Below, piece after piece: positions 1 through 64,000 of a stretch of DNA of 64,000 bases. Position 1 is the first letter of the stretch, and each line of letters begins with the position of its first letter. The translations under genes and the position numbers were made by a program. This stretch comes from Vicugna vicugna (lineage: Eukaryota): contig MU058009.1 in the NCBI GenBank assembly GCA_013265495.1, positions 3,489,780-3,553,779 on the forward strand, given 5' to 3'. Under the pieces are notes generated by a model that made no database searches, was not told where the DNA came from, and saw only the letters and a program-made list of their open reading frames with translations.

Positions 1-369
1 GTGTGTGTGTGAGCTTGCATGCATTTATTCAGATAGAAACGGTATGTAAACATTTAACAAATGCACAAATGAATGACACCAGCACAGGCCGCGGTGTGTG
101 CTAGAAATGGAATTTACCAAAGCGCTCTGACGGGAGTGGCCAGGGCGGGGGGCACGTGGACCAGGATGGGCAACGGAGCCTCTGTTCTGGGAAAGCGATG
201 TTCGAGCTGAGACGCGAGGTGAGACAGGACCAGCGGGCACCTTTCTGACCCTAATTTCCTGTGATCTTGACTGAGCCCCACGGGGCACCTTAGACGTTCC
301 TTTGGGGTGTAAACGGGATGGTGCAGGAGGAGTTGAAAAGGGACAAATAATATTAATATGAGTCAACAT

Positions 370-555
370 TTTTTAAGCACATATTACCTTCTGGGCAGCT
401 CTTAAGAGCCTTCCTTGTATGAACTCATTTAATCTTCACAGTAACTCCATGAAATAGAATTCTATTATTTCCACTCTGAGAACGATAAAACCAAGGTCTG
501 GGTCACACAGGTAGGAGTTAACAGAGGCAGGCTTCAAACCCAGGCGGTCTGGTAA
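370..555 (-). mobile_element. MIR SINE fragment
   Basis: Reverse MIR core recognisable: 'aactcatttaatcttcacagtaactccatga...ggtcacacag...ggcttcaaacccaggcggtctgg'. Confidence 0.75.
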
Positions 556-1764
556 CTGTATCATTTCGTAAAACATACGGAAACCTCCCTATATGGGCCT
601 CTGTTATTACTCACGCTGCTACAAATGCATTTTTAAAATGCATGTATCTCAATAACACAAATCGAGTCGATTTTAAAATATCTCACAAACTATAGGACGT
701 GTTACCTACAGATCTGACTAAAATTGGAATGGTGGTGAGAGGAACAAAGTGTGAGCTCTAGAGGAGGGATGTGGGGAGGAAAGCATGGGGGATTCACTGT
801 CTGCTCCTGGCCTTGTTTTGCGCCTGCAGGGGCAGGTTAAATATCCGGGCAGGTGAGGAGCCGGCTCTCCAAGGCTGCTCACATCTGGGAGGGGGGCGGT
901 GGCTGTTCTACGAGCAAAGCAGGGAGAAGTCTACTCGGCTGCATGTCTAGGGGGGCAGCCTCAGGACCACTCTTTTGGATCCAATTTCTCCAGCTGCCTC
1001 TGAGCTCTGAAGGAGGCTTTCGTCCACCTATCCCCCAAATCCTCTCCCACGTCTACTGAGAGCCTTCCCTCCTCACTGCTGCACACGCTAATCTCAGCCT
1101 GAGGACAGCTGGTGCCCCACGTGAGTCTGTATTTCCTGTGAGAGGCAACGCTGTTAAGAGCTGACACTTGAGTCCTCTGCCTGAGTGCTTTGTAACTGAG
1201 CCCCACCTGCGCTGCCAAGACCTGGTTTGTGTTGGTGAGGACGTCGCGTCGTGCGGTCAGGGGGCACGTGGGGGCTTGGTCTTGACGTTCTCCTTCCAGA
1301 AACTTCTCCTTCTCTTCAGCAGGACCTTTTAAGTTTGTCCCGTTTTCTCGGGGTGGATTTCAAATCTGGTTTTTGGGTGGTCGGTTTGTTTTTTAAGCCA
1401 GCAGATAAGGTTCTGGAGAAACCAAAGTAGAAGACAGTCTGAACATGAGAGTCTAGGAAATAAGTACTTTTCCTAATGTCACAGGCAATGGGTGATGAAG
1501 TAGGTGTATCCGTTTGAAAAGGAAGGTTAAGTCAGACTCAGCATGGTGGAGGCTTTTGAGCTGCAGTCTCAGTTCGTTTTGACAAACCACCTTACATTTC
1601 CCATCAGCAGTGGCAATAAGGATTCCAAAATTCTGATTTGTCATAGAGTCACGCCTCCTTCTTAGAGGGTGCATGCATTGGGCAGACACAGCCTGAACCT
1701 GGACATTTTAATCCTATTCTGCTTAGAAACACAAGCTCAGCATCACGAAAGGGTGGGAGTTCGT

Positions 1765-1890
1765 CATCGAGCAACCAACATTCTGAGAGCACCTACTATG
1801 TGCAGGATGCAGGCAGCGTGCTGGGTACCAGAGAGACACAGCAAACACAGGAGACGCTGAGCTCGCCCCAGGGAGCTGGCCACTTAGTTG
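1765..1890 (-). mobile_element. L2 LINE 3' end fragment
   Basis: 'caacattctgagagcacctactatgtgcagg...gtgctgggtaccagagagacacagcaaacacag' matches the reverse L2 3' terminus. Confidence 0.65.
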
Positions 1891-4800
1891 CAATGATGCT
1901 GGGAGGGACGTGACATGGTACGTACAGAATTTAGTCTGCAGACACATAACCATGATGGAGCCTATGCTGTTAACCATGGATATGAAGAGCCTTTATGATG
2001 AAAGAGCTTAAGACGCGCCGTTCCACTGCCGCGTGCTACGTATGTGCAGTTGACGGTGGGGTAATGGTGGCGACAACAACGCGCCATGTGTACATCAAGA
2101 TTGCTTTGCAACAAAAGAAAAAAGGATGGCTTTCTCATACGAACCTAGTAGATGAAAATTTTAGCTATAAACTCTCTCTTCTTCTCCTTATCCCAGAACA
2201 CCCAGTTTCCTGATACCTATGACCTTTCGCATCAAAATTTAGGCAACAGCTTCCTATGAGCATTGGCCTTGGGAGAGTGTGGACAAGTATTAAAACAAAG
2301 GAGCCCATTGTCTTATTAAATACGTCACTTAATGTGCGGCAGAAACAGTAGTGCTGGAAGTGAAAACTTGATTTGCAAGTGCTGGGCTCTGGGCGAGAAG
2401 AAGTGTCAGGACATAAAATGTACCCCACAGCAAAGACTGGCCGGAAAAGCATATGGCGGTGTAAAAGTTAGATTCCACACGACCGGAGCAGGTGACCAGA
2501 ACCCTTTCTGGTTCCAGTGGCTTCTAGAGGGATGCGGACGTGGACGTGGAGACCATATGAATGTTACGGGCCCAGGCATGGGAGCCCCCTCCACGCCGGC
2601 CCAGAGCTGATGGTGGGCGGACGGGTGGCAGATGAGCACCCCAGGTGAGTCAGATACGAGGAGAAAGGGGAGGCTTATGCAGTTCCCCCTGGGTGCGGAT
2701 TCACTGTGCGCAGTGGGGGCCTCAGCTGTGGGGCCATCCAAGGGGAGGAGGGGCCTGGGGGGCAGTTCACAGAACCCTGGACCCCGTGTGGTCCCGGGGG
2801 GCAGCTGTGAGGTCCTGAGCCCCCAGGGAGGTGCTGAAAGAGGAGAGAGTAGCATATACAGGACTGAGATGGCCTGTGCTTGGGACAAAGGTGATGCCGA
2901 AAGGACAAGCTGGATGGTGGGCATCAGCAGAGGACACCTGGGAAATGACGAGGACTGGAGGAAGCAAGCTGCATCCCGGAGGGACCAGGCGAAGGCAGAG
3001 GATGGGAGCAGACCGGTGACAACACCCTCAGCACGCCAGCGTCCCTCCTCCCTTCCCCTTGACCAGGTCCAGGTCGGTCCGGGAGGGGGCTGTGGACTGG
3101 GAGTAATTAGCCAAAACACATTGTTTTAAGCTAGAGGCAGCAGACCCGCTTGAATGGTCCAGGCCAAGGTGTCCACAACAGGGTGCAAACGAGGACCCAG
3201 GAAGGCTCAGTCCTGGAGCGATGCTGGCGCTGCGTCCCAGCACAGGTGGATTTGTGGCAGACAAGCCCGTGACAGCCAACGTGATCCCTGTTCCCTCTGC
3301 AGCGCGGTTACTGTTTTGTTACAGTTGCATCCGAGTGTCGGGTGAGATGAAACCCGAAGGTGACGTGTTGGCAGCAGGAGCTACCATCGCTTACTTTGTA
3401 GGTGAACGACAGACAGGGTCTCTAAACAGTTACCGTGGGGGAGAGACGACGCCTCCGCCACGTACACGCTCAGTCCCGGGTGCGGCTGCTGTTCGCAGCG
3501 CGGAAACGCAGCCCGGCGCTGGCCGGGCTAAGTCCGAGCGCTTTGTGGGTGAGCTGGAGGTTTCAGTGAGTGCAGAGTTACCCTGGACCGTCTGACAAGC
3601 TGATGCCTCGCATGCGTACGCCGCTAATGTGCCCAGATCAATGGAAATATGGATGCCCCAGGATGCAGTGGGCAAGAAAAGCGGGACAATCTGACAGCCC
3701 CTCGCTGAGTGCAGCCCTGACGGGAAGCCTTTTCTTTACAGAAAAGGAATCAGCAGCTTGGAAGGGCTGCCGCTTGTGACATGTTCCCTTGACAGACTGA
3801 AGCCTGTTTGTCATCTGGGCTGTCACCCTTCAGGGTTTTAAATAGGAGGCTCCATAGGAAAGTTACATCACCCGCTGGCTCACAGCAGCCGCGGCGGAAC
3901 GGAACGGGGGGCAGTGCGGAGGAGAAGCCGCCGTGAGGTGGAGGACGCGGCCCCGCTGGTCCGCCCCGTGATGGATTCTGGGCCTTCTGTCTCGTCATGC
4001 TCGAGCACACGACACGGGGGTGGGGACGCTGGCATTGAAGGGCTCTGTCAGTCAGGAGGCGAAAGCTAATCCTGGAACAGTTGGGGGCAGAGCAGGAGAG
4101 AGAGAAGCAGGTTGTCCGCGGGGGCTGAGCCCTTGAGACGTGGAAATAGAGGGACCTCCTCCCCACCCTGTCCCCGACCTGCCTGATGCATGCAGCCCCT
4201 CCCCTTCACCCCCTGCCAGCTGAGACCGAGAGTCGAACTCAGCCCCCCTCTTCTGGGAAGGGATGCGGGTTCAGCCTCACAAGACTATCATCTGAGATGT
4301 GACAGTCACATGTCTGAGGTCACGTGAGGGTATGCGCTCTCTATAGCTGTCTTCTGGGCACCGCGTTGCTGGTTTAATTTGTACACTTTCCCAAGGAGGG
4401 TGACGTCCTTCACTGATCCGTCCAGCAGGGAGAAGCTACGTCAAGCAGAGGCCAGTCAGAGACCAGTCAGTCGAGGAAAGCCTCGCTCCGTGCAGGGGGT
4501 GCCGTCCCAAGAATTTACACGCACAGTCTGGTGATGAGCTTAATTTTAGAGCCCCTTGAGGAGCTGGCTATTGTAGAGTTCTGATGTCAGAGTGAAGAAT
4601 TCTGCGGAGATGGGATGACTCACTGTTCTCCCTAATTTATCTGTTCTGTCAGTCTGAATGTTGCATACTGAGTTTTTCTTACTTCACTTACAGTACCCAC
4701 ATACTGCTGAGGCATCCAACGGCTTGAGGCAGAAAGAGACATTTTGGATGTAAGTTTTCACATCATCATTATTATTTAACTAAAAAGAAGTGCCTTGTTG

Positions 4801-5699
4801 ATAGTTAACGGGCTGTCCTAAAGTGCATGGAGTTTTCATACGCTCGTGGTGGCCACCTTGCGTCGGGGAGGGGGCGGTGACAGCATTATCAGCATGACGG
4901 GTTGCACGTGGTGCCCACCATCAGTAGCTGCAAATGCACGTGAGACGATTGCTGGGACGCCACGCTGGGGTGCAGTGTGGCGGCAGCTCGACCAGTAGGA
5001 GAGCAGGCGCTGCTGGCCATCCCCAGCCATGACACACTCTTCACAGAGCGTCAGTGACCACTTCCCGTGTTTAATCCCTAGTCCCTGACTGGCCTCGGGT
5101 CCCTTCTTTTTCCAGCGCAGAGTCTGAGGACCAGGCGCACGACGTGGCTCGCCTGAGTCACACAGCAAGCTAGGGGCACAGCTGGAGACGATATGCAGGC
5201 GGCCTGACGCCTGCAAGGGTTTGCTTTCTCTGTGCCACAGCACCGTTTTACTTAGCGTTGCTTTGAGAAGTAAATGGTGTGAGCCAAGTAAACCTGGAGC
5301 CCCGGGAAGATGATGGCTGTGGCTGCTGCCCTAAGAGATAAGCTAGTTAACAATCAGCACCTGCCAGACTGAGGGTGATGAAGGAAGAAGCACAAAGGTG
5401 ATTAAGACATGATTCCTTCGCTTGAGAGACAGACACTTGTAGGTACCTGAGATACAAGCCGGACCACGATGGATGCTCAAATAGGAGCCACAATCGGAGG
5501 GCATGGGGACGGGGGGACGGAGTCAAGCGAACGCGGACTGGACGCCTGAGAAGACTTTGAGGGCAGAATTTTAATAAAGCCTTGGGGTTGGCCAGGACTT
5601 TCACAGACACGAAAGGGCACAGATAAGTGAAGAGGCCAAGGCCCTTCAGGGGAGGCTTACGCAGGAACGGGGACGCCTGGCCCTGCCACTGGTATTATT

Positions 5700-6730
5700 C
5701 TGAGGCAATGAGGGACCAGGGGATCTTTTGAGCAGTATTGACAGCAAGGTTTTTCTGGCATTCTGGAAGCCAGACTGTAAAGGAATTTATAGAAGAGAGG
5801 ATTCCATTATGGAGTTGCTGCAATTGTTGAAGCAGAAGATAGTAAGAACCCGGACCAGCTCAGAGACAGCACGGCTGAAAGCGGGCGGGGGTGCGAGGGG
5901 TGTAGTTAAGTCAGAATCATGGCGTTTGACAAGGAACGAGGCGCAGAAGAGAGGCTAGCCCTTGGGTGAGGAGGAGGATGGTAATCACACTGACTCGTGT
6001 GCAGAGCCTTGGAAGTGCAGCTTTGAGGGGAAGGTGACGATATCCTTGGAGGAGGTGGGGCTGGTGAATTTCAAGATGAGAGACGCTCTTCATAACTTAA
6101 AAGAGAGCCAGAACTCACAAGGTTCCTTTGCACATTGAAGATTGCCCCTAGTTAACCCTGTTATCCCGTGGGTTCAGAGCTAGCGAGTAATTAGCTCTTT
6201 CTGTTACCAGAGGAGTGTTTTCTGACTTTTTTCTCTCTGTACAACAGGGTTCTTTTCTCCAGTGGTCATGGACATCAGAGACTTCCTTTGGGACTAGAAG
6301 GCATTCTGGCATTTCTACAGTATTTTACAGTATCAATGGTGGGTGTAAACGGATGAGTAACACTAACAGTCATACTGAAATGTGACTGGCAATGAATATG
6401 AAATACGGAATTTGGTAAAGAAGTCAGCCAGACTAAGGTGGAGAACTCATACCAGGCAGTCAAAAGCACGTTTTCAAACTAGAGAGTGGTAGATGATGGA
6501 GGAATGTCCAAGTTAAGAAGGAAAACGTGGATATGATAAGGCTGAAAATAGAAAATCATTATATTCCTGGGGAAATTACATAATGCAAAGAAGTCTCTGA
6601 TGAGGTTTGTTCAGCATAAAAATTCTTGGTGAATTAAAATTGGGGAGATGCTCAAGTCAGGGAGACCTGTAAGGTTACTGCAATAGAGTAGAGAACTTGA
6701 AGAGTGTCGTAGCTAGTACGAGGAAACTCA
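5700..6730 (-). mobile_element. Degraded L2 LINE fragments (patchy)
   Basis: Purine-rich L2-like phrases, e.g. 'gggagacctgtaaggttactgcaatag' near 6660 and 'ggaggaggtggggctggtgaatttcaagatgag' near 6050. The sequence between them is uncertain. Confidence 0.4.
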
Positions 6731-6859
6731 ACGTGTTCCTGTCAAGATTATCAAAAACCTCCAGTAAACAATATGATAGTCATTCACGGTCTTCATTTTA
6801 TTTACTCTTTTAACATTTTGGATACTACCATCACTCCCTTACTTTTGGAAGTCATCTTT

Positions 6860-7174
6860 TAAGAAATATTTTAATTCAAGTATAATCTATATAAAGAGAA
6901 GTGCACAAATCAAACATGTACGTATAAATTAGTTTTCATGAAGTCAAAACTCGCATGGAACCACCATCCAGAGGAAGAAATAAGACATGAACCAAGACCA
7001 CGCCCCTTCCTGTGTGCCCATCTGATCACCAGGGCTAATCTCTATCCTGAGCTCTACCACCATCAGTTAACTTCGCTTGTCTGGGTACCCTATGTAAATG
7101 GAATCATATATTGTGCATTCTTTTGTATCTGACTTCCAGTGTTCAATTATATGTCTGTAGGATGCACTCATGTT
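6860..7174 (-). mobile_element. Old L1 (L1M-type) 3' region, left part
   Basis: 'ttaattcaagtataatc...gtgcacaaatc...aactcgcatggaaccaccatccag...tatgtaaatggaatcata' is typical of a reverse L1M 3' UTR. Confidence 0.75.
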
Positions 7175-7649
7175 AAAGAAGATGTGGTGTATATATAATA
7201 AATACTACTCAGCCATAAAGAAGAAAGAAATGCCATCCACAGCAGCATGGATGCACCGAGAGATTATCATATTAAGTGAAGTAAGTCGGACAGAGACAAA
7301 TATATTATATCACTTCTGTATGGAATCTAAAAAATGATACAAATTCCATTTACAAATTAAAAACAAACTCATGGACATAGAAAAAAAAAACTGGTTACCA
7401 GGGGAGAAAGGGGCAGGGAGGGATAGATTAGGAGTTTGGAATTAACAGATATACATTGCTATATAAAAATAGATAAACAGCAGAGACCTACATATAGCAC
7501 AGGGAAATATATTCAGTCTCTTGTAATGAGCCATAATGGAAAAGAAACTGAAAATATATGTATGTGTATATATGTATAACTGAATTGCTTTGCTGTACAC
7601 CTGAAACTAACATTGTAAATCAACTGCACTTCAAGTAAAAATAAAAATT
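7175..7649 (+). mobile_element. Younger cetartiodactyl L1 3' end inserted inside the older L1
   Basis: 'aaagaagatgtggtgtatata...tactactcagccataaag...ggaatctaaaaaatgatacaaat...ctgtacacctgaaactaacattgtaaatcaactgcacttcaagtaaaaataaaaa' is a classic artiodactyl L1 3' UTR with an A-rich tail. The older L1 resumes directly after it. Confidence 0.9.
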
Positions 7650-9950
7650 GTTCATTCTCATCTCTGTGTAGTATTCTATCCCATAGATACATCATAGTCT
7701 AAACATTGTAGTGTTCATAGATATTTGAGTTATTTCCAGTTTGCATCTAAAATAAATCGGGCTGCTATGAAAACCCTCATGCGTGTATTTTGGGGTATAC
7801 ATGTACACACTTCTATTGGATATTTACCTAGGAGTGGGATTTCTAGGTCATATATTCACCTTCAGGAAATACTGCAGAAGAGCTGTTATACCAGTTACAC
7901 TCCCACGAGTGGCGTCTGCCAGCTCATTTCTCTGTCTCATCAACAACACTTGGTATTATTGGTCTTCTCAACGCAAGAGCCATGAGGTGATATTTTAGCA
8001 TCTTGGTATTCAGGTTTCTCTGATGGCTAGATAAATTTCTTATGTGATTATTGCCACTTAGATATCATATTTTGTGAAATTTCTCTTCAAATCTTTTGCT
8101 TATTTTTAACTGAGGGTTTGTTGTTTTTCTTACTGATTTAAAGTTATTATTTATGTATTCTATATGTGAGTCCATTCTTGTTTCAATTACATATATTGCA
8201 AATATCCTCTTCTGCTCTATGGCTTAAGTTTTTACTTTCTTAGATGTGGAAACTGAGATTCTTAATTTTAACAAAGCCCACTTCATCAATCTTTTTCTCT
8301 TCATTAGTATCATTTATGTCTCTGCCTAATCAAGGTAATGTGGATAGTGTTCTTTTTATCTTCTAGAATCTTTGTTTTTATTTTAATCAGAGACTGAAAT
8401 ACATCTGAAATTTGCTTTTGAATATGGTGTGACCTAGGGAGTAAAAATTCATTTTTTCCCACATTGATATTAAATTTATTCAATGTCATTTATTGGAAAG
8501 GTTATCCTTTCTTCACACCACCACAGTACTACTTTTTGTAAACCAAATGGAAGTATGAAGACTTCTTTCTGGGTTCTCTAAAGTTCCTGCACAATATCAC
8601 ACTTTCTTAATTAGCATAGTTTAAAGCTCTGTAATGAGTCATTGTGTCCAGTAATTCAAGTCCCCCAACTTCTTGCTTTTTTCGGATGGCCTTGGTTATT
8701 TTCACTCTGTCACATTTTGATAATCAATTGGTCAATTTCCCTCCCCAAAATACTGCTGGGATCTTGATTTGGATCGCCTGGAATCTATGCATCAATTAGA
8801 AATGAATTAGCATATTCACAATATTGAGTCATTGAATCACCGATCTATAAACATGGCAAATTTCTTCATTTATTTAGAATTTCTTTAATTTCCTTTAATA
8901 ATGATTTGTAGTTTTCTGTGTATAAATGCACATTTTTGCTAAATTATTCCTCAGTGTTTGATGTTATACAAAGTTGTAAATGATATGTTTTGTATTTTAA
9001 TAATCTCATTGTTTGTTGATGGTACACAGAAATATGATTGATTTTTGTATAATTAACCTTATGTCCAATGACCTAGCTAAATCTGCGTGTTAATTGTAGC
9101 AGTTGTTTCTCCATAGATTATTTAACGTTTTCTAGGCTCACCATCATGCCATCTGTGAATAATAAAGGTTTTATTTTTTTATTTCCAATCACGATAGCCC
9201 CCTTTTTCTTGCCTTATTGCACAGGCTATGACCGCCATTATAATGTTGAACAAAAGTGATGATAGTGCTTGTCCTTGTCGTGTCCTTGGTCCCAAATAAA
9301 AGTCTTCAAAATTTCATTAAATGTTATTGCCATAGTTTTATTGTTGATGATTTTTATCAAATTAAGAAATCTCCCTATGATTTCTGTTTTGATAAGGTTT
9401 TTAAAATTTTTTATATCACACATGGTTGTTGAATGTCATCAACTTTCTGCATCAGATGTTCCACATCTAATGAAATGATAATAGATATTTTTCATTCAGC
9501 TTACATATGTGCTGAATTATATTGATTATTTTATTTTGAATTTTTGAAACTGATTGTTAAAAAGGTGGCTTTACTTTTCATTTTTTTTAATAATGTTTTT
9601 GTCACATTTGGGTAGAAAGTTATGTTGGCCTCATGAAGCTAGTTAGATCCAATCTGCTGTGAAATTCATCTATTGGACTTATAATTTCAGGACTTTGTTT
9701 TTCTGGTTCAAGACTTTCTGTTTGGTATGTTTATATAGGTTGCATTTTCTGGCGAAATTCTCTATCCTGTCACCATTTCCTTGAACGTATTAATTATTTA
9801 AAGTTCATTTCTGAAAACCCAAGTCAGTATCATCTGTGACTACTTCCTCCTGTTTCTGTTCCTGTTGGTTTGTCTTCTAATGTGTCTGGTAATATATGTT
9901 TTTAACTCTAGACCTTGAGTATGAAGAATTGAGGCTCTGAATGATGCCAC
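7650..9950 (-). mobile_element. Old L1 (L1M-type) 3' UTR and ORF2 remnant, right part
   Basis: T-rich reverse L1 sequence. ORF 9238..9423(-) 'EIIGRFLNLIKIINNKTMAITFNEILKTFIWDQGHDKDKHYHHFCSTL' resembles frameshifted L1 ORF2 RT. Confidence 0.85.
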
Positions 9951-12060
9951 CTTTCTGCAGAAGAGTTCACCTTACTCTCTGGCAGCCAACTTGAGTGGAA
10001 ACAGATCACACTGATGCTATGAGAGAGTGAGGGAATGAAAAGCAGGGTTTCAGACTGCAAAGCTACTTTCCGAGATTTCTCACTCCTGGGGTATACCCTT
10101 CAAAGGTGCTGACCAAGACATGAATGTAGGCCCCTAAAACATTTATTGAATGAATAAATAAGGCTATGAACATTGGGATTAGAGGGGAAGAGCAACTGTA
10201 ATGGGCAATTCAGAAACAGAAATATTTCTAAATAATGAATTGGACTCTCAGCTGTGTATCACGGTACTGCTGACAGCAGAGTCAGTCACTGAGCGCACGC
10301 TTGAGGTATTTGGAATGGAGACACGTAGAGGGAGAAGGCCGGGCAGGTCACGAGTTCTACTTTAAGTTGGATAATGTCGGGTGATATGAGATGATCCAAG
10401 GGCAGACTTACGTAGACAGTTAAGAATATGGGACATGGGCTGAGAGGTCCGAGCTTCAGGAGGGAAAAGGCGTCAGAGCTACTTTCCAGCCCCCAGGTTC
10501 CGTACGGAATGTGCAAATTTCATACGATTGTATAGATTTGACGGCTGTTTAGAATGGCATTTACGGACATAGCAAGAGAAATTTGGACCGAATGAGAAAA
10601 AGAACTAGAACTCAAAAGTGATGCCTTCTGAAAAGCCCATCTATGAACTGAGCTCTCTCCTAAGTTCAAAGAGATTTTGGATGAACGAGCAGAAGATAGT
10701 TGTTCATTTTTCTGGGAGGAAACCCGCAAGGGGATATCTTTTCTACTTGTTTTCCTTGTAATCTCAGGACTGCTAAGCACGGTAAGAGGGAACGCATTCC
10801 TTCATGAAAGAAATAATCTTCATTGGTTCTTTAATACTCCCTATAAAGGCTTCTGACAATTTTTATGGTCTTTCACTGGTTAACCTGTTCCCTATCAGTA
10901 AAGCTGTTCATTATTTTGTCTTCCTGCGTATCTACATATTGATAAAATACATAATTCGGGACCAGAGTAGGGAGTTTAGCTGCAAGATTCACCTGCACTG
11001 CCTAGTGGACATTCTGTTGAGAGTTACCAAAGCACATAGATCTATTTCGGAGACCACAACTTTCTGTTGCAGGTCTGTGTATATTCCCGGGGAGAAATCT
11101 TCTAGACAGTCTCAGTGATGGCTCAGGATCGCATTTCTCTTTCTGAGAGTTTGCTAGATCAGGGATCCACGTATTTGTGTTTTCAGCTGAGCTTCCAGCG
11201 TGAACTGTCACGCTGGTTCCAGGGTCCTGTTAGTATCCTGGATTCTGCAACAGATGTTTCTAGGTCTCATGAAAATATTGAACAAACATCAAGGAAAGAT
11301 GTTTTACAACCCGAAGCTAATGCAGAGGGTCGTTAACATTGTTATTACAGACAATCCGAATGATTTAGCCAAGACCTTTGACAAGGGGATAGACCTGTCT
11401 GTGAATAGCAGGCTGTTTATTGCCCATGCTGTTAATTAGATGGAGGGTAAGGATGGGGATGGGAGGGAGTGTCTGCTCCAAAGAGTTTTAGGTGGTGAGA
11501 GGATGAGCTAACAGATCACAATGACTCCATCGTAGCTGGCCAATTCAGTGCCCAGGTCAGGCTGTGGGGACGGGACAGCGAAAGACTGCCCTCAGGTCGT
11601 CTGATTGCTTTACCTCCAAACTGGAATTGCATCTTCTCCCCGAGTTCTCCTTCATGTAAACTCTAGGAAAAACATGTATCATTTTTACTGTTGTTGACAC
11701 AGCCTTGCCATGATTTTAGGCATCTGAGCTTGATGAAAATCTCTGCCTCTCTCTATTTGACCATCACCATCACTGAGTTATTTCTTCCTGATGGTACTGG
11801 ATGGTGTAACTGTTACAGGAGTAACTGGAGTCTTGAGTTGAACTGCACTTTGGTAAAATGAGTGAGAAATTCTGGGTGATTACTATACAGTAGTTTTTTA
11901 TTAAAAAGTAAAAGCATACTTATTTAGAAAAATTTAAAACAACTAACCTCCCTTAATGAACAACTTTGGGAACAAATCAAATAATACCAAAATGCTTGAT
12001 AAATGACCAAGAAAAAGAAAAAGATGCACACATAGGCACACAAGAGTCAGGCATTGTTTT

Positions 12061-12226
12061 TCTTTCTTTCTTTTTTAAATTTTTTTTTTTTGAGGTACAG
12101 TCAGTGACAGTGTGTCAGTTTCTGGCGTACAGCACAATGTCCCAGTCATACACATATATACACGTATTTGTTTTCATATTCTTTTTCATTAAAGGTTATT
12201 ACAAGATACTGAATACAGTTCTTTCT
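12061..12226 (-). mobile_element. Short L1 3' tail (camelid/artiodactyl type)
   Basis: Poly-T followed by 'gaggtacagtcag...gtttctggcgtacagcacaatg...gttattacaagatactgaatacagttc'. Confidence 0.85.
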
Positions 12227-12764
12227 TAGTGAACTTGTAACCCATTTATCTGTCTTTTAAGCCTGTTCACAGCTCAGCTTTATATAAAGCCACTGACATC
12301 CTCTGTAACAGTGTAGCAAGTTTCCATTGTCCCTTGTTCCGTCTCTTGAACGCCTCACAGCTGGGATGCTGAGTCACTGTCCTTGTCTCTTTTTCTTTCT
12401 GCCTGTGCAGTTTCTCCATTCTTAAAGCACTGTAGCTCATTCTTGAGCCTGGCTCCCCATTTCTTGGTGGTTGGACGATGACAAATGTCAGTGGTAATCT
12501 ACAAGTTCACAACACTGTTTGAATTCTTCTTATCGCATGTCAGATCCATTTCCTAATGCTTTAAGTGCATGATCTAATACTCATAGGAATTCAGTTCCCA
12601 GTTTTTGGAGGAAGATACTCAGGCTCACAGAGATCAGATAACTGGCTGTCCCCCCCTGGAGTGAATGGCACAGCTGAGGTTGAGCACACCTTATTTTTCT
12701 CTGAATTCCCCAACGCTGCTGTAAGCCCTTCAGCTCTGATGTGCCTGCAAACCACCAGTGATTT

Positions 12765-12842
12765 TTGTTGCGGTGCAGATTCTGATGCTGGGGTCTGGGA
12801 GGGGGCGGGCTAGGATTCTGCATTTTTACCAAGCTCCCTGGG
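12765..12842. mobile_element. MER5A-like hAT-Charlie DNA transposon fragment
   Basis: 'gcagattctgatgctggggtctggg...ggattctgcatttttaccaagctccctggg' matches the MER5A core. Confidence 0.65.
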
Positions 12843-13139
12843 GAGGGGCTGTAGCGGGTCCCGCATCGCCTTGGAGTGATAAGGCCAAGACAGAATTCCT
12901 TTTTCCTTGAGCAAGAGGCTGGGTAGGGTACTTGGAGGATATCCTCACATCATCTAAAATCTGAAAGTGTCTCCTCGACTCCATCCCGTTGCATTTTCTG
13001 AGTCCCAAAGGGGAAATAAATTCAGTCTCCTTTCTCTCTGCCTCCATTTCAACAGACAGTCCCTGTGGACTTTCTCTGTGGCAGAGGGTCTAGTGCAGGC
13101 CGCTGCTCCTCTGTTTCTCAGCAAACACCCCCGGATGAT

Positions 13140-13700
13140 GAGATGCCATTGGGCAAGGGGACAACTTTTGATCTTTTTAGAAAGTCACTCTATTGTTTGC
13201 TTCAAAAATGCCCTGAGGCTGCCAGTTCCCCCAATTGAGGCTTTAAACATACGATGTCCATTTATCTATTTTCAGTCCTTTCAAATTCCTTCTCATTCTT
13301 GTGATTTGGGACAGGGGTGAGGGCAGCACCTGAATGGCTGCCACTCGCCATTCATTATCCCCCAGATCTCTATTAAGCCAGAGCATTTTTTCCCAATTGT
13401 TTCTTTCCTTCTAGGGATAAAGACCTCCCTTCACCCATCATGCCTCTGATCATTTTGCTGCCCTTTTCTGAAACTTCACTTTGTTGGCTCTGCTTTCTTT
13501 GACGCAAAGATGATCAAAGCAGCTCTAAGCACGCCAGCAATTTTTACAATAAATAGCATTTTCTGTGTTATTTTTCATCCCCATTTTAATGCAGCTCACT
13601 AGCCTTGCTTGTTCTTTAAACTGTCCCTGTGCATTTTCTATGGCTTTATATCAAACAGAAGAGTCACTTCAGATTACATCGGACTGCTTGCCCCATCCCA
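13140..13700 (-). mobile_element. CR1/L3 LINE relic (3' part, highly diverged)
   Basis: Collinear blocks match the reverse CR1/L3 consensus as I recall it: 'ggacaacttttgatctttttagaaagtcactct', 'cctctgatcattttgctgcccttttctgaaac', 'ttttaatgcagctcactagcc'. Confidence 0.5.
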
Positions 13701-14040
13701 GGTTCGCTTTAGCTGAATGTTGAGGTTGGAGAGATACAGTAAATGATCTTCTCCACAATGGTTTCGTTTTCCTTTATTTTTCCTTTCTGGAGTTTCTTGG
13801 AAGCACAGTGGTCTGCCCTGACCAGAAGTAAATGTGAGAAGAATGGAGAACTTGGAGTTTTTCAAGCCTTCATCCAGGCATAGCCACTCCCATCAACCAC
13901 ATAGTGATCCCAAAGCCTGTGTTTCCCCCCTTTCTGGGCCTTCCCTGTGGATAATTGCATCTATTTCTGCTTTTCCAACGTCAGCTTACTCTCATTACTA
14001 TGACTACATGCCACGATTCCCATTAAAGGCTAAAATTTCC

Positions 14041-14270
14041 TGAGCACTGACTCTGCGCCAGGCATATTTTAAGAACATCACTCGTGTTAACTCATTGGGT
14101 CCTCTACACAACTCAGTAGGTGAGTTCAACTATTATTCCATTTTATAGATGAGGAAATCAAGGCACAGAGAGGCCCATGACTAGACCAAGGTCACACACA
14201 CAGATCAGAAGTGGAGGGGGCAGGACTGAACTCAGACCCTCTGGCTCTGGAGCCTGAATTCCTCACTGGG
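14041..14270 (-). mobile_element. MIR SINE, near full length
   Basis: 'tgagcactgactctgcgccaggc...ccattttatagatgaggaaatcaaggcacagag...aaggtcacaca...ggactgaactcagaccctctggctctggagcc'. Confidence 0.9.
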
Positions 14271-14519
14271 TAGCAGTCAGTGCATTAAATGCTCTGCACA
14301 CATGATCCAAGTTTGGGTAGCAGTGTGTCTCACTGGAGGGACTCCGTGCTTCATTCAAATCAAGCTGTGTCTCAGTCTTTCAGGAAGACTTTATTGATTA
14401 ACATAAAGGCGTGAGCGAAGCCCAGAGGTTCCAGCTACACGTCGTGAGGTCAATGCCGTGCTTGTCACACTTGGTATAAAGGGCTTTACCTCCCGGAGCT
14501 TCCCTGTGGACACTGGGGT

Positions 14520-15130
14520 CCTTGAGGGCGGGGCCTGAGGTTCACTCATCTGTGAACCAGCCTGCGACGGCCCCTAAGGGAGGTCCCGGCACGCGTCCGT
14601 CCAGGGCTCCAGAGCCGAGTCAAAGCCGCGCGGAGTCTGAGAGGCGGCTGAGCGGGCGGCTGGGTGGGGGGCCTGGCCGGCTCCGTCCCGCGCCGCCCGG
14701 GCCTGGAAGGGAGCTCCTCGCGGGCCGGACTCTCCGAGCGGCTTCCCCTCTCTCTGCGGGGTGCGCGGTCCTCGCTCGGCCCGTGCCCGGCGCCTTCCGC
14801 CCCTTCCTCTGGCCGAACGTGCCTGTCCTTAGCTGGGGAGAGCGGGGTCGGGCTTCCGCGTCACTGCTGACGGCACAGAGCCCGAGGGCTGGGCTCAAAC
14901 CTCCTTTTGTAGCTATAATTTAACACACAGTCACCGTCAGGACCGAACGCTCCCACCCGGTTCATCCAAGAAGCCAACGGCACTGACTCCGTTCCCTGTG
15001 ACCTCGCGCCGTGGCCTCGGAGGGGCCTCCTGCCCGGCTGTGGCCCGGCGCTGCTAGAGGCGCCGAGGAAGGCGGCCCCGTCCCACTTTACATGCCCACC
15101 TCAAGTCCCCGGTGGGTGTGGGGTTAGTCA
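14520..15130. promoter_or_regulatory. CpG-island-like region, candidate promoter
   Basis: Very GC- and CpG-dense, free of repeats, GC box GGGCGGGG at 14526-14533. A well-formed + strand exon candidate follows at 15324. Confidence 0.6.
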
Positions 15131-15323
15131 AGACGCCTCGGTGACCCTGTCACACCCCCAGCGTGTCCCTCAGCGTTCTGGGAGGACAGTTGTTACCATG
15201 TGAAGGTCCTCAGTTAATGAGGCTTCATGGGTAAAATGCCAAACACGATGCAAAAGCACAATAATCATTTAAGCCATGTGTGTTCCCTTCCCCTTGTTCT
15301 TCAGTTTCCTCTCCTGCCTCTAG

Positions 15324-15489
15324 TTCATCTTCACACTGAACTCTGAGCCGAGACAGTGGACGCGGCTATGTTTGCCTACAGAAGGCGAAGCCGACGCAGA
15401 AAAAGTCTTGCCTACGGCAACAGCTCAGATCACAGGCCTGGCACCGGGCTCAGTAACGACCACTCAGAACAGCCTTTACTCTCCAAAAA
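15324..15489 (+). other. Candidate exon of an unidentified gene or transcript
   Basis: Polypyrimidine acceptor 'tttcctctcctgcctctag|ttc' and donor 'aaaa|gtatgt'. Frame 0 is fully open (FIFTLNSEPRQWTRLCLPTEGEAD...). A second frame has an ATG after an in-frame stop (MFAYRRRSRRRKSLAYG...EQPLLSK). No homologue recognised. Confidence 0.35.
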
Positions 15490-15699
15490 GTATGTCCACT
15501 CTCCATGGTGGGGACTTGGAATCCAAGTGCAAACACAACATCATATCTGCAAGTGTTTAAAATAAAGTGGTAACAATAATGGTGATACTTGCAATGATAA
15601 TGAAGATTCATGTGCTGGGCTGTTTACTGGCCATGTCACTCAGAGCACGGCTATGGGCCTCCTGCTGAGTGCCGTTTCACGGGTTCAGTAGAAGGTGAA

Positions 15700-16020
15700 A
15701 TCAGTAGGAACTCTTTCAGTTACAAGTAACAGGGGTTTGCTTTATATTTTATTATGTCAAAGATGTGGTGGTCGGCAGTGGCTCATGTTGGTTCAACAGC
15801 TCAGTGAGGTTCGGGCTCAGTTCAGCGTGTGTGTAATTCTGTTCACCTCCTCATTGTCACAAGATGGCTACCACAGCGCCAAGAATCAGGTCTGCATTCC
15901 AGTTAGGAAATAAGGGGCAGCATGGGGCATTTCTCTCACCAGGGAGAAAAAGCCTTCCCTGTTACATCTCTTTGACTGGAGTGGGATTAATGTCCCCCCA
16001 CCCCAGATTAAGGGCCAAGC
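15700..16020 (-). mobile_element. MLT1 (ERVL-MaLR) LTR fragment
   Basis: 'tcagtaggaactctttcagttacaagtaacag...tcacaagatggctaccacagcgcc...tctgcattccag' matches the reverse of MLT1J/K/L-type LTRs. Confidence 0.7.
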
Positions 16021-16579
16021 TCAAGTTTCCTAAAATCAGAGGACCCCCTCTGAGTCCTAAACAAACGTGGGGTGAGGTTCTGCCTGTGAGCAAGGAAAAC
16101 TGGCGTTTAGGAAGGCGGTTAACAGTGCCTAACACAAAAGAACGCTGGTCCAGAAAGGAAATGAACAGAAGCTGGTTCTTTTCCTCCCAATGGCTAACTG
16201 AGGCCATCGTAAAAGTCCGCATGCCTCTGCTTTCTTACCCGTAAATTAAAGACAACACTAGCCTGCTCTTCTCATAGGGAGGAAGTGAGGGAATATACAT
16301 ATGAAGAGATATTTTGGAGATTACAGAGAACCGTGAAAAGCAAATTATTATATTTAGGGCATTCTTTTCATTTTGGGAGGGGTGTTAGAGAGACATAAAA
16401 CCGTCTCTTCCTGGTGGAAGTCATACCCAGTAGGAAACCCAAACTGTCCGTATGTGAAATTGGGAATAATCTAAGGTTTAACTATAAACTCAAGAAAACA
16501 ATAGTGAAGTAATTACCAGTAGCGCAAAGAGACAATAGAAAGTCATGGCTGAGACTAAAGGATTTACAGTTACGCATTT

Positions 16580-17075
16580 CTGAGCTGAAGTCCCAGATTC
16601 AGCCCATCTTAGTCGTGTGATCTTGGGCAATTCACTTACCCTGTTTTTTTAATATATATTTTTATTGGAGTATAGTCAGTTTACAATGTTGGGTTAGTTT
16701 CTGGTAGACAGCACAATGCTTCAATTATACATGAACGTACGTGTATGCGTTTTCATATTCTTTTCCCCGTAAGTTACTACAAGATATTGCATATAATTTC
16801 CTGTGCTACAGTATGAACTTGTTGTTTATCTGTTTTACATATATTAGTATCTGCAAATCTTAAACTCCCAATTTATCCCTCCCCACCGCCTTCCCCCTGG
16901 GAACCGTAAGTTTGCTTTCTATGTCTGAATTCTCGTATCTTTTGAGTCTTTCCTCATCTGTAAAACAGAAAAAAATTCCTTCCTCACGGTGCTTTACGAT
17001 TTTAAGTCAAATGAAATATACACAGAATACTTAGTACAGGGTCTGGCAAAGGAGAGAAACTCAGTAGATGTTAAT
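16580..17075 (+). mobile_element. MIR SINE split by an L1 3' tail insertion
   Basis: MIR 5' half 'gtgtgatcttgggcaattcacttaccc' ends near 16642. It resumes near 16945 with 'tttcctcatctgtaaaacag...cttagtacagggtctggca...ctcagtagatgtta'. Confidence 0.8.
16644..16928 (-). mobile_element. L1 3' tail (camelid/artiodactyl type)
   Basis: 'ttttattggagtatagtcagtttacaatgttg...gttactacaagatattg...ctgcaaatcttaaactcccaatttatccctcc...gtaagtttgctttctatgtctg'. Confidence 0.9.
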
Positions 17076-18589
17076 TAACAAATAGTCATTAAGTGATTTA
17101 CTAGAAATTTCTAGAGGAAATTTCTCTTTCCTCATGATAGTGGTTCCTCCATCCCTTATGGAAGCAGGCGTCCTTGTGTCCCTGGGAAATGGCCGCCTTT
17201 TAACATGTTGAGCAGGTGCTGAATGATCTCAGTCCTCAGCCAGGGTCCCTGGAGCTCTGTATTAACCTTTTCCCAGGATGGTTATTGACAATTTACCCTT
17301 AGTCTTTGCTTCCTGCCTCTTAACTGGTTTTGTATTTGCCAGGAGGCGGTGCTTCTAGCCCAAGGCTTCAAATGAACTCATCCCCCTCTTTGTCCGAATC
17401 TTGGTCTCTTGTTACATTGAGTGAAAATGACCCAAACTGGGGTTTCCCTGAGCCTGGAAGAGAGCAGGGGATGGGAGGTGGCAAAATGTCAAAAGATCAA
17501 TCAGAAAAAGAGAGAACTGCCCCCCCGACCAAGGCCTCCTCTGTCCTGTGTGCAGCTCCCATTTCACTCCCAGTAAGACAGCTCACAAACTGGGGAGAAA
17601 AGGAAGAAGTTGATCAAGTGCCTTTTGGGTTTGGGGCATGATCCTGTCCATCTGAAAAAAAATGTATTTAACATGTGAAGGCTATCACCTGGAGACTCAG
17701 TCTGGGACCGCTTCACTTCGTCAGAAATATAATCCGGAAGGGAGCTGCCACAGTGGCAAACTGCAGTTTCAATTAGAACTGCGGGAGGGCTGGACCACAG
17801 GGAAGAGGGTTTTAAGCCTTGGTGGTCACAGGGGAGGCTGTGCAGACCCTTCTTGGCTGTGAAACAGGACAGAATTTCAGGCGATGTTGCTGCTGGCTGT
17901 CTCAGCATCTCTCAGCTCATCCTTCTTCCCAGCCTCAGTGCCTTCTTCCCTCCTCGCCTCCTGGCCCGAAAAGGCAACGCACCAGCAATCCCAGACCTGT
18001 GGCCAGGTGGGCTCTCAGAAGCCTTTGAGGGACGGATGGGCTTCGAATGGGCCTGCAGCCCTAAGGCGCCCACCAAGCTGTAGCCTCCTGCACCCAGACC
18101 AGTCTGGAGGGTGGGATGCGCTGGTCCTCTTGCAGCTGCTGTTCATCTCCAGACCGTGAATTCTCTAACTGGGCTTTGCACCTGCTCTTTCTTACCAGCT
18201 CCTCCAGCAAAGACTCAGAGTGGACCTCAGGTCCTCGGCATGGACACGGAGTAGGTCCTGCTGCAGGTGGGCGGCCCCCCTGGGAAAGCCCAGCAGCCCC
18301 GGGCCCAGCCGCTGCCCTGGCGCCAACCGGAGCCCTACGGGGACCTGCTCCGGCCTGCCGACCTCCAGGGCCCGTCCCAGAATCGCATCAGCTTCCTCCT
18401 CTCGGCTTCCACTCTGTCACTCTCCTCCCCAAGACCCCCAGAATGGAAGACTGAGTGCGCTTTGGGGCCAGCCCTCCTGGCCTGTGAGTAATGACATTTT
18501 TCTGTAGGAACTTTCAGATCCATCCAGATCCAAGCTGGACCACCAAACCCCGGGGGGACTCAGCTGTGGCCTCGTGCCAGGAGTTGGAA

Positions 18590-18780
18590 CAGACATACCT
18601 GGTGCAAATCCTGACTCTGCCAAGTACTAACCGTCCTAACTGCGTGTCCTTCAGCAAGTCACTGCCTTCTCCGATGCCTGGCTCCTCATCTGGGGATGGA
18701 GATAATGAAACCTTACTTTGAGGTCATCCAAGTGACACACTCAGAGCCATGTCTGGCCCAGAGGAATTGCCAATACAGTG
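18590..18780 (+). mobile_element. MIR SINE
   Basis: 'gcaaatcctgactctgcc...gtccttcagcaagtcactgccttctc...ctcatctggggatggagataatgaaacctt'. Confidence 0.7.
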
Positions 18781-19269
18781 TACCCGCAGTGCAATAATAG
18801 ATGGTTCAGGGAGGTAAATCTTTCTTATCCCGTGCCTTCAAGTAGCAATACCTGACTACAATTTAAAACATGGTTTTAAACGTTACAATAAACATCGATG
18901 CATGGTGGAGCAGAGTACAACCTTCATACACATTTTTAAGATAAAGCAGGTGACTTCCAAAACCTTGGTCGTGCCTGTTGTGTGCTGCCTCGGGCTCCCC
19001 TTCTGACAGCCTGGGGTAGGAGCTTTTTTCTCTGCTGTTTGAGGTATTTCAAAGACTTGAGCAATGAACAATAAAGCTTAAGTCAGGAAGAGAAGAATGC
19101 AGGAAATATATTTGCAGGGAGTAGATCCACGTGTGAGCTACGGACCGTGAAGAAAGAGATTCAGAGTGTTCTTGGCTGTTTTCATGATCATTTACCCCTG
19201 TTTCCTTCGCAGCTCTGTCCAGCCCTCCCTATCCAACAAACACTCCCATCGTGGCTTCAGGGGAAACAC

Positions 19270-19420
19270 AGAGAAGCCCAGTTAGGAAGCCCTTTGAGCA
19301 GGGATCAGTTTCTTAAACTCTTTATACCTCAGTTTCCTCATCTGGAAAATGAGCTTGTAATACTTATCCCGCAGAGCTGCAGTGGAGTTAGATACATGTC
19401 TCTAAGTCATCTAGTACATC
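19270..19420 (+). mobile_element. MIR SINE fragment
   Basis: 'tttcttaaactctttatacctcagtttcctcatctggaaaatgag...gagttagatacatg'. Confidence 0.75.
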
Positions 19421-19959
19421 TCCTGGCCCTTCTCAGCATTACTACTCCTACGTCCCTGGCCCTGGCTGCCTCTACCAACGACCTGGGACACTGTCACTGT
19501 GATATTCTCCTAGCTGGTCCCTGTTTCTGATCTCTCTGCACCCCTTGCCCCTGCCTCCACTAACCCCAGGGCAGCCAGAATGGTCTTTGAAGAACTGAGC
19601 TGCCCCTAGGACAGCTCCTGGTGGACAGAGTGGAGAAGGTGGACTGGTCAGTGAGAGCTGAGCTCCCGCTGCACACAGGACACCTCTGGGGGACGCCCTC
19701 CCAGCCTCTGTTCAGGTCTGGCCGCGGCAGGGGTCCAGGGCAGTGACCGACCACCTTCCCTCTGCCCACAGATCTGCAGGGAAGCCCATTCTTGTCCGTT
19801 CTTACTCGTTCTTACTGCACATGACTCAGAGAGCCACTTTAAAGCAAAGGATGAGACTTGCATGTAGGCATTAGACACAGAAACAGTCTCCCTGAGCAGG
19901 AAGCCACGCGGCGCATAATTGCTGTAGGTATCTAAGGGGTCAGGCCTCTGCTACCCAGC

Positions 19960-20200
19960 GAGGCTGGAAACCAGCTTTTTCATCATAAAGGAATGAGCTG
20001 CCAATGATTTTCATAGCTTGATTAACGCTCTTCAAACCCATCTCCATTGGGTGCAGAAGCGAAGCCTGGGGAAGATGGATGTTTCCTATTACTTGATGTA
20101 ATGACTGTGAGGCGGGCTAATGAAACCTTTACAGCCCGAGTTTACAGAGAAAAAACCAACACACACAGATCAATACCTGAGTTACAGTTCGAATGCACTG
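19960..20200 (+). mobile_element. Penelope-like element (PLE) reverse transcriptase fossil fragment
   Basis: Three collinear translated blocks: 19976- FFIIKE*AANDFHSLINAL; 20071- EDGCFLLLDVMTVRRANETFTARVYR; 20153-20194 KPTHTDQYLSYSSN. They match the PLE RT C-terminal motif 'F.i.....F..hlNs....I.Ft.E.E.dg.lpFLDv.v.r..dg.l.t.vYRKpThTd.Yl.f.S.Hp'. Confidence 0.8.
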
Positions 20201-22114
20201 ATAAATGGATGACAGGCTGCGGGCCTGGCCTCCGCACGGGGAAGGTGGGCCGGGGAGAGGGCGGGGGCGTGCTGGGAGGGAGCTGTCGATGCAAGAAGAT
20301 GAAGAAAGGTCCATGGTTGGACTGGTGGGGCCCCAGGGTGCCGAGAAGAGGTGATCTGAGCATGTGGGGGTCCAGGAGAATGGAGGGACCAGACACCCAG
20401 GAGGTGAGAGCCGGCTTCCGTCGTGAAGGCATTGCGCCCAGAAGTGAGGGATGCTGGTGCCCTGTGGCCGACGGCAAACGGCTTTGGTGGTGCACTCATG
20501 ATGAGGCTGGGCAGCCCTCTGCCCTCACTGTCCTTTCTGCTAATTAAAACCTCACCCCACGGTTTCCATTCCCAGTGCTCGTTAAGATTTTCTTGCGGTG
20601 ACGCAGGCATCCTTTGGTTTCCCGTGTCCTGGGTTCAGATCCCCGACAAGGAGGGACGGCATCTGCGCTCAGCTCGGCCTCTGTCCCGCTGCCGCTCAGA
20701 AGCCCCCTGGGGTCAGGTGACACCGCCTGCTGGCTGGGACAGCCAAGAAAGTCTAGCTTCTGGCACATCACCCATTCATCTTCTCAGACAGTGTTCCTTG
20801 CACAACTGTGGCCCAAGAGGGAATGTACACGGGAAAAATTCATAGCTTTGGCAGAAAACCCCTCACCTCCTCCAAGTCCGGAGTCTTCGCTGACATTCAG
20901 GAGGCTGCTGTGCCCCCTCCACCCCGCCACCCGAGCGCCGACTCCCCAGCCCACTCTTGTTTGCGTTTCTTGGCTTGTCCCAGCTCTGATGCAGGAAAGG
21001 AATTTTTGTGTGTTTTCTCATTGTGTGTCTCCGGCTCTTCAAGCCCCATCCGGTACGCAGCAGGAGCTCAGAGGATGCCCGTCCAAGGAGGAAATGAACG
21101 AGGATTGGCCCCACAGGGAGCCAGCTCACAGCCACTGCCCTGCATCTCAGTTTTCTGACCTGGAAAATGGGGATGATAATCCCTACTTTATCTTTCAGGT
21201 GGACTCACATACGTACAGTGAAAAATATGAAACACTACATTTAATCGGGCCACACGTTTTCCTTGCTGGTCGCCCTAAACACCGTGGAAGGCGTTCCAGC
21301 AAACAGGCCACCTCGAAGCTGAAACGGTTTCCCACCCTGTGGCTGAAATGGCTGCCTGCTCCAAACCCCTGATGCATGATGATGCCCTCCATGTCTTTAT
21401 CCAGAGTTATTTTGGGGGTTCAGCGCCCCGAGAAATGAGAACCGCAGACCAGGGCTGCGGGGTGTGCGCTCACCAGATGGCAACTGGACAGAAGGCGCCA
21501 TGTATAGCATCTGAGGGCGGGGCCTTCGGGACCTGTGCTTTAAATATAGGGGTGACGTTGCTCCTCTGGGGAGCACACTTCCTTCAGTTCTGCTGACCCA
21601 GTGGGACAGGTGAGCAGCAGCAGCAGGGAGAGTTTTGATAATCGCAGTTTGCTCAGGTGGGGAAGTGGGGCCAGCACCGAGGCAAGCAGGTGTCTCACCA
21701 GGGCTGGCGGCGGGACTGGGACTGGCGGTGAGAAGACCAGGGGCTTCCTCCCCTGATTCCCCTTCCTGCTGGGCCGTCCTCTTTATGGAAAGTCAACTGG
21801 TCCGAGGCTAATTACCCAGCCTGCTCTCCCAGTGTTAGCACCTCTTGTAAACAGCTTCCCACCCTTGGGCCTTTAGAGGACGCATGGCTGAAAAGCTGGC
21901 TGTGCCCTGCCGGGGTGTCTTCCGTTAGAGCCTCTGAGTGTCACGCTTCCCTCTGCACCCCCGCGATGTTGGGTGTGGACGCACACAGGTGCCTGCAGCA
22001 GAGAAACCCAACCCTCGCCGGGGCCCCTTCCTTCCCCTGGAAGCAGCAGAGGATGGGGCAGGGAAGGGGCGGAGGGCGTGAGTTTAGGGACCGGATGGAG
22101 ATGGACTCCCTGCT

Positions 22115-22225
22115 CTGCCACCATTGGCTGTGTGACTTTGGACCTGTCACCACGCCTCTCTGAGGCTCCTTTTCCTCACCTTTACATTGGAATAACAGAT
22201 CCTCTTGCACGGGCTGTGTGAGAAC
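22115..22225 (+). mobile_element. MIR SINE fragment
   Basis: 'ctctgccaccattggctgtgtgactttggacctgtcacc...tctctgaggctcctttcctcacctttacattggaataa'. Confidence 0.65.
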
Positions 22226-23644
22226 CACAGGAGACCAGGCACCGACAGGGCCCACAGGACGTAGAGCGCACGGCTGCCAGGTGAACAGGACGGCCCCTCC
22301 GGAGCTGCTGCTCTGCGCTGGGATTTGAGGATGGCTAACAGCAAGAGAGAGAGAAGCAACTCTGGACACGTTACGGGTCTCTGCCAGATGCCTACCCACT
22401 CCTCCTCACCATGGTCCTGTGAGTTGAGTAAACTTGCCCCACTCAACAGACAAGGAAACTGAAGTGCAGGGGGAATGAGGCACTTGCCCAAGGGGAGGAT
22501 GCTGACAGCGACGCACCTATGGTTCTAACGCCCACAGCCTTCGCCTGTCCCCAGGCCGCATCCCAGAGACGATTCCAGGCTGCACAACGCGTGGAGTTTG
22601 CCCACCGCCTCCAGGCGCAGGACATGTGGCTGAACACTCACACGGCACATGCACCTGTGCGCCCACCGCCACCACCTGGCCACGTGGTACTGAGGACCGC
22701 CTGCTGCAGGACAAGGTCAGGTGGAGAGGGGCAGCTTGGCTGCGGTAGGAAATAGCTGCGATTACCAGCAGCGGGCCGGCCAGGCACACGGGCGGGACGT
22801 GCGGGGCCCGAGGGACGGCAGAGAGCCCAGGAGACGGCGGAGACGGCGGTTCCTACGGACCTCCAGCCTTGGCGCTGCCGTTTCTGAGCCTTTAGCTCGT
22901 GGCACACACAGTGCTGCACGCCTCCTGTGCTGTGCGCTACCGGCTACTTGAAATAACCCTGCGAGATGCATCTTCCTCCCATCCTGCAAACAAGGAACCT
23001 GAGGTCCAAAGAGGCCACCCTCTGGGGAGGAGAGTGGGAAGGTCAGTGAGGGGAGATGGCTCCAGGGGCACCGGAGAGGGAGGCTGTCACTCTGCCGAAA
23101 TTAGTGCTTGTCCCGGGAGGCCTCCCGTCCCCCAGCCCCTCTCACCAAGACCCTCTGCTCAGCCTTCGAGGTCGGATCAGTCAGCCCCGCCTGGAGCCCT
23201 CCGTCCTTCCCCATTAGACCTTGTAATTGGAGAACCTGACACAATGCCTAGCTGGCCGTCACCCACCTAGTCGGGGCTCCAGTGCTTGCTGGCAGACAAA
23301 TCAATGACTGAATGAAAGGTCCAGAGCACCCTGCCCCACCAGACTCTGCAGTGATGGAGACTTGCTTGCATCTTTGCTGCCCGGCCCAGCGGCCCCTGGT
23401 CACAGGTGGCCACGGCTGTCACGCTGGACAGCACGTCTGGAGACGTGGGCTCTCCCCGTTGCTGCCGGCAGCCGGTTTACTGACCACCACGGGTCTCGTG
23501 GGGTGGAGATGCAGCTGAGTCTACACTTGGGCGAGTCCAGCCACACTCCTCAGAACACGGCTAGCTCATCCTGGAGTATCTTTGGGAACTTCCTCCACTT
23601 TCAGCAGCTGTTGGCCCCGGGTAGCCGCCAGGATCCCAATTTCC

Positions 23645-24266
23645 CTTAATTTCTTTTTTTTGATAGTTTGTTATTCGTGTTAAGAAACGCAGCTGATGCC
23701 TGTGTATTAACATTGTCTCCTGCGCTTGACCAGACTCACTGACGAGCCCTAGTGGTTTCCTGGTGGTGCCTTTAGGATTTTCTACGTATGGCATCATGTC
23801 ATCTGCAGACAGTGACAGTCTTACTTCTTCTTTTCCAAATTGGATTCCTTTTCTTTCTTTGTTTTCTCCGATTGCCGTGGCTGGGACTCCCAGAACTGTG
23901 TGGAATAAAAGTGGCGAGTGTCTAAGATGAGGAGCGAGTGTCCTGCTGAAAGCTTTCAGCTTTGCACCACTGAGTGGGACGCTAGCTGTGCGCTTGCCGT
24001 ACGCGGCCTGTGTTACGCTGAGGAACGTTTCCTCCGTGGCCACTTCCTGGAGAGCATGACCATAAATGGACGTTAATTTTATCATAAGCTTCTTCTGCAC
24101 CTATTGAGATGATCATGTGGTTTTATTCGTCAATGTGTTAATGTGGTGGATCACGCTGACTGATTGGCGGGTATTGACAATGCCTTGCACCCTGGGGTGA
24201 ATCCCACTTGATTATGGTGTGTGATCCTTTTAATGCATTTTTGGAGCTGATTGGCTAATATTTAGC
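23645..24266 (-). mobile_element. L1 ORF2 reverse-transcriptase fragment
   Basis: ORF 23561..24100(-) contains LKAFS...SPLLFHTVLGVPATAIGENKERKGIQFGKEEVRLSLSADDMMPYVENPK, matching L1 ORF2 '[48 protein letters not shown]'. Confidence 0.95.
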
Positions 24267-25876
24267 ATCACAGTTCTCAAGGAGTGTGAGGACCCGATTC
24301 TACTTGCCCACCCCCACCCCGTTCCCTCTCTGACAGTGAGGGAGGCTTATTCAGCAATTCAGGGGACCATCTGGGATCTGTTTTGTGTCTCAGCTCAGCA
24401 TCAAGGGAAGCTGACCATAGACAGACTAAACTCGGGGGTTAGCAGGCTGGGGGGACTTGGGGAAGCACCCAAACTAAAGGTGTCTCCTTGGGAGCACGTT
24501 AGCATCCTCCAGGGCTCACACACCAGGGCACACCTACCCCAGGAACGGCGCACCGGGAGAGATGATAGTCCTTTAGAACTATCCATTCTTCCTTCCAGAG
24601 CACCGGGGACCCACCCTAGAGCTGAACAAGGACCCGGGATGGTGGGAGGGGAGCCGGTGGTGGGAGCTTTGGGATCTGCAGACCGTAGACAGAGCCAGGG
24701 GCCCTACTCTGAAGGGAGCATAACCCAGCTTCCTTTTCTCCAGCATGGTTTTCGGGAGAAAGCGTGGTGGACCAGTGGCCCCTGGTGACGGGAAGACCCG
24801 GTTGTAAGGTGCAGCACCACCACGTTTCTCAGCGAGGCTAAGCTGCCACGGGAGGCACCTCCTGGCTCCGTCCTCACTCTGCCCTGAAAGCTCGCTCTTT
24901 GGGAAGTGAAGACGGTGTCATTGTGGCTCTCCCCAACTCTGTGGGCCCCTGGGTTCTAGGTGTGGGTGGATTACTGGAATATGGAGTGTGGAAGGAGGGA
25001 GGGGGGAGGCTGATGGTCCTTCAGGTGGCTCTGGGACACCAGAGGGGGGACATCGCTGTGTCCTAGCCCCACTGCCCTCGCCCCACCGGGACCAGGCACG
25101 CAGCCCACCAGGGAGCGCTCCTCCTTCCTTCCTACTCCAGGCCCTCTTTCCTCCCGCATTGCAAAGGCACTTCGCCTTCCAACCTGGTGGTGCAGGGCTC
25201 CTTCACCCGGGCACTGACCCTGGAGGGGAGGCCCGTGGACGAGGCCTGTGGCTGCTGAGCGAATCCAAGCCAGTGACTCCTGCCCGGGGCTCGCAGGGTG
25301 CTCTGGGAAGTGGCTCTACGTGGAGTAAACCATTTGGCCCAAAGTCATGGGTTTCTGTGCCTTTAGTCACAGCAGTTCTGTACAGCAGAAAGAGTGTGTT
25401 TTCTTGGGTGGCAGACGCTCTCCAGACCTGCCTCTGTCACTGCCTGATGGTCGAGCCGTGGCCTTGCAGGGCCTCAGTTTCCCGACAGACAGAGCAGGCC
25501 GCTGGACCGGGCCCCAGGCTTGTCGAACGACGTTCGTCAGAAGCCGCGGCAGGGACGGTGGGTGGGAGCCTGGAACGCCCAGCTGGCCTGCTCCACATCA
25601 CCTGCACTTCCATTTTCTGTTGGTTTCCATCCCTGCATAAGATTTGGTTTGAAGAAAACATTCGGTGGCTAAAAATAATTTGCAATCCCTCGACTAGATG
25701 GTCTCGAAGGTGCCCTTTGCGCTCTGTAATTTTAAGGTAGCACCTGCTAATTGGATCTGATCGTACACCCAGGTCAGAGACTAACAGCTTGTGGCGAGAC
25801 GCCTGAGCCTGTGCTTCGACTCATTTTAGCAATTTGCTCACTTCTTTACATTTGACACTTGGGGTTAAATCTGCAG

Positions 25877-25879
<3 letters not shown>

Positions 25880-25914
<35 letters not shown>
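25880..25914. repeat. (TG)n microsatellite, about 17 units
   Basis: Perfect TG run read directly from the sequence. Confidence 0.98.
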
Positions 25915-25916
<2 letters not shown>

Positions 25917-26364
25917 AAGCATTTTGTTTCTGAGCTAGTTCTCTGCGCCCTGAGAGGTTGTAAAGGGGGGAATCTGCCTCCAGTCCCATGTCCCCTCCGC
26001 GGTGGCTCTAGGATGGTGACCAGGTACCGAGGGAGGCCGAGGTTCCTTGGCCCATCTCTTCTGGGGACCTGTGATGCGCTGCCCCCGCACGAGGGGTGAG
26101 AGTGGCTTTCATCCATGGGTCACAGGAGAAGTGGTACCTCATACCTCAGGCCAAATATAATGACTCGTGAAGCACTCACTGGTCCCAGAAGGGCAACCAC
26201 AGGATGGACCCGGTGGCCGCTCTGTCAGGAGCTCCCGTCCTAAGTGCTGGAGCCTGCGCCCCTCCTCCTGCTGCTCTGCAGCTTGGGTTTGTGCCCTGGG
26301 AGTCTCGCTGTGAAACCTGCTCTTGGGAAGAGAGAGAAAGGGCTCCTTTACCCTCAAAGGTACT

Positions 26365-26530
26365 TCGTTTTTTATTTAAGAATCATCTTTACTGCAGTAG
26401 AAATGACATTTGTGCTGGCCCACGTTAAGAGGACAGTTCTACAATTCTGAGAACTGTGTCCTGGGTGAATACCAGTCCAGAGGAGGCAGAGGGCACTTCC
26501 ATCACCCCGTCCTCATTCCTGCCCTCTCTG
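26365..26530 (-). mobile_element. L1M 3' end remnant
   Basis: 'ttaagaggacagttctacaattctgagaactgtgt...agggcacttccatcacccc' resembles the reverse L1M 3' terminus. Confidence 0.5.
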
Positions 26531-26689
26531 TGTACTGCCGGTACACCAGGACTGCGTGCCTGGGGGGTGAGAAAGGGCAGTGGGGTGATGGCAGCGCTCT
26601 AAATCTTAATCGGGTTTGGGTTACATGGAATGCATGTCAAAATCCATGCAGCTGGGCTCTGAAAATGTGTTCAACTTACAGTTGAAGAA

Positions 26690-26790
26690 ATTGAAGCTTA
26701 GAAAGATTAAATAAAGTTCTCAATGCCACACCCTAGGGCTGACCCTAGATCTGACCCAAGGAACCAGTGGGTTTCCACCCCATGCTCTTA
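26690..26790 (-). mobile_element. MIR fragment
   Basis: 'aacttacagttgaagaaattgaagcttagaaagattaaataa...ctagatctgacccaag...catgctcttaac'. Confidence 0.55.
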
Positions 26791-27273
26791 ACAGCCGTGC
26801 TGTCCTGCCTCCTTTATGACCATGTTCAGAGACGGACGTAGTGCAGCTGGCAACCAGCAGTCTGGCCCAAGCATCTCACTGCATAAAGCAGGGAGCAGCC
26901 CCTGGGAGGGGAGGTGATTTAGGCAGCAAGTCAGAGGTGAAGCCCAGACCAGGGCCTCACCCAGTGCGCCCGAGCCTAGTGACGGCGCCTTCCCACCAAG
27001 TACGACTCATCGGATCTCACCGGACCTCGGCATGCAGAGCAGCTCCTAGTCTCCTCTTTCATTACGATGACTCCTCCTGTGAACGTGGAGGGCTGCACAG
27101 TCATGCTTCTCAGGCGGACCCAGAACGCCCAGGGAAGCCCCCCGGGTCTTGCTAAAGTACAGATTCTGACTTCAAACAGCCTGGGAATCCCAATATGTTT
27201 TTGAAGAATTCAAAAAAAGAAAAATCAAGTAAATAAGACCTTCCCTTAATTTTCCTCTCTCCTTACAGAGGAA

Positions 27274-27317
27274 ACACACACACGTGCACACGCACGCGCA
27301 CGCACACGCACACACGT
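27274..27317. repeat. Mixed (CA)/(CG) alternating purine-pyrimidine tract, 44 nt
   Basis: acacacacacgtgcacacgcacgcgcacgcacacgcacacacgt alternates purine and pyrimidine without a break. Confidence 0.9.
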
Positions 27318-30300
27318 CCGCTTCAGCCGTAGATCACAGTGCGCTTCTGACACCAGCCTTAACTCGATCACCAAGACCCCTGACTGTCAGGCAAACTCTT
27401 GGGCGAGGGTTGATGGGCCACACCCACCAAGCACACGGAGCGGGCCGCGGGCTTGCGCTTCCCGCTGGAAGCAGGTGGCACGGGGCGGAGTGCTCTGGCT
27501 GGCTCTGCATCTGGGTCGGCTACAGCCAGGCCCCGGGCGCGGCACTGTCGGGCTCAGAGGCTTTCGCCCTGCGCCGCCAGAACCGCTCTTGGCTACTGAT
27601 TGACTGATTGATCCCAGTCCAAATCCAATTGCTCTTCCTCTCTGTCTGCAAGGATTTGGGATGGACTGATCTCCGTCCAAGCTCATCTCGGGAGAACAAC
27701 GCGGTTGCAGTGGGGAGGACGCCGCTCGGGGTCCCGCGTCGTGCTGCCTTTGTTTCTCCTGCCAACTCCGGCCCAGGCTTTATCTGCAGGACCTTCCACA
27801 GCTGGTGGGCGTGAGTCCCGCCTCAGACACCTCGGATTCACTGTCCACCGCGCGTCCTTGGATGGCATATTCATTTAGGCACATTGCAGTCATCCAGATG
27901 CAGGCTGACCCTGTTAGCTCTACATGCGTTGTGAACCCAGTAAATTGTGCATCAACTAATTGCATAATTTATTTATTAATGAACTGAATTAAAATCCAAG
28001 TGCCGCGGCTCCTCTTCAGAGCATCAGGGTTGGGGAGAAGCAGAGCTTTGGAGGAATTCCCTTTCCAGAGTCATGAGCCTGCATTTCCCCTAGACTTACT
28101 CTCCTTCTTCTTTTTAAATGTGAAAAAAGAACTATTTCATGAAATTAGTAAATATGAGGGTTTTTTTCAAAAAAGCTACATTCATAAAATATTAATAATC
28201 CTGTATATCTTGCTGCATAATGCTGGGGAACAAATATTGACAGACCACATTAGTGCCGCCCAAAAGAATGCTTTTGAGAATACATATTCCCAGTCTAGAA
28301 GGAGTCTGGGGCACATCTATCTTCTTCTGTCCCTCCAGGCACCTCCTCCTGGAATGACTGTCCAATGTCAAACAGCCAGGGCTGCCTGAGGTCTCTCTTC
28401 CCTGGGGGAGGTGCATTCTCACCCCTCTGCGGGCCCCGGAACCTTGGCCTTGGATACTGGTTTCTTCAGAAGGAGGTTGCATCTTGCCAGCTGCCAGCAG
28501 CCAAAAGCCAAGATGCAGTGTGACTTCTAACCACCCGCCCTAAGCAACTACCCTTGTGTCCCCAAAGACCTCTCCGTGCTGGTTTTGGAAGCAAACCACC
28601 ACGCTTCCTTCTGCTACTTGACCACCAGCGTGGGAACAGCCGGCTCACTCACTCCAGGTCTTAGATCGCGCTTCCCCAGCATCTGAGTGCAAACGCTTTC
28701 TGCAGGACGTGAACCCAGGAAGCTCTGGAGGAGGGTGGGGAAGTAAGGCAGGAACAAGGAGGGCCCGATAAGGGCCACGTTATCAAGCAGGATGTCGCTG
28801 TGAGGACCTCTGGGAGACCCCTTGGAGCGTCCTCAGTGATCCCGCCCAGAAGTGAAGACGCTAGTGTACTGATCCCCCAGATCTCACCCATCATTGCTCG
28901 GGGCTTCTCCCAGGAGCATTAACTCCTTGGCGTTTGTGGGAAGGTGCTTGAATGGCTGAGAAAGCCCTTGCTGGGAGAGTCACAGGTGCTTGCAGCAGTT
29001 TCCTAGGGAACGTCTGGGAGTGTTGAGGACCAAGGGGATGTGAGCAGGGCGGTGATGGCCTGGAGTAACCCCAGGCCCTAAAGAAGCTCACAGCAACCTG
29101 ACTGAGCAGCCTCCAGCCTGTCTACGCTGTGGGTCCAGGACACACTGACCTCTGGCTCTGCAGAGAGAAATGGCCCCACCCAGCCCCTGATTTACACTCT
29201 TCCCCACGTCCCAGTGTCCCAGCCTCCTGCCTCAGGATCAGGTCTCTTCCCAGAGGGACTCTCAGTGTGTCACATAAATTCTTTCTGGGGAAGTCACACC
29301 CATACCCCCAGGAGTGTATTCTGCCCCTGTATCCTGAGGAAGCAGCTGAAATGTGATCTGTCTGTGGGATGGTTCTCAGTATTGTTGCTGGCAAATCCAA
29401 TCCATGACTATCTTGTAGCAACAACAGTCATAACAGTACTTTACCTTTTTTACAAATAACTTCCGATGCATTTGAATTTCTGAGCTGATTCTACCCAGAA
29501 CTCCTAGGAGGGAGGCATCCGAAGAAAACAAAGCCCTAGGGCATAATTCGGGCCCCGGGGCAGCGTGAACTTGCTGCGAGGAGCTCTGCTGACCTGCACC
29601 CCGTCTTGGCTCCTTCCTGTATCAGCTCCCGGCCCAGAGACGGCTCCCTGGGCCTCCCTGGGCCCCTGTGAGGCTGCCCCCTCCAACACGAAGCAGACTT
29701 TGGGGGCGTGCAATCCGCTGGGCTGTCCTGAGGCTCAAATGGGATGATGAAGTCAGGGCGAGGGCTGTTGGCGCTGGTCAGTCGCCTGGCTGTCGCCCAG
29801 CACACGCAGAGCCTGAGCCGGGCTCTCTCAGCTGTGCGTCTTGCGACCTTTCCCACCATTCCAGGATCCTTATTAAACCCTGAAAAATAGGCACAGGTCA
29901 GGCATCTGGGGGTTGGGTTCGTGCTGATCTTCCCCTCAATTCCTGTAAAACCTGCAGTCAGCCTCTGTGCAGGACGTGGGAGGAGGGGGTTTCCCAGGGC
30001 CACGGATGGAGATAAAACGACCGGAGAATAAGAATAAAGGCGTGCATGGGTCCACGTGGCGGCAGCCTCCGTGGCTCTGAGCGAGTGCGTGTCGTGTACC
30101 CGGCACAAAACTATCTCAACCAGAATAAACTTACCTCTTTATGCTGAGATGAGGCTGACGTGAAGCTGACAGGCCTTGGTGTCACTGGTAGCATCTTTAT
30201 GCTCATAAATGAAAAACAGATAACGGATTTGCCTTATTACAGGAGAAAGGGCCAAATGCTGTGTTTGCTCTCAAGTACCGCATAAAATGAAAGGCACATT

Positions 30301-32004
30301 CTCAATGTGGAACTTTGTTTGGAGTGCCCGTCTGGAGGAGGAAGAGGCGAACAGCCGCCCGTCCCCACCCAAACGCTCCCGCCTCCGTTTTTTTAATTTG
30401 TTATTGAAGCAAATAAGGCCAATTGTGGGAAATTTCTGTGCAGCCCTGATGCCTCCGTGGTGACTCTCACCGAGACTGATGCATTTAATTCACCTCTTCG
30501 GTGTATCCGAGATGCTATTCAGCAGCTGGCCGGGGTCCTTGGGCCTAGAAGCCGCTCCAGCATGAGACGCGCCCTGGTTCCCGGCCGTCTCCACGCCCGC
30601 TCATGTGCGGGGCTCTGGCTGCTCCAAGGGAGAAGCAGCGTGGGCCGTGAGTGCCCAGACCCCCGCCCTTCTCCACAGGCGGCCAGAGACTGAAAAAAAG
30701 GGAGAGAATTTGAAATCCAGGGCCACAGAGTTAACTGCAGGTTTATAACGTTGACTATCATGTGGAAATCAAAGAATTAAGAAGCCTGGAGAGGGACACC
30801 ACACACGCTTGCATGATTTGCTGGCTGGGAAATCTATTGTTTAATGCCGTTAATTAAAGAACTCACCAAAAAAAGAAAAAAAAAAAACAAGGCAAGCACG
30901 AAAGACCTGGATTTACACTCTTGCCAAGCGTCCTGCGCTGTCCTCTGTCACAGCGGTCACTTCCATTCAAGGCAGAGTTTCCCATCAGGGGAAGAGTGAA
31001 GAGGCCCAAACAGGTTTCTCTGTGGCTTAGGTAATTTTTGGCTTTTTGCTGTGAAGTGTCAGCGTCAGGACTAAGAGGCAAAGCTTGTCCTCTGGCTTGT
31101 TCCCAAGCTGCCCACGCCCGGCGCTGCGCTGGGTCCGGGAGGCACACAGTCCTAGTCCTCAGGGTGCTTCAGCTTGCTAGGGCGCTCCGGGGTCCACAGA
31201 CAGCCACACACAGGTCGACTTAATAACGGCCTTGGTAAGTGTCACACGGGAAGCACACGGGAGACCCCCGCTCAATGGGGGGGGGCGGTTCAGGAAAGCT
31301 GTTTCCTGAGGAACCGTAGGAAACACCGTATTTTTGAAGGATGAGTAAGACGCATGAGGAGGTGGACGTTTACGGGTTGAGCTCGCAGGTTTCTAACCTG
31401 TGACTGGTTTCCTGGCAGGTATCGGATCGTGTTTGCCGCGTCTCTAGAATCGAGGCTGCCTCGTGGCAAAGAGTCATGAATCCCCAGAGGGCGGACACTC
31501 TGCCTTTTAGATCTTCAGTCTCCTGCATTTGGTATGCCGCTTCTCCCCCGAAGCCCAGTAGGATGAGCAACACTTTCCTGTTTATTTTTGACGTTTCCTG
31601 GGCCGTGAGCTGCTCTACCTGCTCACCCAAAAGGACTGGGGGGTACTTAGCTGCGGAGCTGTCACAAACCCTCAATTTCTAAACAACGCAGTTTCTGTGA
31701 ACTGCAGTGAAACAGGGTGCCTGCACCCGGCTCCCTCCGCGTGGGTAGACTTTCCCCTGATACTCAGAGAAACCCTGGACAGGCTGCCTCTGAAGATGCC
31801 ATTCAGCAGGAGCACAATCTGTTGTCCCCCGGGAAGGCGAGCAGAGCTGCTCGGCCAAAGCCGGGTCTCAAACCCAGTTTCCCACCCGCAAGGTGACGTG
31901 AGGGGCTCCCTACGACAAACACGCGCCAGCACCACCCTAGAGATTCAAATCGTGGATAATTCACGTAGACTTTGAAACTAGTGTTTAAAAGTGGGTGTGA
32001 ACTT

Positions 32005-32065
32005 TGCCGCACCCCTGAAGCTAACGCAATATTGTGAATCAACTATGCTTTACTAAAAAAAAATT
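32005..32065 (+). mobile_element. L1 extreme 3' tail
   Basis: 'gcacccctgaagctaacgcaatattgtgaatcaactatgctttactaaaaaaaaa' is an artiodactyl L1 terminus with poly-A. Confidence 0.75.
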
Positions 32066-34967
32066 TAAATGTATGTGCAAAAAAAAGTGCCAGTTTCAAA
32101 GCCAACTTCAAGTAGAAACCTGCTACGTGACCTCAGGTCTTATTGCTTCCTGGGGGCCTTGGGAGGCCCGTTTTTCAGCATGAAATGGCTGTCGAGACAC
32201 ACACACTTTTCCCGATTATGATAAAGATGGATGAGGCATTTCGAAAATGCCAGGGGTGGGTACGGTCTGAAACCTCTCACGGCTGGCTGGCGTCGCCCGA
32301 GGACTGGGACACAGAGGCCCTCCGAGCCCCTCAGTGGCCTGACTGCGTGGCCCGGAGGAAGGCACGCCCCACCCACGCCTCGGTGGCCGGGCCGCGGAGC
32401 GCGATGGCCCCAGCGCCCTCCCTCCGAGCCGCCCCGCCCCCCACCGCGGAGGCAATGGGCTTTGAGGCGGAGGCGCGTCACGCGGGGTGATGTGCGGGCC
32501 CCAGAAGTCTTCATCAGTCACTCTGAAGCACTGGCACCGAGTCAAGTTAGTTCTCCTGTGACATTAAAAACCTCCCTTCAGTGAGGAAAACAAACAGATA
32601 AAGCACACCAGCTAATGACTTCGGAAGGCCAGAGAGCAGCTGAAGTATTGTTTTTTTAAATGCAATAGATTTTAAACGGCATTTCCAATAATGAATAAGT
32701 CACCCAATTACTGCACTCTCCTCATTCGAACACCTGTCCCAGCGACTCTCAATCCCCAGAGTGACTTTTATCTTTAACAATATTTATTATCATGAGCGTT
32801 ACCACATTAGATGGAGTCAGCTGGAGCCCGGCGCCGCGTGTGGTGGCGGCAGGGAGCGCGGCGCGTTGGTGAGAGGCCTCTATCTCCCTTCAGATGCGCA
32901 GCTGCTCTGAGCCGTCCTCGCTGCCCGTCCCCGGTGGACTGGGTGCGCGCGCATAACCACCCCGCGGGACACGATCACCCGAGGGGTCTCCGGTGACTGA
33001 CACCCCGAAGGGGCCCGAAGTGTTTCACAAACTGCCTCCTGGAGACAGATCTAAGATCAGCTCCACCTGGCATCCAAAGGCCGGTGCTCCAGCAGATGGG
33101 ACCAAGCAGCTCTGCCATTCCCCCAGAGCTCTTCCTTCTGCTCCCGAGCCTGGGGGAGCGTCTCCAGGGAGGCCAAGGGGCGAGGGCTCCGAGACGCCTT
33201 CAGTGCGTCCCTTCTCGTCCTTCAGACAAGACGGGAAGTCAGGCAAAGCCTGTTTGCACGGCTCCTGTGATGCCTCCAGCTCTGGGCCTGTCACCTGTCC
33301 TTGCAAGCGACCTAACCTGGAAGAGAAGCTCCCCACCTGAAGTAGCCGGGGAGCACTTTGTTCAAGTACATTCTGTTAGTTACTCATTAACGTTTATGAG
33401 CGCCTGCTGTGTATTTTATCAGTGACACCTAACATGCCAATTTGAAGACACAGACCCTGCATTTAAGAGGGTCCTGGTCCCAGTTAGCAGGGGAGGTGGC
33501 CGCGCACGCTGACGGTTTGGGTGAGGGCGGTGGTGGCAGTCGGCCTTCTAAGGACTTGGCGGCATCAGCGGTTCAGTCCTCACCGCCGCCTCCGCCCCGC
33601 AGCCAAGAACACGAAGACAGAGAAGTAACTCGTCTGAGGTCACGCAGAGGCTAAGTGGCGGGTGTGGGACGGGAACCCAGGAGGTTGGAGTCCAGAGTCA
33701 GGCACTGACCACCGTGCTGGCTGCTTCCCAGGAAGATGGCGAGCGGCAAGGCTGGGGTAACTACCACGTTTGGCTTGCTGAATTTAAACTGCAGGCTGAC
33801 CGATGTGACTGGCACTGAACACGTGTTATCCGATTTAATGCTACAAATATCCAACCAGGCAGTCAGAACTTTGTAAGAAACAGACTTAGGTAAGAAGAGG
33901 AGTTTAACACAAGTAGAACAGATCGTAAAGTGGAATAAAATCAAGCACATCAGGGCACGTCCCAGGACCATGGCGGCCAGAACCAGGGACAAGGGCGTTG
34001 TCAGGACGCTCATCTGGCAGCTCCGACTTAGCCCTCCCGCCCTTACCTTCGGCGGGAGAGGCTCCTCCCCCAGCTCTCAGACATCTCTTAGTGGGGACAC
34101 TGGCTTGTCTTCTGTCCAGTGCCTACTCTTAGACTAAACACGATGCATCATGAGCAAAGAAAGGTCATGAAAATGCCATTTCTATTCAGACGACACATCA
34201 GGCGGGGAGGAGCGAGAAACAAGTGCTTTCTCGAAAGAAGGGATGAGAAGGGCGACATGGGCATTGAGAGGGTCGTTAGAAACTCAGCAGCCGGCCCAGT
34301 GTCTGTGTACTGAGTGTAGATGCACTGATGCCCCATCTGCCGAGGAGAACTTGGGGTTGGGAGAGGTTAAGGAACGTGCCTGAGCATTGTCTGTGGTTCC
34401 CGAGAGGTTTGGACAAGGGGGGCTGTGTGACTGGGCTGTGTGCGGGGTGGCTTAGCCACTGGACCATGCTTGAACTCAACAGGCAGAGGATCCCTGAGGC
34501 CATGCACAGCCAGAAGGGCAGGTGTTTGGTGCTTCCGCCTCCGGAGTCGGAGGGTGAACTGGATTTCGTCCGAGCTGCTTCAATTCATTTAGCAACTATT
34601 TCATTAAAATTTCCCTTCGTAAGAGGAAGATATTTCTCAAGACATGACATTTCTTGAGCATTTCCTCGCCGTAGATTCCCAAGCCAGCCGGAGGAGAATA
34701 AAGATAACGCGAGGATGTCCCTGCCTGCAAAGAACGGGGACGTTTGGGAGGAAGTCCTGTCTGTCCCTCCCCCTCCTCCCCCTCCTTCTCACACGTGTAA
34801 ACACACACACATTCAGACAAGATAGAAACACTTAAAGAAACCTACGTGTAAGCAGTTGTAAACACAGAATTCACACGCGTGCAAACTTGTGAAGTACCCT
34901 GGGAGCTTCTGTGAGACTTCTTGGACGAGGAGGCTGATGAAAAGATGTTTCCAAAAGGTCCGTCTTA

Positions 34968-35110
34968 GGGAGAGGGGGTGGCTCAACAGCAGAGCATGTG
35001 CTTAGCACGCACAAGGTCCCAGGCTTGACTCCCAGATCTCCATTAAACAAACAAATACATTAATGAAAATAAGGAAATCTACTTACCACCCCTCCAAAAA
35101 AGAAAAAAAA
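34968..35110 (+). mobile_element. tRNA-Ala-derived camelid SINE (vic-1 type)
   Basis: 'gggagagggggtggctcaacagcagagcatgtgcttagcacgcacaaggtcccaggcttgactcccagatctcca' is a decayed tRNA-Ala(AGC)-like head with A and B boxes, followed by an AT-rich body and A-tail. Confidence 0.85.
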
Positions 35111-36149
35111 GTACATTTTATGGGTGTTTGTTTTCTCAGCTTGAATAATGCATTGCTTTTATCATTACAGGACTTGAAATTATCAGACACAAATGTGTAT
35201 GTTTCTTCTCAAAACCGTGACCTGTGCAATCTCTTCCCCTTCTCAGCCCCTCGTTGAGCCCTGGCTTTGCGCCCTGTGCTGAGCTGGGGGTCCTGCAGAC
35301 AGAGATGCTGAGGTGGGACGCCGCCCTCGAGAGCACAGAGGTCGGGGGAGCAGTGCCCCGCCAGGCGCGTGCTGAGCTCAGGCCCCGGGCGCACGGTGAC
35401 CCAGGACAGCCCAGCCAGGGCCCAGCTCCCTGGGTGGAGAGGCGATTAAAGAGAATCCATGAAGGAAGCAATGCCTTGGCTGTGACTTCAAGGGCCTTGA
35501 GGCACCCGGGAGAAGAGCGGGTCCTGGAGGCACTGCTGCAGAGGCCCCCGTGCGGCTGTGCCCGGAGCCGGGCCCGGCAAGGAATCAGGTGTTTGCGCGA
35601 GTCGGGGCGGGTGAGTCGGCCTCGAGCTGCCCGGGGCTCCCGCAGCCCGAGACGCAGAGGAGGGCCTACGGGGAGCTGAGTGTGGGCAGACACGGAGGCA
35701 GATGACGTGGGTCTCGTGAGCTGCGGGGAGGACCTGGGGGGTACCCTGCAGGGAGGGGGGCAGGCGTGAGCGGTCAGTTTAACTGGGGGGTCGCATCCCA
35801 GACATCTCCTTTACGTAGCTCGCTCTGGGCCTGGTCGGACTTGGGAACTGCTAGCAGGCGGGGGTCTGCTCTCTGTGGCAGGAATCCAGGTGAGAAACAA
35901 CAGGTGGGTAGGTCAGGATGAAAGAAAAGTGTTCTAGAAATCCCTAAGAGAGAAAATGGGTTGGGTTTGATGAGTAGTTTTGAATTATGAATCGTCTTGG
36001 CAAATGTCAGCTCTGTTTTTCCACTTGATCAGTCCAAAGAGCCGTGGGTCACCCCTGCGTCCACTTCTCTCAGATTCTTGGCAGGTCGGGTGGGCCTCCC
36101 CACCGCCACCTCTGGGACCAAAGGCCTGGCCTCCAGCACCTCTCGCCGT

Positions 36150-36440
36150 CCTTCAGTGCACTCTCTGGACAGCAGTGAGAGACTGTTCAAACCTGCTGGT
36201 CAGACTCCTCCAGAGCGTCTCATCTCCTGCCTGGAGGGCAGCGTCCTTAAAAAGCCCTAGCCTCCGCGTGGCCTCCCACGCCCGCCCTCCTGCTGGCCAC
36301 CCTCGTTCGCTCCCCACCTCCACCTCCCCTTCCTCTCCTCTGCCAGATGTGCCCTCACATCAGGGTCTCTGCACCTGCTGGTCCCTGATGAGCAAGGCTC
36401 ACTCCTCCCTTCCTGCGTAGCCTCTTCACCCTCATCGTCC
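36150..36440 (+). mobile_element. L2 fragment
   Basis: 'cctcacatcagggtctctgcacctgctggtccct...ctcccttcctgc' and the upstream pyrimidine-rich sequence resemble the L2 3' region. Confidence 0.55.
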
Positions 36441-38059
36441 CCACTGCACCTGCTCCACACAGGGCACGGCTCCTCTGAATCCTTTCCAGCCCTCCCATAG
36501 CCGAGCCTGCAGTGCGTGTGCATGTGTGTGTGTGTGTAAGTGGATATGCCTCCTGTCTGTGCAGCGTGTCTGTGCACCTGTGAGTGTGAATCTGGATATT
36601 TTCAGATGCCCGGTCGCTGACACCGAAAAGCTGTGTGACAGTGATTCAGAGCGTGGGGCGAGGCCTTCAGAGCTGTGTCAAACCCTCCCTCTGCCTCCGA
36701 CCAACTTTCAGTCTCAAGGAAAATGCAATGTTTCTGTGCCTCCCTTCTCATCTTGAAAATGGGGAGAAGAGCATCTGCTCCTCGAGATTCCAAAAAGGAC
36801 TCCCTAGACAAAGTGGAGAGGGCTGGGCTAAATGTCAGCTGTTATTGTGAGAAGTTTGATCAAGTGATACCAGAAATACATCGAAAGAGAGGAGCATGTG
36901 GTTTTGCAGCATGTTTGCCGGCCTCGGGCAAGGACGCCTCCGCCTGAAGACGCCAGACGGCCTGGTGCCCAGGGCACCACCAGTGGGGCCCCCGACCAGG
37001 CCCGTCGGTGCTAGTGGGGAGTCCAGGACAGGCTCCCCTGTTGGGCTCATCTGAGTGGAGCTGTGCTACAGCGACTCAGCAGGGCCTCCGTGACTCCTTG
37101 TTAAGAGCTCCGAGTCTCCCCACCCTTGGGTGACTCTCCGCACAGGAGGCCGAGCAGAGGCGAAGGCAGGACCAGACGTGGGACCAGGTGGCCTCCGCCA
37201 GGTTCCGCATTCTGACTGCCGGGAGGCGGGGCCTCCTTTCCCACCAGCCTCTGTGCAAAGGGAATACAGGGTCTGGCTCTTGGGGGCTCTTAACACATCC
37301 TCCCTGGAAACCAGCTTCACTCAAAATGTTTAATTAAAGTGCTCCCACCTTCCTAAAAATAGGAAAGAAAAATCAATAAACACTAAATGGTTACAATCCT
37401 CGGATCAAAGTGCTTTTAAACAGGCTGCCTCCAGCCCCCGCTCCTCCCTGGACTCTCTAATCTCAAGCCAAAGACACGAGCCGGCTCTCCGGGAAGGGGG
37501 TGTCCTGAGTGTGTCATGTGGACACCCACACGCTTGCCCTGTGCCAGCCGCGGGCTCACTCATGTTAGGTGGGATCTAATAGCTGGACTCGTAAGTAGGG
37601 ACAGTTCAAGATCTTCTTCCTTCACCCTTTGTCCCTATTGATGAGGTTGTTTGCTGAGCTTAGCAGTTTGGGAGTGTGCATCGAGCTGGACAATTATTTT
37701 TAACGACATGATCCTCAGAGCCTTTGCACTGTTCCCTCGGCCTGGAGGGCACGCATCCCACATCCTCACAGCCCCCTGGGCTCCCCTGTCTTTCTTCAGA
37801 CACCACTTTCTCAGGGAGGCCTTCCCTGCTCCAGCGTTTGAACATTCCCCGCACAGACGATCTTGCCACCCTCCTGCTTCAGTGTGTTCCCGAGCATGGA
37901 CCGCAGACACTTGACTGATGTAACTCGCTCACCACCTGTCCCTCTCAAGCAGGCAAGAGATCTCTGTCTGCGTGGGGCTCTAACGTGTTCCAGGGCCTGG
38001 AATATAGCCTGGCATCAGAAAGGGTCCAGCCAACCCCTGTTAGAGGTGAGGCTGTGGTG

Positions 38060-38350
38060 AATCACCAAAACTCAAATCCCAGCTCCACCACTGCCCAGCT
38101 CAGCTGGCCTCTCTGAGCCTTCGTGTCTTCATCTGCGAAATGGGGTGGCGGTAGCAGCACCTGCTCACGGAGCTGTTATGAATAGTAACGGTGCTCATAT
38201 GCAGGGCACTTAAACAGAGCCAGACCCACGGTGTGGGTTGTACAATTACTAAGTACTTACCCGTGCTGACGGTCCAACCGAGCGGGCTAACACAGGTAAA
38301 GTGCTTGAACAGTTCTTGGCACATATTCCGTGCATGACAAACATTAGCTC
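38060..38350 (+). mobile_element. MIR fragments (two pieces)
   Basis: 'ctcaaatcccagctccaccact...tctctgagccttcgtgtcttcatctgcgaaatgggg' and 'gtaaagtgcttgaacagttcttggcacata...aaacattagct'. Confidence 0.7.
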
Positions 38351-41300
38351 TCGTTTTGTTTTATCTCCTTTAACACACAAACCACACAGTGAGGCAGATG
38401 TGGTTATTGGCTGATGAAGCGTGGCAAGGCGACTGAACCCCTCCCCCAGCCAGCCTGCTGCAACGGGCAAATCCAGACAGCCACCCCAGGCACCCACCAC
38501 AAGGCACGTTACGGGGGGCGGATGGCCTCAGGCTTATTTCCAAGCACGGGCGTCACTGTTTGCTTACAGGCTGGTCTCTTCTGGACTAGCTCTTACTTTT
38601 AATGAGTGCAAGGGAAACTCTAAGACTCCGTGCATCACCGGCTCGCCCTCAGAGTTCAGACTGAGTCCAAGCCTGTTCCGTCCTGTATGAGGATGCGTTA
38701 CGTGCAATTTATCATCTGGGGCCTGTTGATTGAAATTGTTTAAATTGGTTCAGTACAGACACTAACTCCAGGGTGCAGAGCTTCTGAACCGACCTGGTTT
38801 GGAAACTGAGGTGGTGGCTTTCCCCTGGGGGCTTTCAGTGTATTAGCTGCCCTGCAAAACCCGGTTTCCTCCTGCTCCTTTGCGCGGGGACCACTGCTGG
38901 GCAGAGCCGCCCCGACTTCCCTCACCGCCAGGCTGACGGGCGGGGCAGCGGCCCAGCACGACCACTCTGGGGATGCAGGGACCGGCGGAAGCAAACCTGA
39001 CGCTGTCTCAAGATCTTGGAGGCGAGGAGGATTTTCAGAACTAAAGGCAGATGTGGGAGACAGCAGGGGAGCTGGACCGTCATAGTTTTGAGTGGGATAG
39101 CCCCAAACAGCACCTACTAGGAAGGTCCGGCTTCTCCTGGGTTCCTGGCCTGAAGTCCCTCCTGTCTCAGCAGGACAGGCCATCACCACCCAGGGGCATC
39201 ACTGTGGTCAGTCCAGGAGTCAGTCCCCTGCATCTGTAGCTCCAGGGCCCAGAGCTTGGCCTGGGAGGGTGCTGGGAAACAAGTTGCAGGAGAACTTTCT
39301 GCCCAGGGGGTAAGAGATCCATTCAACCCTCCACTGGCCTGCATCAAACTTATGAGAGAGGAGCCACTCAGGTGGGACCAGGGAAGGGAGGGGTAGAGGA
39401 GGGAGTCCATTAACGTCGCACGGAAGGAAAAGAGGGTGCAGCCTGATGAGGTCCATTAATAGAAGGAAAGAGAAGAGAAGCCGGAGCAGCCAGGGTGGCA
39501 GGTGCACGGATGAGGGGAGACAGGGGTGAAGGGAGGGTGACCAGAGAGAAAAGAGGGGACCTAGGAGAAGCGGCCTCGGGGACCCGACATGAAGGAAGAC
39601 CTTCCTCCTCGCGGGGGTCCTGGCTGTGGGCCCAGCCCGCAGCCAAGAGCTCTTCATTGCTGAGTCCCAGGAGCAGGGCTCACAGCGTCCAGCAGGGGCA
39701 GCTCGAGCGAGGGGCTGCAGACTGCACGAGCACCTTTAGGAAGCACTGGAAGACCCTTCCTGCCCGCCATGAGCCCTGTAGCCTGCTTGCTTCATTTTTT
39801 TACTTAAATGTCCAAATTTGGCGTTCCTTTTCGGGGTAAATAACACACAGCTCTCTGCAGGGGAGCTGCTTGAATAGCATATTTTACAAATGGAAGCTGG
39901 AGAGCCTGGCTGCCCTCCTACGAGTGCATCAGAGCCTTGCTTAACCGTCCCCTTGGGGACACGTGCCACGTGTAGAGGAAGCTTCCAGGGCAGGGGCGCA
40001 GGCAGGTCGTCAGGCAGGTACCCCTGCGCCAACGAGGCCCACCAGAGAGCGTGGGGGCGCTCGGGGAAGGACCGGCCTGGCAGGGGTGGGCAGGGAGGCC
40101 CAGCAGTACGAGAAAACGTGGCTGGACCTCCCGGAAGCCACGCGGCGGCCCCCAGTCGGACTGCGGAGCCGAGCTGTCCCCAGCCCTCTCGTTCCTTCGC
40201 TGTTCCCCGTCACGGACCAGGAGGATCCGCCTTTCTCACAGGCCATTTCTCTCCCATCTCTTCTTTCCTTTCTGCTTAGAACAGAATCTCAGAGCTCCGA
40301 ACATCTTTTTTTAAAACCTTTTTTAAATGAAGAAGCAGTTAGTTGTTCCGAGTTTCTTGGAGCACAGCGATGGAATCTTGGAGAGCCCCTGACAGATTTT
40401 TTCAGCACCTCTTGCCTCAAAAAAATGTTCCTCCAAAGTCGTGTGCTGTAAAAGCAAAAAACAGACAAGTCTAATTAGGCAATAGACCCCCGAGTGTTTG
40501 TGTCATCGTGTGTCACCAGCGCTCCTCACCCCTCCTTCGCTCTGTTTCCTCCTCCCATCCTGGGGGGGGGCAGCTGGAAATGGGGGGAGGGGCAGGCAGA
40601 CGGGGAGGGGCTGGGGAGGAGGAAGCAGGGCGGAGGAGAGCCGGGCCTCGGCTGAGGTCAGGGTTCTGGGAAACGCGTGCAGTAAATTAAAACTGAGATC
40701 AGACTCCTTGTCAGTAAGTTTTTAAGTGGGCTTTCTGTTTCCTTCTGCGCAGGGAGGAGAAGCGCTGTGAAGGTGGTGGGGGTGGAGCTTTGGTTTTATT
40801 CATTAGACAGAGATCATTTTCTGTTTTTGGCAAATGAGATTCTGCTTGGAGAGCGAGAGGCTGGTGGAGGAGGAAGAGAAGCCCGGAATTAGAAACGTGC
40901 ACCGTCGGACTCCGTTTGAGGCCTTTCCCTGCATCCGAGGGGATCACACCTAAGCCGCTTTCCTCAGAGTCTCAAGGGCTGCGTGTGGTCCCATTTCTAT
41001 TAAAAAGCTTGCCCCCCGGGAGAGCATTCCCGTGGGTCTTTTTTTAAGGAGCAAGAGAAAAAAGCTGATGACGGTACCAGTGTAACTCTAAACGATACTA
41101 GTTCCAATCACTCAATGATGCAGTGTGTTTCCATCTAATTTCATCCAAAACACCCTAAACGGAAAATAAAGTGCTGTTTAATAGGCATGCAAAGATGTCA
41201 TTTCATTTTGCTGAATGTTCTAGTAGCAACTACTAATTATTTCAATGTATTTTTTTTCCTGTAATTATTTGAAACAGACTATTCAGAGCTCCCATTAACT

Positions 41301-43029
41301 TCAGAAATGTTTCGGTGTCCTACAGAAATTCAATAGTATAAATTTAAACAGCTCTTTTTCCCCTCCTTTCTTCAGTACGCTGGGAAAACAGCTGCATGAG
41401 GGTGAGGGAGGAAACACTTCGTGTGCAAACAGAAAACAGCCCAAGAAGTACGAGAAAGAGAAATCCCATCCCGAAGCCCTCTCCTGCTGCCCGGGGCCCC
41501 GTCCCCGAGCATTCAGTTTCCTCCTGGCTCTCGCGGGCAGGGCACAGAACTAATCCCCCAGATGCTGTTCGTGCCTTCCCCCGGCCAGAGGAGGCTGGCG
41601 GCTGATGAAGGGACCGCAGGTGCACGCTCCAGGCTGGCTGAAGAATGGTGTCGCCATTTGCAAGTCCACCTCCTCTTGGAACCAATCCCTGATTCTTATC
41701 GATCCGGTTTGGAGGATGAGGAAGGACCCAGCCTAACCTCCACTGACTGCAACCACCAAGGGGCTGCTCTGCTGGACGCAGACATGCTGGCAGGTGTTCT
41801 AATGTCCCTCTGAAAAGGAGGGCATCGCCTCAACCCCACCCCCGTGGACCTCTTCACCTGCGGCTGCAGCAACCACACGAGGGTGAGAGGGAGCTGCATG
41901 CTCACAGACGTGCCCCACCCTGGGGCGGAGGAACGGGGAAACTTGACCATCCCTAGCCTCTTTATTTGACCCTCCCGTGCCATCAGCCTTACACTCGGAG
42001 GTTTCCCCGTAGCTAACATCAGGCATACTTGCCTGGGGTTTCCATTCTGCGGTGAGCATGTTCATTGCACACGAGTCCAGGGGCCGCCACTAACACCCAC
42101 GGTCCTCAGAGACAGTGCGGTCTAGAAATAGTGCCCTTCAGTGTGTGTTCACCCGGGTGGGAAGGAGTCAGGGAGCAGGGTGGGGAGGCCGGCGCCCGGC
42201 CGGCAGAGCCCGTGAGGGGCCAGGCAGAAGCCGGCTGCTGTGGGACGGACCGCCTCGCTTGACTGTCTCCCCTGCCCTCCCCTCCTGTGCCTCCACCCCA
42301 CCCCTGCATGTCCAGTAAGGAGCTAGTAAAGATCCCTTGCATGTGGTAAAAATGGAGAACAAAATACACCATGTTTCTACCATCATGCTGCCTAATCTAG
42401 AGCTGTGTGGCAAAGCTTAAGGAATGGGGGCAGAAGTTACAGAAAACATCAAATGTGTTTCCTATAATTGGAGTCCCCACCTTCCTGGGTGAGCAGTCCA
42501 CCTCGCATCTACTCTTCTTAAGACGACCCAAATGCAAAGCTCAACCAGCCCAGACTGATCACGCAGTACTTCCTTGAGAGACAGGGAGCTGTGTGCAGCA
42601 CGACCAGCCCAGGAAGCGGCAGCCCTGCTGGCCAGAACCGAGAGCCCGGGGGCACAGCTCGGGGAGCAAGGCCCCCCCGGAGCACTCCCCTCAGGAAGCC
42701 GATCCGGCCCACAGGGCCACGCTTGTCTGCCGGGTGTGCTGAGGAGCCAAGAAGTGATGTCCCAGGAGACCTCGGGGCGGGTCCTGCCGGGGGCCCAAGC
42801 CAGATGAGCGCCGGCCGCCGCGGGGGCACTTCCAGCCTTAAAATGCCGCGGCCGTTGGCTCACATCTTTCATTCTTACTGGCTGAGGGAGTGGTGAGTAC
42901 AAACGAGATATTTATATGTACCTGAATGGGTGTTTAGAGTCCTCGCCTGCCTGCATTGGTCCACCTAGCTTACTCAGGGCTCACCTGGAGGATGGGGCGA
43001 TGGACTCTGGGATGGAGCGTGGCTTCCCG

Positions 43030-43430
43030 GGCTCCTCCAGGCTCTTCAGTGCTGAGCGGGGCACGTCTTTGCTGTGACTGCCTCTTAGCTCCTTTGATTT
43101 CTTGGTCAACATCTTAACCAAGGTGTCCCACAAGTGCATCGCAAGCTCACATTCATGGCCATTCCTCTAAAGTTGTTTATTCTCCTTAAACGGCCCCTCC
43201 TCATTCCCCATAACCACCAATGAAGCCAAAAACATCTTTAATTTAAAGTCAGCTTTAACTCTTCCTTCTCCTCGGGGGTGTGGTCACTCAGCTAGTGAGT
43301 CATCATTTTCACCTGTTTAGTGGGTCTTGAAACTTCCCTTCTTCTGCATCCTACTAAACGTGTGATCTCCTACTTGCACTCCTGTCTGTCATCAGCTTTG
43401 TCCCCTCAAGTCCATCTCCCTGCTGAGCAA
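43030..43430 (+). mobile_element. L2 fragment (degraded)
   Basis: 'gtgtcccacaagtgcatcgcaagctcacat...ccaatgaagccaaaaacatcttt...gagtcatcattttcacct' resembles the L2 3' region. Confidence 0.55.
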
Positions 43431-44159
43431 TCTCTGCACGTGCAGAATCTAACCAGCTCAGTTTCCACTTAAACCCCATCAGTGTCTCCTCGATGCTTCA
43501 GTAGAAGTGTGATTGGGAGTTTGGGCCCGGACCACTTAGTCCTTTGCCCCCTGAAAGTCTCTGAAGGTGGGCCATGTCTGCAGGGCCTTAGGACTCCAAG
43601 ACTTGCAGTTCGAAAATCGCTGGATTTGGAATAAGAAGATCTTGGCACGCAGTGAAAGCTCCCCAGACCCTGGCCTCCGCACTCTCCAGTCTCATTCCTT
43701 GTCACTTACTGTCATCCAGCTTGCAGGCCACAGGAAGACGCACGGAGAAAACAGTCAATGTTATTTTCTACATCCGTCGTACAGATCAGACACCCAAGTC
43801 ATGGCGTGACTAAACGACGTGTTGGAGGAGACGGTGCGAGCCGGGAGGTGGGGGAGCCGGAGTCCACGCTCCTCACCATTTTCCATCTGTGCCCTCATCA
43901 GGCACCTCCCTGGATGACGCCCCTGAGTGGAGTCCAGGTTGTTTTCCGTTTAGAGAGAGGAGGCAGAATATTCGATCCTGGCCTTCAGAGAATCCAAATA
44001 GAAACACTTTAGTATCCTTAAAGGCACTCAGATATAAAGGGCAATTAATTCAGCTCCGAGGACAGATCCCCAATCTATAAAATATTGACCTCATAAGGCT
44101 GCAAGGATTAAATACTATAATCGGAGACCTCTGCAGTGTCAGAAGCAGAGAGCAGAGCA

Positions 44160-44360
44160 CAGATGCTCACAGGGGCCAGGCAGGTGACAGAGACGAGCTC
44201 ACTGTCCAAGTGGGGGCGGGGGTGTCAGGGGAGCACCTGCTCCATTTAGAGGCGGCGGCTACTCCATTCTGACAGACAGTTGTTGCAAGAGATTTCGGGA
44301 AGTAGATGCTCAGGACTGTCAAAACTTCTGGTTTTTCAAAAGAAATCATGTTTCAAAATT
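44160..44360. mobile_element. hAT-Charlie DNA transposon fragment (MER102-like)
   Basis: 'cacaggggccaggcaggtgac' and 'aaaacttctggtttttcaaaagaa' resemble MER102-type sequence. The subfamily is tentative. Confidence 0.5.
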
Positions 44361-45109
44361 TTGCTCCCCCCCAAATATTTTTTTCCATCATGTGTGGATC
44401 AAACAAAACACCAGGATCTGGGACAGGGCTTTGGCCTGGAGTCTGCTGATCTGCAGAGTTTGCCTTCCAAGGGGCTTCAGGAACACTGGCGTGGTTGTTA
44501 AAAGCGGCAGACCCTCCCCAAGCAGACCGCCCAAAAGCCAGGGAATGTGGAGTCAGCGCAGGTGCCCTCCCCGGCAGGCAGAGGAGAAGGCGATGGACTG
44601 AGGACCGTCTGAAGGCAGAAAGCAAACACCACAGGTAAGCATCGTCGAGCAGGCAGAAAATGAGAAGCGTCTGCATCAGTCTGCTCTTTGCAGTGGGAAG
44701 ACTCAACTGAGGTGGAAACAATAAAGAGAAGACTAGAACCAATGCGCTCGATGGCTGGTCTTAAACCTCGGCCCCAGTATGCAGTCGCGTTAAATGGCAC
44801 GTCCTCCTCGGTGCTTCAGTTTCCTCACATCCCCCCAGAAGCAGAGGGAAACCAAACACCACCCCGCCACACCGAGTTTTGTGAAGGATTCATAAGCTGG
44901 ATCCTCTCACCCTCCTGCAGGACCTTTGATGACTTCTCCACCATATTCAAGGAGACAAAAGCCCGACGCGAAAATTTCAGTAGATAGCCAGAACCTCCAG
45001 CAACGCACAAAAGGACAAAACAAACTGAAACGTTAAAAAAATAATAAAATAAACCTTTGGTCTTCCCTCCAAGTCTCTTTGGCCCAGCCTTCCTCATCCT
45101 AATGATGAC

Positions 45110-45960
45110 AATTCTATCCTCCTAATTGTCCAGCCGATTAGAATCAGCGCTGACTCCCTCTCTCTCACACCCACACCTTATCCATCAGGAAAGCCCACTG
45201 GGTCTCCCTTTAAAGTATATTCACAATCCACGCACTTCTCCCAGCTCCATCACTAACACCCTCGCTCAGCCAGCAGCATCCCTCACCTGGACCACGGCCG
45301 TGGCCTCCTGCGGGTTCTCGGGCGTCTACATAGACGTCTGCATCAGTAAGCACAGGCCACGTCATGCTGCAGAAATAGACATCACCCATCTCTCATCACT
45401 CAACCCACGGAATTGCTTCTCGCTCACCCTCACATTGAACGTCGGTCAGGTAGTGGAGGGGCCGTTCATTGCTGTCTCTTGCCAACCCAGACTGACAAGG
45501 GCCCACCGTTGTGGATCACGTGGTGTGGGCAGAATTGCCCAGAAGCCCCGAAGGATCCAGTGAAACACACGACGTCTGGTTGCACCTGGTTGGCCAAGCC
45601 CGTCACGGGGCGGGAGAGCACAGTGCTGCGGTGTCCCAGGAGAAGCAGACATGCTCTGTGGACACACAAACGGCCACCATACCCCTGGGATCCGTTCTCA
45701 GCCCAGCAGGCTGAGCCAATTCTGTAAGACACAACCTGGAAGGGGTCACCCTTCCGCTGTCCATTTCTCTGAGTCAAAGCCACAGCTGCTGCGACGACAA
45801 GGTTCTGATGGCCCGTTACTCCTCTGGACCCTCAGACAAGCCAGGCGCATCTTTGAGCCTTTGCACCGGCTGTTCCCTCTGCCTAGAACACTCTTCCCCA
45901 GGTAGCTGGATGCATGACTATCTCCTTCATGTTTTTATCTGACCTCCTTAAGTTTTTTTC
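45110..45960 (+). mobile_element. L2 fragments, interrupted at about 45440-45740
   Basis: 'tgactccctctctctcacacccacac...ctcacctggaccacgg...ggcctcctg' and 'cctttgcaccggctgttccctctgcctagaacactcttcccca'. Confidence 0.7.
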
Positions 45961-46284
45961 TTTTCCTTCTCTCATGTCATGTTACTTAAAATTGCACCCA
46001 TATATCTCTACGTTTGACTAGGGGATCCATCACTTCTTAGCTGCGTTATCTTGAGAAATTTGCTTAATCTCTCAGTTTCACTCTCCTCCCTTGTAAGCTT
46101 AGCTTGGTGGTCCTCACCTGCTGTGCTAGTATGAAGACTGAATGAGAAAATACGCCACACTCCTAGCTGCCGTGGGTCTCCTCGCCCACCCCCAGGTGTA
46201 AAACAGCACAAGGGCCACACGACGGTCATTGCAGACTTCCGCACTTCGGGGGGTTAGAAGGGACCTTACAGCTCATCTAGTCCG

Positions 46285-46540
46285 GTGTTTCCAAATTACC
46301 TCCGGATTTCTGTCGCTTCAAACTGAAACACAGCAAAGCAGAAATAGATCAAAAACAAAACAAAACTCTAAAATTCTATGGCCAAGTAAGTATGGGAAAA
46401 GTTTCTCCTATTTATGGTCACTCTGTGGAGATTCAGAACTCACATTAGCATACTAAAAACTCTGAGGATTCTTGCAGGACAGAAACCGGTTCACCTCTGT
46501 TGGACCCAACATTCCGCCAACTTAATTGCCCACAGATCCC
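46285..46540. mobile_element. hAT-Charlie-type DNA transposon fragment, following a MIR-like start
   Basis: 'cattagcatactaaaaactctgaggattcttgcaggacagaaaccggtt...ccaacttaattgcccacag' resembles the Charlie/MER family. It is preceded by MIR-like 'gaagggaccttacagctcatctagtcc'. Confidence 0.45.
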
Positions 46541-48404
46541 TGCTTTTTTCCCTTCAAATCAGTGCTTATTAACATCCTGTAGAACTAATGTTCTGTTGAA
46601 CACAACTTGAGAAGTGCTGATCTTGTCAAAAATCTCACAGTTGCTTGACAACGAAGCTGTAGACCAGACAGGTTAAGTGCTCAGCCCATGGGGGCACAAA
46701 GGCAGGGTGAGGCTGGACCCTGACGTGGACACGGCTAGGGTCAGGTTCCCCGTGTCACGCTCACTTCACACAAAATAAAGTCATCAAACGTGACAAAGGA
46801 AAGACGTTCTCTCCCACTTCCGAAGGCTGTCAGAGTCGCCCTCGCGCCTGGGCTCAGGGCTCAGAGCAAGGCTTCCGCAGTCCGTTTTCATCCCCTCACT
46901 TTGCTCCTGCAACAGGCAGTCATTTCCTCTTGCCCCCGAGGTCCTCCATCCACTTTGGATTCCAGGGTGCAAAAAAATAAACCTTTGAGAGCAATGTCCA
47001 GGCAGAGCTGTTAGGTGTTATTTACCTGGGCCGGGGGGGGGTCTTACCAGACTCTATGTCTAAATAAGGGGGGAAATTGCTCTATAAATAAAGCAACCAT
47101 CACCCCCGGCTCTGCCGTGCCAGGCGCTCGCAGACCGGGAGCTGCCAGTCCCTGGACCCCCTTCCCGCCCTCAGAGCCTCCCCACCACACACACCTGCAT
47201 TCTTTATCCTTTTCTCCTCTTCTGTGCAGTGGGATGTGACAGGTAGACATTTTCTGGGGATAAACGTTCTCAGACGAGATGGATGGGCTGGGTCCGGGGG
47301 CTGAGCGTAGGCTGCTGGAAAACTCGGCTGCTGGCTGAGTCCTGTGGTGCTATCCCCAGGGTCCCCTGGGTTACTGAAGTGTAGAAGGGCTACCTCTGCA
47401 GCCGTGTCTGTATCTCTATTGCTATTTCTATCTATGAAGATGGTGTCTTTCAGGAACGTCTTTCAGACATTGTGATACATACAAGGTGCAAAGTGATGTC
47501 TCTGACTGACACATGGCTGTGTGTAGCCCATCTGTTGTCTCTGATCTTTATGAGATCTTGGTCCTCGTTGGCTTGCTTATGCCTCACAATTGCACCATGA
47601 GAGGGGCAGGGACAACAGGACATCCTCTTCATAGGTGAGTAAGATCAGAGAAGGGTCTTGCCCAAGATCAGGTGATCAGACTTCTAGTCACTTGAAGAGC
47701 CTGGACTTGAACTCCTCATTCGACTTTAATCCCAGGCTGTCTACACACCCGTGATTCTTGACCTGGGGAAGGTTGTTTTAAATGCTCCTGCCTCGGTCCT
47801 GAGAGAGCTCCTGCCTGGCGACTTGGAAAGCACACAGGGAGGAGGCCAAGGTCGGTGGTGACAGAGTTGTATACGCCCGAGACCCCGGCTCCCAGTGAGG
47901 CACACACCGCCGTTGTCGCTGAGCGGACGGACTTCTCAGCCCAGCTCCTCCCCCGGGCTAACTCAGGGAGAGGAAGTGTTGCGTAATCCTGGTGCCAGCG
48001 TGCTGGGTGTTAACGCGTTGGTGCGCACCAGTCAACAAGGGATGTGTACAAGTGGTAAGGTGCATAACTGCTCCCAAAATAAGAATAAAGCCTGGACGCG
48101 TTAGCTTTCCTGATTACAGAAGCAACACGTGTTTGCTGTAAACAGTAAGGAAAGCACAGAAACTTACGGGGAAAAACGTGGGCATCGTGTATTTCCCCGC
48201 CCCCAGTGGCAACCACTGTGAACGCCTCAGCTGGACCCCCCGGCACAGCTCGCGGTCACCTGCCCTCAGGCTGGTGACGAGGCAACACCCATCTCTCTGG
48301 CTCTGCTTTCCTGATGTGGTTGCTTCAGTACCACGTCCAGAAAGACAAACAACTTTAATCAGTTCTGGAAGGTGACAGTGGAAGAAAGGAAAACCCAGTG
48401 GCTG

Positions 48405-48545
48405 TAAAGTATCAATTCTTAAACTCGCAGACCACCCTGAGATCTTGCTGAAAGCCACGGATACCTTTTAGAGAAAAACATGTCTACCCACACACGTGGG
48501 ACATTTTGCACAGAGCGTTAAGAGCTTCACGAATCCTCTGAAACG
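48405..48545. mobile_element. hAT-Charlie/MER DNA transposon fragment
   Basis: 'atcttgctgaaagccacggataccttttagagaaaaacatg...attttgcacag...ttcacgaatcctctgaa' resembles this family. Confidence 0.45.
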
Positions 48546-48624
48546 CAGCTCTAATTTCCCTGAAGCCTTCCACTCAGAAGGGCTCCTGCTGTAGATGAAG
48601 AAAGAAGGGCTTGGAATGTTTATC

Positions 48625-48795
48625 ACAATCTGTATTTATATATTTGCTTACTTATTTAATATTTCTCTCTCCCACTAGACTAGGAGTTTCACAATAGCAG
48701 AGACATTTTATTTTATCCAAAGATGTGCACGGAGCACCTGGTCGTACCAAGTCTCAGTTATCCGTGAACTGAATTAACGAATCAATGAGTGAATG
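48625..48795 (+). mobile_element. L2 3' terminus
   Basis: 'ctctcccactagactaggagtttcacaatagcagagac...gcacctggt...gaatcaatgagtgaatga'. Confidence 0.75.
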
Positions 48796-49299
48796 AGGGG
48801 TAGCCCGTGTTCCTTCTGTCCCAGCCACGACCCATGCACTAGGCGAAAGGAGGACCGGTGCGGGGGAAGTAGGAGGGAGAAGTTTGAATCGACCTTTCTG
48901 ACAGAGATACAAAATGATGGCAGAGTGGGGAGCCGTGTGGGGAAGAAATAGCATTCCTGTTGGGTGGGGGGCGGGTTGTGGACTGGTTTTGTCCAGGTAG
49001 GGAAAGGACAGCGGGGTCCTGGGTCCTTGAAAACCCCGCCCTGTGGTCAGTCGCAGGACCACCGTTCCACCGACTTGGGAGACGTTGTCGGCCCCTGGCC
49101 CGGCCTGGGAGGGCATAGCCCAGCGTTTTCCTAGACCCTCATTCCCACTTACGTTGCTCCAAATTCCTACTTTCCCCTGGATTCAAGCCCGGGAGGCTCA
49201 GGATCCAGCCTGTCTCCCTCGTCCTGGGCTCCCGAGGCTCCTGCCGGGCTGCTCACCAGCGCTGAGCGCCTGAGCGGCTGCGTTTCCAGAGAGAACAAG

Positions 49300-49790
49300 G
49301 CGCTTCACTCCGAGTCACTGGTCGGGCTGGTTACCGGGTTTGCCTCTGAGGGGCCCCTTAGGCTGCACCCCCGGGCACCTTCGTGGAAGCCTCTGGCTCA
49401 GGCTTGACTCTGACGCAGCTGGGCTCCCGGAGGGGAGCGGCCGCCGGGCTCTGCCGAGGTGTTGAGCACAGCGCGGCGCAGGGCAGCGTCTCCGGCCTCT
49501 GCTGCACGTCATCACCCTGTTCGCTGTACTCAGCGCTCACCGCGCAACAAACACAAATGCGCTCGGTGAGCTGAGCGGCGCAGAGCAATAAACCGCATGG
49601 AAGGGCGGATCACAGCCCGGCCCCCGGGACCCGAGGCGCGGGCGGGGTGGCTGGGGGTGCGCCCCGTGGAGTGGCGCTGAGCCGGCCCGCGGGGAGGCAG
49701 GCCTCGCTCTCCAAGGCAGCACCGCAGCCAGGTCTCAGCCCCGGCCTCTCCCCGCCTCCTGACGTCACCGGCCTTTGAGACTTTCTAGCT
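49300..49790. promoter_or_regulatory. CpG-island-like region with full CRE and GC boxes, candidate promoter
   Basis: CpG-dense, with palindromic CRE TGACGTCA at 49759-49766, a half-CRE near 49506 and GGGCGGGG near 49640. Confidence 0.6.
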
Positions 49791-50139
49791 TCCAGCCCCA
49801 GCTGCTAGGGTGAGAATACCTCGCACCTAGTAGGTCATCAGTAAACAGCTGCTGATTTAAACGGGGAGAATGATTCGACTGAATGACTCAACACTGAACG
49901 CCTCTCTTCCGGAGAGGGCGCTCGGGCTGAGGGTGGGATGACGGCCGCCACTGCACCCTCCAGTCTGGAAGAAGGAAATTCACACAGAACAATTTAAAAA
50001 CCGTATAGTGTCACGAGAGCTGGAATAGACTTAAGTTATTGTTCTGTGAAAGTGCAGAGAAAGACAAGACGCTCTTAGCCTAGGACCCCAGGAGAACACC
50101 TGAATGGTGACGTGTGGGTCTGTGTGTACCTGAGCCCCT

Positions 50140-50265
50140 CCTCCTGAGCACCTGCGGCCTGCCCGGGGTCGTGTAAAAGGCTGAGAATGATGCAAAATCA
50201 TCTTTGTCCTCAAGGGGCTTACATTTTGCTGGAAGACACAGAAGGATGAATAGGCGTTTAGTGCC
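50140..50265 (-). mobile_element. L2 3' terminus
   Basis: The reverse strand reads 'ctgtgtcttccagcaaaatgtaagccccttgaggacaaagat...caggtgctcag'. Confidence 0.65.
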
Positions 50266-50419
50266 CGCACTTGTGGGTGGTTGTAGTACTGCTTGCCATG
50301 ATGTGTTCCCTCCTCTGTAGGTGTGGGACACCTGCCCCCGCTGCCGGCCTTTCTGAGAGAGGGGCTGCTTTCCTGCCTCCCTTGGCCCTGCAGCTGGCTC
50401 TGGCCAGTTGAATGTGGAT

Positions 50420-50740
50420 GTGTGTGGTACACACTATGTCCTGTCAGGGACTTTACACACAATGGGACGCTCCATTTGGCCTCTTGCATTCTTTTGCCAT
50501 CTACCGTAAGAATGGCATGTCTCAGGAGGGGACTGCCCCCTAAGTCCGGGTCCTGGAAGAGAGGCTGCCTGGAGCAGACGTGAGCTGGACCCACAGCCTG
50601 AAGCAGAGATGCATCAGCTGGCTCTTCTCCACAGACGTGCCATGCAAGCAACAAAGATGTCTTTCTGGTTTTGCTCTAAAGCTAGTGAGACTTGGGGCTG
50701 CTTGTTATGCAGTGTAACCTAGTGCAATCTAACTGATACA
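50420..50740 (+). mobile_element. MLT1 (ERVL-MaLR) LTR
   Basis: 'gcagacgtgagctggacccacagcctgaagcagag...gagacttggggctgcttgttatgcagtgtaacctagtgcaatctaactgataca' is the canonical MLT1 3' end. Confidence 0.85.
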
Positions 50741-51129
50741 GTGGTGGAAGGGAGCTAAGCCAAGACGATGGTAAGGAAACATCTGGGAAGTTCGAAAGCC
50801 AGCCTGGACAAATGGCCAGTGAAGACTGCCTGGAAAAAGAAGTGCAGCAAAGCTGGGTCCCAAGTAGAGAAACTTTGGAAGAAGAGAGTGATCCAGAAAG
50901 TGGAGACTTTGCCCAGAGAGAGAAAAGGGATGAAGACTAGAGGGGACAGACGGATAGGGGTGGAAGAGGTAACAGCCCTTATGATCATGAACTTGAGAAT
51001 TCCAGGCACAGTGAGCTGTTCACCCCACTGAATGAAGGTGTGGAGGGTGCCCTATGTGAGAAGGAGCCTCGTGAGATGGCAGATGCGGTCAATTCCCAAT
51101 GCGAAAGAGTCTTACCTGCCGTATGTAGG

Positions 51130-51330
51130 GGTTATTGTTAGGGAAGGGGCTCTGGATTTGGAATCAAGACCCAAGTTAAATTTGGACTTTGAAATTTACT
51201 AGTATATGATCCTGTGTAAATTATTCTCTCTAGGTATCTGTTTTCTCATTTTTAAACTAGGGATAATAATAACATCTTTCTCATGGAACATTTATGAGGA
51301 TTGAATGAAATAAGATATGCAAATGCAACC
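51130..51330 (+). mobile_element. MIR SINE
   Basis: 'gggctctggatttggaatcaagac...tttctcatttttaaactagggataataataac...tgaggattgaatgaaataa'. Confidence 0.8.
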
Positions 51331-52873
51331 AGTATATTTAAGAGAATAAATCAGATGACATATGATACAGCATATTGCCTGTACAGATTAAGTCTCCAAT
51401 AAATCCCGTGCTCTGTTTCGCTGTTTGTTTGCCTACCTGGTTTGCTTTTTAGGCTAGAGGTTCACACCTGGTCTGTAGGTACGGGCAGGTAAGGAGGAAT
51501 GGGAGATCCACGATTCATCTGGGGAATTTTTCAGCCCTAGACACAATTTCAACATCCCCTCCGAGTTGATCCTCACCCCACTAAGCACAGCTGCAGGAGG
51601 TAGCGGGCGCGTTGAAGAGCTTTTCTGTAGATGAACTAGGTCTCGATTTGCAAGCACAGCTCTGGCGGGAGTATTAAAAAAACAGGTGGCGGAAGAGACT
51701 AGGGGCCTTTACAGAGAGAGGGAAGGTAACGTGGAGACCAAGATGCTTGTCTTGGCGGGAGGCTGGGAGAAGAGGAAGTTTCCTTTGACCTCTGATTAGC
51801 TTTTTTCTGTCTCAGGAATTAGATATTACGGCAAAATGACTTGGACTCTCCACAGTTTATGTTTGAAAGACTGATCAAGCTTCAATTCCTGACTCCTCCA
51901 TTGTTGGGTGTATAACCTAGACTAAGTGCACCATCTTTCAGCTCCATTTTTCCCACGTGCAAAGCAGAGAAAATTAGACTCACCACAGGGGACCGTTGTG
52001 GGCTGCAATGAGCGTATGTCCCCTAAGGGCCGGTCACGGGGGTCCCATCTGGCACTAAGTAAGTGCTCACTAAATGGCAGCCGTGTTAGTATTGATTTTG
52101 CTGTTGTTGGTTGGTTTCCATGGGTCCCTTGGGTGGGGAAATCTCTAGTTTTCCAACAGGTAGATAATTGTGATCTCTGTAGATAGAAAATAGTGCTTGG
52201 TTAATGTATTATTTAGGGTAGACAGTGATCACCATAAAAAAATGATTCTGCCTTAGAGTGATTTAGACACTAGTTTATTCGCCTCTCACCTGATGACACA
52301 GGGAGCTGCTCTGTCACTCCCACCACGTGGCTCTGCCTCTGAGTCCAAGGAAGCCGCTCTGATTCTCTCGTCTCTAAAACAGGGAGGTTCTGTTGCTAGA
52401 AGAGGAGAATGAAGGATGAGCTAAAACAGAAAGATCAGGGTGACCACGGGGCAAGGGAGCTTGAGTGGGAAAATGTCAAAGACACAACCGTTTTAGGTCT
52501 CTAGGTAACTTGGAAATTTCTTACAAGGCATGGTTCAGCCCTCACCTGCCAAAGCCGAGTCAGATGTAGCCTGGTTCATGTGGCCGAGTTACAGCGAGTC
52601 TTAAAGCCAGAAACTAGGAGGGTGGTGACCGTGGCAGCAGCACAGGTGGAGAAGCAGGTGGCCTCCGGCGAGGACCGTCCTCCCGGTTTGCCCGGGACTG
52701 CTCTGGTGTTGGTAGTGAAACTCCCACATCTCAGGAAGCCACTCAGTCCCAGGGAAGCCAGGATGGTTGGTCAGCCTTTCTCCAGGTTTACTGAGAGCAT
52801 GTTTTTCAGTGTTGTTTCAGTTCCTGCCAAGGAAGACAACCATTCTGTCTCCCATCTCCACAATAGCTGCATG

Positions 52874-52998
52874 CACACACACGCACAGACACACACAGAC
52901 ACACAGACACAGACACACAGACACACACAGACACACACACAAGACACACACACATACATAGACACACACACAGAGACGACACACACAGACACTACACA
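52874..52998. repeat. Compound (CA)n/(CAGA) low-complexity repeat abutting the gap
   Basis: cacacacacgcacagacacacacagac... read directly up to the N run. Confidence 0.95.
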
Positions 52999-53364
52999 NN
53001 NNNNNNNNNNNNNNNNNNNNNNNNNNNNNNNNNNNNNNNNNNNNNNNNNNNNNNNNNNNNNNNNNNNNNNNNNNNNNNNNNNNNNNNNNNNNNNNNNNNN
53101 NNNNNNNNNNNNNNNNNNNNNNNNNNNNNNNNNNNNNNNNNNNNNNNNNNNNNNNNNNNNNNNNNNNNNNNNNNNNNNNNNNNNNNNNNNNNNNNNNNNN
53201 NNNNNNNNNNNNNNNNNNNNNNNNNNNNNNNNNNNNNNNNNNNNNNNNNNNNNNNNNNNNNNNNNNNNNNNNNNNNNNNNNNNNNNNNNNNNNNNNNNNN
53301 NNNNNNNNNNNNNNNNNNNNNNNNNNNNNNNNNNNNNNNNNNNNNNNNNNNNNNNNNNNNNNNN
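52999..53364. other. Assembly gap (366 N)
   Basis: Continuous run of N. Confidence 1.
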
Positions 53365-55089
53365 CACCCCCCTCCCCAGAACCTCTTCACAGGGTCGAAG
53401 TGCTGTGGTCAACCTCTCGTGGCACTATCAGGGTCGAGGAGGGACCACCCGCTCCTTTATTCAGCCCTTTTCCCGTACTGACGGTTCTATGTTAAGCACG
53501 TAATACATGAGGACGAATGAGACATGGGCTCTGATTTCCAAATCAGAGCTGATTTGGGGAGAGAGATCAGTAAACTCATGACTGCAATGAAACGCGGAAA
53601 GTGCCGTGTCGGAAAGAAGCCCGCGATGCCGAGGAACACGAGGGGCGGGGTCCGCGCACACACGGGCCCTGAGCTCCTGCTGGCAAGGCGGACGTCGAGG
53701 TCTCAGCCGAAGTAAGCGTGGGGAGGAAAGTGGGAAAGACAGGTGGGGGGTGGGACGGAGACAAGCGGGAAGAGCGCTCTCTGAAGGAAAGAGGCAAGAA
53801 AAGGAAGCACAGACAGGGGCCTCGCTCCCGAACCTCAGCCAGCGCAGGGCAGCCCTCTTGCCGGGAGAACAGGAGTTTCCTGGCCTCGCACTGCCTTCCG
53901 CGTCCTCACCGGGCGCCTCTGTACTCCCACTAGGATGAGGGGTGGGAGGGGCTCCTCGGGAGAAAATTCAAAATAAGAGACCCTCGCAGGGGAGCGCTGA
54001 ACCTCCATCCCTGTGGCAGGTTTTCAAGGGCGTTTGGGAACCAGTCCGGGTCACAGTGTGTCTTGGGTGGAACGAGCTCTCCTTTCCTGATTTGCAGGCA
54101 AATGAGCACCTCGCTGCTCCCAGAGATCCTTTTTCTCAGAAACTAAAGCCGCTTCTCCTACCGAGTCCACCTGCACAAGGAAAGGGTGGAGGCAGCTCCT
54201 ACTTCTCGGGCGGCAGGAAGCATCGCAGGGGAAAAACGCACCCTAATTACCCGCGCACATCCCAGCAGAGCTCGAGTGTGGGAGCCGGTGAGGAACGATG
54301 CGGATGCATCTGGAAGGCAGCATGCGGTGAAGGCTGGAGGCGCTCCCACGCCTGCACTTATGAAGAATTCATGGAAACTCTTGCTGCAGCCCCTTCATTT
54401 AGCCAGAACCCTCGCAAAAGAGGCATGCATAATTGAAAGGCCAAAGCCATCGCCTTCCCTGAGAGCAGAGGGAGGCCGCCGGCGTGCTGCCTGGTGCGCG
54501 CGCGCGGCCGTGCAGGGTGGCGCCCTGACAGCAGCTCCTGTGGTCTCAGCGCGACTTTACCGTTAGTGCCTGGAAGCGGGCACCCTCTCCAGCGTGGAGT
54601 AGTTCTCATCTAAGTGGGAGGATGCTGGAGGAGACGGTGTCCAGAGGGTTTGCACCTCGCCCGGTTGGTTGATCTAGAATCGCGATGACTGTTTTCTGAC
54701 TGCAAGTCATGCCGAGTTATGGGTCACAAAATCAATTCATTGGGTCATGGTCAACATTTTAAAAAATGAGCGCAGTAGAAGAGAGTACAAATCTTCAGTA
54801 CACACACATCCACACGGACTCACACCGGGTGTCCCGATGTAAAACGTGGATTGCCACAAAACCGTGAGCGCCACGGGTGTCTATGGCCTTTAAGTCCCTC
54901 TTGCAGCCGACATTCCACAATCCTGCGAATCTTCCACTTTGTGCTGAGTATGGAGAAAGGCGCCGTGGGATGAGATGTGAGCGGGTGTAAGACGTGTTCC
55001 GTGAACAGGGGGCCGAGGCCAGGGGAGGGAGCATCCGGTGTTTTCCCAGGCTCCGAGCCCCGGCCGGGCACCCTGCGAGGCTCTTTCTT

Positions 55090-55215
55090 GGGTGTTATTA
55101 TTATTGTTTTTTTAATCTCAGCAAAAATCCTGTGAGATGTGTATTTTTCTATTCACCTTCTGGGTGAGGAACCAGGCTCAGAAAGGCTGATTGACCCCAC
55201 ATAAGTCACACAGTG
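55090..55215 (-). mobile_element. MIR fragment
   Basis: 'tttaatctcagcaaaaatcctgtgagatgtg...gggtgaggaaccaggctcagaaagg...aagtcacacag'. Confidence 0.7.
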
Positions 55216-56091
55216 ATCGTGGAACACGAGACTTCACTTGAGATCACGAGGGGCAGTTAGACTGCCTTCCAAAGTGTTTGCGCCGGGTAGTGGTTGCTCA
55301 AGGGACTGCGGGAGAGAGGGGACCGGCGTGAACTGTCCCTGCGGGCCGACTGGCTCTCCGTGGCAGCCCTGGTGGATGAGGCCCTTCTCAGTCTGGGAGA
55401 GCAGAGTAAAGGAAGAGGCAGAATAAATGCAGATCAGTTCAGAGCACAGGGGCTGCTTTCCAGGCCCCATGTTAGCACCAGGAGCGCAGCAACGGGCCCC
55501 AGACACCCCATCCCGAGGCGTTCAAACGGCAGGAGGCGCTCGCAGAAGGACGCGTGTGGGGTAGACGCTGCCTGTCTGTACATCCGAGCGCGCATTTCGG
55601 GGACCCAAGCAATTTCCTATTACCTGGAACTTGCAGCTGTAAATAGTGGTCTATGTAAGAAATAGGCTTTTTCTTCCATGCTGCCGGCTTTCACTGATTA
55701 GAGGAAGAACAATTTACTGAATAGCACAGAAGGGCTGGAAGAGCCTGGTGCTTTTCCAGAGCAGCCAAGGACACAATCAGGGAGTCTGTCAGGCAGGGAC
55801 GGGTCTCTGAAGACAATCCAAGGTTTGCTCCAACCAGCCAGGGCGTGGGCCTGGATGAGGCTCCCCCAGGAAGCTTCACGCGCCGAGCTGGTCCCAGGCG
55901 TCGCCCCGAGGCCCAGCCCTCCCGCAGGCGTGTCTCATCGTCGCCCCTCAGTCACATGCCTCATCTCATTCTGATGCGCCATGCCAGGGCTGAAATAACT
56001 CCCTGGTGTCTGACTGGTTTGGTACCCACCACCCACCTCTCCCCAGTGTTTTCTCATCTCTGTATCACGTCTTCTAACGGAGCAACTTCTG

Positions 56092-56132
56092 TGTCCTGCT
56101 TTCCTTCTTTGTCCTGCTTTCCTTCTTTGTCC
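56092..56132. repeat. 18-bp tandem duplication (tgtcctgctttccttctt x2 plus partial)
   Basis: Perfect copies at 56092-56109 and 56110-56127, then tgtcc. Confidence 0.95.
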
Positions 56133-57060
56133 CTCTACCAGCTTTTTGGTTTTTGCAAAAGCCAGCAAAGTGTCTCTTTGTCCATTTCCTGTCTTCCTCC
56201 CACTCATGTCATTCCCGATTCAAGCCTCAAAGAGTGCCTGTGAGGCATCCTTTACACACGGAACACACGCCGACTCCCTCAGACACCTGCCGTCTCTCAG
56301 ACGGAGCTCCTCTAGGAAGCTTTCCCTGATCAGAAAGACGCCATCTAACCTCACAGGGACACCCTTTTTCATAAAACTGCCTTTCAAAATGGATTCAGTG
56401 CAGCAGAAACACAAAAGCATTAAGAATGGCAGTTTTGCTTTTAACCTTTGCTGTGTGGCCTCAGGACAGGCGATTCCAGTGGGGGAATTCCTCGTCTTAC
56501 TGCTGCCTGATCATGTGGCACCTACTGTGTGCACTGGGAGGGGTCCACCAACAGGGGCAACGTAGGGCACCCGCCCACTCACACGCCGCGGGTGAGTCTA
56601 TTATGTGCGACGCCCTGTTGGAGACACATGTACGGGGGACACAGAAGATGGAAGGAGGAGCCCTGCCCTTCAGCAGCTTGCCGTTGAGATGGAATAGGAG
56701 GCTGTAGACACATGTGTAGAATTCCTCACAAAGGAAAGAGGTCTGAGTGCCATTGGCATGTGTGATTCCAAATCTGCTGGTTGGTCTGTTTCTCTCAGGC
56801 CCCACAGGCCCCCAGTCTTTCTGGGAGCCCAAGAAGGAGCAGACAGCTTCTGGGTTCTGGCTTCCTCTCCTCCTTGCCCTCCTGGCCGGTCCTCACCTTC
56901 CACCCGCCCCGCCTCCCCGGCAGTCAGGAGGGGGCTCCCCCAGGATGAGTAAGTGGCAGTGGCAGTTCATCCTCCCCGGCTGTGCTCAGTGTGGGAGGAC
57001 ACCCTGATGCGTCAGGGGCTTGGAGCAAGTGCTGAGCATAGTAAATAATACAAAACTCTG

Positions 57061-57081
57061 TGTTTGTTTGTTTGTTTGTTT
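57061..57081. repeat. (TGTT)n microsatellite
   Basis: Read directly from the sequence. Confidence 0.9.
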
Positions 57082-57139
57082 AAAATAACCCAAATAAAAG
57101 CAAAATATTGTCTGCCTAATTTTGTTCATGAGGCTTTCT

Positions 57140-57970
57140 CCGCTCTTTCATTATTTTTATTATACAAATATTTCACGACCCTATTTTCAAAAGAATAAGT
57201 GAACATGGAAATACACTAAGTACAACACGAGCGTCACTCTCCACCCTCCCTGCACCCGCCCCCGAGGCGAGCCCGTCTGACCACTGACCCCCGCCCCCGC
57301 CTGCCCCTCTCAACAGCTCCGCGGAGACTTCCCTTTATCAGTGAATGGGACACTCGACTTTTTTCACGTAATAATATCACCCAGAGATCCTTAGGTACAT
57401 AGAGCTACACCCCATTTTTAAGAACAACCGTACCACGCTCTGTGGAAGGGAAGAACAAAACCACGCCTGAAGCCAGCCCTTCCGATGACCGTCTGGTCGG
57501 TCCTGGTTTCCATCGTCACCGACGGGGCTGTCTCCCTGGGCCCCTGCGGGCTCCTCCAGAGAGAGCCCAAAGCTAGAATCGTTGACCAAAGGGAAATGCA
57601 TTTAAAATGCAGATGGGCATCTCATGCATTGTCCAACAGTGCGTGAAATGCTCTTTTCCACCCTCCACAGCCCTTGATATTTTCAGTATTTTAAAGATAT
57701 TGCCGATCTCTGGCAGGGCGTGGAGTGGAGAACATCGTTACGGCTTGAATGTGGATACTTCCGCTACTAGCCGGCTTGAAGAGCTTCTCCCACGTTTATT
57801 TGTTCTGCTGTGTTTCCTTTCTGCGTGCCATCCATGTGCCTGTCTGCACTGGGGGGCTGGCGGGCTTGGAGACGCCCTGCGTCCGTCACCACAGACTCGG
57901 CTTCCCGGGGACTCCAGCCTGCGGCCAGGAGGCCCGTCTTTATCGCCATGATTTCACCTTAGGTATTCCA
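57140..57970 (-). mobile_element. Degraded L1M 3' region
   Basis: 'ctacaccccatttttaagaac...cagtgcgtgaaatgctcttttccaccctccacagcccttgatatt...ttgaagagcttctcccacgtttatt' resembles a reverse L1 3' UTR. Confidence 0.6.
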
Positions 57971-58525
57971 GATACGAAATGAAAGCTGCAAATGTAGTGG
58001 GTTCCAGACTCTCTCATTTCCCTCTAACTTAATTTGATGTCAGCCCTCCCCACTAGATGGCAGAAGCTGACTCTCAGACCCAACCATCAAGGCTCTTCTC
58101 CTTGGCTTGGGGTCAAGTTACTGGAGCATGGGGACCAAGGTGTCGCTGGTAGGATGCGTCTGACCTCCAGTCACCTTTTGTCCTCGCCGCCTCCCCTGAG
58201 AAACACTTCATATCCTCTGGTTCTTGATCTTTATGTTAAACCAGAGTCATCCTTTGTTTCCATTCAAGGGGACTTGCTATTTCCGTGCCATTATTTGATG
58301 TGCTGAGATAATTTGGCTATTTTCATGCACGTTGGACATGAGAGACACTGAGACATGTAAAGCCACCCTTCCACACACACCCCCGAGGTATTTCTGACGC
58401 ACTGACCTCCCCCACAACAGGGCTGGTGTGAGAAGAGCGGACATTGGGATCTTGCGTATCCCTGGCTCCACTTATGAAGAAGAGATGTAAGACTCTGTTT
58501 CTGAGTTTTCTGTCATAGCAGCCCC

Positions 58526-58528
<3 letters not shown>

Positions 58529-58564
<36 letters not shown>
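58529..58564. repeat. (AC)n microsatellite, about 18 units
   Basis: Read directly. It follows an MLT1-like end, 'gagttttctgtcatagcagcc'. Confidence 0.98.
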
Positions 58565-58566
<2 letters not shown>

Positions 58567-58899
58567 CCGCCCTGGGCTCCAGGCTGGGAGTGGCAGGGAG
58601 CTGGGGGCGTGGGCAGGATGTCTGTCTCAAGCCCACCAGTTTCTCAAGTCTCTTTATTTCCCTTTCAATGCCTCTTCTTCCCAAAGCCACTAGAATCGTG
58701 ATTGAGAATGGAGACAATCAAATCTCGAGATTGAGACGGTGACAAACACATTTTTCCAAATAGTTTTTCTAAGCCACGTCCCAGGCTTTTGAAATTCAAA
58801 AAGTGAGAATGGACGCCTTTGTTCGCGCGATGCTGTGTCATCTACTCTCTGTGGCGATGAACAGAGAAGCCCCTCACCGCTGCCGGGATGAGGGGGGCC

Positions 58900-61800
58900 T
58901 CTGGGGGCCTAGGTGGCAGGTATAACAGGAAGTTCGAGAAAAATCAGTTATTACATCAAAATATTATTCCACTGCACCAATATTTCTTTTACGTGTCTTT
59001 TAACTTTGTTTATCAAGCCTTTTGTCATGCAGACATTTATAATTTTTGTACAGAATAACCTGTCAATCTTTTCCTTTATAAATTCTAGGTTTTGTATCTC
59101 ACTTAGGAAAGCCTTCTGATATACAAATTAAAAATACCCTCTCTGATATTTTCCTCAAATGCCTATGGAATTCTGTTCTTTTCCTTAAACTCTTCATCTC
59201 ATCTTGAATTAAATTTTTTTGTACGAGATCAGGAAAGAAAGGGTCTTTGTCTTTCTGTGTCTGTGTCTGTGTCTCTGTCTCTCTCTCCATCTGTCTTTTC
59301 CTTTTAGTGGACAATTATCATTTTCCTAACACCATTTATTTAATAGTGAATTCTTTCCCCATTGAGTAAAAAATCTTTATTGTGAACTGAGTGCCTGCAG
59401 GAACACAAATCTTGTTGTGGACTGTGTTCTGGAGTGTTCCAGACTCAGAGTAAGGGCGAGATGGGAGTTGTTCGTCTCTCCTTCAGTTGGCTTCGATTCC
59501 TGTGTGGAGTTGAACTCATGCAGAGGAATATGATTCTAATGTCTAACAACAATGTGTTTTCAAGCAATCTGTTTCTAAATTTAAATAAGTGGCTTCATTT
59601 TTGATCCACCTCTTAAAAAACAGTGAGCCCTTCTAATACTGGAAGAAAAAAAATGCTTATGCTAGACTCCTAAGAAATTTTTAAAAGATAATTTTGGCTG
59701 CGTGTAATTTTGTACATGATGGGAACTCCACTGTGTTCGTTTAATAGGGTGGCAGATACCTTTCGAGATTTATCTGATGATCATTCGTCTATTCAGGGTT
59801 TCTGCCTACTGAGTCAATGCTGGCAATTCCATATTCCTAAGAAACCATCTATTGCATCTAGATGTTCAGAAGTATTGGCTTAAAGTCATACCTCACATTC
59901 TCCCAATATTTAAAATTTAATCCATGTCTCCTGTCTTATTTCCAGTGTTGCTTGTGTAATATATTTCCTTTGATCACACTAGCCTGGGTTTTATCTATTT
60001 TATCGGTCTTTTCAAATGACCAGATTTTATTTTTATCGATCAGGTTTTCTGCCTTTATTGTTGTTTCTTCTACATCTTTCTCTTTTTATGGTTATTTGTT
60101 TCCTTCATTGACTCTACCGTTCATTTCCACATTTTCCCTTGTGGCCAACATTGGCCATTCGCTGCAGTTCTGGTCAGTGAACACCACTAGGGTTTGGGGG
60201 AGACACCTGTTTGCCTGTAGAATGGGGTGGGCAACAGCTCACACACCCTCTGCTCGTCTCCTTCCTCCTGCTGGGGTTTGAATGCAGGGTCTGGAGGAGC
60301 ACCGGACGCCTGGAGAGGCAGGGCAGAGGCCAAGAGGACTGTAAAGCCATTGGTGGGATATTACTTAAGCTCTTGAAGCAATGCCAGTCACTGCCCATCT
60401 CTGGGCTTCTTTTTAAGTTAATGCACTGTATTTGTTTTTTGTTTGTTATTTGTAGAATTTTCCTGACAGCCGTGTATACCTACTGAATTTACTTCTAAAG
60501 TTTCTTGTTGTCAAAGAATGTTGTCTGAAGCTATAGACTTCATTGGCTATAGTCCATGAGATTTAATATATAATGTTCTCATTCTTCTCTAATTGCTTTA
60601 TAATTTTTATTTGAATTTCTGTTTAACCCTGGATTTCTCTTTTCAAGTGGTTTCCCTTATTTCTCTCTTAAGTCCTATGTTTATTGTATCTTGATCTGAG
60701 AACGTGGCACATAGCATTCCGACCATTAAAATATATTGAGAATTTTTTGACCTGAACATAGTTGATTTGTGGAAATTCTACTGTGCTTGAAAAGGGTGAG
60801 CATTCTCTATTTTTCAATTCAAATGCTTCTTCCTCTCTTTCTATATGTGTCATCTACCTGTCTCTGTATCTACCTGTCTTATTCATTTCTTTCTTTTCAG
60901 ATTGTTGATTTTGTTTTTAAAAACATTTATGTCCTGGGAGGTTTTTTTTTTTTGCTTATTTGTGCTCCCTTTTTTGAGAATTGCATTAATTTCTTCTTAC
61001 TTTAATTGTAGAATTGTCTACTTCTCCTTGCAGAAGTTTTTATTTTGTGACGACTTTGTTCATCGCACTAAAGCTCATGGCTGCTGTTTCCTCTCGGAGG
61101 GCTGCCCTGCTCATCCAGTGGGGACCACGCTTTCTTACAGTGAGTCCGTCTACCGCAATTTCTGTTTCTTTTGACATAATCATTGTACTTGTTTTTGTTA
61201 TAGTTTTACTGGCTTATTATTAAAATTTCTGCATTGCTTTATTTCATATATATTGCTGCTAAACAGCCTAACACTAAAAATTTCCCCAAACCTATGAATC
61301 TCTGTGTTTTGATGGAGTTAATATTCTTATAGTTATTGGTAATGAAACCTTAGTAATTGTTCTCATTTCCTGCCTCTGTGTTCCTTTTCATCATTCTTTG
61401 CACTTGTTTATTTAGCTCTGGCTCAGGCATTCTGCTGTATTTTTAAAAGTGTCTGTGTTTTCTTTGTTTTCCTTTTCATTTGTTTTTCTTCTCTCAAATA
61501 GTTTGGATGTTATACATCATTTTTCGATTTTTCTGCAGGTTATCCATGTCTTCAACACATGGAACTAAATATATATTTTAAAAAAGTTGCCTGGAGTCAA
61601 CAATTAGGCTTTTCCTTTCCTTAAGAACAGAGAATTTTAGTTAAAAAGAAATTTCCTGGTTTCCTCTATCACTGCTTCCAACCATCAAAACACTTGGTCT
61701 CTTCTATGTTAAGAGCAGGTGATATTTGAGTTTTAGAGTATATTTTTTCACAAAACCATAACATCAATAATTATTTAGATTTAGTTACAAGTGTCACTGT

Positions 61801-61900
61801 TTTTTTTCTGCTTTTCCCTGGACCTGTGTCACTTTGGCACTTCAAATACACCTCTTTATCTGCATGATTCTTTTTCATCACAATCATCATGTTCAATTAA
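58900..61900 (-). mobile_element. Old L1M fragments (discontinuous)
   Basis: T-rich reverse L1 phrases throughout: 'aattctaggttttgtatctcacttaggaaagcc', 'ttttcaaatgaccagattttatttttatcg', 'gaacgtggcacatagcattcc...ttgagaattttttgacctgaacatagttgattt'. Unique inserts occur near 59400-59750 and 60170-60380. Confidence 0.75.
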
Positions 61901-62214
61901 CCTGTCCTGAGGCTGACCAGTACCTACTGAAGGTCCCTTTAAAAAAAATCCTACTTCTGCTGGCGAGATCGCTGCTACTGCCTTAGGCTGGATTTTCTGA
62001 CTTTTTGCCTAAACTCTTCCTTTGACTTCGTAGGTGATGGCTCTGTCCCCGTATGAGACTTAGCATGAGTTCAAAACAAACAAACAAACAAACAAAAAAA
62101 CATTTTTTGTCAGAAGCCATGAGATTCTAGAGTTCTTTTTTTCTAATGGCAATTAGTGTCATTTATCTTGATTAATTCAGTATCCTTTACAGTTATAACG
62201 GCCGATCAGTCTCC

Positions 62215-62315
62215 CACTTAAACTGTGAGCAACTTTAGGAAAAAACTCCAACGTGCTAATAGCTGTATCCATAGTACTTGCCAAGTGTCTGGCTCACAGT
62301 AGGTGCTGAGTCGAT
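62215..62315 (+). mobile_element. L2 3' terminus
   Basis: 'aaactgtgagcaacttta...gtatccatagtacttgccaagtgtctggctcacagtaggtgctgagt'. Confidence 0.65.
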
Positions 62316-64000
62316 ACGGGACCGCCCATCAGATGAACGAGTGTGTCCTGGACGGGGTGAGGAGGCCTTGTTACTGTATCCGGATAAGCCACAGGGCCTG
62401 TCACAACGCCTGGACCAAGCTGGGCCCAGCGAGCACTTGCTGACGGCTTGATGTATGAATACATGCCTTTCAGTCTCTTCCACTTGGCGGGGAAACACAA
62501 TGCAGCTCTACATTACAGGTAAAGGAAATAAAGGCATTCGGCATGTTTGCAGTACGACCAGTGTTCTTCTCATGAGAGGACATCACTTAGACTCAGCGAG
62601 TGTGGGTGGGGGGGTCGGACCTCAGGGGTCCCGTTCTGGATGGACTGTACCACGTCACCCCGATCTTTTCACTGCTCACTTTTCCCATCTCTAAGATGCA
62701 AGAAAAGTAAAGGTGGGCGAGGTGAACGTAATATAATTCTGCTGCGTTTTCAGTACTCTCCGTGTGATTGAGATTGAACTTCTGTGAATGAAGTAAACAT
62801 ACGTTTGAATATGAGTGTGTGTGTGACGGTACTTCCAGCTTTTACTAAGAATCTCACCTCCTCGCCCCACGGAGGTGCCTTACTTGTGCAGTGACATTTC
62901 TGCAAACATTTTATTGCTAATAACATCAAACACAAACGTACTCGTTCAAGCCACTTTTCCCCACAGAAGCCCGTGTGACTGCCCGGTGATATTTCCAGGT
63001 TGCTGGAGAAGGCGTGACCCATGTCTGTGTGTCTACATGGGCACGTGTCCATTAACGGCGACCGGGCGCTGTGCACTGAAGGCCCCGGAATCTCCCCTTC
63101 TTCCAGGAATGTACCTCCCTTTGGAATGGATGCCGGGGCCTCCTTCTACAATGATTTGTCAACAAACATCAACCCCAGAACGCTCTTCTGGACTAAATGC
63201 AAGGGGGATTTACTGAAATCTAACTTATCTATCAAGTCAAGAATCTACTCAATTAAAAAATGAAAACAAAACAAAAAGAAATGAAATCAAAGCTAGAGCC
63301 AATACAGATCAAAGTTTCAATACAAAATCTACCTTTTGTTTGCTAAAAAAAAACCCACTTCCCCCCAATAATTATATGCGTCTACCTGGTTGAATAATGA
63401 TTTTCTTCCAGGAGGCGAGTTAATGTCTGTTCTGTGCCAACTGAGTGCCGGTGGCTTTATGCACGTGCTGGGTTTCATCCTATGGGTTTGTTTGTTCCCC
63501 TGGTTCACTGACGGGGCATCTGCAAGTCACACGGCTCAGGTCTCGGTGAGGAAACCCGGTGTGCGAGCGGGATCAGGGGGAAGCCCCCTTGTCCCCCCAA
63601 CGACCACACGCTCTCCTGCCCCGAGCCCCTGACGGGCCTGACACGCTCTCCTCTCGGAAGGTGCTGTTTTTGTTACTGGCTCTGTGGTTGTCATTACACG
63701 ATCTGTGTGCATTTTCTTTTTCGCTCCAGGTTAGATGCTCATGACTGACACCTGTGCCAGTGGAAGGAGGGGAGGGGGTCAGGGAAGCTGTTTTGGGCGC
63801 CACCTCTGCTTCACCTTCACCTTCCCTCCCTTCAAGACACCTGGGTCCTACTGGTAGTCCCATCGCTTCTGTGAGGTGGCCCCCTGACCCAGCACGCTCA
63901 TGTCTCTTCCCTCGTCTCCCATCCAAAGACAAAAGCAACAATGACAAAGACTGCAAATATCTTCAGAAAAGATTCTGAAACAGCATATGCAAACGTACTT

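What the first reader, a model, noticed from the sequence alone, without database searches (positions are those of the whole stretch)
19960..20200. Fossil Penelope-like retroelement RT in a mammalian (camelid) genome
Seen in sequence: three collinear blocks translate as FFIIKE*AANDFHSLINAL (from 19976), EDGCFLLLDVMTVRRANETFTARVYR (20071-20148) and KPTHTDQYLSYSSN (20153-20194). Blocks 1 and 3 share one frame and block 2 is shifted, so there are two offsetting frameshifts. Established knowledge: the order 'F..h(I/L)N...E.dg.lpFLDv...r......t.vYRKpThTd.Yl...S.Hp' is the C-terminal RT region of Penelope-like elements. These are active in fish, amphibians and reptiles but survive in mammals only as rare, very old relics (a Penelope1_Vert family is catalogued in repeat libraries). 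Inference: the catalytic YVDD expected just upstream (after 'tgg aaa', W-K, near 19965) appears deleted. Amino-acid similarity this clear in an element presumed to predate mammals suggests slow evolution or exaptation, for example as an enhancer. It could instead be an uncatalogued PLE family.
Basis: partly seen in the sequence, partly recalled or inferred. Interest (0 to 1): 0.78.

Follow-up and report, generated by a model that had tools for sequence, protein, structure and literature searches.

The report
Conserved Penelope retroelement fossil in mammals
A 230-base dead fragment of a Penelope-like retroelement's reverse-transcriptase gene sits here and has been kept almost unchanged in at least five distantly related placental mammals as non-coding DNA, which is a real but already described kind of ancient "protein fossil".

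Summary
A frameshift-tolerant alignment of a Penelope-like element (PLE) profile against all 64 kb picks out 19976-20206 (+) at 50.7 bits. The shuffle null is 22.8±2.4. With the KPTHTD motif left out, the peptides just before and just after it are each the top-scoring of about 128,000 six-frame positions.

The matched region is the PLE-specific stretch after the RT core. No RT core, YVDD or GIY-YIG survives beside it.

Orthologous contigs from four other, unidentified placental mammals share the same stop codon and the same frame breaks. In the relic 12% of columns vary, against 41-60% in the flanks (Fisher p=2e-35). Substitutions show no codon periodicity. There is no RNA-structure signal. 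So the constraint is on non-coding DNA, and exaptation is supported, most likely as a cis-regulatory element, though that role is untested.

The "W-K" TGG and the H of KPTHTD are found only in this genome.

Frith 2022 already reports 56 such Penelope fossils in human, so this is a new member of a known kind. The scan had no other Penelope note in this genome.

The parts
19976..20066 (+). Relic block 1. It corresponds to the PLE segment between the YVDD motif and the FLD motif (profile columns 56 to about 82) and carries an in-frame TGA at 19994-19996.
   Evidence: frameshift-tolerant alignment. The TGA is shared by all five species, and 19970-20029 is 98-100% identical across them.
20071..20148 (+). 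Relic block 2. It is in a different frame and corresponds to the E-x-G...(F)LD...R...VYR segment just before the PLE signature motif.
   Evidence: It ranks 1 of 127,852 in the anchored PSSM test. The frame break against block 1 is shared by all species.
20149..20152 (+). A four-base spacer between VYR and KPTHTD, that is, one extra codon plus a one-base frameshift in an A-run.
   Evidence: Read directly. The same spacing is seen in L121, L123 and L125; L124 has three more bases.
20153..20206 (+). Relic block 3. It holds the PLE signature K-P-T-H-T-D followed by x-Y-L-x-x-S-S. Homology to the profile ends here (column 129 of 169), before the HHP motif.
   Evidence: The H codon CAC is AAC in all other species.
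19910..20240 (.). Conserved non-coding block. It is 86-100% identical to four other mammals, inside flanks at about 55-78%. It coincides with the relic and extends about 60 nt further upstream.
   Evidence: Variable columns are 16% here (12% in the PLE core) against 41-60% in the flanks. Gap columns are 1% against 12-22%. It is the only stretch at 88% or more in the 2.9 kb compared.
20199..20215 (+). TGATAAATGG-N-TGACAG at the 3' edge of the conserved block. It resembles a PBX-HOX site next to a MEIS/PREP site. This is a lead only.
   Evidence: one match in the window against 0.02 expected, but I defined the pattern after seeing the sequence. Both halves are kept in all five species. The factor assignments come from general knowledge and were not tested.

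Best explanation
This is the last recognisable piece, about 230 bp at 19976-20206, of a Penelope-like retroelement. It comes from the part of the ORF just after the catalytic YVDD motif and running into the start of the thumb. The element was already dead in the common ancestor of the five placental lineages compared: it had one stop and two frame breaks, and no RT core or GIY-YIG nuclease remained beside it. Since then a block of about 330 bp around it (19910-20240) has been held by purifying selection acting on the DNA, not on any protein or RNA fold.

The most likely mechanism is that the fragment was exapted as a cis-regulatory module, an enhancer-type cluster of transcription-factor sites, for a nearby gene.

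Shown here: PLE origin, shared disabling lesions, orthology, and strong localised constraint without codon periodicity or RNA structure.

Inferred: the regulatory role, and an age older than placental mammals.
For: PLE origin:
- The degenerate pattern for YRKPTHTD pulled 120 metagenome stretches. Their ORFs carry RVT_1 ending 20-40 aa before the motif and, in L096 and L043, GIY-YIG after it.
- A profile of this region finds 55,969 proteins at E<=1e-3. The long ones have RVT_1, and P0003 also has GIY-YIG.
- The window matches at 50.7 bits against a null of 22.8±2.4. The anchored flank tests both rank 1 of about 128,000. The X-read-through scores 46.8 bits.

Orthology and constraint:
- Ten ORF clusters from other assemblies are 76-86% identical over the relic and diverge right after it.
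- Four fetched loci align collinearly over 1.2-2.7 kb at 71-75%.
- Identity is 86-100% in 19910-20240 against 55-78% in the flanks.
- Variable columns are 12-16% against 41-60%, and gap columns 1% against 12-22%; Fisher p=2e-35 and 3e-23.
- Pairwise distance in the block is about a quarter of that in the flanks.

Non-coding nature:
- The stop and frame breaks are shared.
- Substitutions by codon phase are 20/17/19.
- The out-of-frame reading of block 3 is equally conserved.

Not a structured RNA:
- Rfam finds nothing.
- Folding z-scores are -0.6 and -0.2, and 0 of about 98 predicted pairs are compensatory on either strand.

Literature:
- Frith 2022 (PMC9004415) reports 2 pre-tetrapod and 54 pre-amniote Penelope protein fossils in human. 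Such fossils often have strong phastCons scores and sometimes regulatory evidence.
Against: - No direct evidence of regulatory activity: no chromatin, reporter or binding data could be used.
- No neighbouring gene was identified in the window.
- Several RNA-seq runs hold part of the stretch, which would also fit a role within a transcript.
- The four comparison species are unidentified. Depth beyond placental mammals is not shown.
- The transcription-factor motif reading is post hoc.
- With the motif columns neutralised, the unanchored alignment score is not significant on its own.
Confidence: 0.6

Rival explanations
1. The conserved block works at the RNA level. It would be part of a mature transcript, such as a conserved exon of a long non-coding RNA or an untranslated region, and selection would act on RNA sequence motifs (protein or microRNA binding) rather than on DNA-bound factors.
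For:: RNA run X15 holds a third of the sampled words of 19700-20400. Five further RNA runs from four other studies (bat, gut and whole-organism metatranscriptomes) each hold a few exact 31-mers. That is what the 98-100% identical core would give if it is transcribed in other mammals.
Against: So spliced, unspliced, intronic and DNA carry-over cannot be told apart. There is no Rfam family, no thermodynamic or covariation signal, and no gene or exon was recognised nearby.
Confidence: 0.25
2. It is a neutral relic with no function. It looks conserved only because of a local low mutation rate, or because the comparison species are close relatives.
For: The species behind L121-L125 are unknown. The 5' flank (19745-19909) is itself less diverged than the 3' flank: 0.45 against 0.77 minimum substitutions per site.
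Against: The flanks within 100-300 bp on both sides differ by 25-37% between the same species, while the block differs by 5-9%. The boundaries are sharp. Indels are 12-20 times rarer inside. It is the only such block in 2.9 kb. Mutation-rate variation does not act on a 330-bp scale with such contrast (general knowledge).
Confidence: 0.05
3. It is a domesticated PLE-derived protein-coding exon, in either the PLE frame or the open frame that spans block 2.
For: One frame is open from 20026 to 20544 here, and the corresponding frame is open in all ten ORF clusters.
Against: Those ORFs were found because they are ORFs, which is ascertainment. Their lengths vary from 78 to 165 aa, and identity collapses beyond the relic. 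Substitutions show no third-position excess in any frame: 11/11/10 in that frame. The PLE frame has a shared stop and two shared frame breaks. There is no Pfam match.
Confidence: 0.02
4. The resemblance to PLEs is chance, or the fragment derives from another reverse-transcriptase class such as a LINE or LTR element.
For: Pfam finds nothing in the short pieces. Local hmmsearch with motif-free sub-profiles does not rank the blocks first. A LINE-like AT-rich stretch elsewhere in the window reaches 33 bits with the same profile.
Against: The locus scores 50.7 bits against a null maximum of 28.7. Three independent collinear parts sit in the exact PLE spacing without gaps. All five species give the same alignment at 41.7-51.6 bits. 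The region lies outside the generic RVT_1 domain, in ORFs that carry GIY-YIG. I did not score profiles of other RT classes against it.
Confidence: 0.03

Closest known systems
Ancient Penelope-like 'protein fossils' in mammalian genomes (Frith 2022, Mol Biol Evol, PMC9004415)
   Same: Both are short (about 180-260 bp), frame-broken fragments of PLE ORFs that are detectable only at the protein level with frameshift-aware alignment. Both are conserved across mammals, are interpreted as exapted, and are mostly missed by RepeatMasker.
   Different: I could not check whether this locus is orthologous to one of the 56 human fossils, because the list is not in the held supplements and human sequence is off limits. 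Those fossils are shown to predate amniotes or tetrapods. Here only sharing among placental lineages is shown. Frith describes them as often lying in gene deserts or large introns; here the surrounding DNA has 0.55-0.65 GC and no host gene was identified.
   Same: UCON13 is a PLE-derived member of the 'ultraconserved element' repeat families, that is, an old PLE sequence retained under constraint.
   Different: Membership could not be tested, since no Repbase or Dfam model is available here. 'Penelope1_Vert' occurs in none of the 8.4 million searched papers, so its existence rests on recollection only.
Active Penelope-like elements (RT + GIY-YIG retroelements of fish, amphibians, reptiles and invertebrates)
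   Same: The relic aligns without internal gaps to the segment that lies between RT motif YVDD and the thumb of intact elements. Its best pairwise score is 39 bits.
   Different: It is not an element any more. There is no RT core, no YVDD, no remainder of the thumb, no GIY-YIG and no recognisable termini. It has a stop and two frame breaks shared across species.

Membership tests
Penelope-like element (as the source of the sequence) | Significant, collinear similarity to the PLE-specific ORF segment after the RT core (…FLD…VYRKPTHTD.YL..S…) | tested here: met
   50.7 bits against a null of 22.8±2.4. The anchored flank tests rank 1 of about 128,000 twice. The X-read-through scores 46.8 bits against the profile, with decoys at 6.3 or less. 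The same result holds in four other species.
Penelope-like element (as the source of the sequence) | The segment belongs to ORFs with reverse transcriptase upstream and GIY-YIG endonuclease downstream | tested here: met
   This holds for the reference set, not for the relic. RVT_1 ends 20-40 aa before the motif in 6 of 8 ORFs, and GIY-YIG follows in L096 and L043. RVT_1 is present in 10 of 10 long representatives, and GIY-YIG in P0003.
Penelope-like element (as a functional member) | RT core with catalytic YxDD | tested here: not met
   The alignment starts after the YVDD columns in all five species. With the relic removed, upstream DNA 19400-19959 reaches 11.9 bits against the full-length profile, below the null mean of 16.8.
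Penelope-like element (as a functional member) | GIY-YIG endonuclease domain and the rest of the thumb downstream | tested here: not met
   Homology stops at profile column 129 of 169, before HHP. Downstream DNA 20216-21500 reaches 16.0 bits, which is null level.
Penelope-like element (as a functional member) | Intact open reading frame | tested here: not met
   There is a TGA at 19994-19996 and two frame breaks, shared by all five species.
Exapted TE-derived conserved non-coding element (the class of Frith 2022 and the UCON families) | Orthologous presence in distantly related species with collinear flanks | tested here: met
   L121, L123, L124 and L125 align collinearly over 1.2-2.7 kb. Flank distances are 0.25-0.37 and star-like. 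Ten ORF clusters carry it. The species are unidentified.
Exapted TE-derived conserved non-coding element (the class of Frith 2022 and the UCON families) | Substitution and indel rates well below those of adjacent DNA, without a coding signature | tested here: met
   12-16% against 41-60% variable columns, and 1% against 12-22% gap columns; Fisher p=2e-35. Codon-phase counts are flat.
Exapted TE-derived conserved non-coding element (the class of Frith 2022 and the UCON families) | Insertion predates amniotes (presence at the orthologous site in reptiles, birds or amphibians) | not testable with these tools
   No vertebrate genome alignments are available. The ORF-based search returned only sequences at 76% identity or more, with alignable flanks.
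Exapted TE-derived conserved non-coding element (the class of Frith 2022 and the UCON families) | Demonstrated regulatory or other host function | not testable with these tools
   No chromatin or reporter data are available. The motif at 20199-20215 is only a lead.
Catalogued repeat family (Penelope1_Vert / UCON13) | Nucleotide match to the family consensus or model | not testable with these tools
   No Dfam or Repbase library is available here. The literature search for Penelope1_Vert returned nothing. UCON13 is only named in Kojima 2018.

The most novel reading that the evidence does not exclude
The relic belongs to none of the catalogued families and is not among the 56 human Penelope fossils. 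It is a PLE fragment recruited as a PBX-HOX/MEIS-type developmental enhancer, or as a transcribed regulatory RNA exon, as the RNA-run hits hint. Its orthologues reach back to the amniote or tetrapod ancestor.
Probability: 0.12. Interest if true: 0.5.

Novelty: new member of a known kind. Interest (0 to 1): 0.3.

Why it matters
The result confirms that a reader working from raw sequence can spot a true Paleozoic-type "protein fossil" that standard domain scans miss (Pfam gave nothing). It also shows directly that the fragment is under strong non-coding constraint in placental mammals.

Each such fossil does two things. It documents that Penelope-like elements were once active in the ancestry of mammals, where none is active now. 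It also marks a probable regulatory element built from transposon coding sequence.

The class is already described, with 56 Penelope fossils in human (Frith 2022), so a specialist would not be surprised. The value lies in annotation, and in a candidate enhancer to test.

Tried and rejected
- **Pfam on the three pieces**: no hits, because the pieces are too short. This is uninformative.
- **Local hmmsearch with motif-free sub-profiles on frame-split pieces**: the blocks were not top-ranked (block 2 ranked 35 of 1,529). The cause was low power from local-alignment entry costs and a gappy alignment. The anchored ungapped test replaced it.
- **Viral contig scan for the motif**: nothing.
- **Literature search for Penelope1_Vert** and **for the five run accessions**: nothing.
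- **Supplements of Frith 2022**: no per-locus table is held, so no synteny check against the known human fossils was possible.
Nothing was laid and the single call was used, so the RNA-run lead stays unverified. External queries started at 19400 or lay elsewhere. Only local scripts that used the whole window as background or null read those places.
- **Gene context:** the ten longest ORFs have no Pfam domain.
- **First attempt to list secondary hits of the full-length profile**: it returned tails of the main alignment, which was an artefact of my masking. I redid it on the separated flanks.
- **The 33-bit minus-strand hit**: rejected as a PLE. It is an AT-rich, K/I-rich stretch and probably LINE-derived. 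Pfam is silent on it.
- **Joined read-through in database tools:** the read-through of the relic (X at each break) has no reference, so it was used only inside local scripts and never sent to a database tool. A search of the large protein collections with the joined peptide was therefore left out.
- **Possible human sequence:** the representative ORFs of clusters 3, 5, 9 and 10 are part of protein alignment A2, which was made before their spread was known. These clusters are seen on many contigs, in ENA assemblies or on an NCBI chromosome. I did not fetch their contigs or compare them as DNA, because I could not exclude that one of them is human. Only the rare, Logan-only clusters were fetched.

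Full report
**1. Observation**

- Blocks 1 and 3 share a frame: 19976 and 20153 are 177 nt apart.
- Block 2 (20071-20148) is in another frame.
- Block 1 contains an in-frame TGA at 19994-19996.
- VYR ends at 20148 and KPTHTD starts at 20153. The four bases between them add one codon plus a one-base shift in an A-run.
- The block is less GC-rich (0.44-0.49) than both flanks (0.55-0.65).

**2. Is it really a Penelope-like element (PLE)?**

Pfam finds nothing in pieces this short, so I brought real PLEs into the session.

A degenerate back-translation of Y-R-K-P-T-H-T-D matched 120 metagenome stretches and no viral contig. The ORFs that hold the motif have Pfam RVT_1 ending 20-40 aa before it. 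In L096 and L043 they also have a GIY-YIG nuclease after it. That is the PLE architecture.

tblastn of these ORFs against the window hits almost only 20150-20194, with collinear partners over block 2. That is partly circular, because I had chosen the queries by the motif. I therefore ran four further tests.

- **(a) Local hmmsearch with the motif columns removed** did not rank the blocks first. This test has low power.
- **(b) Anchored, ungapped test.** The spacing in PLEs is fixed here, so an ungapped position matrix anchored on the motif is fair. With the motif excluded, the 24 aa before it are the best 24-mer of all 127,852 six-frame positions of the window. The 8 aa after it are the best of 127,948.
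- **(c) A frameshift-tolerant profile-to-DNA alignment written for this purpose** finds 19967-20194 at 50.0 bits. The shuffle null is 22.2±1.7.
- **(d) An unbiased profile.** To remove my selection bias I searched 1.84 billion representative proteins with the segment profile. This gave 55,969 proteins at E<=1e-3. I rebuilt the profile from 143 of the best 150, of which only 62 have the exact motif. The result is unchanged: 50.7 bits at 19976-20206, null 22.8±2.4, null maximum 28.7. With the motif neutralised, the top site in the window is still this one at 26.9 bits.

Two supporting results:
- Read through with X at its three breaks, in scripts only, the 77-aa relic scores 46.8 bits against the profile. 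It scores up to 39.3 bits against single PLE proteins along its full length. Reversed decoys reach 6.3 bits at most.
- The long representatives all have RVT_1 ending before this region, and P0003 also has GIY-YIG.

The homology is therefore secure.

**3. Extent**

The alignment covers profile columns 56-129 of 169. That is from just after the YVDD motif to just before the HHP motif.

With a full-length PLE profile (733 columns; YVDD at 425, the motif at 487, YIG at 633), the flanks on their own reach only 11.9 bits upstream (19400-19959) and 16.0 bits downstream (20216-21500). The null mean is 16.8. No RT core, catalytic motif, thumb remainder or nuclease is detectable.

The TGG lies in another frame than block 1, no alignment reaches it, and it is TGC in every other species.

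**4. The same locus in other mammals**

The frame spanning block 2 is stop-free from 20026 to 20544. Searching it by reference, scored over the relic part only, returned ten ORF clusters from other assemblies at 76-86% identity. In their alignment everything up to about residue 66 is nearly invariant. That includes the out-of-frame reading of block 3. Identity collapses right after the relic.

No organism names are available. Clusters 3, 5, 9 and 10 are seen on many contigs, in ENA assemblies or on an NCBI chromosome. I could not exclude a human origin for them, so I did not fetch their contigs. I fetched only rare, Logan-only clusters:
- L121 and L122, which are 99.6% alike, so only L121 was used
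- L123
- L124
- L125

They align collinearly with the window over 1.2-2.7 kb at 71-75% overall, so they are orthologous loci. Their flank distances of 0.25-0.37 are star-like. By general knowledge this is the scale of differences between placental orders. The window's species is not an outgroup to the rest.

**5. Constraint**

| Region | Variable columns | Gap columns |
|---|---|---|
| PLE core 19976-20206 | 12% | 1% |
| Block 19910-20240 | 16% | 1% |
| 5' flank 19745-19909 | 41% | 12% |
| 3' flank 20241-20870 | 60% | 22% |

- Identity to the window per 60 nt is 55-78% in the flanks. It rises to 86-100% across 19910-20240, with 98-100% at 19970-20029.
- Fisher p is 2e-35 for variable columns and 3e-23 for gap columns.
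- Pairwise distance in the block is about a quarter of that in the flanks.
- In the 2.9 kb shared with L121 this is the only stretch at 88% or more, against a median of 69%.
- The TGA and both frame breaks are present in all five species. Each species gives the same PLE alignment on its own, columns 56-129 at 41.7-51.6 bits. So the element was already broken, and already reduced to this piece, in their common ancestor.
- Substitutions are spread evenly over codon phases, 20/17/19 overall and 11/11/10 in the open frame. Selection is therefore not on a protein.
- Rfam has no match.
- Folding energies are ordinary (z = -0.6 and -0.2), and no predicted pair shows a compensatory change on either strand.

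The constraint therefore acts on primary DNA (or RNA) sequence.

**6. Two states found only in this genome**

- The histidine codon of KPTHTD is CAC here but AAC in the four loci and in all ten ORF clusters.

The tree is star-like, so both are most simply changes on this genome's own branch. This polarity is an inference, because the species are unidentified.

**7. Mechanism**

The best-supported reading is an exapted, transposon-derived conserved non-coding element. What it does was not tested.

I commit to a cis-regulatory module as the most likely role, at about 0.6 for the full statement. Two reasons:
- This is what such fossils have turned out to be where they have been examined (Frith 2022).
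- The block is dense in invariant short motifs. At its 3' edge all five species keep TGATAAATGG-N-TGACAG, which resembles a PBX-HOX site next to a MEIS/PREP site. It occurs once in the window against 0.02 expected. I defined the pattern after seeing it, so it is a lead only.

The main rival, at about 0.25, is a role within a transcript. One RNA run holds a third of the sampled words. Five RNA runs from four other studies hold a few exact 31-mers each.

**8. Comparison with what is known**

- Frith 2022 (PMC9004415) found 2 pre-tetrapod and 54 further pre-amniote Penelope protein fossils in human. Only one had been seen by RepeatMasker. Many have strong conservation.
- Kojima 2018 (PMC5753468) lists UCON13, a member of the 'ultraconserved element' repeat families, as the Penelope trace in human Repbase entries.

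This locus is the same kind of object. The tools here cannot decide whether it is orthologous to one of those 56 fossils, or whether it matches UCON13 or Penelope1_Vert. The scan holds no other Penelope note. The notes at this window are only this same finding.

**9. Verdict**

- Observation: confirmed.
- Interpretation: supported, except for the YVDD/W-K detail.
- Novelty: a new member of a known kind.
- Interest: modest.

Noticed in passing
window 8068-9535 (- strand): An AT-rich stretch (GC 0.37) whose broken ORFs are rich in K, I and N. By eye they resemble LINE-1 ORF2. The PLE profile gives it spurious scores of 33 and 25.5 bits. Pfam finds nothing in two of its ORFs.
   Followed up: partly
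window 19700-20400, RNA runs X15-X20: One RNA run (reproductive-system sample) holds a third of the sampled 31-mers. Five metatranscriptome runs from bat, gut and whole-organism samples hold a few each. This suggests the invariant core is transcribed, or carried over as DNA, in other mammals.
   Followed up: no
   Followed up: no
window 18200-18500: A GC-rich patch (0.65-0.70) about 1.5 kb upstream of the relic, possibly CpG-island-like. No gene was identified in the window: the ten longest ORFs have no Pfam domain.
   Followed up: partly
window 52999-53364: A run of 366 N (assembly gap or masked stretch).
   Followed up: no
L004, L015, L036, L053 (metagenome contigs Ga0123357_*, Ga0123355_*): These contigs match the degenerate YRKPTHTD pattern 5-8 times each, at spacings of 38 nt and its multiples. 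38 is not a multiple of three, so this is a tandem DNA repeat that happens to fit the pattern, not PLE copies.
   Followed up: no
window 20540-20600 and 20690-20810: Two secondary, weaker conservation bumps downstream of the relic (about 74-84% identity to L121, against about 57-66% around them).
   Followed up: no
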